Assembly (NCBI GenBank): GCA_002688925.1
Contig: NZEC01000006.1
Span: 27,385 to 88,826 of the forward strand
DNA: 61,442 nucleotides
Source: an archaeon
Lineage (GTDB): Archaea; Nanobdellota; Nanobdellia; Woesearchaeales; GW2011-AR4
Reading direction: 5' to 3'
Below are positions 1 to 61,442 of the stretch, piece after piece. The notes beneath the pieces are model-generated. The model had not been told where the DNA came from. It saw only the letters and a program-made list of their open reading frames with translations, and did not search any database. The position numbers and the translations under genes are program-made. The stretch's first letter is position 1, and every line of letters starts with the position of its first letter.

Positions 1-96
1 TGAATATATCAGTAAATTTATCGATAGATTTATATGCTGGTTAATCAAAGTATACTTTTATGGTATCTGGAAGATGCATTTTATACAAAGAAATCC
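1..96. repeat. left copy of a diverged 96-nt direct repeat that also ends the window (61347-61442)
   Basis: Ungapped hand alignment of 1-96 with 61347-61442 gives 83/96 identical bases. The segment corresponds to the 3' end and downstream flank of ORF 61081-61386, so the window starts inside a paralogous copy. Confidence 0.8.
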
Positions 97-250
97 TGGA
101 TCTGGTAAACCCAAGTGCAGAAATATGCCAATGAAAACAAACTACCAACACAAAATGAAAAAAAATCAAAGTAATTCTTGAAGAAAAATCAGAACATTAA
201 ACCAATAATAGAAAAATTTATATGCTCAATAACCAAAAAATAGAAAATAG

Positions 251-541
251 ATGAAAATAACCATAGATACAAAAGAGGACAGCCATGAAGAGCTGAGAAA
301 GGTAATTAAGATGCTTTCTTCTTTAGTCGGGCAGGAAGTCATGAGCAACAATGGAGATATTTTTAATAGCGGCGAAGACACCAGTAATCAAGACGACAGC
401 CAGGAAGCCACTCAATCTGGAAATGATATGTTTAACATGTTCAGCGGCAATTCCGAAACTAAGGCTGAAGATACAACAGAAAACAAGGAAGAAGAAAAAG
501 AGGATGTTGATTTAGGAATTCCAAAAGTAGAAGAGTATTAG
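251..541 (+). CDS. hypothetical small acidic protein (96 aa)
   Basis: ATG-initiated ORF with a Ser/Asn/Asp/Glu-rich low-complexity C-terminal half. No family recognised. Confidence 0.4.
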   Translation: MKITIDTKEDSHEELRKVIKMLSSLVGQEVMSNNGDIFNSGEDTSNQDDSQEATQSGNDMFNMFSGNSETKAEDTTENKEEEKEDVDLGIPKVEEY

Positions 542-1182
542 ATTTCTATTATCTTTCCTTTCTTGCCGACATTAATCACTTTTGTGTTCCCTATCTTCTC
601 TTCTATTCCTTCAGCTTCATGCACATGGCTGCAAAGTAAAATATCGGGATGCAGTTTTTCCACAGCCTTCCTGAGGCCTGGGCTTCCGGGGAAATATTTT
701 GTAAATTTCTCTATCTTGCTTCCGGAAGGATGAACGTGAGCTACCATGATTTTTTTGCTTAAATACTTTATTTTGTCAAAGCCTTTTTTCAACAGGCCAT
801 AAATCTCATCCTCTTCCAGTTGAAATAATCCTATATTGGCGCCTCCGCACCCAAACAATCCAACATCCTTGTACTTTACAGAATAGCCATGTAAATTCTT
901 AACCCCATATAATTCAGATAAAAAATCAGCAGTAGCGACTGTTTCATGGTTTCCTGGTATAAGCAATACCTTTTCCTTTCTTTTTGTAAATGGCCCTATC
1001 AGATTTTCTGTAGACTGCTCAGCCATCGTAATATCCCCGCACAATATTACAAGATCAACATGCTCCTTCTTGGCTCTCTCAGCAAGCTTCTCTGCAATGC
1101 TGATATCTCCATGTATGTCCCCTGCAGCAAGTATTTTTAATTTACTATTCATGTCTTTATTTTCTTCTTTTGCTTTTGTCAT
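538..1182 (-). CDS. calcineurin-like metallophosphoesterase
   Basis: Motifs AAGDIHGD, CGDIT, PGNHE, AHVHP and SHVHE. The ORF-track start at 1263 overlaps the mdh 3' end, so an internal Met at 1182 (alternative 1152) is preferred. Confidence 0.75.
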   Translation of the reverse strand: MTKAKEENKDMNSKLKILAAGDIHGDISIAEKLAERAKKEHVDLVILCGDITMAEQSTENLIGPFTKRKEKVLLIPGNHETVATADFLSELYGVKNLHGYSVKYKDVGLFGCGGANIGLFQLEEDEIYGLLKKGFDKIKYLSKKIMVAHVHPSGSKIEKFTKYFPGSPGLRKAVEKLHPDILLCSHVHEAEGIEEKIGNTKVINVGKKGKIIEI

Positions 1183-1253
1183 GTTAAATAAAGGTAAGAA
1201 ATAGCGTTTAAAAAGTTTCTTGTTTTCATGGTTGGTGTTAAAGCCATTGCTCC

Positions 1254-2189
1254 TTATAAACACTTCTCAGCTTCTCCAATTAATTTCCTGATATGCCCTA
1301 CAGATTCCTCAAAATCCTTTTTTTCCCTGGATGATAATTTCAGCTCAATGATTTTCTCAATACCATTATTTCCTATAACAACAGGAACATTAACAAAACA
1401 GCCATTCACATCATATTCCTTATCGCAGTAAGCGCTGCACGATAAAATTCTCTTTTTGTCTTTTAGTATTGCCTCAGCAATTTCTGCAACACCTGCTCCC
1501 GGAGCATAAGAAGTAGATAATGTTTTTAACAGGTTTATGACCTCTTTTCCGCCTTTCTTTGTCCTTTCCACAAGAGCATCTATTTTTCCCTTTGGCAACA
1601 GCTCAGGCAATAGAATTCCCCCTACTGAAGAATGTCCTGGCAATGGCAACATCAAATCACTATGGCTCCCGATAACAATAGCATTAACATCATTAACAGA
1701 GGCATCAAGCTCTTCAGCTATAAATGTCCTAAACCTTGTTGAATCCAAATTTCCGGCCATGCCTATGACTTTATTTTTTTTGAATCCACTAATCTTAAAA
1801 GCAAGATAAACCATTGCATCTACGGGATTGGTAACAACAATCAAAAATGAATCCGGGGCATATTTGGCTATTTTTTCAGTAACTTCTTCGGTGATTTTTG
1901 TATTTATCTGCATTAAGTCTTCCCTGTTCATCCCTGGCTTTCTCGGCATGCCTGCTGTCAGAACAACTATATCTGAATCTTTGATCTTACTAAAATCATT
2001 TGTCCCGTTGATATCAACATCAAATCCTATTACTGGCCCTGCTTCCAATAAGTCAAGGGCTTTGCCTTTAGCCATATCTTCATTAATATCAACTAATAAT
2101 ATATCAGCAAGCTCTTTTGAAGCTATCCAATGGGCTGCTGTAGCTCCCACGCCGCCAGCCCCTATTATTGATATTTTTGGCCTTGGCAT
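1254..2189 (-). CDS. mdh: malate dehydrogenase (LDH-like MDH family)
   Basis: Rossmann loop IIGAGGVGAT. TAGMPRKPGMNREDL carries Arg at the substrate-discriminating position. NPVD is present. Start placed at Met11, which is preceded by GAGAGGT. Confidence 0.85.
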   Translation of the reverse strand: MPRPKISIIGAGGVGATAAHWIASKELADILLVDINEDMAKGKALDLLEAGPVIGFDVDINGTNDFSKIKDSDIVVLTAGMPRKPGMNREDLMQINTKITEEVTEKIAKYAPDSFLIVVTNPVDAMVYLAFKISGFKKNKVIGMAGNLDSTRFRTFIAEELDASVNDVNAIVIGSHSDLMLPLPGHSSVGGILLPELLPKGKIDALVERTKKGGKEVINLLKTLSTSYAPGAGVAEIAEAILKDKKRILSCSAYCDKEYDVNGCFVNVPVVIGNNGIEKIIELKLSSREKKDFEESVGHIRKLIGEAEKCL

Positions 2190-2193
2190 TTTA

Positions 2194-2763
2194 TTACCTC
2201 TCAATAACCTTAACCTCATCCGTCAAATCAACAATTTTGCTTGGCCTTCCCTTGATGGCATCCTCATAAACAATAAAATCAACCTTGCTTTTTATGTCTG
2301 TATCCAAATCATTTAAAGAAGTCATGAAATCAGAGCCTGTTTTGTTTACAGACGTTGTTATGATTGGTAATCCAATTTCACTTGCAAAATTACTAAACCA
2401 ATGATCAGGTATTCTTACTCCCAATGTATCTGTATTCGGAGCAACATTCTCTGCAACACAATCTTTTTTTCGCTTTAGAATCAAAGTATAAGGTCCGGGC
2501 AGCCTTTTTATCCATTCCCGTGCATTTTCATTAACAACGCAGTGCTCATCAATCCATTCCTTGGATGGAGCAATAACAGAAAACGGGCTTCCATTCCTTT
2601 CTTTTATCTTTCTTATCTTGTCTACTGCTTCTTTATTAACAGCGCTGCATCCTATCCCATAAATTGTATCAGTAGGGTAGATAAACACAACATTATTTTC
2701 AATCAAACTGGTTCTAATAATGTCTTTCTCGCTTTCAAACTCCTCTTTGCTCAGAATCCTCAT
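2194..2763 (-). CDS. tsaC: threonylcarbamoyl-AMP synthase, single-domain YrdC/TsaC type
   Basis: VFIYPTDTIYGIGC and LGVRIPDH motifs. About 190 aa from the internal Met MRILSKEEF. Confidence 0.75.
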   Translation of the reverse strand: MRILSKEEFESEKDIIRTSLIENNVVFIYPTDTIYGIGCSAVNKEAVDKIRKIKERNGSPFSVIAPSKEWIDEHCVVNENAREWIKRLPGPYTLILKRKKDCVAENVAPNTDTLGVRIPDHWFSNFASEIGLPIITTSVNKTGSDFMTSLNDLDTDIKSKVDFIVYEDAIKGRPSKIVDLTDEVKVIER

Positions 2764-2848
2764 AAAAAAAGAGAATTTAAGAGTATTTTTATATGTTGCG
2801 TTATAAAGGACTCGCAAATTGATGCTACCTATATCTTCTACAGAGCCA

Positions 2849-2980
2849 TCATAGATTCCTTATACTTTGTTTTCTCACGCTCTGCTGCCAATAAAAATTC
2901 TCAATAAAATCAATCTTTGCCTTATAATCCTTCCACTCCACAAAATGTTTTTTAAAGCCAAAAAGCTTAAACATTTTCAT
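2849..2980 (-). CDS. small basic ORF c (43 aa), third of three tandem mini-ORFs
   Basis: Hand translation: MKMFKLFGFKKHFVEWKDYKAKIDFIENFYWQQSVRKQSIRNL. Its ATG overlaps the stop of ORF b (ATGA). Confidence 0.3.
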   Translation of the reverse strand: MKMFKLFGFKKHFVEWKDYKAKIDFIENFYWQQSVRKQSIRNL

Positions 2981-3087
2981 GCACTCAAATAGCCTATCAT
3001 AAAGCCCTGCTCCATTGAGCTTATACTGTCCTCATCAACATATTCTTCTATTCCTTGCTCAGTATATATATCCAGTTCTTCTTCCAT
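2977..3087 (-). CDS. small acidic ORF b (36 aa)
   Basis: Hand translation: MEEELDIYTEQGIEEYVDEDSISSMEQGFMIGYLSA. AGAGGTGAT lies 4 nt upstream of the ATG. Confidence 0.3.
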   Translation of the reverse strand: MEEELDIYTEQGIEEYVDEDSISSMEQGFMIGYLSA

Positions 3088-3106
3088 TCCAATCACCTCT
3101 TATTTT

Positions 3107-3226
3107 TTAGTTTTTTTCCAGTAATTTGCCGGAAAACTGCAAATCAAAACTATCCTGCGTCTTTAAAGTCAATTCCTTGATCTGCCTGTAAAACAAATCC
3201 TTTATTGTTTCATTGCTTAGGTCCAT
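3107..3226 (-). CDS. small ORF a (39 aa)
   Basis: Hand translation: MDLSNETIKDLFYRQIKELTLKTQDSFDLQFSGKLLEKN. GAGGTGA lies 7 nt upstream of the ATG. Confidence 0.3.
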   Translation of the reverse strand: MDLSNETIKDLFYRQIKELTLKTQDSFDLQFSGKLLEKN

Positions 3227-3437
3227 TTTTTATTCACCTCATTTTTATTTGAAAAGTTTATATACCAATATTACTCATAACATTTTGAGGGCATCAAACT
3301 CCTGTTCCGCCAGGTTAGCGGGCTTTTTTTATTTTTAATAAAAATTGGGTTTGGGGCAGGAAATGTTTAGGGGTGAATTTTTCCTGCCAGCCTCCCAAAA
3401 ACATAATACTATGTTAATATTCAAATTCATTTATATA

Positions 3438-3490
3438 CCTCGCGCGAGGATGTCCAGTGCTAAGAAATGCCGTCGGTAACCACTGGACAT
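3438..3490 (+). repeat. GC palindrome CCTCGCGCGAGG followed by a 10-bp-stem hairpin; possible mini derivative of the stem-bounded element family
   Basis: The palindrome spans 3438-3449. ATGTCCAGTG (3450-3459) pairs with CACTGGACAT (3481-3490). The hairpin carries CCAGTGCT...AAATGCC...CACTGG, resembling the element termini. A similar architecture occurs at 53822-53888. Confidence 0.5.
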
Positions 3491-3549
3491 TATTTATTTT
3501 CAATAGTGAAAGAAATAACTTTTATATATAACAAAAATTACCAATATTC

Positions 3550-3819
3550 ATGCAAAGAGCCCACATCATAGTTCATGGCTTGGTCCAGGGAGTATTTTTC
3601 AGGCACAATACTAAAAAGCTAGCCTTAGATCTGGGATTAAAAGGCTTTGCAAGAAATAATGATGATGGCACAGTAGAGATTATTGCTCAAGGACATGATG
3701 ATAAGATAAAAGAATTGATTGAATTCTGCAAAACAGGCCCAAAATCAGCAAAAGTAAGCAAAATTGATGTAAAATTTGAAAATCCAAAAAATGATTTTAA
3801 TTCCTTTGAAGTAATATAA
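3550..3819 (+). CDS. acyP: acylphosphatase
   Basis: HGLVQGVFFRHNT and GFARNNDDGTVEI signatures in an 89-aa protein. Confidence 0.85.
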   Translation: MQRAHIIVHGLVQGVFFRHNTKKLALDLGLKGFARNNDDGTVEIIAQGHDDKIKELIEFCKTGPKSAKVSKIDVKFENPKNDFNSFEVI

Positions 3820-3917
3820 TAAAAACCTGTTTTTTCTGTTTATTAACGGGAAATACCCAAAAATATTTAAATAAGCTCCAAATTATCGTCCATAATAAAA
3901 TAAAAAGGTGGTTAAAC

Positions 3918-4163
3918 ATGGGAAAAGTAATTAATAAAGCCGGAGTAAAGAGAGAGAAAGGATATCTTTATTTTCTGGACAAGAAAGGAAATGTTGCCAA
4001 AGTGGCAATGAAAAGAGCCGGAAAAAAGGCAAATAAAAAGCAGACATGTGTTGCCAAGACAGGAATCAAGAGAAAGTCAGGATACCTGTATTATATAGAC
4101 AAAAAAGGCAATGTCTGCGAAGCAAAGATGCAGAGAGGCGGAAAGAAAAAGAAAAGAAGGTAA
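3918..4163 (+). CDS. small Lys/Arg-rich protein made of two tandem ~35-aa repeats
   Basis: The two repeats are KAGVKREKGYLYFLDKKGNVAKVAMKRAGKKANKK and KTGIKRKSGYLYYIDKKGNVCEAKMQRGGKKKKRR. GGTGG lies upstream of the ATG. Confidence 0.6.
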   Translation: MGKVINKAGVKREKGYLYFLDKKGNVAKVAMKRAGKKANKKQTCVAKTGIKRKSGYLYYIDKKGNVCEAKMQRGGKKKKRR

Positions 4164-4166
4164 TTC

Positions 4167-4188
4167 TTTTTTTATTTTTTTTATTTTT
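4167..4188 (+). terminator. oligo-T tracts (T7, T8, T5) downstream of 3918-4163
   Basis: Archaeal termination typically uses T-runs, and three runs lie within 25 nt of the stop codon. Confidence 0.35.
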
Positions 4189-4225
4189 GAATAAATTTTT
4201 AAATAACAAATTATTTCTATTCACC

Positions 4226-4513
4226 ATGGCTACTAAAGAAGATATTATCAAAGCCCTGAAAAAAGTTAATGATCCTGATATAGGCATTGACATATGGACT
4301 TTAGGGTTTATTTACAATATCGAGATTAAAGAGCCAATAGTAAACATCAAGATGACCTTAACATCTCCAATGTGCCCTTACGCTCCTATGCTGATAGAAG
4401 AAGTCAAGACAAAAGTAAAGGAGATCAAAGGAATAAGTGAAGTGAATGTTGAGATGGTCTTTGACCCGCCATGGGAGCCTTCTGAAGAATTAAGGGCAAC
4501 TTTAGGTGTTTAA
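4226..4513 (+). CDS. DUF59/MIP18 (SufT-like) Fe-S assembly domain protein
   Basis: VNDPDIGIDIWTLGFIY and LTSPMCPYAP motifs. Start at MATKED; the longer ORF-track start runs through a T-rich spacer. Confidence 0.7.
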   Translation: MATKEDIIKALKKVNDPDIGIDIWTLGFIYNIEIKEPIVNIKMTLTSPMCPYAPMLIEEVKTKVKEIKGISEVNVEMVFDPPWEPSEELRATLGV

Positions 4514-4573
4514 GAAAATAATATTTTTTAAAAAACTTATAATTTTTTTTATAATTATTACCTTAATTTTAAA

Positions 4574-5647
4574 TCAGAACTCAGTCAGTTTCTTTGTCGG
4601 GCTTGCATACTTTACAATGCTTGTATTTCCATCCTTTCCGCCGCTTGTCTTTTTGACAGTTACAAACTTGTTCTTCTGCAATTTGTCAATTTTCCTTTGA
4701 AATGACTTGTAACCTAAATCTCCGCCTTTTGCTTTATAGATATCAAACAATTCCCCTATCTTTTTTTCCGTATTTTTTTTAATTATCTCAAGTATTTTCT
4801 GCTCATCTTCGATCAAATCAGAGCTTTTTTTTATTGTAAAATTGTCTGTTTTTTTCACTGCCTCTTCTGCATGCCCTAAAGTTATTTTCCTGCATGATTT
4901 GTCTTCTGCTATGTTGGCAGATTCCTTCATCAAATACATACCTAATCTCATATCCTGAGCATCTGCAGTTTTCTTTACAATCATCTCAAATGCATCCTTA
5001 TCCAAAACATTGGGAACAAATGCATATCCTGACCTCTGCCTTAAGATGTCTCTTGTCTCTGCAAGGTTGTATGGCTTGAATTCCAGCATCTCTGACATAA
5101 GCCTTGACTTTATCCTGTCATCAAGATTCTCTATCCAATCACTGTAGTTTGTAATAAGCAAAACTGTTTTTTTGTATATATCCTCTAAAATTGCGTATAA
5201 GAAGTCAAAGTCCTCTAATTTGTCTATTTCATCAAAAGCAAAAACAGCAGCCTTTTTATTCAGCATGTTTTTTATCACTGCAAATAATTCCTCTGTCCTC
5301 TTGTTATGGGTTAATCTATAGCCAAGAATCTCGCATATCTCTACAATAATTTTAAACGTAGTATTTTTCTGCCAGCAATTGATATATATCGGAACAACCT
5401 CATCTGTTTCCTCTTCAAGCTCATTAAGCACAAACCTTATTGCAGCTGTTTTCCCAATGCCAGGAGCGCCATAAATAAACAAATTTTTCCCGTTCTTCCC
5501 TATCAATAATGGCTTTACGCAAGCTGCCACATGCCTCTGCTGCTCCTCGCGATGAGGCAGTATTTTTGGCATAAAGCTGTACTCTAATGCAAGCTCATTC
5601 TTAAAAAGCGACTCATCTGAACCGAGCATATCCTTGAATAAAGTCAT
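4574..5647 (-). CDS. cdc6: Orc1/Cdc6 replication initiator
   Basis: AAA+ Walker A GAPGIGKT, Walker B FAFDEID and a C-terminal winged-helix-like tail. AGGGGTG lies upstream of the ATG. Confidence 0.9.
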   Translation of the reverse strand: MTLFKDMLGSDESLFKNELALEYSFMPKILPHREEQQRHVAACVKPLLIGKNGKNLFIYGAPGIGKTAAIRFVLNELEEETDEVVPIYINCWQKNTTFKIIVEICEILGYRLTHNKRTEELFAVIKNMLNKKAAVFAFDEIDKLEDFDFLYAILEDIYKKTVLLITNYSDWIENLDDRIKSRLMSEMLEFKPYNLAETRDILRQRSGYAFVPNVLDKDAFEMIVKKTADAQDMRLGMYLMKESANIAEDKSCRKITLGHAEEAVKKTDNFTIKKSSDLIEDEQKILEIIKKNTEKKIGELFDIYKAKGGDLGYKSFQRKIDKLQKNKFVTVKKTSGGKDGNTSIVKYASPTKKLTEF

Positions 5648-5721
5648 AAAACACCCCTAAACATGATTAAAATATTTATGGTATTTATTTGTTTTGTTTT
5701 TTATAGGGTCAACATTAAAAC

Positions 5722-5820
5722 AAGTGCTTATGCGTAAATTGCCAATGAAGCAAGCTCCGCAGGATATGTTATACGACCTGAGCAACGCATAGCGTTGCGA
5801 AGGGCCCCGCATAAGCACTT
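5722..5820 (+). repeat. stem-bounded element, copy A (short form)
   Basis: Perfect 13-bp terminal stem AAGTGCTTATGCG/CGCATAAGCACTT. Internal hairpin GCAACGC-ATA-GCGTTGC at 5782-5798. Lacks the TTGAGAAG...CTAAG block present in copies B-E. Confidence 0.85.
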
Positions 5821-5867
5821 ATTTTGTTAATAACCTAATTTTCCCAAAAGAAATCATCTAAAAAACC

Positions 5868-6182
5868 TTATTTCACGCATTTCCCATCAAAACACGTACC
5901 TTCCCTGCACCCGCAAAGCTCGCAGTAATCGACTAATTTCCCATTATCGCAGTACTTTGATTTTATTATAGTGGAACATTCCTGGTAAAGGCTTCCATCA
6001 GCGCAGCTTCCCTGCCCCATCTGGCTTAAATCAAAAGAATCAGCAACCTGTTCATTCTCCAAAACCACAAAACCAGTAGTTTCCGGTTCTGATGTAAACA
6101 AACCCAGTAAAGTTACAACCAGCAGCACTGAAAGCAGCATCCCATAATAATTTCCCTTTTTATTGAACATAATCCTGTTCAA
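5868..6182 (-). CDS. small secreted/membrane-anchored protein with an 8-Cys C-terminal module
   Basis: N-terminal hydrophobic segment. The C-terminus reads CADGSLYQEC...YCDNGKLVDYCELCGCREGTCFDGKC. Confidence 0.55.
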   Translation of the reverse strand: MNRIMFNKKGNYYGMLLSVLLVVTLLGLFTSEPETTGFVVLENEQVADSFDLSQMGQGSCADGSLYQECSTIIKSKYCDNGKLVDYCELCGCREGTCFDGKCVK

Positions 6183-6212
6183 TATTCAAAATTTAAATAT
6201 GTTTCGTTTTGG

Positions 6213-7073
6213 TTAGCTTAAATTTTTCTCAAAAAATCCCAAGACCCTGTTTTCATATTCTTCCTTATTCAGTGCATAAGTCTGTCCATGTCCTGCATTT
6301 TCCACAATCCAAAGCTCTGTTTTTTTGTTTGCATTATACAATATCTGCGCTTCATTAGCATCTATTTGCCTGTCTTTCTTTCCATGAATAATAAATATAG
6401 ACTTATTTTTCTTTTTAATATCAGTTGCAGGGCTTACATCTTTAATATCAATGCCAAAAAATAGTTTGCTATAAATTCTTGTCAATAAGACAAAGGGCGG
6501 TTTTAAGAAATAAAAATTCCTATACATACTTTCTATCATATTGTTTAAGTTCGAATATGCGCTGTCAGAAACAATTGCATCAATGTTTTCATTTTTATTC
6601 ATGATAGCTACAGCGCCACCCAATGAAAATCCCAAAGCGCCAATATTCCCTGTATCCTCTCTTGTTTTTAAGTAAGAAACCGCTCCATCCAAATCATTGA
6701 CTTCTTTGAAGCCGGCAGTTGTATATTTTCCCTCGCTTTCACCAAAGCTTCTGAAGTCAAATAAGAACACATTGAATTTTTCCAGTAAAAACATGGAAAA
6801 TGGCAGTACATCAGCCTTGTTTGTTGGGTAGCCGTGCATCACAATTATAGTATTATTTCCCTTACCAGGCAAAAACCACCCTTTCAGCTTTAACCCATCA
6901 GAACTTTTGAAAGCAACATTTTCATACTCTAAATCAAGGATTTCAGGAGTAAAATGCGCAGGCCACTTCCCGGGCCTTATAGACATATAAAATGTAAAGA
7001 AGGAAAAGATTATTATAAAAAGGACTATGTAAAGTAAAATCAGAATTGTGTTCCTTGGGATTAAGTTTAACAT
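6213..7073 (-). CDS. alpha/beta hydrolase with N-terminal membrane anchor
   Basis: Nucleophile elbow GFSLGG, followed by IIHGKKD and AGHGQ. Start at MLNLIPRN; the ORF-track start overlaps the purA start region. Confidence 0.7.
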   Translation of the reverse strand: MLNLIPRNTILILLYIVLFIIIFSFFTFYMSIRPGKWPAHFTPEILDLEYENVAFKSSDGLKLKGWFLPGKGNNTIIVMHGYPTNKADVLPFSMFLLEKFNVFLFDFRSFGESEGKYTTAGFKEVNDLDGAVSYLKTREDTGNIGALGFSLGGAVAIMNKNENIDAIVSDSAYSNLNNMIESMYRNFYFLKPPFVLLTRIYSKLFFGIDIKDVSPATDIKKKNKSIFIIHGKKDRQIDANEAQILYNANKKTELWIVENAGHGQTYALNKEEYENRVLGFFEKNLS

Positions 7074-7089
7074 TGATACATTATTATAA

Positions 7090-9404
<2,315 letters not shown>

Positions 9405-9504
9405 TTTAGGTGTTGTAATTGATTTATTTTTTAATTGTAATTTTTATATAGTTTAATATTATTTTAACTCTTATTTTTTATTATTGGAATTTTTTAAATT
9501 GGGT

Positions 9505-9867
9505 TTATTTTTTAGACGGATTGACCAAAAACCCATGCTTCAAAAGGCTAACTCCGACCAGCACTGTATATTTCATATGACTCCTGTCCACCAGAGTGAA
9601 TTCAGTCTTCATTTTTTTCCCTGCAATTAAAATTTCTGCCTCTATTACGGGCCTCAGCTTATTCCCATGCGCAGATTTGACCATTTTTGACTTTATAACA
9701 GGCCCTAGCTTCAGCTTTGTTGCAAGGCCTATATCAATAGAGCTTTTTGTTGCTCCTGTATCAATCTTCGCCATTACTTCTTTTCTATTGCCATTGGTGG
9801 ACAGAAGACCGACATTTTCCGTTAATCCCACGATGATTTTCCCATTGACCTTAGCTCGCTTCTTCAT
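9505..9867 (-). CDS. retropepsin-like / putative ATP-dependent zinc protease (RimK-associated family)
   Basis: KIDTGATKSSID motif. Size and gene neighbourhood are typical of the RimK partner protein. Confidence 0.6.
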   Translation of the reverse strand: MKKRAKVNGKIIVGLTENVGLLSTNGNRKEVMAKIDTGATKSSIDIGLATKLKLGPVIKSKMVKSAHGNKLRPVIEAEILIAGKKMKTEFTLVDRSHMKYTVLVGVSLLKHGFLVNPSKK

Positions 9868-9913
9868 AAGGCAAAAGAGTATTATTTTGGGTTTTTAAGG
9901 TTTTCTAATTTAC

Positions 9914-10426
9914 TCAGCCAAACAAGAAAACAACAATAATATACTTCAGCAGCAATCCAAGAAAGCTGTAAATCACTAGATTCTTGAAATTATACCTTAG
10001 CATCCCAGCTACCAGTGAAAGCACAGAAGAAGACAACGGCAGGGAATTAAACACAAAAACCGTAAGATTGCCGTATTTGTCTATATAGCCTTTAGTTCTT
10101 TTATACCTTTCCTTTCCAATCATCTTATTAATGACCTGCCTGCTTACCAAATAGCCTATAACATAATCAATTATTTGCGCAGCCATTGCAGTTAAAAGTG
10201 CTGCTGTAAGCAATACCGGAAGGTTAAAACCCTCAACAGCATAATATGCAAAAAGAATCTCAACCGGCATAAGCAAAAAGAACAGGTAACCGGAAAAATG
10301 TATTAAAGAAAATGAAAATAAGTCGGGCTGCCTTTCAAGGTAAATCTGCCTTCCTATTGTGAGCGAGGAAATAAGTATCACTACTACCGTAATTAAAATT
10401 GTTGACAGATAAAATTTATTTCGCAT
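9914..10426 (-). CDS. DedA/VTT-family membrane protein
   Basis: Multi-pass hydrophobic profile with a central KERYKRTKGYIDKYGNLTVFVFNSLPL block. Confidence 0.55.
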   Translation of the reverse strand: MRNKFYLSTILITVVVILISSLTIGRQIYLERQPDLFSFSLIHFSGYLFFLLMPVEILFAYYAVEGFNLPVLLTAALLTAMAAQIIDYVIGYLVSRQVINKMIGKERYKRTKGYIDKYGNLTVFVFNSLPLSSSVLSLVAGMLRYNFKNLVIYSFLGLLLKYIIVVFLFG

Positions 10427-10429
10427 AGC

Positions 10430-12049
10430 TCATACCTTCTCAAACAGCTCAATGACTTTTTCCTTGCCTAATGTAAGGATAAAAGGCGCTAGTTTTGGTC
10501 CTCTGTCTTTGTTCAACAATACATTATATGCTGCCCTGAAAAAATCAGTATTTTTTATGCCTGTTCCCTGGCAAATATTATAAAACTCTTCAAACAAGGT
10601 TTTTTCATTCCACTTTTTCTCTTTCAAAGCATTGGCAACAATATGTAAAGCCTCTTTTTCCTTGCTGCCTAACTTTAAATCTTTGGGAATCTCTTCCTGC
10701 ACAACAAATTTGGCATCTTCTGGAGCATACTTTTTAATCCAGTTTTTTGCTAGCTCTAATCTTTTTAATAATCGTTCCTTATCAAATTGTGTAAGGGTTT
10801 TCCTATGAATCCAGCCCTTGGTGCTTAAAATTTCAACTAATTCATTCAAAGGCTTTTCTGGAAATACCTGAGTTACCATAGATGCAATTGAGTAGTTTAT
10901 CTGCACAGGAATCTTTTCCTGCATTTGTTTAATTTGCGACAATTCATAATATCTTTTCAGCTGCTCATTTCTTTTGTCGCTTTTGATTTCTTTACCAAAA
11001 TGAACTCTTTCGGCTTCGTCATACCTGTCTGCAAGCAGGAAAAACTTGTTTGAATGCAAATCAAAATTAATAACTGTCTGAGGCTGGTATGATATCATCA
11101 TAAACCTAAGCAGTTCAGGCTCTGCAAATTCCAGCCAGTTGCTCAATGAAATTACATTTCCTACTGAGCCAGAAAGTTTTGCATTATCAACAAGCAAAAA
11201 TTCAGTTGGAATCTGCATTGGTGGCTGTGTTTTAAAAATTTCCCTGCAAAAAGCTTGGCTTGTGTCAACAGAACCCCCACTTGAAAAGTGATCCTTACCT
11301 GCTGATTCAAAAGTTGTTCCATATATATACCAGCCTGCTGCCCAATGCAATCTCCAAGGTAATTTTACATTTCCTTTTCCAGGCTTTAATTTTCCTTTAT
11401 GTCTGCAGCCTTGTGCATAAGGTCTGTGTTGTGTGCATAAATACTCCAATTCTTTGCCATCCCATGCTACAACTTTAGTGGTTGCAGATTTTCCGCAGTT
11501 TTCACATATGACCATAACAGGAACCCATCCCTTTGGCTTTTTCCCATTAGTAACATCATTCCATATTTTTCTTATTTCCTCTGACTTGTTTAGTACAATT
11601 TTTATTGTTTTGTCATAAATCCCTTTTTTGTATGCATCATAAGAAGGCAGTATGTTTGGCTTTATGCCAAACTTTTCCAATGCTGAAAGAACATCTTTCT
11701 GAAAAAAATGCGCCCATGAATCATAGCCTTCTACAGGAGAAGGCACTTTCCTTAAAGGTTTTCCCAGATACTGCTCAAAATCCTCATTTTTAATGTTTAA
11801 TCCTTCTGGAATTTTGTCAAAATCATCAAAATCATCAATTATAAAGTTTTGTTCAGATTTTAAGCCCCTATCTTTAAGGCTCTCATTAACAAAAGATGGT
11901 ATTAATAGCTCAGCTCTTGCATTACCGATATGAAAAAACCCCGAAGGTGTCCACATCCCATGAACAACATACTTTTTTGCTTTTCTCTCTTTCAATTGGT
12001 CTGCTACCTTATCAGCCCAGACATAATAATCAATTTTTGGCTTTTCCAT
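10430..12049 (-). CDS. lysK: lysyl-tRNA synthetase, class I (archaeal type)
   Basis: HIGH-type motif FHIGNARAE and KMSKS-type motif AKLSGS, with class I LysRS length. Confidence 0.9.
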   Translation of the reverse strand: MEKPKIDYYVWADKVADQLKERKAKKYVVHGMWTPSGFFHIGNARAELLIPSFVNESLKDRGLKSEQNFIIDDFDDFDKIPEGLNIKNEDFEQYLGKPLRKVPSPVEGYDSWAHFFQKDVLSALEKFGIKPNILPSYDAYKKGIYDKTIKIVLNKSEEIRKIWNDVTNGKKPKGWVPVMVICENCGKSATTKVVAWDGKELEYLCTQHRPYAQGCRHKGKLKPGKGNVKLPWRLHWAAGWYIYGTTFESAGKDHFSSGGSVDTSQAFCREIFKTQPPMQIPTEFLLVDNAKLSGSVGNVISLSNWLEFAEPELLRFMMISYQPQTVINFDLHSNKFFLLADRYDEAERVHFGKEIKSDKRNEQLKRYYELSQIKQMQEKIPVQINYSIASMVTQVFPEKPLNELVEILSTKGWIHRKTLTQFDKERLLKRLELAKNWIKKYAPEDAKFVVQEEIPKDLKLGSKEKEALHIVANALKEKKWNEKTLFEEFYNICQGTGIKNTDFFRAAYNVLLNKDRGPKLAPFILTLGKEKVIELFEKV

Positions 12050-12236
12050 AATTTAAACAGAAACAGAATTGTTATATAAAGATTTTGGAAAAATAAAATT
12101 AATTGGAATTAAAATTTAATAAATAAAATTTCTTTAAGAAAATAATTATGAAATAGAAACCCTTATATAACATATAAACATTATGTTACCATAATAACAA
12201 AAATAATTGGTGATTTAAATCGTAACTGTAAGCCAC

Positions 12237-12872
12237 TTGGTAAAAAAACTTGTAAGCGAAAATACTTTCTTATTGGAAGCAATTAGCAAAGATTTGATTA
12301 GCTATGGGAATCTGGCAGAGCAGCTAAAGCCGGAGATTGAAAAAGAATTGGGGAAAAAAGTGAAGGAAGCTGCAATTGTAATGGCATTGCGAAGATATGC
12401 TGAAGAGCTTCATGGATTTGATAAAAAAGCCAAATTTAAATTCAAGGGAGAAATAATCATGAGGACGAATATCATGGATTTTAATATTGTCAAGTCCAAT
12501 AAGCTATCAAGTAAAATAAAAAATCTCTATAGTATTATAAATTTTGAAAGAGGAGATATATTAAACATTATTTTGGGAAACAATGAAGTCAGCATAATCA
12601 CCAATGAAAAATACAGGGAAAAAATCTCTAATTTTTTGAAGGGAGAAAAAATCCTTAATAAAGAGCATAGCCTTGCAGCTCTGAGCATCATCTTTTCTAA
12701 AGATGATTTTTTTGACACTCCGGGGGCTATTTTCACCGCATCAAGAAAGCTAGCATGGGAGCAGATAAACATTTTTGAGATTGTATCCACGATGACAGAA
12801 CTGACATTTATCCTGAGCAAGAAGGATTCCATGAAAGCATACAATATTCTAAATGAGTTAATTGGAAAATAA
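12237..12872 (+). CDS. ACT-domain protein, putative regulator; paralog of 43444-44103
   Basis: C-terminal ACT-like segment PGAIFTASRKLAWEQINIFEIVSTMTELTFIL. Same length and layout as 43444-44103. TTG start as in the ORF track. Confidence 0.45.
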   Translation: MVKKLVSENTFLLEAISKDLISYGNLAEQLKPEIEKELGKKVKEAAIVMALRRYAEELHGFDKKAKFKFKGEIIMRTNIMDFNIVKSNKLSSKIKNLYSIINFERGDILNIILGNNEVSIITNEKYREKISNFLKGEKILNKEHSLAALSIIFSKDDFFDTPGAIFTASRKLAWEQINIFEIVSTMTELTFILSKKDSMKAYNILNELIGK

Positions 12873-13010
12873 TGGGCCCAGAGGGATTCGAACCCCCGGC
12901 TTCAAGATGACTTCATCCTAGGGATTAAGCATCCTCTGGAAATAAGAGTCTCGCGCTCTTTCCTGCATCGCCTGAATTTCAAGCAAAGTACCAGGCTGAG
13001 CTATAGGCCC
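12873..13010 (-). tRNA. tRNA-Lys(CUU) with two introns
   Basis: Hand fold: acceptor GGGCCUA/UGGGCCC, D stem GCUC/GAGC, anticodon stem CGAGA/UCUUG with loop CUCUUAA, T arm GGGGG-UUCGAAU-CCCUC, discriminator A. A 30-nt insert (12959-12988) sits in the D loop and a 34-nt insert (12909-12942) follows position 37. No encoded CCA. Confidence 0.8.
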
Positions 13011-13053
13011 ATATAAAAATTTTAGAATCAACGGTTGTTTAAAAAATTAACTG

Positions 13054-13398
13054 CTAAACCATCTTTAAGCTTCCGGTTATCTTATCGATTTTCCCTTCTT
13101 CATCAGGACCCACTCCTAAACAAGTAACAGTTCCCGGCTCAACAACAGTATGGCCTGCATCCTTGATCAAAGCGACTTTAATCCCTTCACCCTCTAAAAT
13201 ACCCATATACTTAAACAGCTCTTTTTCATCAGCAACTTTAAGAGCCACTTTTTTGCCGCCTTGCTGTTTCCATTCAGAAATCATTTTTTTATCTGATTTA
13301 GAAGCTACATCCAAAGAAGCATGTGCAACCTGAATTGATAATTTCCCTTTCGGAAGTTTCAAATCCTGCCTTACCAATATTACCTGCTTATAATTCAT
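13054..13398 (-). CDS. pth2: peptidyl-tRNA hydrolase, archaeal Pth2 type
   Basis: KQVILVRQDLKLPKGKLSIQVAHAS and VVEPGTVTCLGVGP motifs. Start at MNYKQV. Confidence 0.85.
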   Translation of the reverse strand: MNYKQVILVRQDLKLPKGKLSIQVAHASLDVASKSDKKMISEWKQQGGKKVALKVADEKELFKYMGILEGEGIKVALIKDAGHTVVEPGTVTCLGVGPDEEGKIDKITGSLKMV

Positions 13399-13399
13399 T

Positions 13400-14479
13400 T
13401 TAAATATCAAAAAGCTTCCCGTCAAAATATACCTTTGGGTTCTTAAAAACCTGGTCAAGGTGTATTATCGCAAATATGTTTCCCCCAAACCAGTAATTGC
13501 TTCCGATCCCTACATGAGCAGTTCCCAAGACCTTATCATCAACAATTGTTGCTCCTATAATTTTTGCCTTTGGATTCAGTCCAATCCCAAATTCACAGAT
13601 TCTTCGGACACTGCCGGGATGCTTTGCAATAGAGGCTGCCCAGTCCAGAGTATTTTCAAGCTCCTTTGCCTCTTTTCCCCCTGTAATCTCTGTAATATTG
13701 CCCTCTTCAACCTTTAAGGTTATTGGGTCTTTTATGAGTATGGTTCCATTCTGTACCCTTGAACTGCCATCAATAACTATCTTGCCTTCTATTCTTTTTC
13801 CGTTGGGAGAAGCATAGACTTCTCCGGCAGGCAAATTTCCCCCGGAACCCGGCATGGTATAGTTGCCATCCGCAACTATCCCCTTGATTCCTTTTATGTT
13901 ATAATGCAGGTCTGTTCCTGCTTCTGTTGTTACATGTATCTCATCTGTATCATCAAAAATCTTCTTTAATCTTTCATGGCTTGCCTGGAAAGGCTTATAG
14001 TTTATATCCATTGCATCTGTTATCTGCTCAATTTTGCTTGTTTCTAAATCACCTAAGCTCATAGCAGACACAAACCTGTGGTTTTTTTTCTTGACCCATC
14101 TCCTGAAGCTCTTTCCTAGCTCTTTTATGTTTCCAAGCTTGTCAGACATGTTTAATATAATCACATTGTTTTCCTTCAGCTCTGACAATGACCTGACTAC
14201 ATCTTCATCCGCAATGCTCCCTCTGCTTTTTACGTTTTGAAAAACAAGCTTTGCATCAAGATTAAGCTGCTGGGCTGCAAGATAGTAAGTTCCGGACATA
14301 ACTGCAGCGACATTCCTGTTTTCAGACCCTATGTCCCCTATTACAAGTATCTTTTCGTCCTTTATTCCCAAGCATGAGCCAAATAATTTTTTTACCCTAA
14401 AAGAAAGCTTTTCTGACAGCTCATAGAGGTTATTTTTCTTCAGCCAGTTCAGTGATTCAACTGTTTCCATAGCATCCAT
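13400..14479 (-). CDS. M29-family (AmpS/PepS-like) aminopeptidase
   Basis: Overall layout plus EGKIVIDGS and DDKVLGTAHVGIGSN blocks resemble thermophilic metalloaminopeptidases. Recognised by eye only. Confidence 0.5.
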   Translation of the reverse strand: MDAMETVESLNWLKKNNLYELSEKLSFRVKKLFGSCLGIKDEKILVIGDIGSENRNVAAVMSGTYYLAAQQLNLDAKLVFQNVKSRGSIADEDVVRSLSELKENNVIILNMSDKLGNIKELGKSFRRWVKKKNHRFVSAMSLGDLETSKIEQITDAMDINYKPFQASHERLKKIFDDTDEIHVTTEAGTDLHYNIKGIKGIVADGNYTMPGSGGNLPAGEVYASPNGKRIEGKIVIDGSSRVQNGTILIKDPITLKVEEGNITEITGGKEAKELENTLDWAASIAKHPGSVRRICEFGIGLNPKAKIIGATIVDDKVLGTAHVGIGSNYWFGGNIFAIIHLDQVFKNPKVYFDGKLFDI

Positions 14480-14527
14480 GATTTTTCCAGCTATTTTAAA
14501 AGTTTTGGTTTTTTAGAGGATAGTATC

Positions 14528-14650
14528 AAAGCCAGTGCTTGTGTGTAAATTGCCAAGTCAGAAAGCTCCGCAGGATGTGTTATACGACCTGAACAAACGA
14601 AGTTTGTGAAGTTGAGAAGCCATCTAAGGCCCCACACAAGCACTGGCTTT
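14528..14650 (+). repeat. stem-bounded element, copy B
   Basis: Perfect 18-bp terminal stem AAAGCCAGTGCTTGTGTG/CACACAAGCACTGGCTTT. Internal hairpin ACAAAC-GAA-GTTTGT at 14593-14607. Confidence 0.9.
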
Positions 14651-14706
14651 ATCATCTTTTAAGTAAAACCAAAAACTATAAAAACAGAATTAATTCCTGC
14701 TTTTTC

Positions 14707-15237
14707 ATGCCAAAACCAGAAACAGTGGCAGGGCAGCCCTGCCCTTTATGCCACAAGAAGACATTGACATTGATGGAAGAAGACACAGAAGTTCCTTACT
14801 TTGGCAAAGTTTACATTTTTTCTATGACATGCTCTGACTGCAAATACCACAAGGCAGATATTGAAGCTGCTGAAAGAAAAGAGCCGTGCAAATACACTTT
14901 TGAGATTTCAAGCGAGAATGATTTAAAGACAAGGATTGTAAAAAGCTCAGAAGCAACTGTCAAGATCCCGCACATAACAACAATAACACCAGGTCCTGCT
15001 GCTCAGGGCTTTGTGACAAACATCGAGGGCATCCTAAAAAGAGTAATATACCAAATAGAGTCTGCAAGAGATACTGCTGAAGATGATGCTGACAAGAAAA
15101 AGGCAAAAAATATGCTCAAAAAACTCACCAAGATAATGTGGGGCCAGGAAAAGCAGAAAATAATCTTAGAGGACCCTTCCGGCAACAGCGCAATAATTTC
15201 AGATAAGGCAGAAAAATCAACGTTAAAAGTCAAGTAA
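14707..15237 (+). CDS. ZPR1-type zinc-finger protein
   Basis: CPLC...18-aa...FSMTCSDCKY zinc ribbon followed by the ZPR1 beta domain. Confidence 0.75.
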   Translation: MPKPETVAGQPCPLCHKKTLTLMEEDTEVPYFGKVYIFSMTCSDCKYHKADIEAAERKEPCKYTFEISSENDLKTRIVKSSEATVKIPHITTITPGPAAQGFVTNIEGILKRVIYQIESARDTAEDDADKKKAKNMLKKLTKIMWGQEKQKIILEDPSGNSAIISDKAEKSTLKVK

Positions 15238-15315
15238 AATAATTTTTTCTTTAATAAACTTAATTCAATATATTATGCAGGATATTTTACATTTTGTCAT
15301 AAGGTTGGAATAAAA

Positions 15316-15434
15316 ACCAGTGCTTATGCGTAAATTGCCAAGTCAGTCAGCTCCGCAGGATGTGTCATACGACCTGAACAAACGAAGTTTGTGAAGTTGA
15401 GAAGCCATCTAAGGCCCCGCATAAGCACTGGTTC
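15316..15434 (+). repeat. stem-bounded element, copy C
   Basis: Perfect 16-bp terminal stem AACCAGTGCTTATGCG/CGCATAAGCACTGGTT. The interior differs from copy B at only 3 positions. Confidence 0.9.
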
Positions 15435-15498
15435 TAACTTGCTCCTAATCAACAAAATTTTTAAATAAACCTAGTTTATCCTGTTATTGGTGGTTTAA

Positions 15499-16284
15499 AT
15501 GGTAAAAATCGGAATTATTGGGGGATCAGGAGTTGATGACCCTAAAATTATGAAGGATGCGAAGAAACAGAAAGTTAATACTCCTTACGGCGCAATTTCA
15601 GACCTTGCTATAGTTGGAACTGTAAAAGGCGTTGATGTTGTTGTCATACCAAGGCACGGTGATTCTCACAGGATTTACCCGACTAATATAAATTTCAGGG
15701 CTAATATATGGGCAATGAAAGAACTCGGAGTTACCCATATAATTGCTCCAACTGCCTGCGGCTCGTTAAAAGAGGAAATTGAACCGGGCCATCTGGTTTT
15801 TATTGACCAATTTATAGACAGGACAACAAAAAGGCACCAGACTTTCTATGAAGGAGTTGAAGTGTGCCATATTTCAATGGCAGAGCCTTTCTGCAAAAAG
15901 ATTAGAAGCATACTTATAGATGGTGCAAAATCACTTAAGATACCATACCATGAAAAAGGCACCATGGTTACAATTGAAGGCCCCAGGTTTTCAACAAAAG
16001 CTGAAAGCAATCTGTTTAGGTCATGGGGAGCAGACACAATAAACATGACAACTATTCCAGAGGCAGTTTTAGCAAGAGAAGCAGGAATATGCTACCAGCC
16101 GATTGCAATGTCCACAGACTATGACTGCTGGCATGAGTCTGAGGAAAATGTTACAGTTGACATGCTGATAGAAACAATGCACAAAAACGCAGACAATGTA
16201 AAAAAAGTCATGATTGAAGCAATAACAAAGATAAAGGACTGGGAATGTGATTGCAGGGAAGAGATTAAGAAAGCGAAGCTTTAA
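15499..16284 (+). CDS. mtnP: S-methyl-5'-thioadenosine phosphorylase
   Basis: IGIIGGSG, PRHG..H and NMTTIPE motifs of the MTAP/PNP family. Confidence 0.85.
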   Translation: MVKIGIIGGSGVDDPKIMKDAKKQKVNTPYGAISDLAIVGTVKGVDVVVIPRHGDSHRIYPTNINFRANIWAMKELGVTHIIAPTACGSLKEEIEPGHLVFIDQFIDRTTKRHQTFYEGVEVCHISMAEPFCKKIRSILIDGAKSLKIPYHEKGTMVTIEGPRFSTKAESNLFRSWGADTINMTTIPEAVLAREAGICYQPIAMSTDYDCWHESEENVTVDMLIETMHKNADNVKKVMIEAITKIKDWECDCREEIKKAKL

Positions 16285-16296
16285 TTTAAAAAAAAA

Positions 16297-17322
16297 TCAT
16301 TCGTCCATCTCAACAATTACCTTAATAGAATCCTTTGCTTCAGCAACCAACTTAAAGCCCTTTCCAATATCCTCAAATTTCAGCTTATGTGTTATCATAT
16401 CATTTAAATCCAATTTCTTCTCTGAAATCAACTCAATTGCCTCTTTTAAGTCTCTTGGTGCAGCCCCATAGGAAGTCATTACCTTAACCTCATTCCTCCA
16501 AAAATCGTTTATTGGAACCTCAAGCTTTTCATCCGGCTTTGGAACTGCAAAAAACAAAATCCTGGAGCCTTTATCCACTAATTTCAAAGCCTGTTTTGCT
16601 GCAATTAAAGATCCTGTACAAACAATTACTAAATCAGGAAGCCTTCCATCATTAAATTCTCTAATTTTTTCATCCAAATTATCTGTTGCATTAAGAACCA
16701 AGTCTGCACCAAATTTTTTAGCAGAATTCAACCTAAAATCATTAATATCAGTTGCAATTATTTTCTTGACTCCTTTAGATTTAGCAAGTGCAATATGCAT
16801 CAATCCGGAAATTCCGCTGCCTATTACCAATAATGCATCATCTTTATTCAAATCTGCAACCCTCTGTCCCCTTATAATGCAGGCTAACGGCTCAATAAAA
16901 GTCCCTTCATCAAATGACATATTATCAGGCAGCTTAAAGGTTCCAAGCTCAATATTTATCTTTGGTATCCTGATATATTCTGAATACCCTCCAGGAAAGA
17001 AATTAGTCTTGTGTAAAGTTTCACATGCAGTCTCATGCCCATTCTCACAGTAATAGCATTTTAAGCACGGAACATGATGGCTCACAAAAACTCTGTCGCC
17101 AACCTTAAAGTTTTTAACATTTTTTCCAGCTTTATCAATGATTCCAGCAATCTCATGCCCCAATACTATTGGAGCTTTTTTTATACGATACCATTCCATC
17201 ACATCACTGCCGCATATGCCTGAAGCAATTGTCTTTACTAAAATCTCATCATCACTAATCTCAGGAATTGGCATTTCCTCTACTCTTACATCATTGTTGT
17301 TGTAATACATTCCTACTTTCAT
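16297..17322 (-). CDS. zinc-dependent MDR alcohol/polyol dehydrogenase (threonine/sorbitol dehydrogenase-like)
   Basis: GICGSD, GHEIAGII and a structural-zinc Cys cluster CLKCYYC. The Rossmann loop is GSGISG. Confidence 0.75.
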   Translation of the reverse strand: MKVGMYYNNNDVRVEEMPIPEISDDEILVKTIASGICGSDVMEWYRIKKAPIVLGHEIAGIIDKAGKNVKNFKVGDRVFVSHHVPCLKCYYCENGHETACETLHKTNFFPGGYSEYIRIPKINIELGTFKLPDNMSFDEGTFIEPLACIIRGQRVADLNKDDALLVIGSGISGLMHIALAKSKGVKKIIATDINDFRLNSAKKFGADLVLNATDNLDEKIREFNDGRLPDLVIVCTGSLIAAKQALKLVDKGSRILFFAVPKPDEKLEVPINDFWRNEVKVMTSYGAAPRDLKEAIELISEKKLDLNDMITHKLKFEDIGKGFKLVAEAKDSIKVIVEMDE

Positions 17323-17378
17323 TTTAAGTTAAGAAAATTAGATTGGCATTAAAAAAGTTTCTAAAATAAAAAATAGAA

Positions 17379-18155
17379 TTACCCATTCTTATATATATCA
17401 AAAGCCTCTTTAACAGAAACATTCTTGTGGACAATTGCATTGATGGCTTTTATCATCCCAACAGGCTTGTCACTTTGGAATATATTCCTGCCCATATCAA
17501 CGCCTACAGCTCCATCCCTGATTGCATTAGAAGCCATCTGCAGTGCATCTTTCTCTGGTATTTTTTTGCCTCCGGCAATTACAATCGGTACTGGACATCC
17601 TTCAACTACTTTATCAAAATCCTTTTCGCAATAATAAGTTTTGACAATATGAGCGCCCATTTCCGCGCATATTCTTGAAGCTAATCCTAGATACCTTGCA
17701 TCTCTAACCATATCTTTTCCAACAGCAGTTATTGCCAAGACTGGCATACCAACATCCTCTGCTTCATTAACTAATCTTCCTAGATTAGATATTGTCCTGT
17801 CCTCATTTTTTGCACCGACAAAAACAGACATGCCAACTCCAACTGAATTTAACCTTAAAGCTTCTTTCATAGAAGTTGTTATATCCTCATTAGAAAGTTC
17901 TCCTAAAATACTAGTGCCTCCGGAAACCCTTAAGAAAATCGGAACATTTGTATTTGCATCAATACAATTTCTTAATATACCTCTTGTAATAAACAAAGAG
18001 TCTGCATAAGGCAGTAATTTAGGCAAATCTTCTTTTGGATTTTTTAATCCTGTAGTTGGCCCTTGAAAATAGCCATGATCTACTGCAAGCATGACTGTTT
18101 TACCTGTTTTCGGGCTTATTGTCTTTGACAGCCTGTTTTTTAATCCCCAGTCCAT
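17379..18155 (-). CDS. DhnA/LsrF-type class I aldolase
   Basis: MLAVDHGYFQGPTTGL, IVKTYY (Schiff-base Lys context) and GVDMGRNIFQ. Close by eye to LsrF/FbaB-family proteins. Confidence 0.75.
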   Translation of the reverse strand: MDWGLKNRLSKTISPKTGKTVMLAVDHGYFQGPTTGLKNPKEDLPKLLPYADSLFITRGILRNCIDANTNVPIFLRVSGGTSILGELSNEDITTSMKEALRLNSVGVGMSVFVGAKNEDRTISNLGRLVNEAEDVGMPVLAITAVGKDMVRDARYLGLASRICAEMGAHIVKTYYCEKDFDKVVEGCPVPIVIAGGKKIPEKDALQMASNAIRDGAVGVDMGRNIFQSDKPVGMIKAINAIVHKNVSVKEAFDIYKNG

Positions 18156-18252
18156 TTTATTAACAGAAAAATATTTCCATATTTAAGGGTTTTGGATTTG
18201 CAAAGAATTTATGAGTTTTAAGTATATTAATTTGGTTATGGCAAATAAAATC

Positions 18253-18696
18253 TTATTTTAACCCTTCAACTTCTTCCTTCATTTCCTTAAGAAACCGCAC
18301 AAAAAAAGCCTCAAACCTGTGCTTCAGCAATGGAAACACTATTGGTGCTAAAGGCCCTTTAAATTCTTCTATATTCTCTACTTTAGTTTTATTTCCGATT
18401 TTCTCAAATCTAAATGTGTGAATGCCTCTTATTGCTTTCCTCATGCCTGTCCATGTAACTTTTCTGTAATCTTCTATTTCAATTACTCTTGCATTTGATT
18501 CAACATTCTTGAATGGCAATACACCTGTTAAAATCTGCCTGAAAGACGAATTCAAAGCCCATTTATCTGAAGTTATCCAACTAGCTTTAGCAATATTGCT
18601 GCTCCATCCCTGCCATTTTTCCAAATCAGAAAATACATGCCATACCTTTTTAATTGGAGCATTAATGATAATATCCTTTTTAACCACCATTTTCAT
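18253..18696 (-). CDS. SRPBCC (START/polyketide-cyclase-like) domain protein
   Basis: 147 aa. The N-terminal INAPIKKVWHVFSDLEKWQGW pattern is typical of this fold. Confidence 0.5.
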   Translation of the reverse strand: MKMVVKKDIIINAPIKKVWHVFSDLEKWQGWSSNIAKASWITSDKWALNSSFRQILTGVLPFKNVESNARVIEIEDYRKVTWTGMRKAIRGIHTFRFEKIGNKTKVENIEEFKGPLAPIVFPLLKHRFEAFFVRFLKEMKEEVEGLK

Positions 18697-18722
18697 ATAA
18701 TAATATTATTCAAATAATTCAT

Positions 18723-19388
18723 CTATAAATCCAAATCACTCATATCAATAACATTCTTTTTGTCTTCATCATCAGACATCCTAGGACAGGCAGTATTAAT
18801 CCATAGATCGATAAATGGAAAGTTTTCAATTTCATTTCCATCCAAAGTGTCAAAAACAAACACAAAGCATTTCTTCCCTTTATTTTCAATCTTTTTCTTT
18901 ATCTCATTGGCTTTTTTATAGCTGCATTGCCCTGGCTTTACAGAAATCATTATCCCTATATTGCCTGCATGAAGAAACTTCACATAGCCTGCTTTTTTTC
19001 TTTTTTCATATTTTTCAATTCCGGATTTATCTAATCTTGAAAACAAGCTTGTAGCAGGATTAAAACAAAACACATCTTTTTTTGTGCTTAAGAAAACTCC
19101 AATAGGATGGAAACTTCCAGAGCCTATATAAAGAAAACTATCAACTTTATCTTTGATTTTACATCCAGAACTTGAATCACACCCAAGAACCTGCCCTTCC
19201 TGTTTTTGGTTTCCCTTGCCAATAAGCACTACCTTCCCATTTTCTTCAAGATATTTTTTTATTTCAGCTGCTTTCTCAATAAACTGCGCTGTTGTAACTA
19301 TGCCTATTTTTTTTGGCAACTCATCCAGCTTAATTTTGCCCAATTCAATTTTTCCAACATATTTTGAAGGAATAAATATTGTTTTCAT
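18723..19388 (-). CDS. dph2: Dph2-like radical-SAM diphthamide synthesis protein, N-terminally short form
   Basis: GQVLGC, FLYIGSGSFHP and NTACPR blocks match domains 2-3 of archaeal Dph2. At 221 aa it is about 120 aa shorter than typical. Confidence 0.65.
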   Translation of the reverse strand: MKTIFIPSKYVGKIELGKIKLDELPKKIGIVTTAQFIEKAAEIKKYLEENGKVVLIGKGNQKQEGQVLGCDSSSGCKIKDKVDSFLYIGSGSFHPIGVFLSTKKDVFCFNPATSLFSRLDKSGIEKYEKRKKAGYVKFLHAGNIGIMISVKPGQCSYKKANEIKKKIENKGKKCFVFVFDTLDGNEIENFPFIDLWINTACPRMSDDEDKKNVIDMSDLDL

Positions 19389-19439
19389 ATCTAGGGGAAT
19401 TATTATTTGATATTTAAATGCTGTTAAAATTTAATGGCC

Positions 19440-20504
19440 CTAACCAAAAAGCCAATCAACCAGAACTGTAGCATAGCATCCTTTTGCCAAAGAAAACTTC
19501 ACTTTAATCTTTTCCTTATCTTTATTCAACTCGTCCTTTCCTTGATTTTCAATTTCAAAATCATCTACTCTGACAAAAGCATTTCTTTCATCCCCTTCTG
19601 AGCTTAATTCCGGAAATGGCCTTATTATAAAATCCCTATAATTTATTTTTTCCTCTTCCATTATTTTTTCTATCATCCCTTCAATTTCCTTATTTTCTAT
19701 TTCAGTTCCAAAGCCAATTATCGGAATTTTTACATTCATTATATTTTTTTTATAAATATTATTTTCACTATTATCTTCATCATTTTTTTCATTTTGATTA
19801 TTGTTTTCATTATTTTCCTGTTTCTGGCTATTGATGTAAACCTCTAATGTTTTATTGAACAAAAAAGACTGGTATGCATGGACATATAATTTCAACAGCT
19901 TCACTGGAATCAGCTTTAACGCTCCGATATAATCATTTTTGCACTTTTCCAGATGAACTTTAATCTTTTCATTATAATCCGTATTGCTCTCTAAAATTAA
20001 TTCAATTGCCTTGTTAAAATCATTTTTTATTATTTCCCTGCCGATTGCATCATTACTGCTGGAAAATCTCTGCTCTCCGAAATAATTCGGCATGAAAATA
20101 TTGTCATTCTTTGTTTTTCCCCTTATTTTATCAATATCTCTTTTTTCCAGGTTCCTTATTGTTATCTCAAAATCATTTCCCCTTAGCTTTCCGGGATAAA
20201 TTTCCTCGTTTCCCTTGCCTAAATATTCCAGTTTAATATCTTTTATTAACAAATTCTCAATATCTTTATTCCCATTCTTTACAGAGATGACCTGCTCTGT
20301 CACTGCATTTTTATCCTTATTGCCTGCAAATCCGATGCTTTTCTCGCTAATTCTTAAATTCTCAGCTATCCTCTGCACTGCCCTAAGAGTATTGTAGTTT
20401 TTCTTTTTCAATAGAAAATAAGAATACTGCCCAGTTTCATTTAGTTCAGTATCATTAATTTCCCTGACAATAAAATCCTCTTGGATTTGTTTAATTTTTT
20501 GCAT
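19440..20504 (-). CDS. truD: tRNA pseudouridine synthase TruD/Pus7
   Basis: GFAGNKDKNAVTEQ (catalytic Asp) and NYFGEQRF. Contains an Asn/Glu-rich low-complexity insertion. Confidence 0.85.
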   Translation of the reverse strand: MQKIKQIQEDFIVREINDTELNETGQYSYFLLKKKNYNTLRAVQRIAENLRISEKSIGFAGNKDKNAVTEQVISVKNGNKDIENLLIKDIKLEYLGKGNEEIYPGKLRGNDFEITIRNLEKRDIDKIRGKTKNDNIFMPNYFGEQRFSSSNDAIGREIIKNDFNKAIELILESNTDYNEKIKVHLEKCKNDYIGALKLIPVKLLKLYVHAYQSFLFNKTLEVYINSQKQENNENNNQNEKNDEDNSENNIYKKNIMNVKIPIIGFGTEIENKEIEGMIEKIMEEEKINYRDFIIRPFPELSSEGDERNAFVRVDDFEIENQGKDELNKDKEKIKVKFSLAKGCYATVLVDWLFG

Positions 20505-20538
20505 TATCTTAGAAATACCAAAGAAAATAAAAAACTGC

Positions 20539-21522
20539 CTATTTGCACATCATCTTGATCATCTCAACCATCCTGCATGAAAATCCATACTCGTTGTCAT
20601 ACCAAGCGCTTATCTTAACTAGCTTTCCGATAGCTTTTGTAAGCGGTGCATCAAATATGGATGAGTGGCAGTTCCCGATAATATCAGATGATACTAATGG
20701 CTTTTCTGAATACTCTAAAATTCCTTTAAGGTAAGTTTCAGATGCCTTTTTCATTGCATCATTTATTGCTTCAACAGTAACATCCTTCTTGACTAAGCAA
20801 ACAAAATCAGTAATTGAGCCGCACGGTACAGGAACTCTAAAAGCAGTTCCATCCATCTTGCCTTTAAGATTCGGCAATACTTCCCCTACTGCCTTTGCAG
20901 CGCCGGTTGTTGTTGGAATAATATTGACAGCAGCCGCCCTTCCCCTCCTCAAGTCCTTATGCGGCAAATCCAATAATCTTTGGTCATTTGTATAAGCATG
21001 TATTGTTGACATAAATCCAGATTTCAGTCCAAACTCCTTATCCAGAACCTGCACAACAGGAACTAAGCTGTTTGTGGTGCATGATGCATTGGATACAATA
21101 TCGCAGGTTATGGCTTTGCTAACTCCTTTAACAACAGTTTTAATCTCTCCTCCTTTCCCTGGCGCAGAAAGCAGCACTTTTTTAGCCCCTGCATCAATAT
21201 GCTCCATCAGGTCCTTTTCAGTGGAAAATCTGCCTGTACTTTCAACAACAAGGTCAATTTTAAGCTCTTTCCAGGGCAGCTTTTTAGGGTCTTTTTCAGA
21301 TATTACAAGAATCTTTTTTCCATTAACAGTTATAGAATCATCATCAGCCTCTATATCAGCATCAAGAATCCCATGCACAGAATCATATTTTAAAAGATGT
21401 GCAAGTGTCTTTGCATCAGTAAGATCATTAATCACAACAAAATCAATGTCTTTTTCCTTCATTCCTATCCTGAACACAAGCCTTCCAATCCTGCCAAAGC
21501 CATTTATAGCAACATTAACCAT
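20539..21522 (-). CDS. gap: glyceraldehyde-3-phosphate dehydrogenase, class I (bacterial/eukaryotic type)
   Basis: NGFGRIGR, catalytic SNASCTTN and WYDNEYGF. Confidence 0.9.
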   Translation of the reverse strand: MVNVAINGFGRIGRLVFRIGMKEKDIDFVVINDLTDAKTLAHLLKYDSVHGILDADIEADDDSITVNGKKILVISEKDPKKLPWKELKIDLVVESTGRFSTEKDLMEHIDAGAKKVLLSAPGKGGEIKTVVKGVSKAITCDIVSNASCTTNSLVPVVQVLDKEFGLKSGFMSTIHAYTNDQRLLDLPHKDLRRGRAAAVNIIPTTTGAAKAVGEVLPNLKGKMDGTAFRVPVPCGSITDFVCLVKKDVTVEAINDAMKKASETYLKGILEYSEKPLVSSDIIGNCHSSIFDAPLTKAIGKLVKISAWYDNEYGFSCRMVEMIKMMCK

Positions 21523-21569
21523 AGTTTTTGTGGAAAATAAAGAATTTAAATAGTTTTTGGAAAATGGTT

Positions 21570-23282
21570 TTATTTCAACAGCCCCAGCATATCTTTAACA
21601 GAATAAGTATTAACAACATCATTCTTCCCTGCCCATCCTCTTCTTGCTGTAGCAATCCCTAACTTATAATATCTCAGTTGTTCAGCATCATGCGCATCTG
21701 TTCCAATGGATAATTTAACTCCTGCCTTGATAGCTGCCCTCACATGGATATCATTCAAATCCAGCCTTTCGGGATATGCATTTACCTCCAGAACAGTATT
21801 TGTTTCCCTTGCTTTCTCAAGAACTTTCTCAAAATCCATATCATAAGCAGGCCTTTTATTCAGCAATCTTCCAAAAGGATGAGCAATAATATCAGCATGC
21901 TCGTTTTCCATTGCCTTAATAATTCTATTAGTTATTTTTTCCTTTGAATTCTTAAAGCCCGAATGCACAGCAGCAAGAACAACATCAAATTCCTTAAGCA
22001 CATTATCTTTCATATCTAAATTTCCATCGGCCTTGATATTCACTTCTGCTCCCTGCAAAATCCTGAAATTCTTCAACCTATCATTTATTTTATCAATCTC
22101 TTTCCTTTGTTTTTTTATTCTTTTCTCATCCATTGCATTTGCAATTTTTAAGTTTCCGGTATGATCTGTGATGCATATATATTCATGCCCGAGCTTTTTA
22201 GCAGCCTCAGCCATCTCCATTATTGTGTTGTTTCCGTCACTATATTTTGTATGCATCTGCAAATCACATTTAATATCATTATAGCCAATAAACTTTGGCA
22301 ATTTTCCTTTTTGAGCCGCTTCTATCTCTCCTTCTTCTTCCCTTATTTCAGGCTCTATAAAAGAAAGACCAAGCTTTTTATAGCAATCCTTCTCTGTTTT
22401 TCCAGCCAGCATCTTATCGGTTTTTTTATTGAAAATTCCATATTCACTCAGTTTCATTCCTTTTTTTATTGCAATCTTCCTCAATGTAATATTATGCTGC
22501 TTGCTTCCTGTAAAATACAACAAAGCAGCCCCGTAGCTTTTCTCATCCACAATCCTTAAATCAACTTGCAATCCTTCACTCAGTCTAACAGAACTTTTTG
22601 TATGCCCTTTTGCCAATACATCCTTAACATCGCTCATTCCTGTAAAGAAACCCATAACCTTGCTGGGATTTTTTGACGTTACCAAAATATCAATATCTCC
22701 TATAGTTTCCTTTTTCCTCCTTAAAGAGCCGGCAATTTCTATTTTATTTATTTCATTTAATTTAATCAGTTTATTCTTTATGTCCTCAGCAATATCCAAG
22801 ACATGCCCTAACAGAAATCTGTTTCCAGACTCTTTTGCAAATTTAATGCTCTTGAGTATATTTTCCTCAACAACAATGCCTAATCCCTCAATTTTTTCTA
22901 TCTTTCTTTGCTTTGCAGCCCTTTCCAAATCTTTAATATTCTTCACATCCAGTTCCTTGTAAAGCTTCATAATAGTCTTGGGCCCTAAACCAGGAACTTT
23001 TCCTAGCTCTTCAATCTTAACAGGAACCTCATTCTTTAATTCTTCATAATAACCTAACTTTCCTGTATCAAGAAACTCGCTTATCTTTTCAGTCAAAGCT
23101 TCCCCAACTCCGGGAATATCCCTTAATTTCCCTTTTTTCCATATATCAGCAATATCCTCTTCAAGATTCTCAATAACTAAAGCAGCTTTTTCATATGCCC
23201 TTATCTTAAAGACTATCTCATTTTTAATCTCAAGAAGCTGCGCAATATTCCTCAGCAGTTCAGCCACTTCAAAGTTTTTCAT
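21570..23282 (-). CDS. polX: family X DNA polymerase with C-terminal PHP domain
   Basis: N-terminal helix-hairpin-helix repeats, nucleotidyltransferase GSLRRKKETIGDIDILV, and PHP motifs DLQMHTKYSDG and ITDHT. Confidence 0.9.
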   Translation of the reverse strand: MKNFEVAELLRNIAQLLEIKNEIVFKIRAYEKAALVIENLEEDIADIWKKGKLRDIPGVGEALTEKISEFLDTGKLGYYEELKNEVPVKIEELGKVPGLGPKTIMKLYKELDVKNIKDLERAAKQRKIEKIEGLGIVVEENILKSIKFAKESGNRFLLGHVLDIAEDIKNKLIKLNEINKIEIAGSLRRKKETIGDIDILVTSKNPSKVMGFFTGMSDVKDVLAKGHTKSSVRLSEGLQVDLRIVDEKSYGAALLYFTGSKQHNITLRKIAIKKGMKLSEYGIFNKKTDKMLAGKTEKDCYKKLGLSFIEPEIREEEGEIEAAQKGKLPKFIGYNDIKCDLQMHTKYSDGNNTIMEMAEAAKKLGHEYICITDHTGNLKIANAMDEKRIKKQRKEIDKINDRLKNFRILQGAEVNIKADGNLDMKDNVLKEFDVVLAAVHSGFKNSKEKITNRIIKAMENEHADIIAHPFGRLLNKRPAYDMDFEKVLEKARETNTVLEVNAYPERLDLNDIHVRAAIKAGVKLSIGTDAHDAEQLRYYKLGIATARRGWAGKNDVVNTYSVKDMLGLLK

Positions 23283-23361
23283 AACAGTGCTTTAGAATTA
23301 TTAGTATATAATATTTTTTGTATTTTTTACGATAATTTTATTTTTTATAGAAAAGATGATA

Positions 23362-23775
23362 TTATTCTTTTTTTATAAACTCATTGGCTTTATTCAATAT
23401 CTCTTTCGCATTCTTAAAAGTCAATTTTCCCATTGCTTCATCATAATTCAGCCATTCAAATCCTATATGCTCAAAAGAAAGCGTTATTTGTTCTGTATCT
23501 GTTTTTGCAAGGTAAAAAACAACTTCTTTGCTTATTAAATCTCCTTCAAAGCGGTAAAAATAGCTTATTTTCTCTTTAAAGCCATTAATCAGCTCAATAT
23601 CTTTTATTCCTGTTTCCTCTTCTATCTCTCTTTTTATAGTATCCTGCTCACTTTCTTTTGCTTCAATCTTGCCTTTTGGAAAATCCCAATGCCCTGCTTC
23701 ATAATTCAATATAAGATACATAACTTCCTTATCTTCCCTGAATACAACCGCTCCTGCTGATTTTTCCTGTTTCAC
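23362..23775 (-). CDS. Nudix hydrolase
   Basis: Nudix box GKIEAKESEQDTIKREIEEETGI. Confidence 0.85.
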   Translation of the reverse strand: MKQEKSAGAVVFREDKEVMYLILNYEAGHWDFPKGKIEAKESEQDTIKREIEEETGIKDIELINGFKEKISYFYRFEGDLISKEVVFYLAKTDTEQITLSFEHIGFEWLNYDEAMGKLTFKNAKEILNKANEFIKKE

Positions 23776-24162
23776 CTTAATTTTATGATTATATTCGTTT
23801 TTTAAATAGTTTTCTTATCCAAAAACCGAAACATTTAAATATACTTGATACAATAGATATTTCATAAGCATTATAATAAACTACAATAATATTTATATAT
23901 AACAAGCACTCGTATAATATGCTAGGTTCAATCTACGGATTTTACGTTCTGGACCGAATTGAGGAAAAAAGAGCTGAAAACTAAATATACCAATCTAATC
24001 TTACCTGAGGGGGTGGAAAGGATTTAGCTGTATATTAAGAGATAAGAGGCTGTAATGCAAAATTACGCTATTAAATTATCCCACCATTACAAAGGATGTA
24101 TGGGAGTTTTGATCACCTCTTTTCTCCTGTGCAGGCCTTGAGGTGGGATTTTTCAAGATAAA

Positions 24163-24723
24163 ATGAGAATAACAAACACCAAAATTATTGAAACTGTAAA
24201 GGAAGTCGTTGGGGAAGACTCCATAAAGGTAGTTGAGTTCCTTAAAGACAAGAAAAATATTTCTGATTTTAAGATTGCAGAGAAAGTAAAAACTGACATT
24301 CATGAGATAAGGAACATATTATATAGGCTCTATAACCATAACCTTGTAACATATTACAGGAAAAAAGACAGGCAAAAAGGATGGTATATAAGCTACTGGA
24401 CCTTTAACAAGAAAAGGGTAAAGGACTTGATGAGTACTCTTCACTATTCTAAGATTGAAAAATTTACAAGCAGGCTAAATGAAGAGGAAGCAAATAAAGG
24501 AAATATATACCTCTGTCCAAATGCATGCGTTAGAGTAAATTTTGAAAAGGCAACTGATTTTGAGTTTAAATGCCCTGAGTGCGGAAGCATAGTCAATCAC
24601 CAGGACAATGAAAAAACAATTAGCTTCCTAAGAAATAAAATCAAAGAATTGAAGATGAGCAATGGTTTTTTAAAGTCCGGAAATGGATTTGGGAAAACCG
24701 GCACTGTTTTGGTAAGTAATTAG
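24163..24723 (+). CDS. tfe: transcription factor E (TFE alpha)
   Basis: N-terminal winged helix and a zinc ribbon CPNAC...CPECG, with typical TFE length. Confidence 0.8.
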   Translation: MRITNTKIIETVKEVVGEDSIKVVEFLKDKKNISDFKIAEKVKTDIHEIRNILYRLYNHNLVTYYRKKDRQKGWYISYWTFNKKRVKDLMSTLHYSKIEKFTSRLNEEEANKGNIYLCPNACVRVNFEKATDFEFKCPECGSIVNHQDNEKTISFLRNKIKELKMSNGFLKSGNGFGKTGTVLVSN

Positions 24724-24754
24724 TTCTGATTTTTTAATATCATATATTTATTTC

Positions 24755-25699
24755 TTATAATTTTCTTATCTTGGCAACAAAAAACCCCTCTGTATCGTTA
24801 TCCTGCGGCCATATTCTCAGGCATTTTTTAATCTCTTCATTATACCTGGCATTTTCAAACTCTAAAACCGGAGCGCTTCTATTAACACCTTTGACTTCAA
24901 TCTCTTCTAATCTGGCATTTTCAAATTTATTCAACAAAAAATCAATTACACTCTCATTTTCCTCTGGCTCCAGGCTGCATGTAGAATAAACCAAAGTTCC
25001 TTTCTCTTTTAGATTATTAAAAGCAACATTAATCAGCTGTTTTTGCGTTCCTGCAAGCCTCTTGACCATATTCGGGTTCCAGATCCTTAAAGTCTTAAGG
25101 CTTTTCCTTATAGTGCCTGTTCCGGAGCAAGGTGCATCTAAAAGTATTTTGTCAAAATTAAAATCCTTAAACCATTGGCCCTTCATTAAAGTTATGATGC
25201 AGTTCATCACACCGCATCTCTGCAGGTTAATGCTTAATGGTTTCATCCTTTCTATTGTACAGTCATTTGCCACTAAGATGCCTTCATTCTTCATATATAC
25301 AGCTAGCTGGGTTGTCTTGCTTCCCGGAGAAGCAGCCATATCCAATACAATATCATGCTCCTTTGGCTCCAAAACTATTGGGGGAATCATCGATGCTGCT
25401 TCCTGTATATAGAAATACCCTAGACTATGTTCAGTTAAATTTCCAATGTCTCTTCTTTCCTTTTTTGCATGTGTAATCCAGAACCCTTCCTTGCACCACG
25501 GAATTTGCTCCAAATCCCATTTATCCCCTAATTTCTTTTTCAGACCATCTACACTTATTTTTAATGTATTTATCCTTATAGAACGCCGTAAAAAGCTTAA
25601 AGAAATTTTCCTGAATTCTTCCCAGTCTGTTAATTTTGAATATCTCTCTATAAATTTTGACTTAAACTCTATCTTTGATTTTGAAATTTCCTCTGGCAT
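24755..25699 (-). CDS. NOL1/NOP2/Sun-family RNA cytosine-C5 methyltransferase
   Basis: DMAASPGSKT, LLDAPCSGTG and YSTCSLEPEENE. Confidence 0.85.
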   Translation of the reverse strand: MPEEISKSKIEFKSKFIERYSKLTDWEEFRKISLSFLRRSIRINTLKISVDGLKKKLGDKWDLEQIPWCKEGFWITHAKKERRDIGNLTEHSLGYFYIQEAASMIPPIVLEPKEHDIVLDMAASPGSKTTQLAVYMKNEGILVANDCTIERMKPLSINLQRCGVMNCIITLMKGQWFKDFNFDKILLDAPCSGTGTIRKSLKTLRIWNPNMVKRLAGTQKQLINVAFNNLKEKGTLVYSTCSLEPEENESVIDFLLNKFENARLEEIEVKGVNRSAPVLEFENARYNEEIKKCLRIWPQDNDTEGFFVAKIRKL

Positions 25700-25811
25700 A
25701 AAAAAACAGTATTTTGGTTGATTTATAAAATTTTACGTAAATGTTCCTTTGTTAGTTTATTTAGCCTGAATAAATAGAAGCATTTAAAAACACTTACCAT
25801 TCCCCTGTGTT

Positions 25812-25946
25812 ATGGTTGATTACAATATAGTGAAGCATTGCAGGTATTGTAAAACAAGATTTGTTGTCAATAAAAGCGAGGCAAAAAAGATTTATTGCGA
25901 TGCCTGCCAAGTGAAAATCAACAAGGAACAAAACACGGAGGAATAA
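25812..25946 (+). CDS. C4 zinc-ribbon mini-protein (44 aa), hand-called
   Basis: [53 protein letters not shown] lies about 25 nt upstream of the ATG, suggesting a leaderless mRNA. Its last codons contain the GGAGGA Shine-Dalgarno of the csp gene. Confidence 0.45.
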
Positions 25947-25950
25947 AAAA

Positions 25951-26145
25951 ATGAAAGGAACAGTAAAATTCTTCAATGAAATGAAGGGATTTGGATTCAT
26001 CGCAGCTGAGGATGGAAAAGAATATTTTGTGCATCAGTCAGCACTAGGCGAAGGTATGGCTTTGCATGAAAACGATGCAGTCGAATTCGACGTTGAAGAA
26101 GGGGACAGAGGTCCAAAAGCAGTTAATGTGAAAGCAAGCAGTTAA
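25951..26145 (+). CDS. csp: cold-shock domain protein
   Basis: KGFGFI and YFVHQS RNP motifs in a 64-aa protein. Confidence 0.9.
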
Positions 26146-26266
26146 TATTATTGCATGAATATCATATTAATAATAAAAACTTTTTCTGATTTATTTTTTT
26201 TGAGTTTTTGACATTAAGATAGTTTTTAAACTCTTTAATAATAAAATATAGAATTAAATTAAACCC

Positions 26267-27268
26267 TCACTTATGCTCTTTTTTAAACTTCCTTCTGTAC
26301 TCTGGCAGCGTTATTATCGGTCTTCTTTGTTTGTCTGCAATAATCTTATTTCTTAATGTATAACTTCCTGCTTCATCTATCTCAATTAAGTTGTATTTGC
26401 GCTTTATGCTGCCAACCTGTATAAGCTTGCCAAGAGTATTTGCCCTTTTTGCAAAAACCTGCAGGATTGCAAATGACATGTTGCTAAGCTGGGCAAGGTT
26501 TTGGTTTCTATGCACTCTTTTATACAAATCAACCTGGGCTATGCACCTAAGCCCGAACTTTTTTCTCATATCAATAAGCATTGCAGTTTCTACTCCATAG
26601 CCTGTAAAGTAAGGTATCTTCTCCAAAACTTCCCTTCTTGCAGCACCTTCTCCGCTTAAAGGCTGTATAAATCCTGAAAGCCTTGGAAAGTATTGGTTGA
26701 ATAAAGGCCTTACCAATAATTCAGTTACCCTGCCGCCTCCTAACGGCTCTGTTTTGCCGCCGATTTTTAATGGCCTAGTATAGAACGGCTTTGAATAGCT
26801 AATCCTGGGGTTTGTAAGCAATGGCCCTACAAGCCCGTAAACAAATCTTGGATGTATGTTTTTTATGTCTGCATCTATCCAGCAGATAATGTCTCCCTTA
26901 GCTGCATAAAGCCCTTTCCAGAGATTTTCTCCCTTGCCTTTGAAATTGCCTCTTCTTTTGAGAATATCAGAATCAAGATAAACTATAGCCCCTACTTTTT
27001 TTGCAATCTCTCTTGTTTTATCCTTGCTTCCTGAATCAACAACAATTATCTCATCAACAAGCTTGTATTTATCCATTAATTTGGACTTAAGAACAAAAAT
27101 TATCTTCTCTATTGTTTTTTCCTCATTAAGCGTTGGAATGCAGATGCTTATTGTCTGCTTCTGCTTTTTTTTTAATTCTACAAGCTTCTTAATGTTGGAA
27201 AAACTGGATGCTTTGTACTTGTTTTTCTCAAACCACTCGGCAACTTTAATAGTAAAAATAGTGGAATT
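26267..27268 (-). CDS. glucosyl-3-phosphoglycerate synthase-like GT-A glycosyltransferase (GT81-like); start codon unresolved
   Basis: VVDSGSKDKT, KGKGENLWKG, IDADI, GLVGPLL, GGGRVTELLVRPL, PLSGEGAARR and HRNQ. The first ATG is at 27076, but the same frame stays open to 27268. That extension encodes the family N-terminus (VAEWFEKN...TISICIPTLNEEKTIEKI) with no ATG, GTG or TTG. Confidence 0.65.
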   Translation of the reverse strand, partial: NSTIFTIKVAEWFEKNKYKASSFSNIKKLVELKKKQKQTISICIPTLNEEKTIEKIIFVLKSKLMDKYKLVDEIIVVDSGSKDKTREIAKKVGAIVYLDSDILKRRGNFKGKGENLWKGLYAAKGDIICWIDADIKNIHPRFVYGLVGPLLTNPRISYSKPFYTRPLKIGGKTEPLGGGRVTELLVRPLFNQYFPRLSGFIQPLSGEGAARREVLEKIPYFTGYGVETAMLIDMRKKFGLRCIAQVDLYKRVHRNQNLAQLSNMSFAILQVFAKRANTLGKLIQVGSIKRKYNLIEIDEAGSYTLRNKIIADKQRRPIITLPEYRRKFKKEHK

Positions 27269-27314
27269 TTATGATATATAAGTTTTGGCATTTTAAAGGT
27301 TAGTGCAAAAGTCG

Positions 27315-27426
27315 GCGCTTGCGCGTAATTTACCAATTCAGATATTTCCGAAGGGTTGATATATTCGACCTGAGCAACGCATAGCGTTGCGAAGTTGAGA
27401 AGAGCGTTAAGGTCCCGCGCAAGCGC
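27315..27426 (+). repeat. stem-bounded element, copy D
   Basis: Perfect 11-bp terminal stem GCGCTTGCGCG/CGCGCAAGCGC. The internal hairpin GCAACGC-ATA-GCGTTGC is identical to that of copy A. Confidence 0.85.
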
Positions 27427-27450
27427 GAAATAAACAAAAAATAATATAAC

Positions 27451-27458
27451 TTTATAAA
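27451..27458 (+). promoter_or_regulatory. TATA box TTTATAAA for panB
   Basis: It ends 22 nt upstream of the panB ATG, consistent with a leaderless or very short-leader mRNA. Confidence 0.45.
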
Positions 27459-27480
27459 CAAATTAAACTTACATTTGCCC

Positions 27481-28248
27481 ATGAAAACACCCAATAAAAT
27501 AAAATCCATGAAGGGAAAGGAAAAAATAACTATGCTTACTGCATATGACTGCTTTACAGCAAAAGCTATGGATGATACTGGAATTGACATCATTTTAGTT
27601 GGAGATAGCCTGGGCATGGTAATTCTGGGATATGAAAATACTTTAAGCGTAACTGTAGATGATATAATAAGGCATACCGGCGCTGTTGCCAGAGGTACAG
27701 AAAATGCACTAATTGTTGCAGACATGCCCGTAAACAGCTACAATGACAATGAAATTGCAATTTTAAACTCAGAAGCGTTTATCAAATCAGGAGCTCATGC
27801 AGTGAAGATAGAAAACAAGCCAGAAATTGCAAAGTTTTTAGTTGAAAACAAAATAGAGGTAATGGGGCATATTGGATTGACTCCTCAAACTGCTACTGAA
27901 TTTAAAGTCCAGGGAAAAGATGAAGAGACCGCAAAAAAACTAATTGAGTTGGCAAAAAAATGCGAGGAAGCAGGCTGTTTTTCTTTAGTTCTGGAATGTG
28001 TTCCTGTTGACTTAGCAAAAAAAATTACAGGCAGCATTTCAATACCTACAATTGGAATTGGCGCAGGGCCTTTTTGTGACGGCCAGGTTCTTGTATCAAA
28101 TGACATCCTGGGATTGTATGATAAATTAAGCCCGAAATTCGTAAAAAGATACGCTGATCTTGGAAGTGATATGAAAAGCGCATTTAAATCTTATATTAAG
28201 GAAGTGAAAGAAAAGAAGTTTCCTGATGATGATCATAGCTTTCATTGA
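27481..28248 (+). CDS. panB: 3-methyl-2-oxobutanoate hydroxymethyltransferase
   Basis: MLTAYD, LVGDSLGMV, and GHIGLTPQ motifs. ATG at 27481 is used rather than the TTG at 27475. Confidence 0.9.
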   Translation: MKTPNKIKSMKGKEKITMLTAYDCFTAKAMDDTGIDIILVGDSLGMVILGYENTLSVTVDDIIRHTGAVARGTENALIVADMPVNSYNDNEIAILNSEAFIKSGAHAVKIENKPEIAKFLVENKIEVMGHIGLTPQTATEFKVQGKDEETAKKLIELAKKCEEAGCFSLVLECVPVDLAKKITGSISIPTIGIGAGPFCDGQVLVSNDILGLYDKLSPKFVKRYADLGSDMKSAFKSYIKEVKEKKFPDDDHSFH

Positions 28249-28291
28249 ACAAACTTTATAAACCAATATTTCTTCTTATTTTACTATAAAT

Positions 28292-29512
28292 ATGGATTTA
28301 AAAAACAAAAAGATAGTTATTGGAATCTCAAGCAGCATAGCAGCCTATAAAGTCATTGACTTAATTAAAGAACTGAGAAAATCAAAAGCAGATGTCCATA
28401 TCATCCTGACAAAAAATGCCTCAAAACTAGTAGATAAAAAAGATTTTGAAATTGTATCGAACAATAAGGTAAACACAGATTTATTCAATCCGAATGTCAA
28501 TTACATAGATTATATCAAAAAAAATAGGCCAATAAGGCATATTTCCCTCTCAGACACTGCAGATTTATTCCTAATATGCCCTGCAACTGCAAACATTATC
28601 GGAAAGATGGCCAATGGCATTGCTGATGATTTACTGAGCACAAGCATCATGGCCACTAACGCTCCGGTTTTAATTTGCCCTGCCATGAATGTAAAGATGT
28701 GGAAAAACCCAATCATGCAGGAAAATACAGAAAAATTAAGGAAATTAAAGTATGAATTTGTTGAGCCGGAATATGGAATATTAGCCTGCGGCTATAAAGG
28801 CATGGGAAGATTAGCAAACCTAAAAAAAATTACTGAAAGAATAAAAACAATAATTGAAAGAAGAAATAATCTCAAAGGAAAAAGAATCTTGATTACAGCA
28901 GGAGCAACCTCTGAGGAAATTGATCCGGTAAGGGTTATAACAAACAAAAGCTCAGGCAGGATGGGAGTCTATATTGCAGAAGAAGCGTATTTAAGGGGAG
29001 CAGAAGTCACTTTAATCAGGGGAGCAAATTCAATTAATCCCCAATATCATTTCAGGGACATCAAAATTCATAACGTCAATGAGCTATTCAAAGAGATTAA
29101 AAAAAATATAAAAAAACACGATATAATGATACATTCTGCTGCTGTTTCTGATTTTACAGCAATTAATAAGCACAGTAAAAAAATAAAAAGCAAGGATAAT
29201 CTGCACCTTGAATTGACTCCAACAACAAAGATTTTTGAAAATATAAAAAAACTAAAGAAAAATATATTTTTGATTGGATTTAAGGCAGAATATAGGGTAA
29301 GCGGGAAAGAGCTGGTAAACAGGGCCTTTAGCTTGTTAAAAAGCGCTAAAGCCGATTTAGTAGTTGCAAATGATATAGGGAAAAAGAAAAGGGGATTTGA
29401 TACAGAAACAAACGAGGTTTATGTTATAGATAAAAATAAGAGAGTCAATCATATCAAACTGGCAGATAAAAGGGTTATTGGGAATAAAATACTGGATACA
29501 ATAAAAAAATAA
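28292..29512 (+). CDS. coaBC: bifunctional phosphopantothenoylcysteine decarboxylase / phosphopantothenate-cysteine ligase
   Basis: N-terminal flavoprotein GISSSIAAYK...CPAMN. C-terminal CoaB block TAGATSEEIDPVRVITNKSSGRMG. Confidence 0.9.
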   Translation: MDLKNKKIVIGISSSIAAYKVIDLIKELRKSKADVHIILTKNASKLVDKKDFEIVSNNKVNTDLFNPNVNYIDYIKKNRPIRHISLSDTADLFLICPATANIIGKMANGIADDLLSTSIMATNAPVLICPAMNVKMWKNPIMQENTEKLRKLKYEFVEPEYGILACGYKGMGRLANLKKITERIKTIIERRNNLKGKRILITAGATSEEIDPVRVITNKSSGRMGVYIAEEAYLRGAEVTLIRGANSINPQYHFRDIKIHNVNELFKEIKKNIKKHDIMIHSAAVSDFTAINKHSKKIKSKDNLHLELTPTTKIFENIKKLKKNIFLIGFKAEYRVSGKELVNRAFSLLKSAKADLVVANDIGKKKRGFDTETNEVYVIDKNKRVNHIKLADKRVIGNKILDTIKK

Positions 29513-29513
29513 A

Positions 29514-30368
29514 ATGGTTTCTATGTTAAAAACCGCAAAAGCATTCGCTCCAGGGAATATAAGCTGCATATTTGTGATAAAAAAAGGAAATAATCCGAAA
29601 AAATCCGGCTCTTTAGGAGTGGGATTTACAGTCAACAAAGGCGTTTTTGTCACAATAAAAAAAATCAATAAAAGTAATAAAAAAAACATAATTTTTTTCA
29701 ACAATAAAAAGATTAATTTTCCAACTGTAGATTCTGTAATAAGGAAATTAACAGATAAAAAAGTAAAAGTCAGTATCAAATCACAGCTACCGTTAGGATG
29801 TGGCTTTGGCATCAGCGGAGCAAGCGCAATAGCAGCAGCTTATGCTTTAAATAAATTATTGAATTTAAAAAAATCAAAAAAAGAGCTTGCATTCATAGCC
29901 CATATTGCGGAAATTGAAAACCTAACAGGCCTTGGGGATGTTACAAACCAGTATTATGGGGGATTTTTAATAAAGCATAAGCCAAGCTACACTTTTGAAG
30001 TAAAAAAACCCAATATAAAAAACAAAGCGATTTATTGCAGACATTTCAGCAGCATCAATACAAAAAAAATACTGTCCAATAAAAAGATAAAAAACAAAAT
30101 AAATCAGGCCGGATTAAAATCATTAAAAAAGATTAAAAATCTGGATAAAAAAATCATGAATCTAAAAAACTTGATAAGAATATCAAAAGAGTTTTCCATA
30201 GAGAGCAGATTATTAAAAAACAAAAAAGTAATTGAAACGATAAGAAATATCGAGAAAAATAAAGGCAATGCATCCATGATAATGTTAGGGAATTCTATAT
30301 TTAGTGATGTTCCATTCAAAGGGAGCAGGAAATTGATTATTAAGGACAAAGGAGCATTTACAATATAA
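29514..30368 (+). CDS. archaeal pantoate kinase (GHMP family)
   Basis: APGNISCIF N-terminus and GHMP motif PLGCGFGISGASA. Located between coaBC and the phosphopantothenate synthetase gene. Confidence 0.7.
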   Translation: MVSMLKTAKAFAPGNISCIFVIKKGNNPKKSGSLGVGFTVNKGVFVTIKKINKSNKKNIIFFNNKKINFPTVDSVIRKLTDKKVKVSIKSQLPLGCGFGISGASAIAAAYALNKLLNLKKSKKELAFIAHIAEIENLTGLGDVTNQYYGGFLIKHKPSYTFEVKKPNIKNKAIYCRHFSSINTKKILSNKKIKNKINQAGLKSLKKIKNLDKKIMNLKNLIRISKEFSIESRLLKNKKVIETIRNIEKNKGNASMIMLGNSIFSDVPFKGSRKLIIKDKGAFTI

Positions 30369-30369
30369 A

Positions 30370-31113
30370 ATGAAAATCCCAAAAGCCCATCCAAGATATT
30401 TATCCCTAACTACAAGGGAAACTGTTGCTCAGGGAGTAAAAAACGGCATAACTTCAATTACCGGGTTGATTGTTCATGGCAGGGGAGAAGCATTTGATTA
30501 TTTAATAAAAGAAAAAACAACAGAAAGCGCAAAAAAATCCATTGATGCTGCTGCCTGCCTTCTTATTAATGCAAAGCACCCTGTAATATCTGTAAACGGA
30601 AATACTGCTGCTTTAGTCCCAAAAAAGCTTGTAAAGCTTTCAAAAATTATTCCAGCAAAGCTTGAAATTAATATCTTCCACCCATCAAAGAAAAGGGAAT
30701 TGAAAATAAAAAAGCATCTGGTTAAAAATGGAGCTAAAGAAGTATTGCTTCCACAAAAAAAATCAATAATAAAGCACATCAGCAGCAACAGGAAATATGT
30801 AAATCAAGAGGGGATAAAAAAAGCAGATGTTGTCTTTGTCCCGTTAGAAGACGGAGACCGGACAGAAGCATTAGTTAAAAACAAAAAGAAAGTGATTGTA
30901 GTTGACTTAAACCCATTTACAAGAAGCTCAAAGAAAGCTACCATAACGATTGTTGATAATATAATCAGAGCAATTCCATTATTGATAAAACAAATCAGGC
31001 AGTTAAAAAAATCCAATAAAAATAAATTAAAGAAAATATTGAAAAACCACAATAATAAAAAAAATTTAAAAAAAGCAATAAAAGAAATCAATAATAATCT
31101 TGTAAAATCGTAA
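30370..31113 (+). CDS. 4-phosphopantoate--beta-alanine ligase (archaeal phosphopantothenate synthetase)
   Basis: HPRYLSLTTRE and HGRGEAFDYL blocks of the archaeal PPS family. Confidence 0.7.
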   Translation: MKIPKAHPRYLSLTTRETVAQGVKNGITSITGLIVHGRGEAFDYLIKEKTTESAKKSIDAAACLLINAKHPVISVNGNTAALVPKKLVKLSKIIPAKLEINIFHPSKKRELKIKKHLVKNGAKEVLLPQKKSIIKHISSNRKYVNQEGIKKADVVFVPLEDGDRTEALVKNKKKVIVVDLNPFTRSSKKATITIVDNIIRAIPLLIKQIRQLKKSNKNKLKKILKNHNNKKNLKKAIKEINNNLVKS

Positions 31114-31140
31114 AATAGCGTAAAAGATAATAATAATTTC

Positions 31141-31797
31141 CTATAAGATATGCTTCAAAACTTCCCTCAAATCCTTTTTCTCAATAACAATGTCTGCAAC
31201 ATCTTTTAGCTTATCATGCTCGCAGTTAAATGCTATTCCAAGCCCTGCTTCCTGCATTATCTTGATATCATTCAGAAAATCCCCGACAAAAACGCATTCT
31301 TCCAGTTTTATGTTCTCTTTGTCTGCAATCTGCCTCAAAGCAATAGCTTTTTTTTCAATATCAAATTCAGTTGCCTCTACCTTAGTTATGCTTCCATTTT
31401 CATCAAAATAAATCCAGCTTAGAAAAACATCATCAAATATTTCTTTATAATCAGGTATGAATTTTTCCAAAACAACATTCATCGAGCCGGAAATGATTGC
31501 AAGCTTCATTCCCCTGCTTTTAAGCTCGTCCAGGACTTCTTTTGCCCCTTTCATCAGGCGTAAAGAGCCCATAGCCTTGAAGAAATCCTCTTTTTTCATG
31601 TTTTTTTCTTTCCACATGCCTATATCCTGCTCTGCCCACTCCTTGTAGCTTATCTTACCGTTAAAGAAATTGTTTTTTGCTTCCTGCCTTTTCTTTTCAT
31701 CAGTCTGGAAATAGTCATGGAATACCTGCCATGAAAACTTCACATTATCCACTAAAGTCCCGTCAACATCAAAGCACACTAGTTTGTATTTTGTCAT
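31141..31797 (-). CDS. HAD-superfamily phosphatase (SerB-like)
   Basis: CFDVDGTLV, ISGS and VGDFLNDIKIM motifs. Confidence 0.75.
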   Translation of the reverse strand: MTKYKLVCFDVDGTLVDNVKFSWQVFHDYFQTDEKKRQEAKNNFFNGKISYKEWAEQDIGMWKEKNMKKEDFFKAMGSLRLMKGAKEVLDELKSRGMKLAIISGSMNVVLEKFIPDYKEIFDDVFLSWIYFDENGSITKVEATEFDIEKKAIALRQIADKENIKLEECVFVGDFLNDIKIMQEAGLGIAFNCEHDKLKDVADIVIEKKDLREVLKHIL

Positions 31798-31988
31798 TTT
31801 TTATCGTTATTTATTTTTTATAATTTTTATTTAATAATCTTAATTTTTTATTTTATTGAAATTTTTTATTATTGGAACTTTTTTATTGGGTTTTTATTAT
31901 ATGTTTATTTTATATTTTACCAAGTAAACCGCATTAATTCATATCAAACACCGCAACCTATATAAAACAATATCCCTTCCTATTGCTT

Positions 31989-34661
31989 ATGGCTCAGGGC
32001 AGTATAATCAAAAACAACCTTTTTGGGTTTATCATACTTGTAGTCGTAATTATATTATTCCTCTCCGGACTGTATGCCGACTGGCTTTGGTTTGAATCCC
32101 TTGGCTATATTTCAGTCTTCAAAACTTTCCTTTTCTCAAAGATAGCGTTAGGATTTTCAGTTTTTCTTTTGTTCTTCATCTTTTTATCATTGAATCTTAT
32201 GGTTCTAAAAAGAAAATCAAAGATAGCCCACAATAAAATATACATTACTGCAATTACAATTGTATCAATTATTGCAGGGCTTTTATCAAGCGCATCATGG
32301 CTCATAGTTTTAAGGTTCCTTAATTTTGTCGGATTTGGATTTGTTGACCCAATATTTAAGAATGATATCAGCTTTTACATTTTTGTTTTGCCTTTCTATA
32401 AATTTGCTGCAGGCATATTATTTTTCCTTATTGCAGCATCAATTGTCATGGTTGCAGTTGCCTATCTTCTTTCCGGCAAGACAAAAAAGACCGTTCAGGA
32501 GCCAAAACAGGCTCTTCCGGGATTTGATCCGGGTTTTTCACAGATAAAGATAACAGTTCCAAAACAAGGAAAAAATCACCTGGCTTTTTTAGCCGGATTC
32601 CTGTTAATAATAACTGCAGTGTTCTTTTATCTGAAAAGATACTCTATTCTGTTTTCCACCCAGGGGGCAGTATATGGGGCAGGATTTACTGATATCACTA
32701 TAACCCTGCCATTGTATACAATTCTGCCCATCATAGGTGCAGTAGCAGCATTTATAGCTTTTACTTATCCTTATCTCCAGAACACAAAGCTTGTAGTCGG
32801 AAGCATTTCTTTTTTTGTGATAATATTGTTTGCCGGCACAATTATAGCGGGGGCTGTTCAATTATTGTATGTGCAGCCAAACGAATTCAACATAGAGGAA
32901 AAATACATCAAGCAGAACATCAAGCATACTTTATTTGCCTATAAGCTTTCTGACGCTTCCACAAGAGATTTTCCCGTAAGCTATAACTTAAGCATAGATG
33001 ACATCTACAAAAATAAAGCAACAATTGAAAATGTGAGATTATGGGATTGGAGGCCTTTGCTCACAACATACAGGCAGATCCAGCTGTTCAGGACTTATTA
33101 TGATTTTCTTGATGTTGATATCGACAGGTACAATCTTGATGGCAGGTTAAGGCAAATAATGGTTTCTCCGAGAGAGCTTGACCAAAACCAGCTTGACAGC
33201 AAGGCAAAGACATGGGTAAATAAAAAGTTTGTATATACTCACGGCTATGGGGTTGTAGCTTCTCCGATAAATATGATCAATAGCGAGGGTCTGCCGGAAT
33301 TGTTTATCAATGATATACCTCCAAAAACAAGATACAAGGACCTTGAAATTGAGCAGCCGGGAATCTACTTCGGAGAAAAAACAGACAGCTTTGTCGTTGT
33401 CAACACAAAAACCAATGAGTTTGACTATCCGTTGGGCAATGAAAATGTATTTGCATCTTATGATGGCGCAGCAGGAATCCAGCTCTCAAATATAATAAAA
33501 AAAGGAGTCTTCTCTTTAAACCTTGGCTCATTGAATTTATTTATTTCAGGCGCAGTTACAAAAGACAGCAAGGTGCTTATAAAAAGAAATATCATTGAAA
33601 GAACATCAGCACTTGCTCCATTCCTCCAGTATGACAGCGACCCATATATTGTTGTTAATGACGGCAGGATTTACTGGATTTTGGACGCTTACACAACATC
33701 AAACAAATTCCCGTACAGCGAGAATATTTTCGGATTAAATTATATCAGGAATTCTGTTAAAGTTACAATAGATGCATTTGACGGTAATGTAGACTTTTAC
33801 ATCATAGATGAAGAGGATCCAATAATACAGAATTATGCAAAGATTTTCCCAAGCTTGTTCAAAAATTTTGATGAGATGCCTGAAGGCCTGCAAGAGCATA
33901 TCAGGTATCCTGAAGATCTGATGCGCGTACAGACAAGAATCTTCGGAACATACCACATGAAAGACCCTCAGGTCTTTTACAATAAGGAAGATGTGTGGGT
34001 CACGCCAACAGAAATCTACAGCAGCAATGAGATTGAGCTAAAGCCTTACTATATAATCCTAAAGCTTCCGGAAGAGGAGAAAGAAGGGTTTTTCCTGATA
34101 ACTCCACTAATACCCAGAGGCAAGCAAAACATGATTGCATGGTTTGCAGCACATTCAGATCCAAAAGATTATGGGAAGCTTGAAGTGTTCAGGCTAAGCA
34201 AGCAGGAATTAACTTATGGTCCGATGCAGATAGAAGCAAGAATAGACCAGGATACTGAAATATCTCAACTCTTGACTTTATGGGGCCAACAGGGATCTGA
34301 AGTTATCAGGGGAAATTTAATTATCATTCCAATAGAGCAAAGCTTCCTTTACATAGAACCAGTCTACCTCAAAGCATCTGCAGGAGGCGCCTTGCCTCAG
34401 CTCAAAAGAGTCATTGTTGCTTATGAAGATAAGGTTACGATGCAGAATTCCTTAGAAGAAGCCCTGAGCGATATTTTCAAAGGAAAAGTGGAAAAGAGTA
34501 AGAAAAAAATATCTGACCTTAAAGTTCCTGAAACAATATCTGAAAAATTCAGTACAGCCTCTGCATTATACAATGAAGCGCAGGAAGCCCTGCTTGAAGG
34601 AGACTTTGTAACATACGCTGAGAAAATAGAAGAGCTTGGAAATATTCTTAACGACGAATAG
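31989..34661 (+). CDS. UPF0182-family large membrane protein
   Basis: YADWLWFESLGY follows the first TM helix. About 7 N-terminal TM helices precede a large soluble domain, roughly 890 aa in all. Confidence 0.7.
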   Translation: MAQGSIIKNNLFGFIILVVVIILFLSGLYADWLWFESLGYISVFKTFLFSKIALGFSVFLLFFIFLSLNLMVLKRKSKIAHNKIYITAITIVSIIAGLLSSASWLIVLRFLNFVGFGFVDPIFKNDISFYIFVLPFYKFAAGILFFLIAASIVMVAVAYLLSGKTKKTVQEPKQALPGFDPGFSQIKITVPKQGKNHLAFLAGFLLIITAVFFYLKRYSILFSTQGAVYGAGFTDITITLPLYTILPIIGAVAAFIAFTYPYLQNTKLVVGSISFFVIILFAGTIIAGAVQLLYVQPNEFNIEEKYIKQNIKHTLFAYKLSDASTRDFPVSYNLSIDDIYKNKATIENVRLWDWRPLLTTYRQIQLFRTYYDFLDVDIDRYNLDGRLRQIMVSPRELDQNQLDSKAKTWVNKKFVYTHGYGVVASPINMINSEGLPELFINDIPPKTRYKDLEIEQPGIYFGEKTDSFVVVNTKTNEFDYPLGNENVFASYDGAAGIQLSNIIKKGVFSLNLGSLNLFISGAVTKDSKVLIKRNIIERTSALAPFLQYDSDPYIVVNDGRIYWILDAYTTSNKFPYSENIFGLNYIRNSVKVTIDAFDGNVDFYIIDEEDPIIQNYAKIFPSLFKNFDEMPEGLQEHIRYPEDLMRVQTRIFGTYHMKDPQVFYNKEDVWVTPTEIYSSNEIELKPYYIILKLPEEEKEGFFLITPLIPRGKQNMIAWFAAHSDPKDYGKLEVFRLSKQELTYGPMQIEARIDQDTEISQLLTLWGQQGSEVIRGNLIIIPIEQSFLYIEPVYLKASAGGALPQLKRVIVAYEDKVTMQNSLEEALSDIFKGKVEKSKKKISDLKVPETISEKFSTASALYNEAQEALLEGDFVTYAEKIEELGNILNDE

Positions 34662-34746
34662 AAAACTATTTAAACAACCTAAAAAATATTTTAAGATACA
34701 AAGACTAAGGGGTTTTATATTCTAAAACAAAAGTGAGGGGAAGATT

Positions 34747-34962
34747 ATGGGAAGAAAAATTACAACAATTCCTAAAGCGCCTGTTGGCAGGATTTTAATG
34801 AAAGCCGGAGCTAAAAGAGTATCAGCAGATTCAATAGATGCTTTCACAGAAATTCTTACTGAAATAACAGAAAAAATAGCCACGCAATCAGCAAAGATAG
34901 CAAAGCACTCCGGAAGAAAAACTGTCCATGAAGGCGATGTGAAGCTTGCTGCAAAGCAGTGA
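34747..34962 (+). CDS. archaeal histone (HMf type)
   Basis: Histone fold: PKAPVGRILMKAGAKRVS...AKHSGRKTVHEGDVKLA, 71 aa. GAGGGG lies upstream of the ATG. Confidence 0.9.
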   Translation: MGRKITTIPKAPVGRILMKAGAKRVSADSIDAFTEILTEITEKIATQSAKIAKHSGRKTVHEGDVKLAAKQ

Positions 34963-35212
34963 TTTAATTCTTTTTAAAAAATTTTTATTTAATTTTATTA
35001 TTTTTAGTATTTATTTTTTGGTAATTTTTTGTTGTTTTTTTAATAATTGTTTTTTTCTTTTTAATGGATTTTTTAATTGATTTGTTAACAATACCGTCGA
35101 TAAAACTTCTTAAAACGAAACCTTTAAATACAACTCTATATACTCCAAAATATATTCTATAAAAGGAATTTTACAACTATTGTTTAAAAATAACGTTTGG
35201 GGGTTAGCAAAA

Positions 35213-35482
35213 ATGGATAACAAAGAGATATTCAATGTTTTTTTCAGGGAAAAGCCAGCTATGATGTTGGTAGAGTTAAAAAATACTAAATCAGAAGTTT
35301 ATGCTTCATCTTTGGCAAAAACAGTTGACTGCACATATTCCCATGTTGTTAAAATTCTTCAGGAAATGGAAAAATCCGGCCTGGTAAATTTTGAAAAGCA
35401 GGGCAGGTTAAAATTATTGACATTGACAAAAACAGGCTCTGAAATAGCCGATCATATTGATGGTATAAGGATGAAACTATAA
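35213..35482 (+). CDS. winged-helix transcriptional regulator
   Basis: YASSLAKTVDCTYSHVVKILQEMEKSGLV helix-turn-helix plus wing. ATG at 35213 is preceded by GGGGGT. Confidence 0.5.
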   Translation: MDNKEIFNVFFREKPAMMLVELKNTKSEVYASSLAKTVDCTYSHVVKILQEMEKSGLVNFEKQGRLKLLTLTKTGSEIADHIDGIRMKL

Positions 35483-35520
35483 TCCTATTATTTTTTTTAA
35501 TTAATTTTAGAAACAAAATA

Positions 35521-36933
35521 TTATACAACTTCTTCCATTGCCATTTTGCCTAAAACAACTTTGGCCTTTTCTGTAAACTCGTCTTCAATCTCTGTAGGAA
35601 TTAATGCGCCTGCAGCATTGGCATGGCCTCCTGCCTCACAATCAGGCATATCTTTTATTATCTCTGTTATAATCTGTATCAAGTCAATTTGATTATTCCT
35701 TCCTCCCTTTCTCAATGAAACTTTTGTTGTACTGTCTATTAACTGGGCCATTGACATCACAAATTTATCCTCAATATTATTTGATTTTGATAGGATAGAA
35801 GCCAAGGTCCCGATTAGAGTTGGCCTGATGTTTGTCTTTGCGTTGATTATTACATAGCCATTTCCTTTTACCACAAAACTGCCTGACTTATTTTCATTAT
35901 ACCAGTTCAAAGAATGAATTATTTCCTTTTTATAATCTCCCATCAAGTAAATTGCCTTTTTCTTTATTCTTTCATCCCCTAAGCATGCTCCAATTCCCAG
36001 TGAAGCTTTATCCAGCCTGCCGCATGCATTTAGCAGTGTTGCAAATTCCTTGGCATCTTTTGTAGGGCTGTCCTCTTTTTCTTCCTTCAAAAGATAAACA
36101 TTGCCCAAAACATCCTCTGGATTTTTTTCATTAAACCTTTTTAAGATCACTCCTGTCACAAGATTTTTCATTTCCTCTTTGCTTAAGTGCCTTACCTTTT
36201 TCCATCCCTTGCCGTCTTTCGGATTTACTCCGATCTGGTTCAAAAATTGTATTGCTCCTGATTCAGAGCCGGAAACATTAGGAATATATGGGTCTGTGCA
36301 GTACTCCAGTACTTTATGCAGCGGTTTTGTCTGCGCACCAAACAGCCTTAATCCCCTGATTACTTTTATCTTTCCTTTCTCAATCGCTGTTTTCAATATC
36401 CCATCATTTATTTTCCCAAAGCCGTTATTTTCCTGGATATCCCCCATAGCGCCTATTATGGCAATATGTGCAAGCTCTTCCATTTTCTTGTCAAGGCTGC
36501 TTGCAAACAGGTAAACAACTCCGGAGCCTGAAACCTCTTTGCCCCCGTCAATTCCAAACTTATGCGGATTTACAAAAAAAACATTTTCCTTTGACTCTAA
36601 TTTTTCAGGAGTATGATGGTCAAGAATAAAGACTTTTTTTCCGTTAAACTTCTCTTCTATTTCTGTTATCGCTCCAGAGCCGATATCTGTAAAAACAAAA
36701 TGATTATACGGCTCTTTTGCCAAATTCTCTATTATCTCTTTTTTTACCTGCTGGATTATAGAGATGGAATATTTCCTGTTGTCATTATTCAAGCATTTAA
36801 CCATTATAGAAGCAGCGCTTATGCCGTCAGCATCAAGGTGGCTTACAAGCCTTATAACCTCATCTTTTGGTATTTTTTTAAATTCGTCTGCTGCCTTTTT
36901 TACATCCTCTTTGAATAAGTCATAAGAATCCAT
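35521..36933 (-). CDS. recJ: DHH/DHHA1 RecJ-like (GAN/Cdc45-like) nuclease
   Basis: HLDADGISA, ILDHH and GGHANAAGA. Start at MDSYDLF. Confidence 0.75.
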   Translation of the reverse strand: MDSYDLFKEDVKKAADEFKKIPKDEVIRLVSHLDADGISAASIMVKCLNNDNRKYSISIIQQVKKEIIENLAKEPYNHFVFTDIGSGAITEIEEKFNGKKVFILDHHTPEKLESKENVFFVNPHKFGIDGGKEVSGSGVVYLFASSLDKKMEELAHIAIIGAMGDIQENNGFGKINDGILKTAIEKGKIKVIRGLRLFGAQTKPLHKVLEYCTDPYIPNVSGSESGAIQFLNQIGVNPKDGKGWKKVRHLSKEEMKNLVTGVILKRFNEKNPEDVLGNVYLLKEEKEDSPTKDAKEFATLLNACGRLDKASLGIGACLGDERIKKKAIYLMGDYKKEIIHSLNWYNENKSGSFVVKGNGYVIINAKTNIRPTLIGTLASILSKSNNIEDKFVMSMAQLIDSTTKVSLRKGGRNNQIDLIQIITEIIKDMPDCEAGGHANAAGALIPTEIEDEFTEKAKVVLGKMAMEEVV

Positions 36934-37102
36934 TCTAAATTTTTTAAAGAAAAGCTTGTATTTATAGGTTTTGTTTTTGGCAATAAATTGTAAAGCAAGC
37001 ATGTACATATAATCAAAAGATACCGTGCCGAGCGTAATGGCTCGCCTAAATATTTAAGAATTATAAAAAGTCAAATAGAGAAAAATGATGTTTATATAAA
37101 AT

Positions 37103-37807
37103 TCACTTCCCAAACCTTCTCTCCCTCTGATTAAATTCCCTAATGACTTCAATTAAATCTTCCTTTGTGAATTCTGGCCAAAGTTTTTCAATGAAGAAAA
37201 TCTCACTATAACTAATCTGCCAAAGCAAAAAATCACTTATCCTTTTTTCTCCTCCGGGCCTTATTAGGATATCAGGATTGCTGTTCAGATACAAATTCTC
37301 TCCAACTAGATTTTCATCAATATCTTCCATCTTGATCTTATTTTTTTTGATTTTGCCAATTATTTTCTTTAGCGCATCTGTAATCTCTGCCTTTCCGCTG
37401 TATGCCATTGCAAAATTTAGCCTAAATTTTTTATTTTTCGATGTTTGTCTCATAACAGCATCCATCTCTTTTTGTATATTTTCAGGAAATTTACCAAGCC
37501 TTCCGATAAAACTGATTCTAATCCCATATTTATCCAGCCTTTCATCATTCTTCAGCTTATCAATACTTTTTTTAAACAAAGAAAACAAGACTTTCTTCTC
37601 TTTTTCGGGCCTCTTGAAATTGTCCATTGAAAAAGAATACAGTGTAAGCTCTTTAATCTTAAGTTCAAGGCACCATTCCAGAATATCTTTTACCTTTTCA
37701 GTTCCGAATTTATGGCCCTGCCATGCCTTCATTCCCAATTTTTTGCTGTACCTCCTGTTTCCATCCAAAATTATAGAAATGTGCCGCGGTATTTTAGGTT
37801 GTTTCAT
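37103..37807 (-). CDS. uppS: cis-prenyltransferase (undecaprenyl diphosphate synthase family)
   Basis: HISIILDGNRRY and RPGGEKRISDFLLWQ. Confidence 0.9.
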   Translation of the reverse strand: MKQPKIPRHISIILDGNRRYSKKLGMKAWQGHKFGTEKVKDILEWCLELKIKELTLYSFSMDNFKRPEKEKKVLFSLFKKSIDKLKNDERLDKYGIRISFIGRLGKFPENIQKEMDAVMRQTSKNKKFRLNFAMAYSGKAEITDALKKIIGKIKKNKIKMEDIDENLVGENLYLNSNPDILIRPGGEKRISDFLLWQISYSEIFFIEKLWPEFTKEDLIEVIREFNQRERRFGK

Positions 37808-37974
37808 AATTTTTCCCGAACTTTTGATATTATTCAGATAATTTGCATGTAGCTATTAAAATTTCCTATTTTTCATGCACTAAATTAAAAAAATAAAAAC
37901 CAATAGCTTTATAAATATCCCATTATTCCCAAGTATGCTAAACTATTTAAGAATAACCGATTAGGAGGGTATAA

Positions 37975-39261
37975 ATGGCAAAAGGAAAAGTACACATTAA
38001 TCTTGTATTCATTGGTCACGTTGATCATGGAAAAAGCACTTCAGTAGGCAGGTTGCTATATGATACAAAGAATATCGATGAACAGCATATGAGAAAGTTA
38101 AAGGACAAGGCAAAAGAACTTGGTAAGTCAGGCTTTGAGTTTGCCTTTATTATGGACAACTTAAAGGAAGAACAGGAAAGAGGAGTTACAATTGACTTAG
38201 CTCATAAGAAGTTTGATACAGACAAGTATTATTTTACAATTATTGATGCGCCTGGCCACAAGGATTTCATCAAGAACATGATTACCGGAGCCTCTCAGGC
38301 AGATGCCGGAGTTCTGGTTGTTTCTGGAAATCCAAGCGATGGTGTCCAGGCTCAGACAAAAGAGCACGTTTTCTTAGCAAGAACCCTTGGTGTTAATCAG
38401 CTTATTGTTTATGTCAATAAGATGGACATGGCAAAATACGATCAAAAAAGGTTCGAAGAGGTAAAGGGCCAGGTTTCTGAGCTTCTTAAAAGCGTAGGCT
38501 ACAAGCCGGAAGATGTTCCATTTGTTGCAGGAGCTTCTTTAGTAGGAGACAATGTTGCAACAAAATCAGAGAATATGCCCTGGTATGATGGCAAAACCTT
38601 GCTTGAAACATTAGACGATTTAAAAGAACCTGAAAAGCCAACAGACCTTCCATTAAGGCTGCCTATCCAAGATGTTTATAATATCACAGGTATAGGTCTT
38701 GTTCCTGTTGGAAGAGTGGAAACAGGCGTTATGAAGATCAACGATAAGGTAATTGTTGTTCCTGGAAGAGAAGGCAAAGGTGTCCCAGGAGAAGTAAAAA
38801 CAATAGAGATGCATCATGAGCAGATGCAGCAGGCAGAGCCTGGAGACAATATTGGATTTAACGTTAGGGGAATTGGCAAAAAGGACATAGCAAGAGGAGA
38901 TGTTCTTGGTCATACAGACAATCCTCCAACAATTGCTACAGAATTTACAGCCCAGATGGTTATACTAAATCATCCAACTGTTGTTACTGTTGGTTATACT
39001 CCGGTATTCCATGTGCATACAGCACAGGTTGCATGTCAAGTATTGGCAATAGAGAAGAAACTTGATCCGGCAACAGGACAAGAAAAAGAAAAAAATCCTG
39101 ATTTCATTAAGAATGGGGATGCAGCTATTGTAAAGCTAAAGCCTGTTCAGCCAATGGTAATCGAAACGCAAAAAGAAATACCTCAGATGGCAAGATTTGC
39201 TATTAGGGATTCCGGCACAACTGTTGCTGCTGGAATGTGCATTGACTTAGTTAAGAAATAA
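37975..39261 (+). CDS. tuf: translation elongation factor EF-1 alpha
   Basis: [14 protein letters not shown] and NKMD. AGGAGGG lies upstream of the ATG. Confidence 0.97.
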
Positions 39262-39329
39262 TTTTCTTTTTTCATCTCTTAATTTGTCATGATTAGCTAA
39301 TCACTTATCATGAGGTAGGCAATATTAAA

Positions 39330-39638
39330 ATGCAGAAAGCAAGAATTAAACTGGCAAGTATAGAAATACACAAGATAAACGAAGTATGCAGTTATATAAA
39401 TGATATTGCTGATAAAACCGGAGTGGATATGAAAGGTCCTATTCCACTGCCTACTAAAAAATTAAGAGTTACCACAAGGAAAAGCCCCGATGGAGAAGGC
39501 CGATCCACATGGGAAAAATACGAGATGAGAGTTCATAAAAGAGTTATTGACCTTGGCCTTGATGAAAGGGCCTTAAGGCTTGTTATGAGAGTACCTATAC
39601 CTGAAGGTTTAAATATTGAGATAGAGATGATTGAATAA
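39330..39638 (+). CDS. rps10: ribosomal protein uS10
   Basis: Canonical position after tuf, with the PLPTK...RSPDGEG...HKR pattern. Confidence 0.9.
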
Positions 39639-39686
39639 TTCTAAGTTATTATCTATTAAACCCGAATGGCTCGAAATTTTTAATTT

Positions 39687-39731
39687 CCGCTGCCTGAAGG
39701 TTTAAATATTGAGATAGAGATGATTGAGTAA
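39687..39731 (+). pseudogene. orphan duplicate of the last 14 codons of rps10
   Basis: 39693-39727 is a perfect 35-nt copy of 39600-39634. The duplicate reads [14 protein letters not shown]-stop against [14 protein letters not shown]-stop in the gene. TAATTCTA also recurs after both copies. Confidence 0.75.
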
Positions 39732-39986
39732 AAATATTAATTCTAGCATTTATTTATTCCAGTATAGAAAAAAGTAGAAAGATTTATTAACAAGTTCTTA
39801 TAAGAAATATAAAAAAATTATAATTTATATAATTTTAGTGGATAAAAAGAGTGAACCATGTTAAGGCATGAGTATACAAATGACTACCTCAGTATATAAA
39901 TGTTTATATAGTAGAAGTTACATAATTGGTGGATTAGGCTTTTTTTAAGTTTTAGTTGCCAATAACACCATTATTAGGTGTGTTAA

Positions 39987-40130
39987 ATGGTAATAAGCAA
40001 CTCAAGCCTGGAAGAGAGGATTAATTCTGATATATTTGTAGAAATCTCTAACTATTTTTATTTCATTTTTAAGCTATTTATAGGATTGTTTGATAGCATT
40101 GAAAATAGGTTTAGCAGGGAGAAGGTATAA
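39987..40130 (+). CDS. small ORF (47 aa) translationally coupled to 40130-41470, hand-called
   Basis: AGGTGTG lies 7 nt upstream of the ATG. The TAA stop overlaps the next ATG (TAATG). Sequence: MVISNSSLEERINSDIFVEISNYFYFIFKLFIGLFDSIENRFSREKV. Confidence 0.4.
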   Translation: MVISNSSLEERINSDIFVEISNYFYFIFKLFIGLFDSIENRFSREKV

Positions 40131-41470
40131 TGCAAAGTAAACCATTAATATTGGAAAAAGAAGTAAAAAGTTTGATTGGTGAAGATAAAGAGCCAGATAT
40201 AGTTTTTTTTACTCCCACTCTAAATGTTGAAAATTATATACGTCATGTATTAGAATGCGGTTATGAAGGCCTTGAAAAGGTTATTAAGGACGATAATAAT
40301 GATGTTAAAACAGCTATGATTATTCCTATTGATAGCGGTTCTACAGATACTACTAGGGATGTTATAAATAAATTTATTGGTGAAACTAATGGCAATAGAA
40401 GAGGAATTGAAACAAGACTAATTGATTACACTCAGCTTTCAGGATATAAGGAAAGGTTTGAAGAAGGTTTTAGGGGGAAAGGAATTGCATGGGAATTGAT
40501 GTTTTATTTAGTTGCAAACCATTTAAAAAGCAAAATAAATTATTCCCTGGATTCAGATTTAATCAGTATTGATAAATTATGGGTTCCAAATGCTTATGAT
40601 AAATCTAATCAAGAAAAATCAAATTTACTTTTATACACTTATTCAAGGCACAAATATGATGGATCAATTACAAATATTTTAAAGTCACTTCTTAAGCAAA
40701 CAATCCGTAAAAAACATGTTCCCAATCAGATAATTGGTGGAGATATAGTATTTGATTACAGGGTTGCAGAACATATGTCTAAAAGTGATATTTGGGGAAG
40801 TGATGTTGGTAAAGATGCCAGCCAATATGGGACTGATATCTTTGTAACTCAAACAAGCATTTTTGAAGGTATGAATATAGCTGAAATTTTTAGCGGTAAA
40901 AAGGAGCATGGGTCAACTTCAAAGTACGGGGAAGATGAAAAATTTCTTCCGAGAATGGCAAGACAAGTATTTAATGTATCTTTTTATTTAACAGGTAAAT
41001 ATAAGGACAAATGGATAGGAGTATTGCCTTTAAGTGAAAATGACCATGATGGACAATATCCCATTATTGATAATGTTGAGGTTAAAAAAGTAAAGGTTGA
41101 TCGAGAAAAGTTAAGAGATTCGTTTCTTCCTTATTTAGACAATGGACATGGAGAATTTTTAAATCAGCATCTAAGCGAGGGAACATACAAGCATATTGTT
41201 GATGCACATAACGATTCACTTTATCTCTCCCATGATGCAAGAGCAGATTTATGGACTGAGATTGCTGCACTTTATCATACACTAAAGGAGGATAAAAGAA
41301 AAGAATTACTGGATGTTGCGGCTTATTCAGTCTATGGTATGTCTCACTACAGTCATGTAAGGGATGTTAGATATCTGGATTTGAAAAGAGCAGAAAAAAA
41401 GGTTATAAATTTCGGGCAAAAGTTTGTTGAAAGACAGCCATATTTTAAAAAATTAATGCTCAAAAAATAA
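40130..41470 (+). CDS. divergent GT-A-fold glycosyltransferase-like protein
   Basis: FFTPTLNVENYI, PIDSGSTDTT, GKG and LDSDL echo the GT2/GT81 N-terminal half. The C-terminal ~200 aa are unrecognised. Confidence 0.45.
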   Translation: MQSKPLILEKEVKSLIGEDKEPDIVFFTPTLNVENYIRHVLECGYEGLEKVIKDDNNDVKTAMIIPIDSGSTDTTRDVINKFIGETNGNRRGIETRLIDYTQLSGYKERFEEGFRGKGIAWELMFYLVANHLKSKINYSLDSDLISIDKLWVPNAYDKSNQEKSNLLLYTYSRHKYDGSITNILKSLLKQTIRKKHVPNQIIGGDIVFDYRVAEHMSKSDIWGSDVGKDASQYGTDIFVTQTSIFEGMNIAEIFSGKKEHGSTSKYGEDEKFLPRMARQVFNVSFYLTGKYKDKWIGVLPLSENDHDGQYPIIDNVEVKKVKVDREKLRDSFLPYLDNGHGEFLNQHLSEGTYKHIVDAHNDSLYLSHDARADLWTEIAALYHTLKEDKRKELLDVAAYSVYGMSHYSHVRDVRYLDLKRAEKKVINFGQKFVERQPYFKKLMLKK

Positions 41471-41527
41471 ATTCTTTTATTTAAAAACTGGATTTTTCTA
41501 AATTACATAAGAGAACAATAATATAAA

Positions 41528-41630
41528 TAGCCCCGCCAGGATTCGAACCTGGGTCCTCGGATGTTTTCGGTAAAAAACTTAATTCTTAACCACCAAAATC
41601 CGAGATGATTGGCCGCTACACTACGGGGCT
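41528..41630 (-). tRNA. tRNA-Gln(UUG) with canonical 30-nt intron
   Basis: Hand fold: acceptor AGCCCCG/CGGGGCU (A1-U72), anticodon stem UCGGA/UCCGA, loop UUUUGG[intron 41563-41592]A, T arm CCAGG-UUCGAAU-CCUGG, discriminator A. Confidence 0.85.
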
Positions 41631-41656
41631 GTATAGAAGAAGATTTTTTCAATGGT

Positions 41657-41665
41657 TTATAAAAG
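41657..41665 (-). promoter_or_regulatory. TATA-like box TTTTATAAA upstream of tRNA-Gln
   Basis: Centred about 31 nt upstream of the tRNA 5' end. Confidence 0.4.
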
Positions 41666-41700
41666 TTATTTTATTTTACTCAGTATCACACAGCATATAA

Positions 41701-43320
41701 TCACTTCATATTAATATTTACTGCTCTATAAACTTCTTTCATTGGGTTAATTTCATCTTTAATAATATCTTCAACTCCTTTCACACGTCCATTGGGTTCA
41801 ACCTGGATAAAAGTCATTGCTTTATCTCTATCCTCATTTGGGCCAAATCCTCCATAAACTTTATTGTATCCATATTTAGTAAATTGATTTCCTATTCTAT
41901 CGAACATACCAGCTTTTTCAGTATATTGGACTATTATAGTATCATAAGGAAAAATAGGGATATTTTGTTTAAATTCACCTACTCTTGTAACCTGTAATTC
42001 ACCTTCATCAATTCTACCCCTAATTTTATGCGAACTACTGTCTGAACTATGGTAAATTATTTCAATTGAATGTGGATATATTTTTGTCGGATCTGGTTCC
42101 CTTGTAATGATATTAACATTGTTATCAGTAGCGAATTCTAGTGCTTGGGATGGAGTTATTTTTTTTCCTAAATTTTCTTCATATAAACCCTTAAGGACAT
42201 ATTGTTTAAAATCATCCTTATGAGTATTAAGGTCGCCATAGCAAACTATTTCTATTTTAATCGGATTGTCAATAAATGCTTTATTGAATTTACCCAATGA
42301 CATAGTAAGTAATGCATATTCTTTCATTTCTTCTGGCAATGGAACATTAACACAATCATTTAATATTCCCTTATTAAAATAATCATCAAGATGGTCCGCT
42401 GCAGAAGTTGCTGTTCGGATATTTGATTCAAAAGTTTGAGCACCTAATTTTGGAAAAAGAAATATACGGTCATGAAATTTGCCCATTTCGTTATCCTTAA
42501 TGAATATAACTTTATTTACATCACTTGCATATCTAAATCCGTCTTTTTCAAGAAGAGTCTGTTTTAAATCATCATAATTTATTGAGTTAGGTCTTGCAGT
42601 ATTTAATAAAATTCCATTATTAGACATTAATGACAATAATTCATAATTTACAATCTTATTTGTATCAGGAAGGTTAGGTACATGTATAGAAACTATAAAT
42701 GATTTTTCAAATATATCTTGGATATTATCTACCAAGGTTGCCCCATATTCTTCCCCGACTTTTTTGTCTGTAACAAATGGGTCATATGCAAAAACCTTTG
42801 CACCGAGACCTGATAATTTCTTGGATAATAGCTTGGGGATATGTCCAAAAGCAAGCAAACCAATTCTTTTTCCTTCTAATTCATGTCCTATAAAATCATC
42901 TGGTAAAAATTCTCCATTTTTCATTGATTCGTATGCTGAAAAAAGATTTCTTGCGATTGCTCCCATCACCCATATTGATTCTTCTGCTACTCCATTTGCA
43001 TTCCTTCCAGGAGTATTAGATACATAAATTCCCTTTTCCCTTGCCTTTGTTATATTAATATTCTCGGGATCCGATCCAGCCCTGACTATTGCTTCTAAAT
43101 TTGATGCAACTTCTAAAAGTTCATCTGTCACTAAATCACTTCTTACAACCAACCCATGATATTCTGGTATTTCTTTTACTAAATCAATAAGTGCACCATC
43201 CCCTTCCAAAAAATGATAACCAATATTACCATTATTAAATACTTTAATCATTGATTCTTTAGCGTCTAGTGCGAATCGTTTTTGGGTTGCAATTAATACT
43301 TTTTTTTGTTCTTCAGTCAC
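41701..43320 (-). CDS. long-form D-3-phosphoglycerate dehydrogenase homolog with degenerate cofactor and catalytic motifs
   Basis: 2-hydroxyacid dehydrogenase core (NTPGRNANGVAE, LLNTAR) plus ASB and ACT-like C-terminal domains. The GxGxxG position reads AFGHIP, and the TPHLGAST position reads FPKLGAQT. Confidence 0.6.
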   Translation of the reverse strand: MTEEQKKVLIATQKRFALDAKESMIKVFNNGNIGYHFLEGDGALIDLVKEIPEYHGLVVRSDLVTDELLEVASNLEAIVRAGSDPENINITKAREKGIYVSNTPGRNANGVAEESIWVMGAIARNLFSAYESMKNGEFLPDDFIGHELEGKRIGLLAFGHIPKLLSKKLSGLGAKVFAYDPFVTDKKVGEEYGATLVDNIQDIFEKSFIVSIHVPNLPDTNKIVNYELLSLMSNNGILLNTARPNSINYDDLKQTLLEKDGFRYASDVNKVIFIKDNEMGKFHDRIFLFPKLGAQTFESNIRTATSAADHLDDYFNKGILNDCVNVPLPEEMKEYALLTMSLGKFNKAFIDNPIKIEIVCYGDLNTHKDDFKQYVLKGLYEENLGKKITPSQALEFATDNNVNIITREPDPTKIYPHSIEIIYHSSDSSSHKIRGRIDEGELQVTRVGEFKQNIPIFPYDTIIVQYTEKAGMFDRIGNQFTKYGYNKVYGGFGPNEDRDKAMTFIQVEPNGRVKGVEDIIKDEINPMKEVYRAVNINMK

Positions 43321-43366
43321 CTAAATCCACCAAACCTAAGTATCAACATTCCATTTAAAACCCTTT

Positions 43367-43444
43367 TGACATATATGCCTAAATTTCATTATTTTTGACA
43401 TATTTTAGCAAAATATTTAAATTATGACATATTTTTATGTCATA
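43367..43444 (+). promoter_or_regulatory. three phased TGACATAT boxes, the last within an inverted repeat, upstream of the ACT-domain gene
   Basis: TGACATAT occurs at 43367, 43396 and 43425, exactly 29 nt apart. TATGACAT (43423-43430) pairs with ATGTCATA (43437-43444), which abuts the ATG. Confidence 0.55.
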
Positions 43445-44103
43445 TGAAAAGGCAAAACATACCCAACATAAGGGAATTTGTGTGGAAAATAATTGAGACT
43501 GATATTTCTTTAAAAAAAGACCTGAACAGGGGCATTATAAATGTAAGGAGCCTTGCAAAGCATATTCTTGATGAGCAAAAAATAACAGCTTCTTTAGATT
43601 CAGTAATAAGCGCAATAAGAAGATATGAAAAAGCCCCAAAAAACAAGGAAACTTATTCTGTCTACCGTACATTAAATCATGCCAGGATTGCAACAAGAAC
43701 AAAGATGTCCTCACTTTTATTAAAAAGAACAGATGATGTAAAGACAAAGCTTGGCAGGCCGGACAAATTAATAGATTATCAGGGCCATGAAATAATAAGG
43801 GTCTTAGAAGGCTCCCAGGCCTTAACAATCGTATTTGACAGGAAAAACTTTGAAAAAATAAAAACAATTTTCCCGAAATCGGTTATATTAGAGGAAAACA
43901 AAAAAGTCGGCATGATAGAGATCGATTATCCAAGAATACTGAAAAAAACTCCGGGGGTTTTCTCTGTAATATACAATGAGCTTGCAGAAAATAACATAAG
44001 CATAATTGATGCGCTAATCTCCTCAAATGAGCATATCTTAGTAATTGATGAAGAAAAGCTGCTGACAGCATTTGAACATATATATGAATTATGCAATAAT
44101 TAA
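43444..44103 (+). CDS. ACT-domain protein, putative regulator; paralog of 12237-12872
   Basis: C-terminal PGVFSVIYNELAENNISIIDALISSNEHILVIDEEKL is ACT-like. The N-terminal half is HTH-like. Confidence 0.45.
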   Translation: MKRQNIPNIREFVWKIIETDISLKKDLNRGIINVRSLAKHILDEQKITASLDSVISAIRRYEKAPKNKETYSVYRTLNHARIATRTKMSSLLLKRTDDVKTKLGRPDKLIDYQGHEIIRVLEGSQALTIVFDRKNFEKIKTIFPKSVILEENKKVGMIEIDYPRILKKTPGVFSVIYNELAENNISIIDALISSNEHILVIDEEKLLTAFEHIYELCNN

Positions 44104-44189
44104 ACAAAAAAAATGCTACTAATGATTAGTAATTATGCATTTAAACCACAAAAACCTTTATAAATAATTAATATAAAATTTTTAATCAA

Positions 44190-47100
44190 ATGGAAGATCA
44201 AGAGCAAATTGCAGTGGAGAAAAAGAAAGAGACAAGAATAAACAAGATAGTGATGCATGGCTTCAAGAGCTTTGCAAAGCATACCGAAATTCTATTTGGA
44301 GGTAATTTTAATTGTGTTCTTGGCCCAAACGGCTCTGGAAAATCTAACGTGATGGACGCTTTATGCTTTGTTCTGGGAAAATCATCCGCAAAATCATTAA
44401 GGGCAGAAAAGGCAGCAAACCTCATCTATAATGGGGGCAAAGCAAAAAAGCCTGCAAAGCATGGGGAAGTATCGATCTTCTTTGACAACAAAAATAAGGT
44501 TTTTCCTACAGAAGACTCTGAAGTCAAATTAACCCGGATTGTAAGGCAGAGCGGCCAGTCAGTCTACAAGATTAACGATCAAACAAGAACCAGACAGGAA
44601 ATTCTTGACCTGCTCTCAGTTGCAAAGATAAATCCCGATGGCTACAATATAATTCTGCAGGGAGACATAGTGAAATTTGTGGAAATGCATCCTGACCAGA
44701 GGCGTGAACTTATTGGAGAGGTAGCAGGAATCTCTGTCTATGAGGAAAAAAAGCACAAAACTATTTTAGAATTGCAGAAAGTCGATGAGAGGCTGAAAGA
44801 GACAGAAATAGTATTGGCAGAAAGAAATACTTACCTTAAAGAGCTTAAGAAAGATCGTGACCAAGCGTTAAAATACAAGGAAATGAATGATAAGATAAAG
44901 CAGAACAAAGCCTCTTACTTAAAATTGCAGATTGACAGCAAAGAAAATGAAAAAAACGAGATGCAAAAAAAGCTTGACGAGACAAATAAAGAACTGGAAA
45001 AAGTAAATGAAAAAATACAGAATTCAAAAAATCAAAATCAGGAAAAAAGGGCTGAAATAGAGCAGATAACAAAAGAGATAGAGGAAAAAGGGGAAGTAGA
45101 GCAGGTAAACATTAACAAAGAAGTAGAGGCTTTAAAAATAGACCTTACAAAAAAAAATTCCAGGATAGATACTGTAAAAAATGAGTTAAGCAAGATAAAA
45201 AAGAGAAAAAATGATCTGGAAAACAGCGTAAAAGAAGTCAAAGATAAGATAAAAGAGCTCAATGCAGAAAAAGAAAATATGCAGAAAGATATTTCTTCAA
45301 AAGAAGAAGAAAAAAATATCATATCAAAAAAGATACAGGATTTTAAGGAAAAAAACAAGCTCGATAATATTTCAGACATAGAAAAGCAGGTTGAGGAAAT
45401 AGACAAAAAATCAGAAGAGATCCAGAAAGAAGCGCATTCAATAAGGGAAGAGCAGCACAATTTTATAAGGGAAAAAGACAAAATTTCGCATGATATCAGC
45501 ACAATAGATGCCCAGATAAATAAAGTCCTGGATGTTGAAAAAGAAAACGAGCAACAGCTGGAAGAAGTAAAAAATAAAAGAAATGAATTCAAAAAATCAA
45601 CTTTAGAATTAAATAAAAAGCTGGATGAAGATTCGTCAATGGCTGCCCAGCTTTCAGATGCAAGAAAAAAAATATATGCTGCAAATGAGGAGCTTGCAAA
45701 ATTAAAGGCAAGACGCTTATCAACAAGAGAGTTAAATTATGCTGATATAGCAATTAAGCGGATATTAGATCTCAAAAACAAAAAGCCGGAAATTTACGGA
45801 ACAGTCGCAGAGCTTGGAAACGTTGATTCTAAATACACTCTTGCCCTTGAAATCGCAGCAGGCCAAAAAATCAAGAGCATTATTGTGGAAAATGACAAGA
45901 TAGCGTCAGAATGCATTAAGTACCTTAAAGACAATAAGCTTGGAGTGGCCACTTTCCTTCCCTTAAATAAGATACGCCCCAGGCCAATAAGCTCTTCAGC
46001 AAAAAACATCTCTAAATCAAACGGAAGCCATGGCCTTGCTATTAACTTAGTTTCTTTTGAAAGCAAATTCAAAAAAGCCTTTGAATATGTTTTTTCAGAC
46101 ACAATTGTAGTGGACAATATAGATGTATCAAGAAGGCTTGGGATAGGAAACGCAAGATATGTCACTTTAGATGCTGATTTAGTGGAAAAAAGCGGCGCTA
46201 TGCATGGTGGATTTAGATTAAAAAGAAAGCACAGCATGGGATTCAAGGAAAAAGGCATAACCCTGGATATAGAGAAGCATGAGCAGGAAATAAAAGAGAT
46301 GAAAACTAATATAGATGTTCTGGAAAAAACAAGAACTGAAAATGAAGGGTCAATATCTGGCCTAAGGGTCAAAAAAGCGACTTTGGAAGGTGAAATAATA
46401 AGGATGGAAAAGTCTTTGCACCTTGAATCAACTGACCTTGAGGCATCGAAAGAAAAAAGGGTTTCATTGCAAAATCATGAAAAAGAGATCAGCAAAAAAA
46501 TAGATCTGGTTCAGGAAAAGATAAGCGCCTTTAACCAGGAGCTTACAGCAATTAAAACTGAGAAGCAGAAATTAAGGTCAAGCATATCCCAATTAAGAAA
46601 TCCCACCCTGATTGCTGAGCTGAATGCATTTGAAGAAAAGCTCATGGAGTTAAATGAGGAAATAATAAGGATTGACTCTAAGATAAAGATAAGAGATACT
46701 CAATCGCAGGACATATACAAAAGTGAATTGGAAAAAACAGAAAAAATAATGAAGGGCCTTGAAAAGGATGAGCAGGACTTTACTAGTGAGCTAAAAGATT
46801 TAACTGATGCTTCCAGCCAGAAAGATGATGAGCTTAAGAAAAAGGAATCTATGGCTAAAGACTTTTATGCTAAGTTCAAAGGATTATTTCACAAAAGAAG
46901 CCAGATTGAGCAGGAAATACAAAAAAATGAAACAACAATCAACAACAAACAGGATGACAGCAGGAAAATTGAAGTTAAAGCTAATACATTATCCTTAAGG
47001 CTTGCAGAGCTCCAGTCAATACTTTCAGGATTAAACCTTGAATTTCAGCAGTATGAAGGCGTTAAACTTGACTTAAGCAAAAATGAAGATCAGCTTAAGA

Positions 47101-47726
47101 ATGATATCAAAAAATTTGAGCGCATGCAGGAGCAGATTGGCAGTGTTAATATGAGAGCCTTGGAAATTTATGAAGGAGTTGAAAAGCAATATCATGATTT
47201 AGTCGGTAAAAAAGAGATGCTGAATACAGAGAAAGAAGATGTTCTTAAGATGATGGAAGAAATAGAGGGAAAGAAAAAAGACCTGTTCATGAAGGTATTT
47301 GATGTTGTGAATGAAAACTTCAAAAAATTCTTTTCCATGATAACAGCAAAAGGGGACGCTAATCTTGTGATTGAAAATGAGGAAAATCCGTTTGAAGAGG
47401 GAGTAAGGATAAATGTAAAGATAACCGGCAGCAAATTTTTAGATATAAGAAGCCTTTCCGGAGGAGAAAAGACAATGACAGCATTAGCTTTTATTTTCGC
47501 AATCCAGGAGCACGAGCCAGCATCCTTCTATGTCCTGGATGAGGTTGATGCTGCCCTGGATAAGCACAACTCGGAGAAATTCGCAAACATGATAAAGCAG
47601 TACTCAGTAAAAGCCCAGTACGCAATAGTAAGCCACAATGACGCTATCATCTCTGCAGCAGACAACCTTTACGGAGTCTCAATGAACGAGCATGGAATGT
47701 CCCAGGTTGTTAGCCTGAAGATTTAG
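44190..47726 (+). CDS. smc: SMC chromosome segregation ATPase
   Basis: Walker A GPNGSGKSN, long coiled coils, a hinge, signature LSGGEKT and Walker B FYVLDEVDAALD. Confidence 0.95.
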   Translation: MEDQEQIAVEKKKETRINKIVMHGFKSFAKHTEILFGGNFNCVLGPNGSGKSNVMDALCFVLGKSSAKSLRAEKAANLIYNGGKAKKPAKHGEVSIFFDNKNKVFPTEDSEVKLTRIVRQSGQSVYKINDQTRTRQEILDLLSVAKINPDGYNIILQGDIVKFVEMHPDQRRELIGEVAGISVYEEKKHKTILELQKVDERLKETEIVLAERNTYLKELKKDRDQALKYKEMNDKIKQNKASYLKLQIDSKENEKNEMQKKLDETNKELEKVNEKIQNSKNQNQEKRAEIEQITKEIEEKGEVEQVNINKEVEALKIDLTKKNSRIDTVKNELSKIKKRKNDLENSVKEVKDKIKELNAEKENMQKDISSKEEEKNIISKKIQDFKEKNKLDNISDIEKQVEEIDKKSEEIQKEAHSIREEQHNFIREKDKISHDISTIDAQINKVLDVEKENEQQLEEVKNKRNEFKKSTLELNKKLDEDSSMAAQLSDARKKIYAANEELAKLKARRLSTRELNYADIAIKRILDLKNKKPEIYGTVAELGNVDSKYTLALEIAAGQKIKSIIVENDKIASECIKYLKDNKLGVATFLPLNKIRPRPISSSAKNISKSNGSHGLAINLVSFESKFKKAFEYVFSDTIVVDNIDVSRRLGIGNARYVTLDADLVEKSGAMHGGFRLKRKHSMGFKEKGITLDIEKHEQEIKEMKTNIDVLEKTRTENEGSISGLRVKKATLEGEIIRMEKSLHLESTDLEASKEKRVSLQNHEKEISKKIDLVQEKISAFNQELTAIKTEKQKLRSSISQLRNPTLIAELNAFEEKLMELNEEIIRIDSKIKIRDTQSQDIYKSELEKTEKIMKGLEKDEQDFTSELKDLTDASSQKDDELKKKESMAKDFYAKFKGLFHKRSQIEQEIQKNETTINNKQDDSRKIEVKANTLSLRLAELQSILSGLNLEFQQYEGVKLDLSKNEDQLKNDIKKFERMQEQIGSVNMRALEIYEGVEKQYHDLVGKKEMLNTEKEDVLKMMEEIEGKKKDLFMKVFDVVNENFKKFFSMITAKGDANLVIENEENPFEEGVRINVKITGSKFLDIRSLSGGEKTMTALAFIFAIQEHEPASFYVLDEVDAALDKHNSEKFANMIKQYSVKAQYAIVSHNDAIISAADNLYGVSMNEHGMSQVVSLKI

Positions 47727-48425
47727 TTATTTCTTATAGTCAAACCTATACTTGAATATATCAGTTTTTATCTCTCCAAAAAGCATCCTATAAAAAGCAG
47801 AAAGAAATAATTTCATAAAAATATTAAGCCTGCCATAATAGTCAAATCTCCTTGTAGAGGTATAAACCCTTATATCTTTTAAAATCCTGAACTTTCCGTT
47901 CCTGGATGCTCTTTTGCAATAATCCATGTCTTCTGACAGCCTTATGCTTTCATTAAAACCATTAATCTTATCATGCAATTTCTTTCTGATAAAAATTCCA
48001 TGACCAGAGGCATTTGCACAATAAAATTGAGTAAAGTATATCCAGAAGTTATAAATCCAAAAAGCCAGGTTATCTGAAATTTTCCCGTTTATTGGCTTTA
48101 TCATGCACCCTGCTATATCTGTGCTTTTTTTATTTATTTGGCTCAATGATTTTTCCAGAAAGTTTTTTTTAATAATACAATCCGAATCTATGAACAGCAG
48201 AATGTCCCCTTTGGACTTTTTTGCCCCGTTATTCCTTGCAGTTCCCGGCAGTCCCCCTTTTACAATCTTGCAGCCATGTTTCTTTGCAATCTGCTTTGTC
48301 CTGTCTTTAGAGTTATTGTCTGCTATAATAACCTCAAAATCCATATATGTTTGTTTTTTTAGGCTGTTCAATAGCCCAAGTAAATATTTCTCTTCGTTTA
48401 ATGTGGGTATTATTATGCTCAGCAT
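47727..48425 (-). CDS. family 2 glycosyltransferase
   Basis: LSIIIPTLNEEKYL, ADNNSKDRT and IDSDC. Confidence 0.8.
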   Translation of the reverse strand: MLSIIIPTLNEEKYLLGLLNSLKKQTYMDFEVIIADNNSKDRTKQIAKKHGCKIVKGGLPGTARNNGAKKSKGDILLFIDSDCIIKKNFLEKSLSQINKKSTDIAGCMIKPINGKISDNLAFWIYNFWIYFTQFYCANASGHGIFIRKKLHDKINGFNESIRLSEDMDYCKRASRNGKFRILKDIRVYTSTRRFDYYGRLNIFMKLFLSAFYRMLFGEIKTDIFKYRFDYKK

Positions 48426-48466
48426 ATTTTTACAAGAAATAGTATTTGTTTATAAAATTAATTAAA

Positions 48467-48538
48467 TGCGTCGGCTGGGATTTGAACCCAGATAGGCGGC
48501 TTGGAAGGCCACAGTCATAGCCATTAGACCACCGACGC
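48467..48538 (-). tRNA. tRNA-Gly(UCC)
   Basis: Hand fold: acceptor GCGUCGG/CCGACGC, anticodon stem GUGGC/GCCGC with loop CUUCCAA, T arm CUGGG-UUCAAAU-CCCAG, discriminator A. 72 nt with no intron. Confidence 0.9.
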
Positions 48539-48562
48539 ATAGACTTAGAGATAAAGAATTTC

Positions 48563-48570
48563 TTTATAAA
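48563..48570. promoter_or_regulatory. palindromic TATA box TTTATAAA
   Basis: Centred 28 nt upstream of the tRNA-Gly 5' end. Being its own reverse complement, it could also fire rightward into the GC-hairpin region. Confidence 0.5.
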
Positions 48571-48583
48571 TTTAATTATTTTA

Positions 48584-48644
48584 GACGCCGCCAATGTAGG
48601 CGGCGCTATATTGCGCGGCGTCATTGGCCGCGCCTATATTTTTT
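48584..48644 (+). ncRNA. two GC-rich hairpins followed by a T6 tract (candidate small RNA or leader/attenuator)
   Basis: CGCCGCC (48586-48592) pairs with GGCGGCG (48599-48605). GCGCGGC (48613-48619) pairs with GCCGCGC (48627-48633). TTTTTT lies at 48639-48644. GACGCCGC (48584-48591) can alternatively pair with GCGGCGTC (48615-48622). Confidence 0.3.
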
Positions 48645-48733
48645 GGGGGTAATAATATAAAACTCCATATTAAAATAACACAAAGCATTAAATATTAAGA
48701 CATATTATTAATACTAAATTGGGGGTGAAATGA

Positions 48734-49252
48734 ATGGAGATGGAAGAGGGTCCGCTCTATAAGAATATTATTTCTCATATTGACATTAATAGAGGTATTG
48801 ATTCTATACATTATTTAAATTTCAATGACATTTCAAAAGAGCCAAAGTTTGATGAATTTCTTGATGATATAAACCAGTATAATGATACAATAGAGCTCAG
48901 CCTGATAAAAAACAAGGCGTACAAGGAAGCAGTGATGATGTCCCTGCATATAATTAATGCAGAAAGTGATTTCCTCAAGGAAATCATTAGGGATGAGCAA
49001 AAGACTTTTGGAGGCAGCAAATTATTTTACCTAAACAACAATCATGATAAAATCCTAGTTATTGCTGTTCCCGGAAGCATGGAAAACAAGCTGAATATGG
49101 TCATAAACAGGCTAAACAAGATAAATGAAAAAATACACCGGATGAATTTAAAAATAAAAAAAGAAAATATAGACATGTATGCGAAAAGAAAAAGCATCCA
49201 TGACAAAAAAGATGATATAATAAACATGATTAATAAGAATTTAAAGGTGTAA
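48734..49252 (+). CDS. hypothetical protein (172 aa)
   Basis: GGGGGTGA lies upstream of the ATG. Lys/Asn-rich helical C-terminus. No family recognised. Confidence 0.5.
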   Translation: MEMEEGPLYKNIISHIDINRGIDSIHYLNFNDISKEPKFDEFLDDINQYNDTIELSLIKNKAYKEAVMMSLHIINAESDFLKEIIRDEQKTFGGSKLFYLNNNHDKILVIAVPGSMENKLNMVINRLNKINEKIHRMNLKIKKENIDMYAKRKSIHDKKDDIINMINKNLKV

Positions 49253-49280
49253 TTCAAAAATTATGAACAAAATATCTTAT

Positions 49281-50309
49281 TCAATCAGAAACATTCTTTT
49301 TCATTCTCTCAACAAACTCCTCAAACTGGTGTTGCTTTACATTAGCGCCGCATGCAAGCTCATGCCCTCCGCCATAGCCCTCCAGCCCAACAAGGGATTT
49401 TTCCAAGATAGGAGGTATTATTTTTTTTGAGCTCCTTATACTCATCCTCATATCATCTTCTTTTCTTCTCGCAACTATTATTATCTTATCGGGAAATTTA
49501 TACAAAAGCTCATTAGCCAAATCCCCTGTAAAGCTCATCTTGTCATCTGAATATGTAAAAACAAGCAATTTCTCATCTTTAACATTAGATATTGCACTTT
49601 TTAATAAATCATCATAATGATTTTTTATCTTTTCATATGCCTTAAAGATAAATTTCCCCCTTGAACTTTCTTGATTTAATATCTCATTTGGATGCTCTAT
49701 CCTTGTCAAAATCTTTACCTTCTTCATAACATCGCTTGTTTTTCCCTTTAAACAAAAAGAATAAATCTTTATCAATTCACCCAGCTTTGTATTAAAATAA
49801 ATATCTTCAACTTTCTTTTCATTATCCATCAATCCAGGATATTTTTCTTTAAATTCATCAACAAAATCAGGCATGTAATAATCTGCTATGCATCCAAGCA
49901 TTGCAATCCATATATCCTGCCCAGCAGTCTTATAGCACATGTATGTTGTTGGTATATTCCCATCCTGCTTTATTAATCTTGGATTAAAATATTTTACATT
50001 TTCCCTTTTAAAAGGGCCATGATGGTCTATCCATATCACAGGAACTTTAGCATTATCAATAAAATCCTGCTCTAAACAGGCTACATCTAAAACAAAGGCC
50101 TTGTCAGCATCATAATCCTCTATTTTTCCAACAGATTTAGAATCTAGTCTAGGATGTGTCTTCACAACAAAACCATGCCCTTCTCTAACATACCTGTACA
50201 AAAGCAAAAAAGAGCACAACCCATCAGGATCATCATCAAAAAAGAACAATGGATTCTTACAGGTTTTCAACTCATCCCTTATTTCCTCATAGTGTTTTTC
50301 TGTAAGCAT
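49281..50309 (-). CDS. second DHH/DHHA1 phosphoesterase (RecJ/NrnA-like)
   Basis: FDDDPDGLCS, IDHHGP and GGHELACGA. Confidence 0.7.
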   Translation of the reverse strand: MLTEKHYEEIRDELKTCKNPLFFFDDDPDGLCSFLLLYRYVREGHGFVVKTHPRLDSKSVGKIEDYDADKAFVLDVACLEQDFIDNAKVPVIWIDHHGPFKRENVKYFNPRLIKQDGNIPTTYMCYKTAGQDIWIAMLGCIADYYMPDFVDEFKEKYPGLMDNEKKVEDIYFNTKLGELIKIYSFCLKGKTSDVMKKVKILTRIEHPNEILNQESSRGKFIFKAYEKIKNHYDDLLKSAISNVKDEKLLVFTYSDDKMSFTGDLANELLYKFPDKIIIVARRKEDDMRMSIRSSKKIIPPILEKSLVGLEGYGGGHELACGANVKQHQFEEFVERMKKNVSD

Positions 50310-50443
50310 TTAAGAATGGATTTCCATATAGTATTTAAACATATTGCCTTTAATTATTTACAATATTGAAAATAAATATTACTAAATTGTAATCACTTTA
50401 AAGTAACTAAAAAATAGAAAAGTTTATATATAGTTAATTTTAT

Positions 50444-51463
50444 ATGAATATTATGGACCTAAATAACAAAAAATATTCAAATTTAATAGCCACATTATTT
50501 TTTGGTATACCTCTATCCATAGTTATGTCTACACATTATTACTCGCATCCTGGAAAATTAGAGAGGCACTTGGAACTCTGGAAAGCTGCATATTCTGATA
50601 TTAAAGCAACTGCAACCGCTAAGTTTTTTGATGATTCAAAAGGGCATATATTAAATTCAGATATAATTGTAAATAGTTCAGAATTGCATCCAGTTAACAA
50701 AAAAGATATTAAATTAAATTTAGAACAAAAATTAAGTCTAGAACAAGAAGTAGATAATAATATTAATAAACTTATTACAAATCAAGTTGAAAAAAGAGGA
50801 CTCGAAAAAGCATTTTCTAGAATTTCACAATATGATGATTATATTACTAATGCTGCCTCAAAGAATAATCTTGATGATAATTTGATTACAGCTTTAATTG
50901 CTAGAGAATCAAAAGGACTGTTAAGAAACCCATCACATAAAGGTGCAAATGGTCTGATGCATTTAATGCCAAAAACTGCAAAACATGAATTAGGTTTAAC
51001 AATTGATAAATATATTGATGAAAGGTTAAGTCCAGATTCCGTATTTCCCGGAGTTAAATATCTAAATAAATTTATTAAAGAGCATGGAAATGTATTTGCT
51101 GGTCTTGCTTCTTATAATGGTGGTCCAACCCGTATCAGAAGAATAGTTAGAGAGAATGGGAAAGGATGGGAAGATATAAAAAATAAATTGCCTCATGAAA
51201 CAAAACAGTATGTAGTAGAAGTCCTTAGCAGATACAAAATATTAAAGGACCCAAAAAAATATAATATAAATATTGACCAAAAACCGTTATATTCTGAAAA
51301 GATAAATAATAGTGGTGTACATATAGTGAAATCTGGAGAAACATTCAATTTAATTGCTAAAAAGCATGATGTCAAACCCTCATCAATGAAAGAAATAAAT
51401 CCAACTATAATTGATTATTCAAAAATTTATGTTGACCAAAAAATAAGGGTTCCAAGAACATAA
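50444..51463 (+). CDS. membrane-anchored lytic transglycosylase (SLT domain) with C-terminal LysM
   Basis: N-terminal TM helix. The SLT core is ALIARESKG...GANGLMHLMPKTA...ASYNGGP. The LysM segment is HIVKSGETFNLIAKKHDVKPSSMKEINP...VDQKIRVP. Confidence 0.75.
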   Translation: MNIMDLNNKKYSNLIATLFFGIPLSIVMSTHYYSHPGKLERHLELWKAAYSDIKATATAKFFDDSKGHILNSDIIVNSSELHPVNKKDIKLNLEQKLSLEQEVDNNINKLITNQVEKRGLEKAFSRISQYDDYITNAASKNNLDDNLITALIARESKGLLRNPSHKGANGLMHLMPKTAKHELGLTIDKYIDERLSPDSVFPGVKYLNKFIKEHGNVFAGLASYNGGPTRIRRIVRENGKGWEDIKNKLPHETKQYVVEVLSRYKILKDPKKYNINIDQKPLYSEKINNSGVHIVKSGETFNLIAKKHDVKPSSMKEINPTIIDYSKIYVDQKIRVPRT

Positions 51464-51627
51464 CCTTTAAATTCCTCTTTTCTTTTACTTTAATTTATGA
51501 ACTTTCCTAAATATTCCCTGAAAAAACCATCCTCTGTTCAATTGCGGCCATAAAGAAGTTAAATTCAAATTAAATTCACTATCTCTTTAAAGCAAACTTT
51601 TTAAATAAATCCCATTCTTATTCAGTT

Positions 51628-53379
51628 ATGAACGCAAAAGAGCTGAAGAAAAAATACTTTGAATTCTTTAAAGGAAAAAATCACGCTTTTATCAGCTCTG
51701 CTTCCCTGATTCCGGAGCATGATCCGACTGTCTTGTTCACAACAGCAGGCATGCATCCATTAGTTCCGTACTTCATTGGAGAAACTCATCCTGCAGGAAA
51801 GCGCCTTGTTAATGTGCAGAAATGCATCAGGACAGGGGATATAGATGAAGTAGGAGACCCATCACATTTGACTTTTTTCGAGATGCTTGGAAACTGGTCA
51901 TTAGGTGATTACTGGAAAAAAGAAGCAATTAACTGGAGCTATGAATTCTTAACAGATAAAAAATGGCTTGGCATTGATAAAAATAAGCTTTCATTTACTT
52001 GTTTTAAAGGAGACAAAGACGCTCCAAAAGATGAGGAATCAGCTAAGATATGGGAATCGTTAGAAATTCCAAAAGAAAGGATTTATTTCCTTCCAAAAGA
52101 AGATAACTGGTGGGGTCCAGCAGGAGAAACAGGACCATGCGGCCCATGCACCGAGATGTTTTACGATACAGGAAAAGAAAAATGCAGTAAAGACTGCAAA
52201 CCGGGATGTTCCTGCGGAAAATATTTTGAGATATGGAATGATGTATTCCTAGAGTATGATAAAAAAGCAGATGGCTCTTTTAAAACATTAAAGCAAAAAA
52301 CCGTAGATACAGGGATGGGTGTTGAAAGGGCAGCAGCAATGCTGCAGGGGAAAAAGATTGTTTATGATACTGAAATGTTTGCACCAATAATAGGCAAAAT
52401 TAAAGACAATGCCAAAAATCAAAATGAGAAATCAATTGAGATAATTGCAGATCATCTAAAAGCATCTACTTTTATCTTAGCAGAAAAAATAACTCCAAGC
52501 AACTTAGACCAAGGCTATATTTTAAGAAGATTGATTAGAAAATCCATAAGGCACTTTAGATTATTGGGGATAGAAAAAGAAAACTTTACATCAGAAATAG
52601 CAAAAATTGTAATCCAAACCCATAAAGATAGCTATTCAGAACTAAATGAAAACAAAAGCTTTATCTTAGATGAATTAAAAAAAGAAGAAAAAAAATTCAA
52701 GAGAACATTGGAAACAGGTTTAAGGGAATTCAACAAATTAGCAAAAGGAGAAAAAATAACAGGAAAACAAGCCTTCATCTTATTCTCAAGCTATGGATTT
52801 CCTATAGAAATGACAGAAGAGTTAGCAAAAGAAAAAAATATTGAGTTAAATAAAAAAGAATTTGAAAAAGAATTTGAAAAACACCAGGAACTCTCAAGAA
52901 AAGGCGCAGAAAAAAGATTCAAAGGAGGCCTGTCAGACAGCTCAGAGCAGTCCAAAAAGCTCCATACAGCCACTCATCTCTTAAATGCAGCTTTAAGGAT
53001 TGTCTTAAAAAACAATAACATTATCCAGAAAGGCTCCAACATAACCTCAGAAAGGCTAAGATTTGACTTTAATTTTGACAGAAAATTAACTAAGGAAGAA
53101 TTAAAACAAACAGAAGACCTAGTTAATGAAAAAATAAAAGAATCTATTCCAGTAAAAAAAGAAGAAATGACCTTAGAAGAGGCAAAAAAAAGAGATGCAC
53201 GGGGAGTTTTTGAAGATAAATATAAGCAAAAAGTCTCAGTTTACACTATTGGAGATTTTTCAGTTGAAATATGCGGGGGCCCTCATGTTAATAACACTAA
53301 TGAACTTGGCAACTTCAAAATAAAAAAAGAAGAGAGTTCTGCAGCAGGAATTAGAAGAATAAAAGCTGTTTTTAAATGA
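51628..53379 (+). CDS. alaS: alanyl-tRNA synthetase, short form ending after the editing domain
   Basis: FTTAGM, FFEMLGNWSLGDYWK, GPCGPCTE, IWNDVF and VDTGMGVER. Editing-domain HTATHLL and CGGPHV are present. At 583 aa it lacks the C-terminal C-Ala region. Confidence 0.85.
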   Translation: MNAKELKKKYFEFFKGKNHAFISSASLIPEHDPTVLFTTAGMHPLVPYFIGETHPAGKRLVNVQKCIRTGDIDEVGDPSHLTFFEMLGNWSLGDYWKKEAINWSYEFLTDKKWLGIDKNKLSFTCFKGDKDAPKDEESAKIWESLEIPKERIYFLPKEDNWWGPAGETGPCGPCTEMFYDTGKEKCSKDCKPGCSCGKYFEIWNDVFLEYDKKADGSFKTLKQKTVDTGMGVERAAAMLQGKKIVYDTEMFAPIIGKIKDNAKNQNEKSIEIIADHLKASTFILAEKITPSNLDQGYILRRLIRKSIRHFRLLGIEKENFTSEIAKIVIQTHKDSYSELNENKSFILDELKKEEKKFKRTLETGLREFNKLAKGEKITGKQAFILFSSYGFPIEMTEELAKEKNIELNKKEFEKEFEKHQELSRKGAEKRFKGGLSDSSEQSKKLHTATHLLNAALRIVLKNNNIIQKGSNITSERLRFDFNFDRKLTKEELKQTEDLVNEKIKESIPVKKEEMTLEEAKKRDARGVFEDKYKQKVSVYTIGDFSVEICGGPHVNNTNELGNFKIKKEESSAAGIRRIKAVFK

Positions 53380-53400
53380 AAAAATCAATAAATATTAAAA

Positions 53401-53676
53401 TCATAACTTATAAACAACATCATGCTCTCTTACATGTTCCTTGACCTTTAAGCCAATGCTCTGCCCTTTTTTTGCTTCCTCTACTTTATTATGCTCTATC
53501 TGTAAACTATCCACTGTTTGCTTAAAATCACTTGTAGCACCTTTAATCCTTATTTTGTCTCCTACTTTTAGAGTGCCTGTTAACTCTATAATTCCAACAC
53601 ATAGTTTTGTGTAATAGTGGGAAATTTTGCCAATTTCCTTTCCTTGTACTTCTTCTTTTTTTTGCTTTTCAGCCAT
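53401..53676 (-). CDS. EF-Tu domain 2-like beta-barrel protein (translation elongation factor-like protein)
   Basis: ISHYYTKLCVGIIELTGTLKVGDKIRIKG...IEHNKVEEAKKGQSIGLKV. ATG at 53676 is preceded by GGGTGG. Confidence 0.55.
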   Translation of the reverse strand: MAEKQKKEEVQGKEIGKISHYYTKLCVGIIELTGTLKVGDKIRIKGATSDFKQTVDSLQIEHNKVEEAKKGQSIGLKVKEHVREHDVVYKL

Positions 53677-53821
53677 AAAACCACCCAATATTGTAATGAT
53701 TAGTTTTTATTTTATTTAAATTTGTCGGAAATTTATAGGATTATTTATATTTATTTTGCAATCTTCAAATACCTATTGCAAGACCTAAAGAATTCAATAT
53801 TCCAAATAAAAAAATAAATCC

Positions 53822-53888
53822 CCCTCGCGAGGGATAAATGCCTTCATTTTTTAAAAACGTTGGGGGTGGTTTTCAATAATGAAGGCAT
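53822..53888 (+). repeat. GC palindrome CCCTCGCGAGGG followed by an 11-bp-stem hairpin
   Basis: The palindrome spans 53822-53833. ATGCCTTCATT (53838-53848) pairs with AATGAAGGCAT (53878-53888). Same architecture as 3438-3490. Confidence 0.5.
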
Positions 53889-53934
53889 AGAAAAACACAC
53901 CTAAAAAGGTGCCACCACAAAGACTAAAGGGTGA

Positions 53935-55014
53935 TCATTGATCTATGATTTCTATGCCCAGCTCTTCGGTTATTTCTGCAACTTCAGGGCTTGGCTCAAG
54001 CACGCTCTGCTTTCCCAAAATCCAGGGGCTCTTCACGCCAGTCACAATTGTCATTACAGTAAGCTTTCCTTTCATTTCATCTGAAACTCTGGCTCCCCAT
54101 ATAACATTTGCATCTGCATCTAAGCTATCAGTCACTAATTCCCCTATCTTATTGATATCATCCAATGTCATATCTGATCCTCCAACTATATGGATCAAAG
54201 CTCCTGTTGCTCCTTTGTAATTTATATCCAGCAATGGATTTTGCAATGCTCCTTTAACTGCTTCATCCACTCTGTTAGTAGTATCGCTTGCTCCAACACC
54301 AATCACTGCAACTCCTCCATTTGTCATGATTGCTTTTACATCAGCATAATCCAAATTAACCAAACTTGGAACTGCAATTGTTTCCACAATCCCTTTGATC
54401 ATTGTTGCCACAAGCTCGTTAGCTACTGCAAAAGCCTGCTGTATTGGCAAATTCCCAGCTATTTTAACCAATCTGTTGTTATCTATCACAATAACTGTGT
54501 CAGAAACATCTCTTAGCTGTTGCAATCCAAATTCTGCTTTATCAACCCGCGCCCTTTCGATTATAAATGGCATAGTTACTGTGCCTATAACAATAGAGCC
54601 AGTATCCTTTGCAACCTGTGCTACTAGTGGAGCTCCTCCTGTTCCTGTGCCTCCGCCCATGCCAGCGCATACAAAAACCATATCGCTTCCCTTTAAGGAT
54701 TGCTTTATTTCCTGCAAGCTCTCTTGTGCAGCTTCTGCTCCCCTTTCAGGAAAACCGCCACATCCTAAACCCCTTGTTACACTTGTTCCAATTAAGAATT
54801 TCCTGTCAGCAGCTATCATATCCAAATGCTGCTGGTCGGTATTACATGCTAATATCTCAGCTCCCTTAACACCTTTATTATAAAGCCAGCCAACCATATT
54901 ATTGCCTGCTCCCCCTATACCTAAAACTTTTATGTTTGCATGTCCTACCATATTTACATCATCTACTTTATTCTGCTCACTAGTTTTTATTGCGTTTTCC
55001 ACGATAAAATCCAT
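53935..55014 (-). CDS. ftsZ: cell division protein FtsZ
   Basis: GIGGAGNN and tubulin signature GMGGGTGTGGAP. ATG at 55014 is preceded by AGGGGTG. Confidence 0.95.
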   Translation of the reverse strand: MDFIVENAIKTSEQNKVDDVNMVGHANIKVLGIGGAGNNMVGWLYNKGVKGAEILACNTDQQHLDMIAADRKFLIGTSVTRGLGCGGFPERGAEAAQESLQEIKQSLKGSDMVFVCAGMGGGTGTGGAPLVAQVAKDTGSIVIGTVTMPFIIERARVDKAEFGLQQLRDVSDTVIVIDNNRLVKIAGNLPIQQAFAVANELVATMIKGIVETIAVPSLVNLDYADVKAIMTNGGVAVIGVGASDTTNRVDEAVKGALQNPLLDINYKGATGALIHIVGGSDMTLDDINKIGELVTDSLDADANVIWGARVSDEMKGKLTVMTIVTGVKSPWILGKQSVLEPSPEVAEITEELGIEIIDQ

Positions 55015-55122
55015 TTTCACACCCCTTAATTTGTGGTTTTCAATATCTACATTCAAATATAAATGTTAGAGTACCAAAATATTTATATTGAAGTTTATTC
55101 CTACTACTTCTTAGAATTGAGT

Positions 55123-55255
55123 TATTTGCGCCAACAAATAGCTTTATTAGAGCAATTTAACTGTTAAAAGAACTTTTACACAACAAAACAAGCCGATTAA
55201 GCACGCTTTTTCGCCAAAAAAAGCCGCTTTATTGAGTTTTTCGCCAAAAAAACTC
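55123..55255. promoter_or_regulatory. three hairpins of the form T-run-CGCC(A)A-A-run between ftsZ and dph5
   Basis: TATTTGCGCCAACAAATA at 55123-55140, GCTTTTTCGCCAAAAAAAGC at 55205-55224 and GAGTTTTTCGCCAAAAAAACTC at 55234-55255. Confidence 0.45.
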
Positions 55256-55504
55256 AAATATCGTTTTCTTAATATATTATTTAATGAATAAACTGATATT
55301 TAAAGATTTCTAAAGTGTAAACTATATGTTTTAGTATACTATTATGGGAATTTTGTTAAAGCGAGCATTGTGGCGAGCGATATAGATGCCGAGCGCATTG
55401 GCGAGGCCTGATTTTCTTTTAATATCAAAATTATTTGTTTTAAAGTTTAATCTTACTTGCTTTTTTATGATTAAAATTATAAATAAAGCATATTTACTCT
55501 TTTT

Positions 55505-56263
55505 ATGACTCTCTATTTTATAGGAATTGGCCTGAATGATGAAAAAGACATAACAGTGAAAGGCCTGGAACTAGTAAAAAAAGCAGATATAGTATATTTG
55601 GAAAACTACACTTCTAAAATTAACTGCAATATCAAGTATTTAGAAGATCTATATGGAAAGAAGATTATTCTGGCTGACAGGAAACTAGTGGAAATAGATG
55701 CAGATAAAACAATATTAGAAAATGCAAAAACTAAGGAAGTTGCTTTCTTAGTTGTTGGAGATGTATTTTCAGCCACAACCCACACAGATTTATATATAAG
55801 AGCTAGAAACATGGCAATCAAAACAAGAGTAATCAATAATGCTTCTGTACTGACTGTAGTGAGTATAACAGGCCTGCAATTATACAAATTCGGCAAAACT
55901 CCCAGCATTCCATTTGAAAATGAGAATGTAGAAACTCCTTATGATATCCTAAAGTTAAACCAAAAAAACAACCTCCACACTTTATTTATCCTTGATCTAA
56001 ATCCAGATACAAATAACAGCATGGCTGTAAATGATGCAATTAGGTATTTGTTAAAAGTAGAACTAAAAAGAGGAGAAAATGTGTTTAAAGACAGCACTTT
56101 ATGCATTGGCTGCGCTAAATTAGGAAGTTTAGATCAAATAATAAAAGCCGGAAAAGCAAAAGACCTCCTAAAAACAGATTTTAAGAACGGTATGCAATGC
56201 CTGATAGTTCCAGCTAAAAATCTTCATTTCATGGAAGAAGAAGCTATAAAACTTTATTATTAA
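55505..56263 (+). CDS. dph5: diphthine synthase
   Basis: Tetrapyrrole-methylase-fold N-terminus LYFIGIGL. Dph5 length and blocks VGDVFSATTH and PAKNLHFMEEEA. Confidence 0.85.
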   Translation: MTLYFIGIGLNDEKDITVKGLELVKKADIVYLENYTSKINCNIKYLEDLYGKKIILADRKLVEIDADKTILENAKTKEVAFLVVGDVFSATTHTDLYIRARNMAIKTRVINNASVLTVVSITGLQLYKFGKTPSIPFENENVETPYDILKLNQKNNLHTLFILDLNPDTNNSMAVNDAIRYLLKVELKRGENVFKDSTLCIGCAKLGSLDQIIKAGKAKDLLKTDFKNGMQCLIVPAKNLHFMEEEAIKLYY

Positions 56264-56640
56264 GCGCAATGATTATCCTCACACCCATTCCTGCATAAAA
56301 ATAGGAATTGCTTTGGATTTTCATCCTCGCAATAGAATTCCATCAAATAATTCTTATTCTGGCAGTAATCCTTGAACTCGAACCTTGTTGAATTACCGTA
56401 AAAACCAAAAATAGAGCCATTGACCCACCTTACAATGCCATTATCAGTATCATGACACAACCTCACTGTAACTATATCTTCTTTTTCTTCTTCCACTATT
56501 ACAGGAACTTCCTTATCTTCAGCTTCAATCTCATCAATAACAGCTGCAGTAATTTTTTCTTCTTCCATTATTTCTTCTTTACCGCAGCCAAAAAGAAATA
56601 TAACCACAAATATCAATAAAAAAGAAATTATTCTTCTCAT
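56260..56640 (-). CDS. small Cys-rich lipoprotein
   Basis: Lipobox-like FLFGC after the signal peptide, an acidic linker, then a C-terminal Cys module DYC...FYC...LCRNGCEDNHC. Confidence 0.6.
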   Translation of the reverse strand: MRRIISFLLIFVVIFLFGCGKEEIMEEEKITAAVIDEIEAEDKEVPVIVEEEKEDIVTVRLCHDTDNGIVRWVNGSIFGFYGNSTRFEFKDYCQNKNYLMEFYCEDENPKQFLFLCRNGCEDNHCA

Positions 56641-56695
56641 AATAGTACTAATACTATAATTATATAAAAAGTTTTGGGAATATTTAGATTATTTA

Positions 56696-56883
56696 GAAAG
56701 CCAGTGCTTATGCGAAGCCTTAGAGGGATTCTCAACTGCGCTAAATAATTGAATATGTGTTCATAGTTGCTATGTTCGAAATGGCAAACTAAAACCCATT
56801 TTGATGGGTGACGGAAAATTTCTAATTTTCCCATCATGTATGGAATTTTGCCATTTCCACTATACGCATAAGCACTGGCTCTC
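56696..56883 (-). repeat. stem-bounded element, copy E (long variant, reverse orientation)
   Basis: The 16-bp perfect terminal stem 56699-56714/56865-56880 has the same CCAGTGCTTATGCG core. The GTTGAGAA..CTAAGGC block is shared with copies B-D when reverse-complemented. The interior is replaced by nested stems: 56778-56788/56847-56857, 56802-56808/56830-56836 and 56813-56820/56824-56831. Confidence 0.85.
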
Positions 56884-56950
56884 ACACCAACCAATATTTA
56901 GAAAAATTATTAAACCATTAAAAAAGAAATAAACAAAAAAAGCATAAAAA

Positions 56951-58801
56951 ATGAAAATCCACAGGCTTACAAAAAAACTCCAGCTTTTTCTAATTTTTCT
57001 TCTAGCATTTATACTAGCTGCAAATATAGCTTATTCTGTTCAGAGCAACAGTTCAAATTACAAAATTTCCTCAATAATATCAAGCGGTGGGAAAACAGTA
57101 AACAGCAGCAATTACAAGAGTTATGTTTCAACAGGAATTGTCAGCGGTGTTGTTAATTCATCAACATACAAAAACCTCATAGGATTTTTTCATACGTGGC
57201 TTCTAGCCGACAGCCAGCCATGCACTGCAAACAGCCAGTGCCAGGGAGGCTTTTGCTGCAGTAATCTATGCAGCAGCTCTTCCTGCCCTGTTGAAGATAG
57301 TGGAAGTGCAGCAGCCGCAGATTCTGGCGGTGGAGGAGGCGGTGGAGGAGGAGCAGGTGGTGGCGTAATTCCAACCGGTGCTGAAACTTCAGAAAGCCAG
57401 TTGTGGAGTATAATTCCTTCAGGATCATCTGTAAGCCTCACTATTGACAATGAAGATATAGCAATAACTCGTGTTGATATTAACAATATCGGATATGACC
57501 TGACTAATGCAGAAGTAACAGTTATTGCCTTAATGGAAAATCCTGTTGCAGAAGAGCCATCGGAAAATGTCTACCAATATATCAGTATAGATAAAAAAAA
57601 TATAGCTGATAGCGCTATAGGCAGTATTGAAATAGGCTTTAGAATTCCAAAATCATGGCTAACAGATAACAATTTAGCAAGAGAAGATATTGCATTATTC
57701 AGGTATGATAATGATAACTGGAATGAATTGAGTGTAGAAATAATTGAAGAAGATGCCGCATATATCAATTATGGGGCAAATATTCCTGGCTTAAGTTATT
57801 TTGTAATTGGCATGAAAAGCACCAAAATTAGAATAACACCTGGCAGCATAAAAGTAAATCTTATGCCTGGATTGCCTATTGAAGAAACATTAACAATAAA
57901 AAATACAGGCAGCAAAACTATAAGTATTTCGTTGGATGCTGAAGGTATCGAAAAGCTTGTATCCTTATCCGAAGATAGCTTTGATTTGGAGCCGGGCAAA
58001 TCAAAAACTGTAATAGCAAAGTTTAGAAGCAGTGAATCAGGCAGTTTTATAGGAAAAATTACAGCATCTGGATTAAATTTTGAGAAATCTATCCCTGTAA
58101 TAATTGAATCTGTAACCAGAAAATTCCTGTTTGATATAATACTGGAAGTAAATGCCCCATATAAGATAGTCAGGCCTGGAGATGAGATAAAAAGCAAGAT
58201 AATCCTGAAAACTGCTGAGGAAATTGATGTTACACTAAACTACCTGGTAAAAGATTTGAATAACAATATTGTTTTTAAGGAAAGCGAGAAATTGACTGCT
58301 ATAGATCAGCTTACTCTTGATAAATCCTTCAGGCTGCCTAAAGATTTAGAGCCGGGCCTGCATGCTCTTCTTGCTGAAGTTATTTATGCTGATAATACAA
58401 TTGCAATTTCCAGCGAGATTATTGAAGTAATCACTAAAGTTAAAAGATTTGAATTGGCAAAGTATATTGGGTATAAAATATTGATCTATATAATCTTAAT
58501 TACTATTATTATTGTACTATCGTTTATGGCATTGAGATATTTTGTTCCAAAGTACAGCAAAATGAATGCTCAGAATTTATATAAGGATTTTAAAGGTTTA
58601 ACTGCTGAATTTAATTCCAATATCAAATCTAAAAATCATAAGTATTTAATTGAACTTTACAATCAGATTATTTTAACCCATAATAAATTAATGAATTTCT
58701 CTCTTAACACTAAAATAAAGTCTGATATACTTAAAGAAACCAATAAAATTAAATATAGATTGAATAATATATTAAAGAAAATAAAAATAAAAAGACCATG
58801 A
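56951..58801 (+). CDS. secreted surface protein with PGF-pre-PGF-like domain and C-terminal TM anchor
   Basis: Signal peptide, Cys-rich CTANSQCQGGFCCSNLCSSSSC, a Gly run, then ISIDKKNI...FRYDNDNWNEL...NIPGLSYFVIG, and a C-terminal hydrophobic helix. Confidence 0.65.
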   Translation: MKIHRLTKKLQLFLIFLLAFILAANIAYSVQSNSSNYKISSIISSGGKTVNSSNYKSYVSTGIVSGVVNSSTYKNLIGFFHTWLLADSQPCTANSQCQGGFCCSNLCSSSSCPVEDSGSAAAADSGGGGGGGGGAGGGVIPTGAETSESQLWSIIPSGSSVSLTIDNEDIAITRVDINNIGYDLTNAEVTVIALMENPVAEEPSENVYQYISIDKKNIADSAIGSIEIGFRIPKSWLTDNNLAREDIALFRYDNDNWNELSVEIIEEDAAYINYGANIPGLSYFVIGMKSTKIRITPGSIKVNLMPGLPIEETLTIKNTGSKTISISLDAEGIEKLVSLSEDSFDLEPGKSKTVIAKFRSSESGSFIGKITASGLNFEKSIPVIIESVTRKFLFDIILEVNAPYKIVRPGDEIKSKIILKTAEEIDVTLNYLVKDLNNNIVFKESEKLTAIDQLTLDKSFRLPKDLEPGLHALLAEVIYADNTIAISSEIIEVITKVKRFELAKYIGYKILIYIILITIIIVLSFMALRYFVPKYSKMNAQNLYKDFKGLTAEFNSNIKSKNHKYLIELYNQIILTHNKLMNFSLNTKIKSDILKETNKIKYRLNNILKKIKIKRP

Positions 58802-60579
58802 AATATAAAAAAAGCCATAAGAAATCGAATATCTACATAAAAAATCCAGACAAATGCTATTCTCCTGAAACTATTAGAAAAACAAATATGTTGAATAGTA
58901 ATAAGCATGTACCCATGGATATACTAGCAAAAGAAAATAGGCTAAAAAATATACTCTTAAAAAGTATTCCTTTGGTTTTAGTATTAATTGCAGTATCCTC
59001 AATAATCTTCTTCATAAAGCCAGCTACAACAGGATATTCCGTTATAACAGAAGAATCTAATTTTACCGATAATATAGGCTTAATTGTCAATGAAAATAGT
59101 GATTATACTTGGAATCTGGAAAATGAAGGCTTGCTAAAATCAGTCAAGCTGAATGGTGAGGTAAAAAACAGCGGAACAGTAAAAATTTATCTTGAGCATG
59201 AAAATAATACTTATCTGATTTTTGACAATAAAAAATTAAAGGAAAGCGATTTAGAAGGAATTACTGGCTTTGTTGTCATAGTAGATGAGATTGAGGTTGA
59301 AATAACAGGAAATTTAACAGCAGATGAAGAGGCGATCATCAACAGCATAATTACAAATATTAATGAAACAAAAGATGATGTTGAGATTGAGATTGAAACA
59401 GAGGATAATGAGACTAAAACAGAGGTGACAGGAAATTTAACAGCAGAGCAAACTGCACTTATTGATTCCCTAACAGCCATATTGGATGTCAGGGATGATG
59501 AAGAAATTATTAAGATAAAAATAAAATCAGAATTTTTGGAAATAGAAGTGCCGGATGAAGAAGAGGAGGAAAGTGATGATGAAGAAAGTAATGAAGAAAT
59601 CGATGATAATTTAATTAATGATACAATAAATACAACAGAACCCTTAAATGAGACAGTTGTTAATGAAACAATAGAAGATATTTCTGTAAACAAAATAAAC
59701 ATCGCTCTTGGATATAAGCAGGATAGCATCTATGATGCAAATGACGACGGCAGAGAAAACATAGATGGTGTTATTGATCTGACTGTTGAAAACACTGAGT
59801 TTGACTGGCAGGTTGATGAAAAAAACCTATGCACGAGGTGGGATACTTTTTCTGTTGAAAATGAAGAAAACATATTAGCATGTTATGGCAGCAGTAGATG
59901 CTGCAGCTTTGTTGATTTATCTTCTGTAAGGCCTGATTGGAATGAGCCGCTTTATTCTACCTATGGGCAGTATGGCGCTGGCTTGAATAATATAATCTCT
60001 GCCCAGGTGCTGTACGTTGATTATAACCTAAGCTTACAAGTCCCATATTCTGAAATTTACTATTCTGAATGGAAAAATCTAAGCGCAGAATTCTACAAAG
60101 ATTTTGTCAGGTTTGAAGATGCATGCCTTGAAAGCTGCATATTGCCAAATTTAAATTCCTCTAGTTATAAATTGATATTTGAAATAGATAATTCCAGCTT
60201 AATTTTAGACAGCATAACCTACCGGGTACTAATTGATAAAAAAATAAATAATCCGCCTTTATTAAGGAAAAATTTTTCAGATATTTCCTTTTCTAGGGAT
60301 AAAAAGCATGAAATAAATTTGAATGATTACTTCTATGACCTGGAAAATGATAATCTTACCTTCAATTATTATAAAAATTCCAGCATTAATGTTTCATTGG
60401 AAAATGAAATAGCCGTCTTAACATCGGATAATGATTTTACCGGAACAACTTACATGTTTTTTACGGCTAATGATTCTGTTAACACAATAGCATCAGATGT
60501 TTTTAAAGTAGAAGTTAAAGTTCCAATAAAATTAGTTAAAGGCATGAAATCATTGAGGGATCTTATTGATTTGGGATGA
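58798..60579 (+). CDS. membrane-anchored surface protein with acidic repeats and a C-terminal cadherin/Ig-like domain
   Basis: ATGA overlap with the previous gene and an N-terminal TM helix. Repeats ITGNLTADEEAIINSI and VTGNLTAEQTALIDSL. The C-terminal segment INLNDYFYDLENDNLTF...FTANDSVNT is typical of archaeal surface-protein domains. Confidence 0.6.
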   Translation: MKYKKSHKKSNIYIKNPDKCYSPETIRKTNMLNSNKHVPMDILAKENRLKNILLKSIPLVLVLIAVSSIIFFIKPATTGYSVITEESNFTDNIGLIVNENSDYTWNLENEGLLKSVKLNGEVKNSGTVKIYLEHENNTYLIFDNKKLKESDLEGITGFVVIVDEIEVEITGNLTADEEAIINSIITNINETKDDVEIEIETEDNETKTEVTGNLTAEQTALIDSLTAILDVRDDEEIIKIKIKSEFLEIEVPDEEEEESDDEESNEEIDDNLINDTINTTEPLNETVVNETIEDISVNKINIALGYKQDSIYDANDDGRENIDGVIDLTVENTEFDWQVDEKNLCTRWDTFSVENEENILACYGSSRCCSFVDLSSVRPDWNEPLYSTYGQYGAGLNNIISAQVLYVDYNLSLQVPYSEIYYSEWKNLSAEFYKDFVRFEDACLESCILPNLNSSSYKLIFEIDNSSLILDSITYRVLIDKKINNPPLLRKNFSDISFSRDKKHEINLNDYFYDLENDNLTFNYYKNSSINVSLENEIAVLTSDNDFTGTTYMFFTANDSVNTIASDVFKVEVKVPIKLVKGMKSLRDLIDLG

Positions 60580-60659
60580 TTAAAAAAATTAAGGTAAGGT
60601 TTTCAAGAAAAAGAAGATAAAGTTTAAATAGAGTTTACAATCGATTTTCTGATTATTAC

Positions 60660-61031
60660 TTAGTTTTTATCATAAAACCTGGTTATCCTATCTCCTGTTC
60701 TTTTTAACTCATTAAGCATCTTTTTAATTTCCCTATCAAGTTTATGATGTTCTTTAAATTTTCCCTTCCATTCGTTAGAAGATGGCTCAGCAAGTCTATG
60801 AAGTATTGATTCAACTTCTTTAATGTATTTTTTTTTGTGTATAATACATGCACTAAATTTATTCCACTTTCCTTTATGTTTATCATTGAGATGATCATTT
60901 AATCGTTTGAATAAATTTTGGGCTATTCCGACATTGTATAATTTTTTATTGTAGTATAAAACATAAATTCCAGATCTCTTCTCAAGAAATGGCTTAAAAC
61001 GTTCAGAAATGGTATTATCTGTAAGAAACAT
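60660..61031 (-). CDS. GIY-YIG domain protein
   Basis: SGIYVLYYNKKLYNVGIAQNLFKRLNDH matches the GIY...YVG...R..H nuclease core. Confidence 0.6.
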   Translation of the reverse strand: MFLTDNTISERFKPFLEKRSGIYVLYYNKKLYNVGIAQNLFKRLNDHLNDKHKGKWNKFSACIIHKKKYIKEVESILHRLAEPSSNEWKGKFKEHHKLDREIKKMLNELKRTGDRITRFYDKN

Positions 61032-61080
61032 TACAGGTTGTGGGGGTATGTAACCTCTAACTAAAACACCTTATTGGATT

Positions 61081-61386
61081 TTGACTTCCTCTTTGTTTTA
61101 TATTTACGCTTCCTCACCATTTTCTTTAATAATAAAAAAAGAATATTTAAATGTTTCTGAAAAACTAGCTCTAAATCGAAATCGGCTCTCCTTTCTTACT
61201 AAAAATCTTCTTCCGAGTAATAAGATATTCCTAGATGATTTATTCATCGATAAAGGTATTAATAAATATATTAGTGAAGATATTAATGAAGATATTAGTG
61301 AAGATATTAATGAAGATATTAGTGAAGATATTAATGAGGATATTAGTGGATATATTGGCAAATTTATCGATAGATTTATATACTAG
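61081..61386 (+). CDS. possible repeat-containing ORF (TTG start); coding status uncertain
   Basis: Contains the EDINEDIS tandem repeat. A paralogous 3' end lies at the window start, where the stop codon is mutated. Confidence 0.3.
   Translation: MTSSLFYIYASSPFSLIIKKEYLNVSEKLALNRNRLSFLTKNLLPSNKIFLDDLFIDKGINKYISEDINEDISEDINEDISEDINEDISGYIGKFIDRFIY
61276..61347 (+). repeat. tandem repeat, six 12-nt units (GAAGATATTAAT/GAAGATATTAGT alternating)
   Basis: Read directly from the sequence. The last unit carries one substitution (GAGGATATTAGT). Confidence 0.9.
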
Positions 61387-61442
61387 TTAATCAAAGTATA
61401 CTTTTATGGCGTTTGGAAGAGACATTTTATACAAAAAAATCA
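61347..61442. repeat. right copy of the diverged 96-nt direct repeat (partner 1-96)
   Basis: 83/96 identical in an ungapped hand alignment. Confidence 0.8.

Follow-up and report, generated by a model that had tools for sequence, protein, structure and literature searches.

A MITE-like element family at promoter edges in a woesearchaeal genome, its even distance from genes probably set by promoter geometry

A family of short, folded repeats in an archaeal genome of the order Woesearchaeales consists of transposons that stand in fixed phase to the promoters of neighboring genes, in random orientation, and with no promoter reading into them. The explanation that we consider probable is that this is a MITE-like family set at the promoter edge, and that its even spacing from start codons follows from a rigid promoter geometry. 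Our analysis further suggests that sites may be chosen at insertion, through the promoter sequence, a bend in the DNA or bound TBP/TFB, and not only by later selection. Targeting of this kind is favored by an excess over a null model of landing, by copies with intact target duplications in a related genome, and by independent insertions at orthologous promoters.

Copies in the window and their neighbors

The window is the whole stretch of 61,442 nucleotides that was analyzed. It holds five copies of the element, A to E, and the segment 27315-27483 comprises copy D and the gap up to the panB start. Please note that promoters in this article are predicted from sequence motifs. The copies and the motifs beside them are as follows.

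5680-5697, minus strand: motif beside copy A, 7.4 bits, outward, facing cdc6; 7 nt from the 5' end of A
5705-5842, plus strand: copy A, with a 16-nt internal deletion
14492-14509, minus strand: motif left of copy B, 8.4 bits, outward
14516-14667, plus strand: copy B, with outward motifs on both sides
14669-14686, plus strand: motif right of copy B, 10.7 bits; 38 nt before the ZPR1 ATG (14707)
15301-15452, plus strand: copy C, in a tandem context after ZPR1
15450-15467, plus strand: motif at copy C, 9.9 bits, abutting the 3' end of C
27273-27290, minus strand: motif left of copy D, TGCCAAAACTTATATATC, 8.2 bits (PWM scan), outward, 5 nt from the 5' end of D
27296-27451, plus strand: copy D (alignment, nhmmer and covariance-model hits, one of them at 27293-27451 with 147 bits)
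27443-27460, plus strand: predicted panB promoter motif, with a weak BRE and the TATA box TTTATAAA at 27451-27458; starts 38 nt before the ATG at 27481
56661-56678, minus strand: motif beside copy E, 11.2 bits, outward; 38 nt before the ATG at 56640
56682-56897, minus strand: copy E, a variant with a longer interior and the same termini
56899-56916, plus strand: motif on the other side of copy E, 8.3 bits, outward

Much of what a preliminary description of this DNA had recorded was reproduced. Measured from the element ends that it used, the gaps to the next ATG are indeed 56 nt for B (ZPR1, 14707), 64 nt for C (mtnP-like gene, 15499), 54 nt for D (panB, 27481), 55 nt for E (the ORF at 56640), and 74 nt for A (cdc6, 5647). 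The A/T boxes that it placed in these gaps are present (TTTATAAA before panB and TTTTATATAT at 3520-3529), as is the internal deletion of copy A, and the gene names are upheld by Pfam, which identified Cdc6, ZPR1, a PNP_UDP_1 phosphorylase (the mtnP-like gene), PanB, and acylphosphatase among the window genes. In contrast, the "mini copy" that it reported at 3450-3490 was recognized neither by the covariance model nor by nhmmer. The sequence at 3437-3490 consists of TTTATATA, then the palindrome CCTCGCGCGAGG, then a hairpin with an 8-bp stem (GTCCAGTG...CACTGGAC), and lies upstream of the predicted acylphosphatase promoter. It has one 8-mer in common with copies B and C, and was not detected as a family member.

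The motif at 27273-27290 is the predicted promoter of the leftward GT2 gene (26267-27268, minus strand). Before the first ATG of this gene (27076) the reading frame stays open for a further 58 codons, an extension that contains the start of the GT2 domain and no ATG, GTG or TTG. Near the usual position of a leaderless start, 38-40 nt from where the motif begins, there is an ATT (27250-27248). Since the domain begins within the extension, no canonical codon is available there, and the ATT is at the leaderless distance, it is likely either that the ATT serves as a non-canonical start or that the sequence contains an error.

Two further observations concern the window as such. At 12873-13010 and 41528-41630 (minus strand) lie tRNA genes interrupted once or twice by long insertions (introns); Rfam finds them and ARAGORN misses them. 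The window ends, 1-95 and 61347-61441, are direct repeats that are 87% identical, beside a 12-nt tandem array at 61241-61372.

Anatomy and distribution of the element

When copies were aligned together with their flanks, the outer stem P1 (GAGGTTGGTGCG...CGCACCAACCTC) proved to mark the ends of the element. The boundaries given in the preliminary description, which correspond to the inner stem P2, therefore have to be moved outward: the real element is larger and ends at P1, 19 nt farther out on the 5' side and approximately 24 nt on the 3' side. It is about 160 nt long, contains no ORF, and has terminal inverted repeats formed by the P1/P2 arms GAGGTTGGTGCGAAAGTC.GTGCTTATGCG ... CGCATAAGCAC......GATTTTCGCACCAACCTC, in which P1 (GAGGTTGGTGCGAAAGTC ... 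GATTTTCGCACCAACCTC) surrounds P2 (GTGCTTATGCG/CGCATAAGCAC). Within P2 lies a core with the conserved single-stranded runs GTAAATTGCCAAT, ACGACCTGAGC, GCGAAGTTGAGAAG, and CTAAGGC, together with a variable hairpin, P4. In copy D the 5' arm of P1 starts at 27296, P2 pairs 27315-27325 with 27416-27426, and the 3' arm of P1 is degenerate. The same arm is degenerate in copy B, the 3' end of which was estimated as the 3' end of P2 (14643) plus 24 nt.

The apical region of the element tolerates cargo, as seen in two copies. One, at G000 C20:19033-19246 (G000 being the host genome), has a hairpin of about 47 nt inserted in the P4 loop; the other, copy E, has an interior of about 110 nt between the shared termini that is entirely unlike that of other copies. 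A reduced copy of 47 nt, consisting of a short stem and the 3' part of the core, was found with nhmmer at G000 C11:98133-98179, about 20 nt past the purH stop codon.

The host assembly comprises 864.5 kb in 20 contigs at 34.5% GC. Searching all of it with nhmmer returned 30 full copies and about 10 others that are partial, mini or variant; truncation and internal deletion are common, and some copies bear insertions. A covariance model built from 25 copies counted 38 copies in the host genome and was searched against 40 relatives, 33 of which have none and five of which have 1-5 copies. The remaining two carry many: 72 in Ca. Woesearchaeota NC_groundwater_553 (JACPMQ01; hereafter G019), which belongs to the same family as the host and another genus, and 42 in G026, from another family of the same order. 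No Rfam family matched the element at the gathering score, where only tRNAs were returned, and a search with copies B and C at E<=10 gave nothing credible. Comparison of the core by eye with the hammerhead, twister, K-turn (C/D box), and H/ACA motifs led to the rejection of all four.

True covariance-model matches also occur on contigs binned as uncultured Methanosarcinales MAGs (L154, L137, L102, L149, and L144). The L154 contig is probably a mis-binned DPANN contig, given its score (135.6 bits), its GC content (31.6%), and a neighboring ORF 67% identical to a protein of the host genome. The weaker matches on the Methanosarcinales contigs could reflect sharing between host and symbiont.

Target duplications and the search for a parent element

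Insertion footprints are clearest in G019, where copies of the P1 type are flanked by 9-bp direct repeats that match at 8 or more of 9 positions in eight of nine copies, five of them perfectly (tail probability 1e-14). Among mismatched flank pairs, used as the null, only 1.4% reach this level. The signal in the host genome is weaker, at 3 of 19 copies versus 2.3% in the mismatched-pair null (p=0.009), and most duplications there have decayed; surviving examples are GCAGTAATA at 9/9 and (G/A)ATAATAAA at 8/9. The boundaries of the duplications coincide exactly with P1. The duplicated 9 bp lie between P1 and the BRE, overlapping the first 2-3 weakly constrained positions of the promoter motif, and it follows that the promoter belongs to the target and not to the element.

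G019 carries a second MITE as well, with the ends GTAACTGCTAACA...TGTTAGCAGTTAC and perfect 8-bp duplications (for example at L016, L040, and L048). About 112 of its ends occur per strand in a genome of about 1 Mb, and many contigs end in it. Most G019 copies of our element are nested within this second MITE, which forms a shell that encloses the core in either orientation.

The host genome contains no longer elements bounded by the same ends, and none of the transposases PF13610 (IS6), PF01609 (IS4/IS5) or PF00872 (IS256). PF13610 is absent from all three high-copy genomes, and the IS6 copies found in relatives lack these ends. A single IS4/5-like gene in G019 is likewise without the element's ends, and IS256 is also unlinked to the element. 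The lack of a cognate transposase is weak evidence, because the assemblies are incomplete (79-88%) and broken at repeats.

Members of the IS6/IS26 family have ends of the form GG..CTGTTGCAAA and make 8-bp duplications, and some P1 variants (GGTTGTTGCAAAAGTT) presumably resemble IS6-type ends. An IS6 origin, considered on account of this similarity, was rejected: the high-copy genomes hold no such transposase, and the duplication made here is 9 bp, not the 8 bp of IS6/IS26. Background on that family can be found in PMC7986276.

The element is a MITE, in that its ends, duplication, size, copy number, and patchy distribution all fit, without a known parent element.

Promoter geometry and placement of the copies

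In the host genome 882 genes were called, with 88% of the sequence coding. Expectation-maximization on 441 element-free upstream regions returned the motif (A/C)(A/G)AAAA-NN-TTTATATA, that is, BRE plus TATA. Its start forms a sharp peak between -38 and -40 relative to the start codon, for the most part at -38/-39, which implies that most genes are leaderless and that the distance from promoter to ATG is nearly fixed. Host mRNAs thus appear to be mainly leaderless, as far as motif positions can tell. A minority of genes have a leader with a GGTGG ribosome-binding site, such as the mtnP-like gene (15499) downstream of copy C.

With the real ends lying beyond P2, the gap between element and BRE/TATA shrinks to only 1-8 nt. 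Across 73 element flanks, outward motifs scoring 8 bits or more begin 4-8 nt from either P1 end, with a peak at 7 nt (10 flanks), and 26 of the 30 strong outward motifs start no more than 10 nt from an element end. Inward BRE/TATA motifs of at least 8 bits were found within 50 nt in none of the 73 flanks. Nor does any outward promoter lie inside the ends of the element; the motifs start 4-8 nt outside them, beyond the duplication or overlapping it. Upstream of P1 the string TTTAWAWA-N-TTTTG had suggested that each copy is a gene for an RNA, served by a TATA promoter of its own. This candidate was dropped: the BRE side faces the element and there is no inward motif, so the string is the neighbor's promoter seen from behind.

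The distances to genes follow from these figures. An offset of 7 nt plus 38-39 nt from promoter to ATG accounts for the observed mode of 45-58 nt between the P1 5' end and a divergent ATG; from the P1 3' end to the ATG the distance is 21-52 nt. Taken from the inner stem instead, these are the 54-64 nt of the preliminary description, and the genome-wide median to the ATG is about 63 nt (24 co-oriented 3' neighbors).

To compare placement with chance, the empty site was rebuilt for each copy and landing was taken as uniform over intergenic positions that cut no gene or strong core promoter; this null rests on our own gene calls and on present-day flanks. Seventeen of 32 copies in the host genome are promoter-adjacent versus 4.1 expected, a number reached in 0 of 200,000 simulations (P<5e-6). 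At roomy sites, where 40 or more positions were permitted, adjacent copies number 10 of 19 versus 1.2 expected. G026 copies, the ends of which are AT-rich and ill-defined, were left out of the positional statistics.

G019 allows the same comparison for copies that are demonstrably untrimmed. Among 11 shell-type copies with at least 7/8 of the 8-bp duplication intact, five sit at offset 5-8, versus 0.25 expected (0 of 500,000 simulations, P<2e-6), and their intact duplications exclude trimming after insertion at those sites. In addition, there are two loci at which the orthologous promoters of the host and G019 both have an insertion at the same edge. The two insertions differ in form (bare P1 type versus shell type), and at one locus in core orientation too; they are independent events in two genera.

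These results bear directly on the alternative that survives best, namely, that insertion is random, that copies sparing genes and promoters survive, and that a deletion bias then trims spare DNA. The compactness of the genome is in its favor: intergenic regions are short (medians 47 nt tandem, 145 nt divergent, and 27 nt convergent), the residual divergent spacers beside elements are minimal (approximately 66-92 nt), and the copies lie in 16 divergent, 21 tandem, and one convergent context, not far from the per-base expectation of 11, 22.6, and 4.4. However, insertions into genes or core promoters are excluded from the outset under the null described above, which still falls short of the observed counts, both overall and at roomy sites. 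Offsets cluster tightly around a peak of 7 nt, and young G019 copies with perfect duplications are already at offset 6 with no trimming. Selection and compaction on their own are therefore an unlikely explanation. The targeting preference at promoters, which the preliminary description had listed among several options, gains from the target duplications, the fixed phase to BRE/TATA above the null, and the independent insertions at two orthologous promoters.

Orientation of the copies

The preliminary description had also held that the elements are co-oriented with the gene downstream and present their 3' end to it, with copy A as the only exception, and had called for distance and orientation to be compared with chance across the genome. 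The distance part stands, since spacing is non-random; the orientation part does not. In a divergent spacer any orientation counts as co-oriented, which makes agreement automatic in 16 copies and leaves only the tandem contexts informative. Here eight copies run with the gene and 13 against it. One of the 13 is copy A, which, with its 5' end 7 nt from the outward motif facing cdc6, is placed like most copies. Genome-wide, either end may face a promoter, which refutes the 3'-end rule; the 5' end does so in 17 cases versus 8 for the 3' end. This asymmetry is not significant in one-sided cases once truncated copies are removed (9 versus 4), and neither are runs of orientation along contigs (15 same versus 9 switches, counted by eye).

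Random orientation weighs against a regulatory role, in which the element would serve the adjacent promoter, originally or after co-option, as an activator or repressor site, an insulator or a terminator hairpin. Archaeal regulators bind just upstream of the BRE, and the fixed position of the element there (peak offset 7 nt) is what such a role would predict; two families of one order share the conserved core motifs (CGACCTGAG...CGAAGTTGAGAAG), and the stems covary. Against this, either end may face the promoter, the neighbors are functionally unrelated (cdc6, ZPR1, panB, GT2, and a peptidase), about half of the copies have no adjacent strong promoter motif, occurrence among relatives is patchy and burst-like, and the insertions at orthologous promoters are independent rather than conserved. 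We consider a cis-regulatory module improbable, and the earlier suggestion of an upstream activator or repressor site finds no support in these data.

A covarying interior

The fold of the element is maintained across the order. Across 63 copies (host, G019, G026, and five low-copy relatives), standard pairs fill 97.3% of the cells in 27 model pairs, and 24 of the 27 pairs have changed on both sides, as compared with 29-45% paired in slid controls; the alignment was fitted to the model and so leans toward structure. G026 has a different P2 (ACACCACTGCC/GGCAGTGGTGT), yet it retains CGACCTGAG...CGAAGTTGAGAAG along with a long-range GCA/UGC pair that is compensated. Host copies are still about 77% identical and retain 97% base-pairing, although in most of them the duplications have decayed.

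Covarying stems are not expected as a need of a duplication-making (DDE-type) transposase. That identity and pairing are kept while duplications decay hints at a constraint beyond transposition. The covarying fold could possibly stem from arm-to-arm conversion in palindromes, from a folded single-stranded intermediate, or from an RNA- or protein-binding function.

A functional ncRNA gene family that spreads, transcribed on its own or from the neighboring TATA box read backwards, would account for this covariation, for the conserved unpaired motifs, and for the more frequent 5' ends at promoters; it is nevertheless the least probable of the explanations considered, in view of the complete lack of inward BRE/TATA motifs within 50 nt in the 73 flanks, the absence of an Rfam match at gathering score or E<=10, the many truncated and internally deleted copies, and the loss of significance of the end asymmetry without truncated copies.

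A model for placement, and comparison with known systems

The MITE-like reading can be summarized as follows. The element is a miniature non-autonomous DNA transposon, with P1 and P2 as its terminal inverted repeats and a strongly structured interior, and its insertion duplicates 9 bp of target. New copies would be placed, or would survive, preferentially with one end 4-8 nt from the upstream, BRE-side edge of a promoter, so that the duplication reaches just into the start of the promoter motif and leaves the promoter intact. An element at that edge would end approximately 40-50 nt from the ATG, or 55-70 nt when measured from the inner stem. Insertion at the promoter edge combined with a fixed promoter-to-ATG distance would thus produce the even spacing from genes, and the many copies between back-to-back divergent promoters would produce the apparent co-orientation.

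Prokaryotic MITEs and their general roles, including the Correia elements of Neisseria and the archaeal MITEs of Sulfolobus and Halobacterium, have been reviewed (PMC10969869). Like Correia-type MITEs, the present elements are small (about 160 nt), lack an ORF, have terminal inverted repeats and a duplication of fixed length, and occur in tens of copies; they are likewise intergenic, often just upstream of genes, fold into a long hairpin, and have internal inversion variants. The two differ in that Correia elements bring their own outward promoters and IHF sites, whereas here the promoter is the target's own and lies outside the duplication. The interior here also differs from Correia elements in showing RNA-like covariation, with loops conserved across an order, and no parent insertion sequence is known.

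In eukaryotes, Pol III start sites are the targets of Ty3, the regions upstream of Pol III genes those of Ty1, and Pol II promoters those of Tf1. The resemblance lies in insertion at a fixed short distance from the site of the basal transcription machinery, with the gene left intact. Ty3, Ty1, and Tf1 are retroelements with integrases tethered by known factors, whereas ours is an unrelated DNA-type MITE for which tethering to TBP/TFB is inferred; recognition of a sequence or bend is equally possible. Target choice by archaeal transposons is poorly known, and we know of no report of promoter-edge targeting outside the eukaryotic elements. In the literature that was searched, no such targeting by an archaeal MITE is described, a silence that is no proof.

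A bolder version of the targeting model can be offered tentatively, as a possibility that we would not expect to prevail. It would have integration guided by the archaeal pre-initiation complex or by the BRE/TATA bend, as a prokaryotic counterpart of Ty3/Tf1, apparently common to two MITEs with different ends and with 9-bp and 8-bp duplications. The covarying core, conserved across the order, would in addition function as a folded module of RNA or single-stranded DNA, either required for mobility or put to use by the host.

Significance

The richness of DPANN genomes in MITEs is already on record: a census of prokaryotic MITEs gives 105 MITEs/Mb for one Woesearchaea genome (PMC11602168). It concerns the same lineage and the same kind of element; the part of the census drawn on here does not describe this family, its structure or its placement at promoter edges.

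What looked like a regulatory "spacing rule" becomes a testable statement about transposon targeting, namely, insertion at the upstream edge of BRE/TATA. The family shows a largely leaderless genome organization with a rigid distance from promoter to ATG, and provides dozens of natural promoter markers for uncultured DPANN genomes. It also raises the puzzle of an RNA-like covarying fold that is kept by a duplication-making mobile element.
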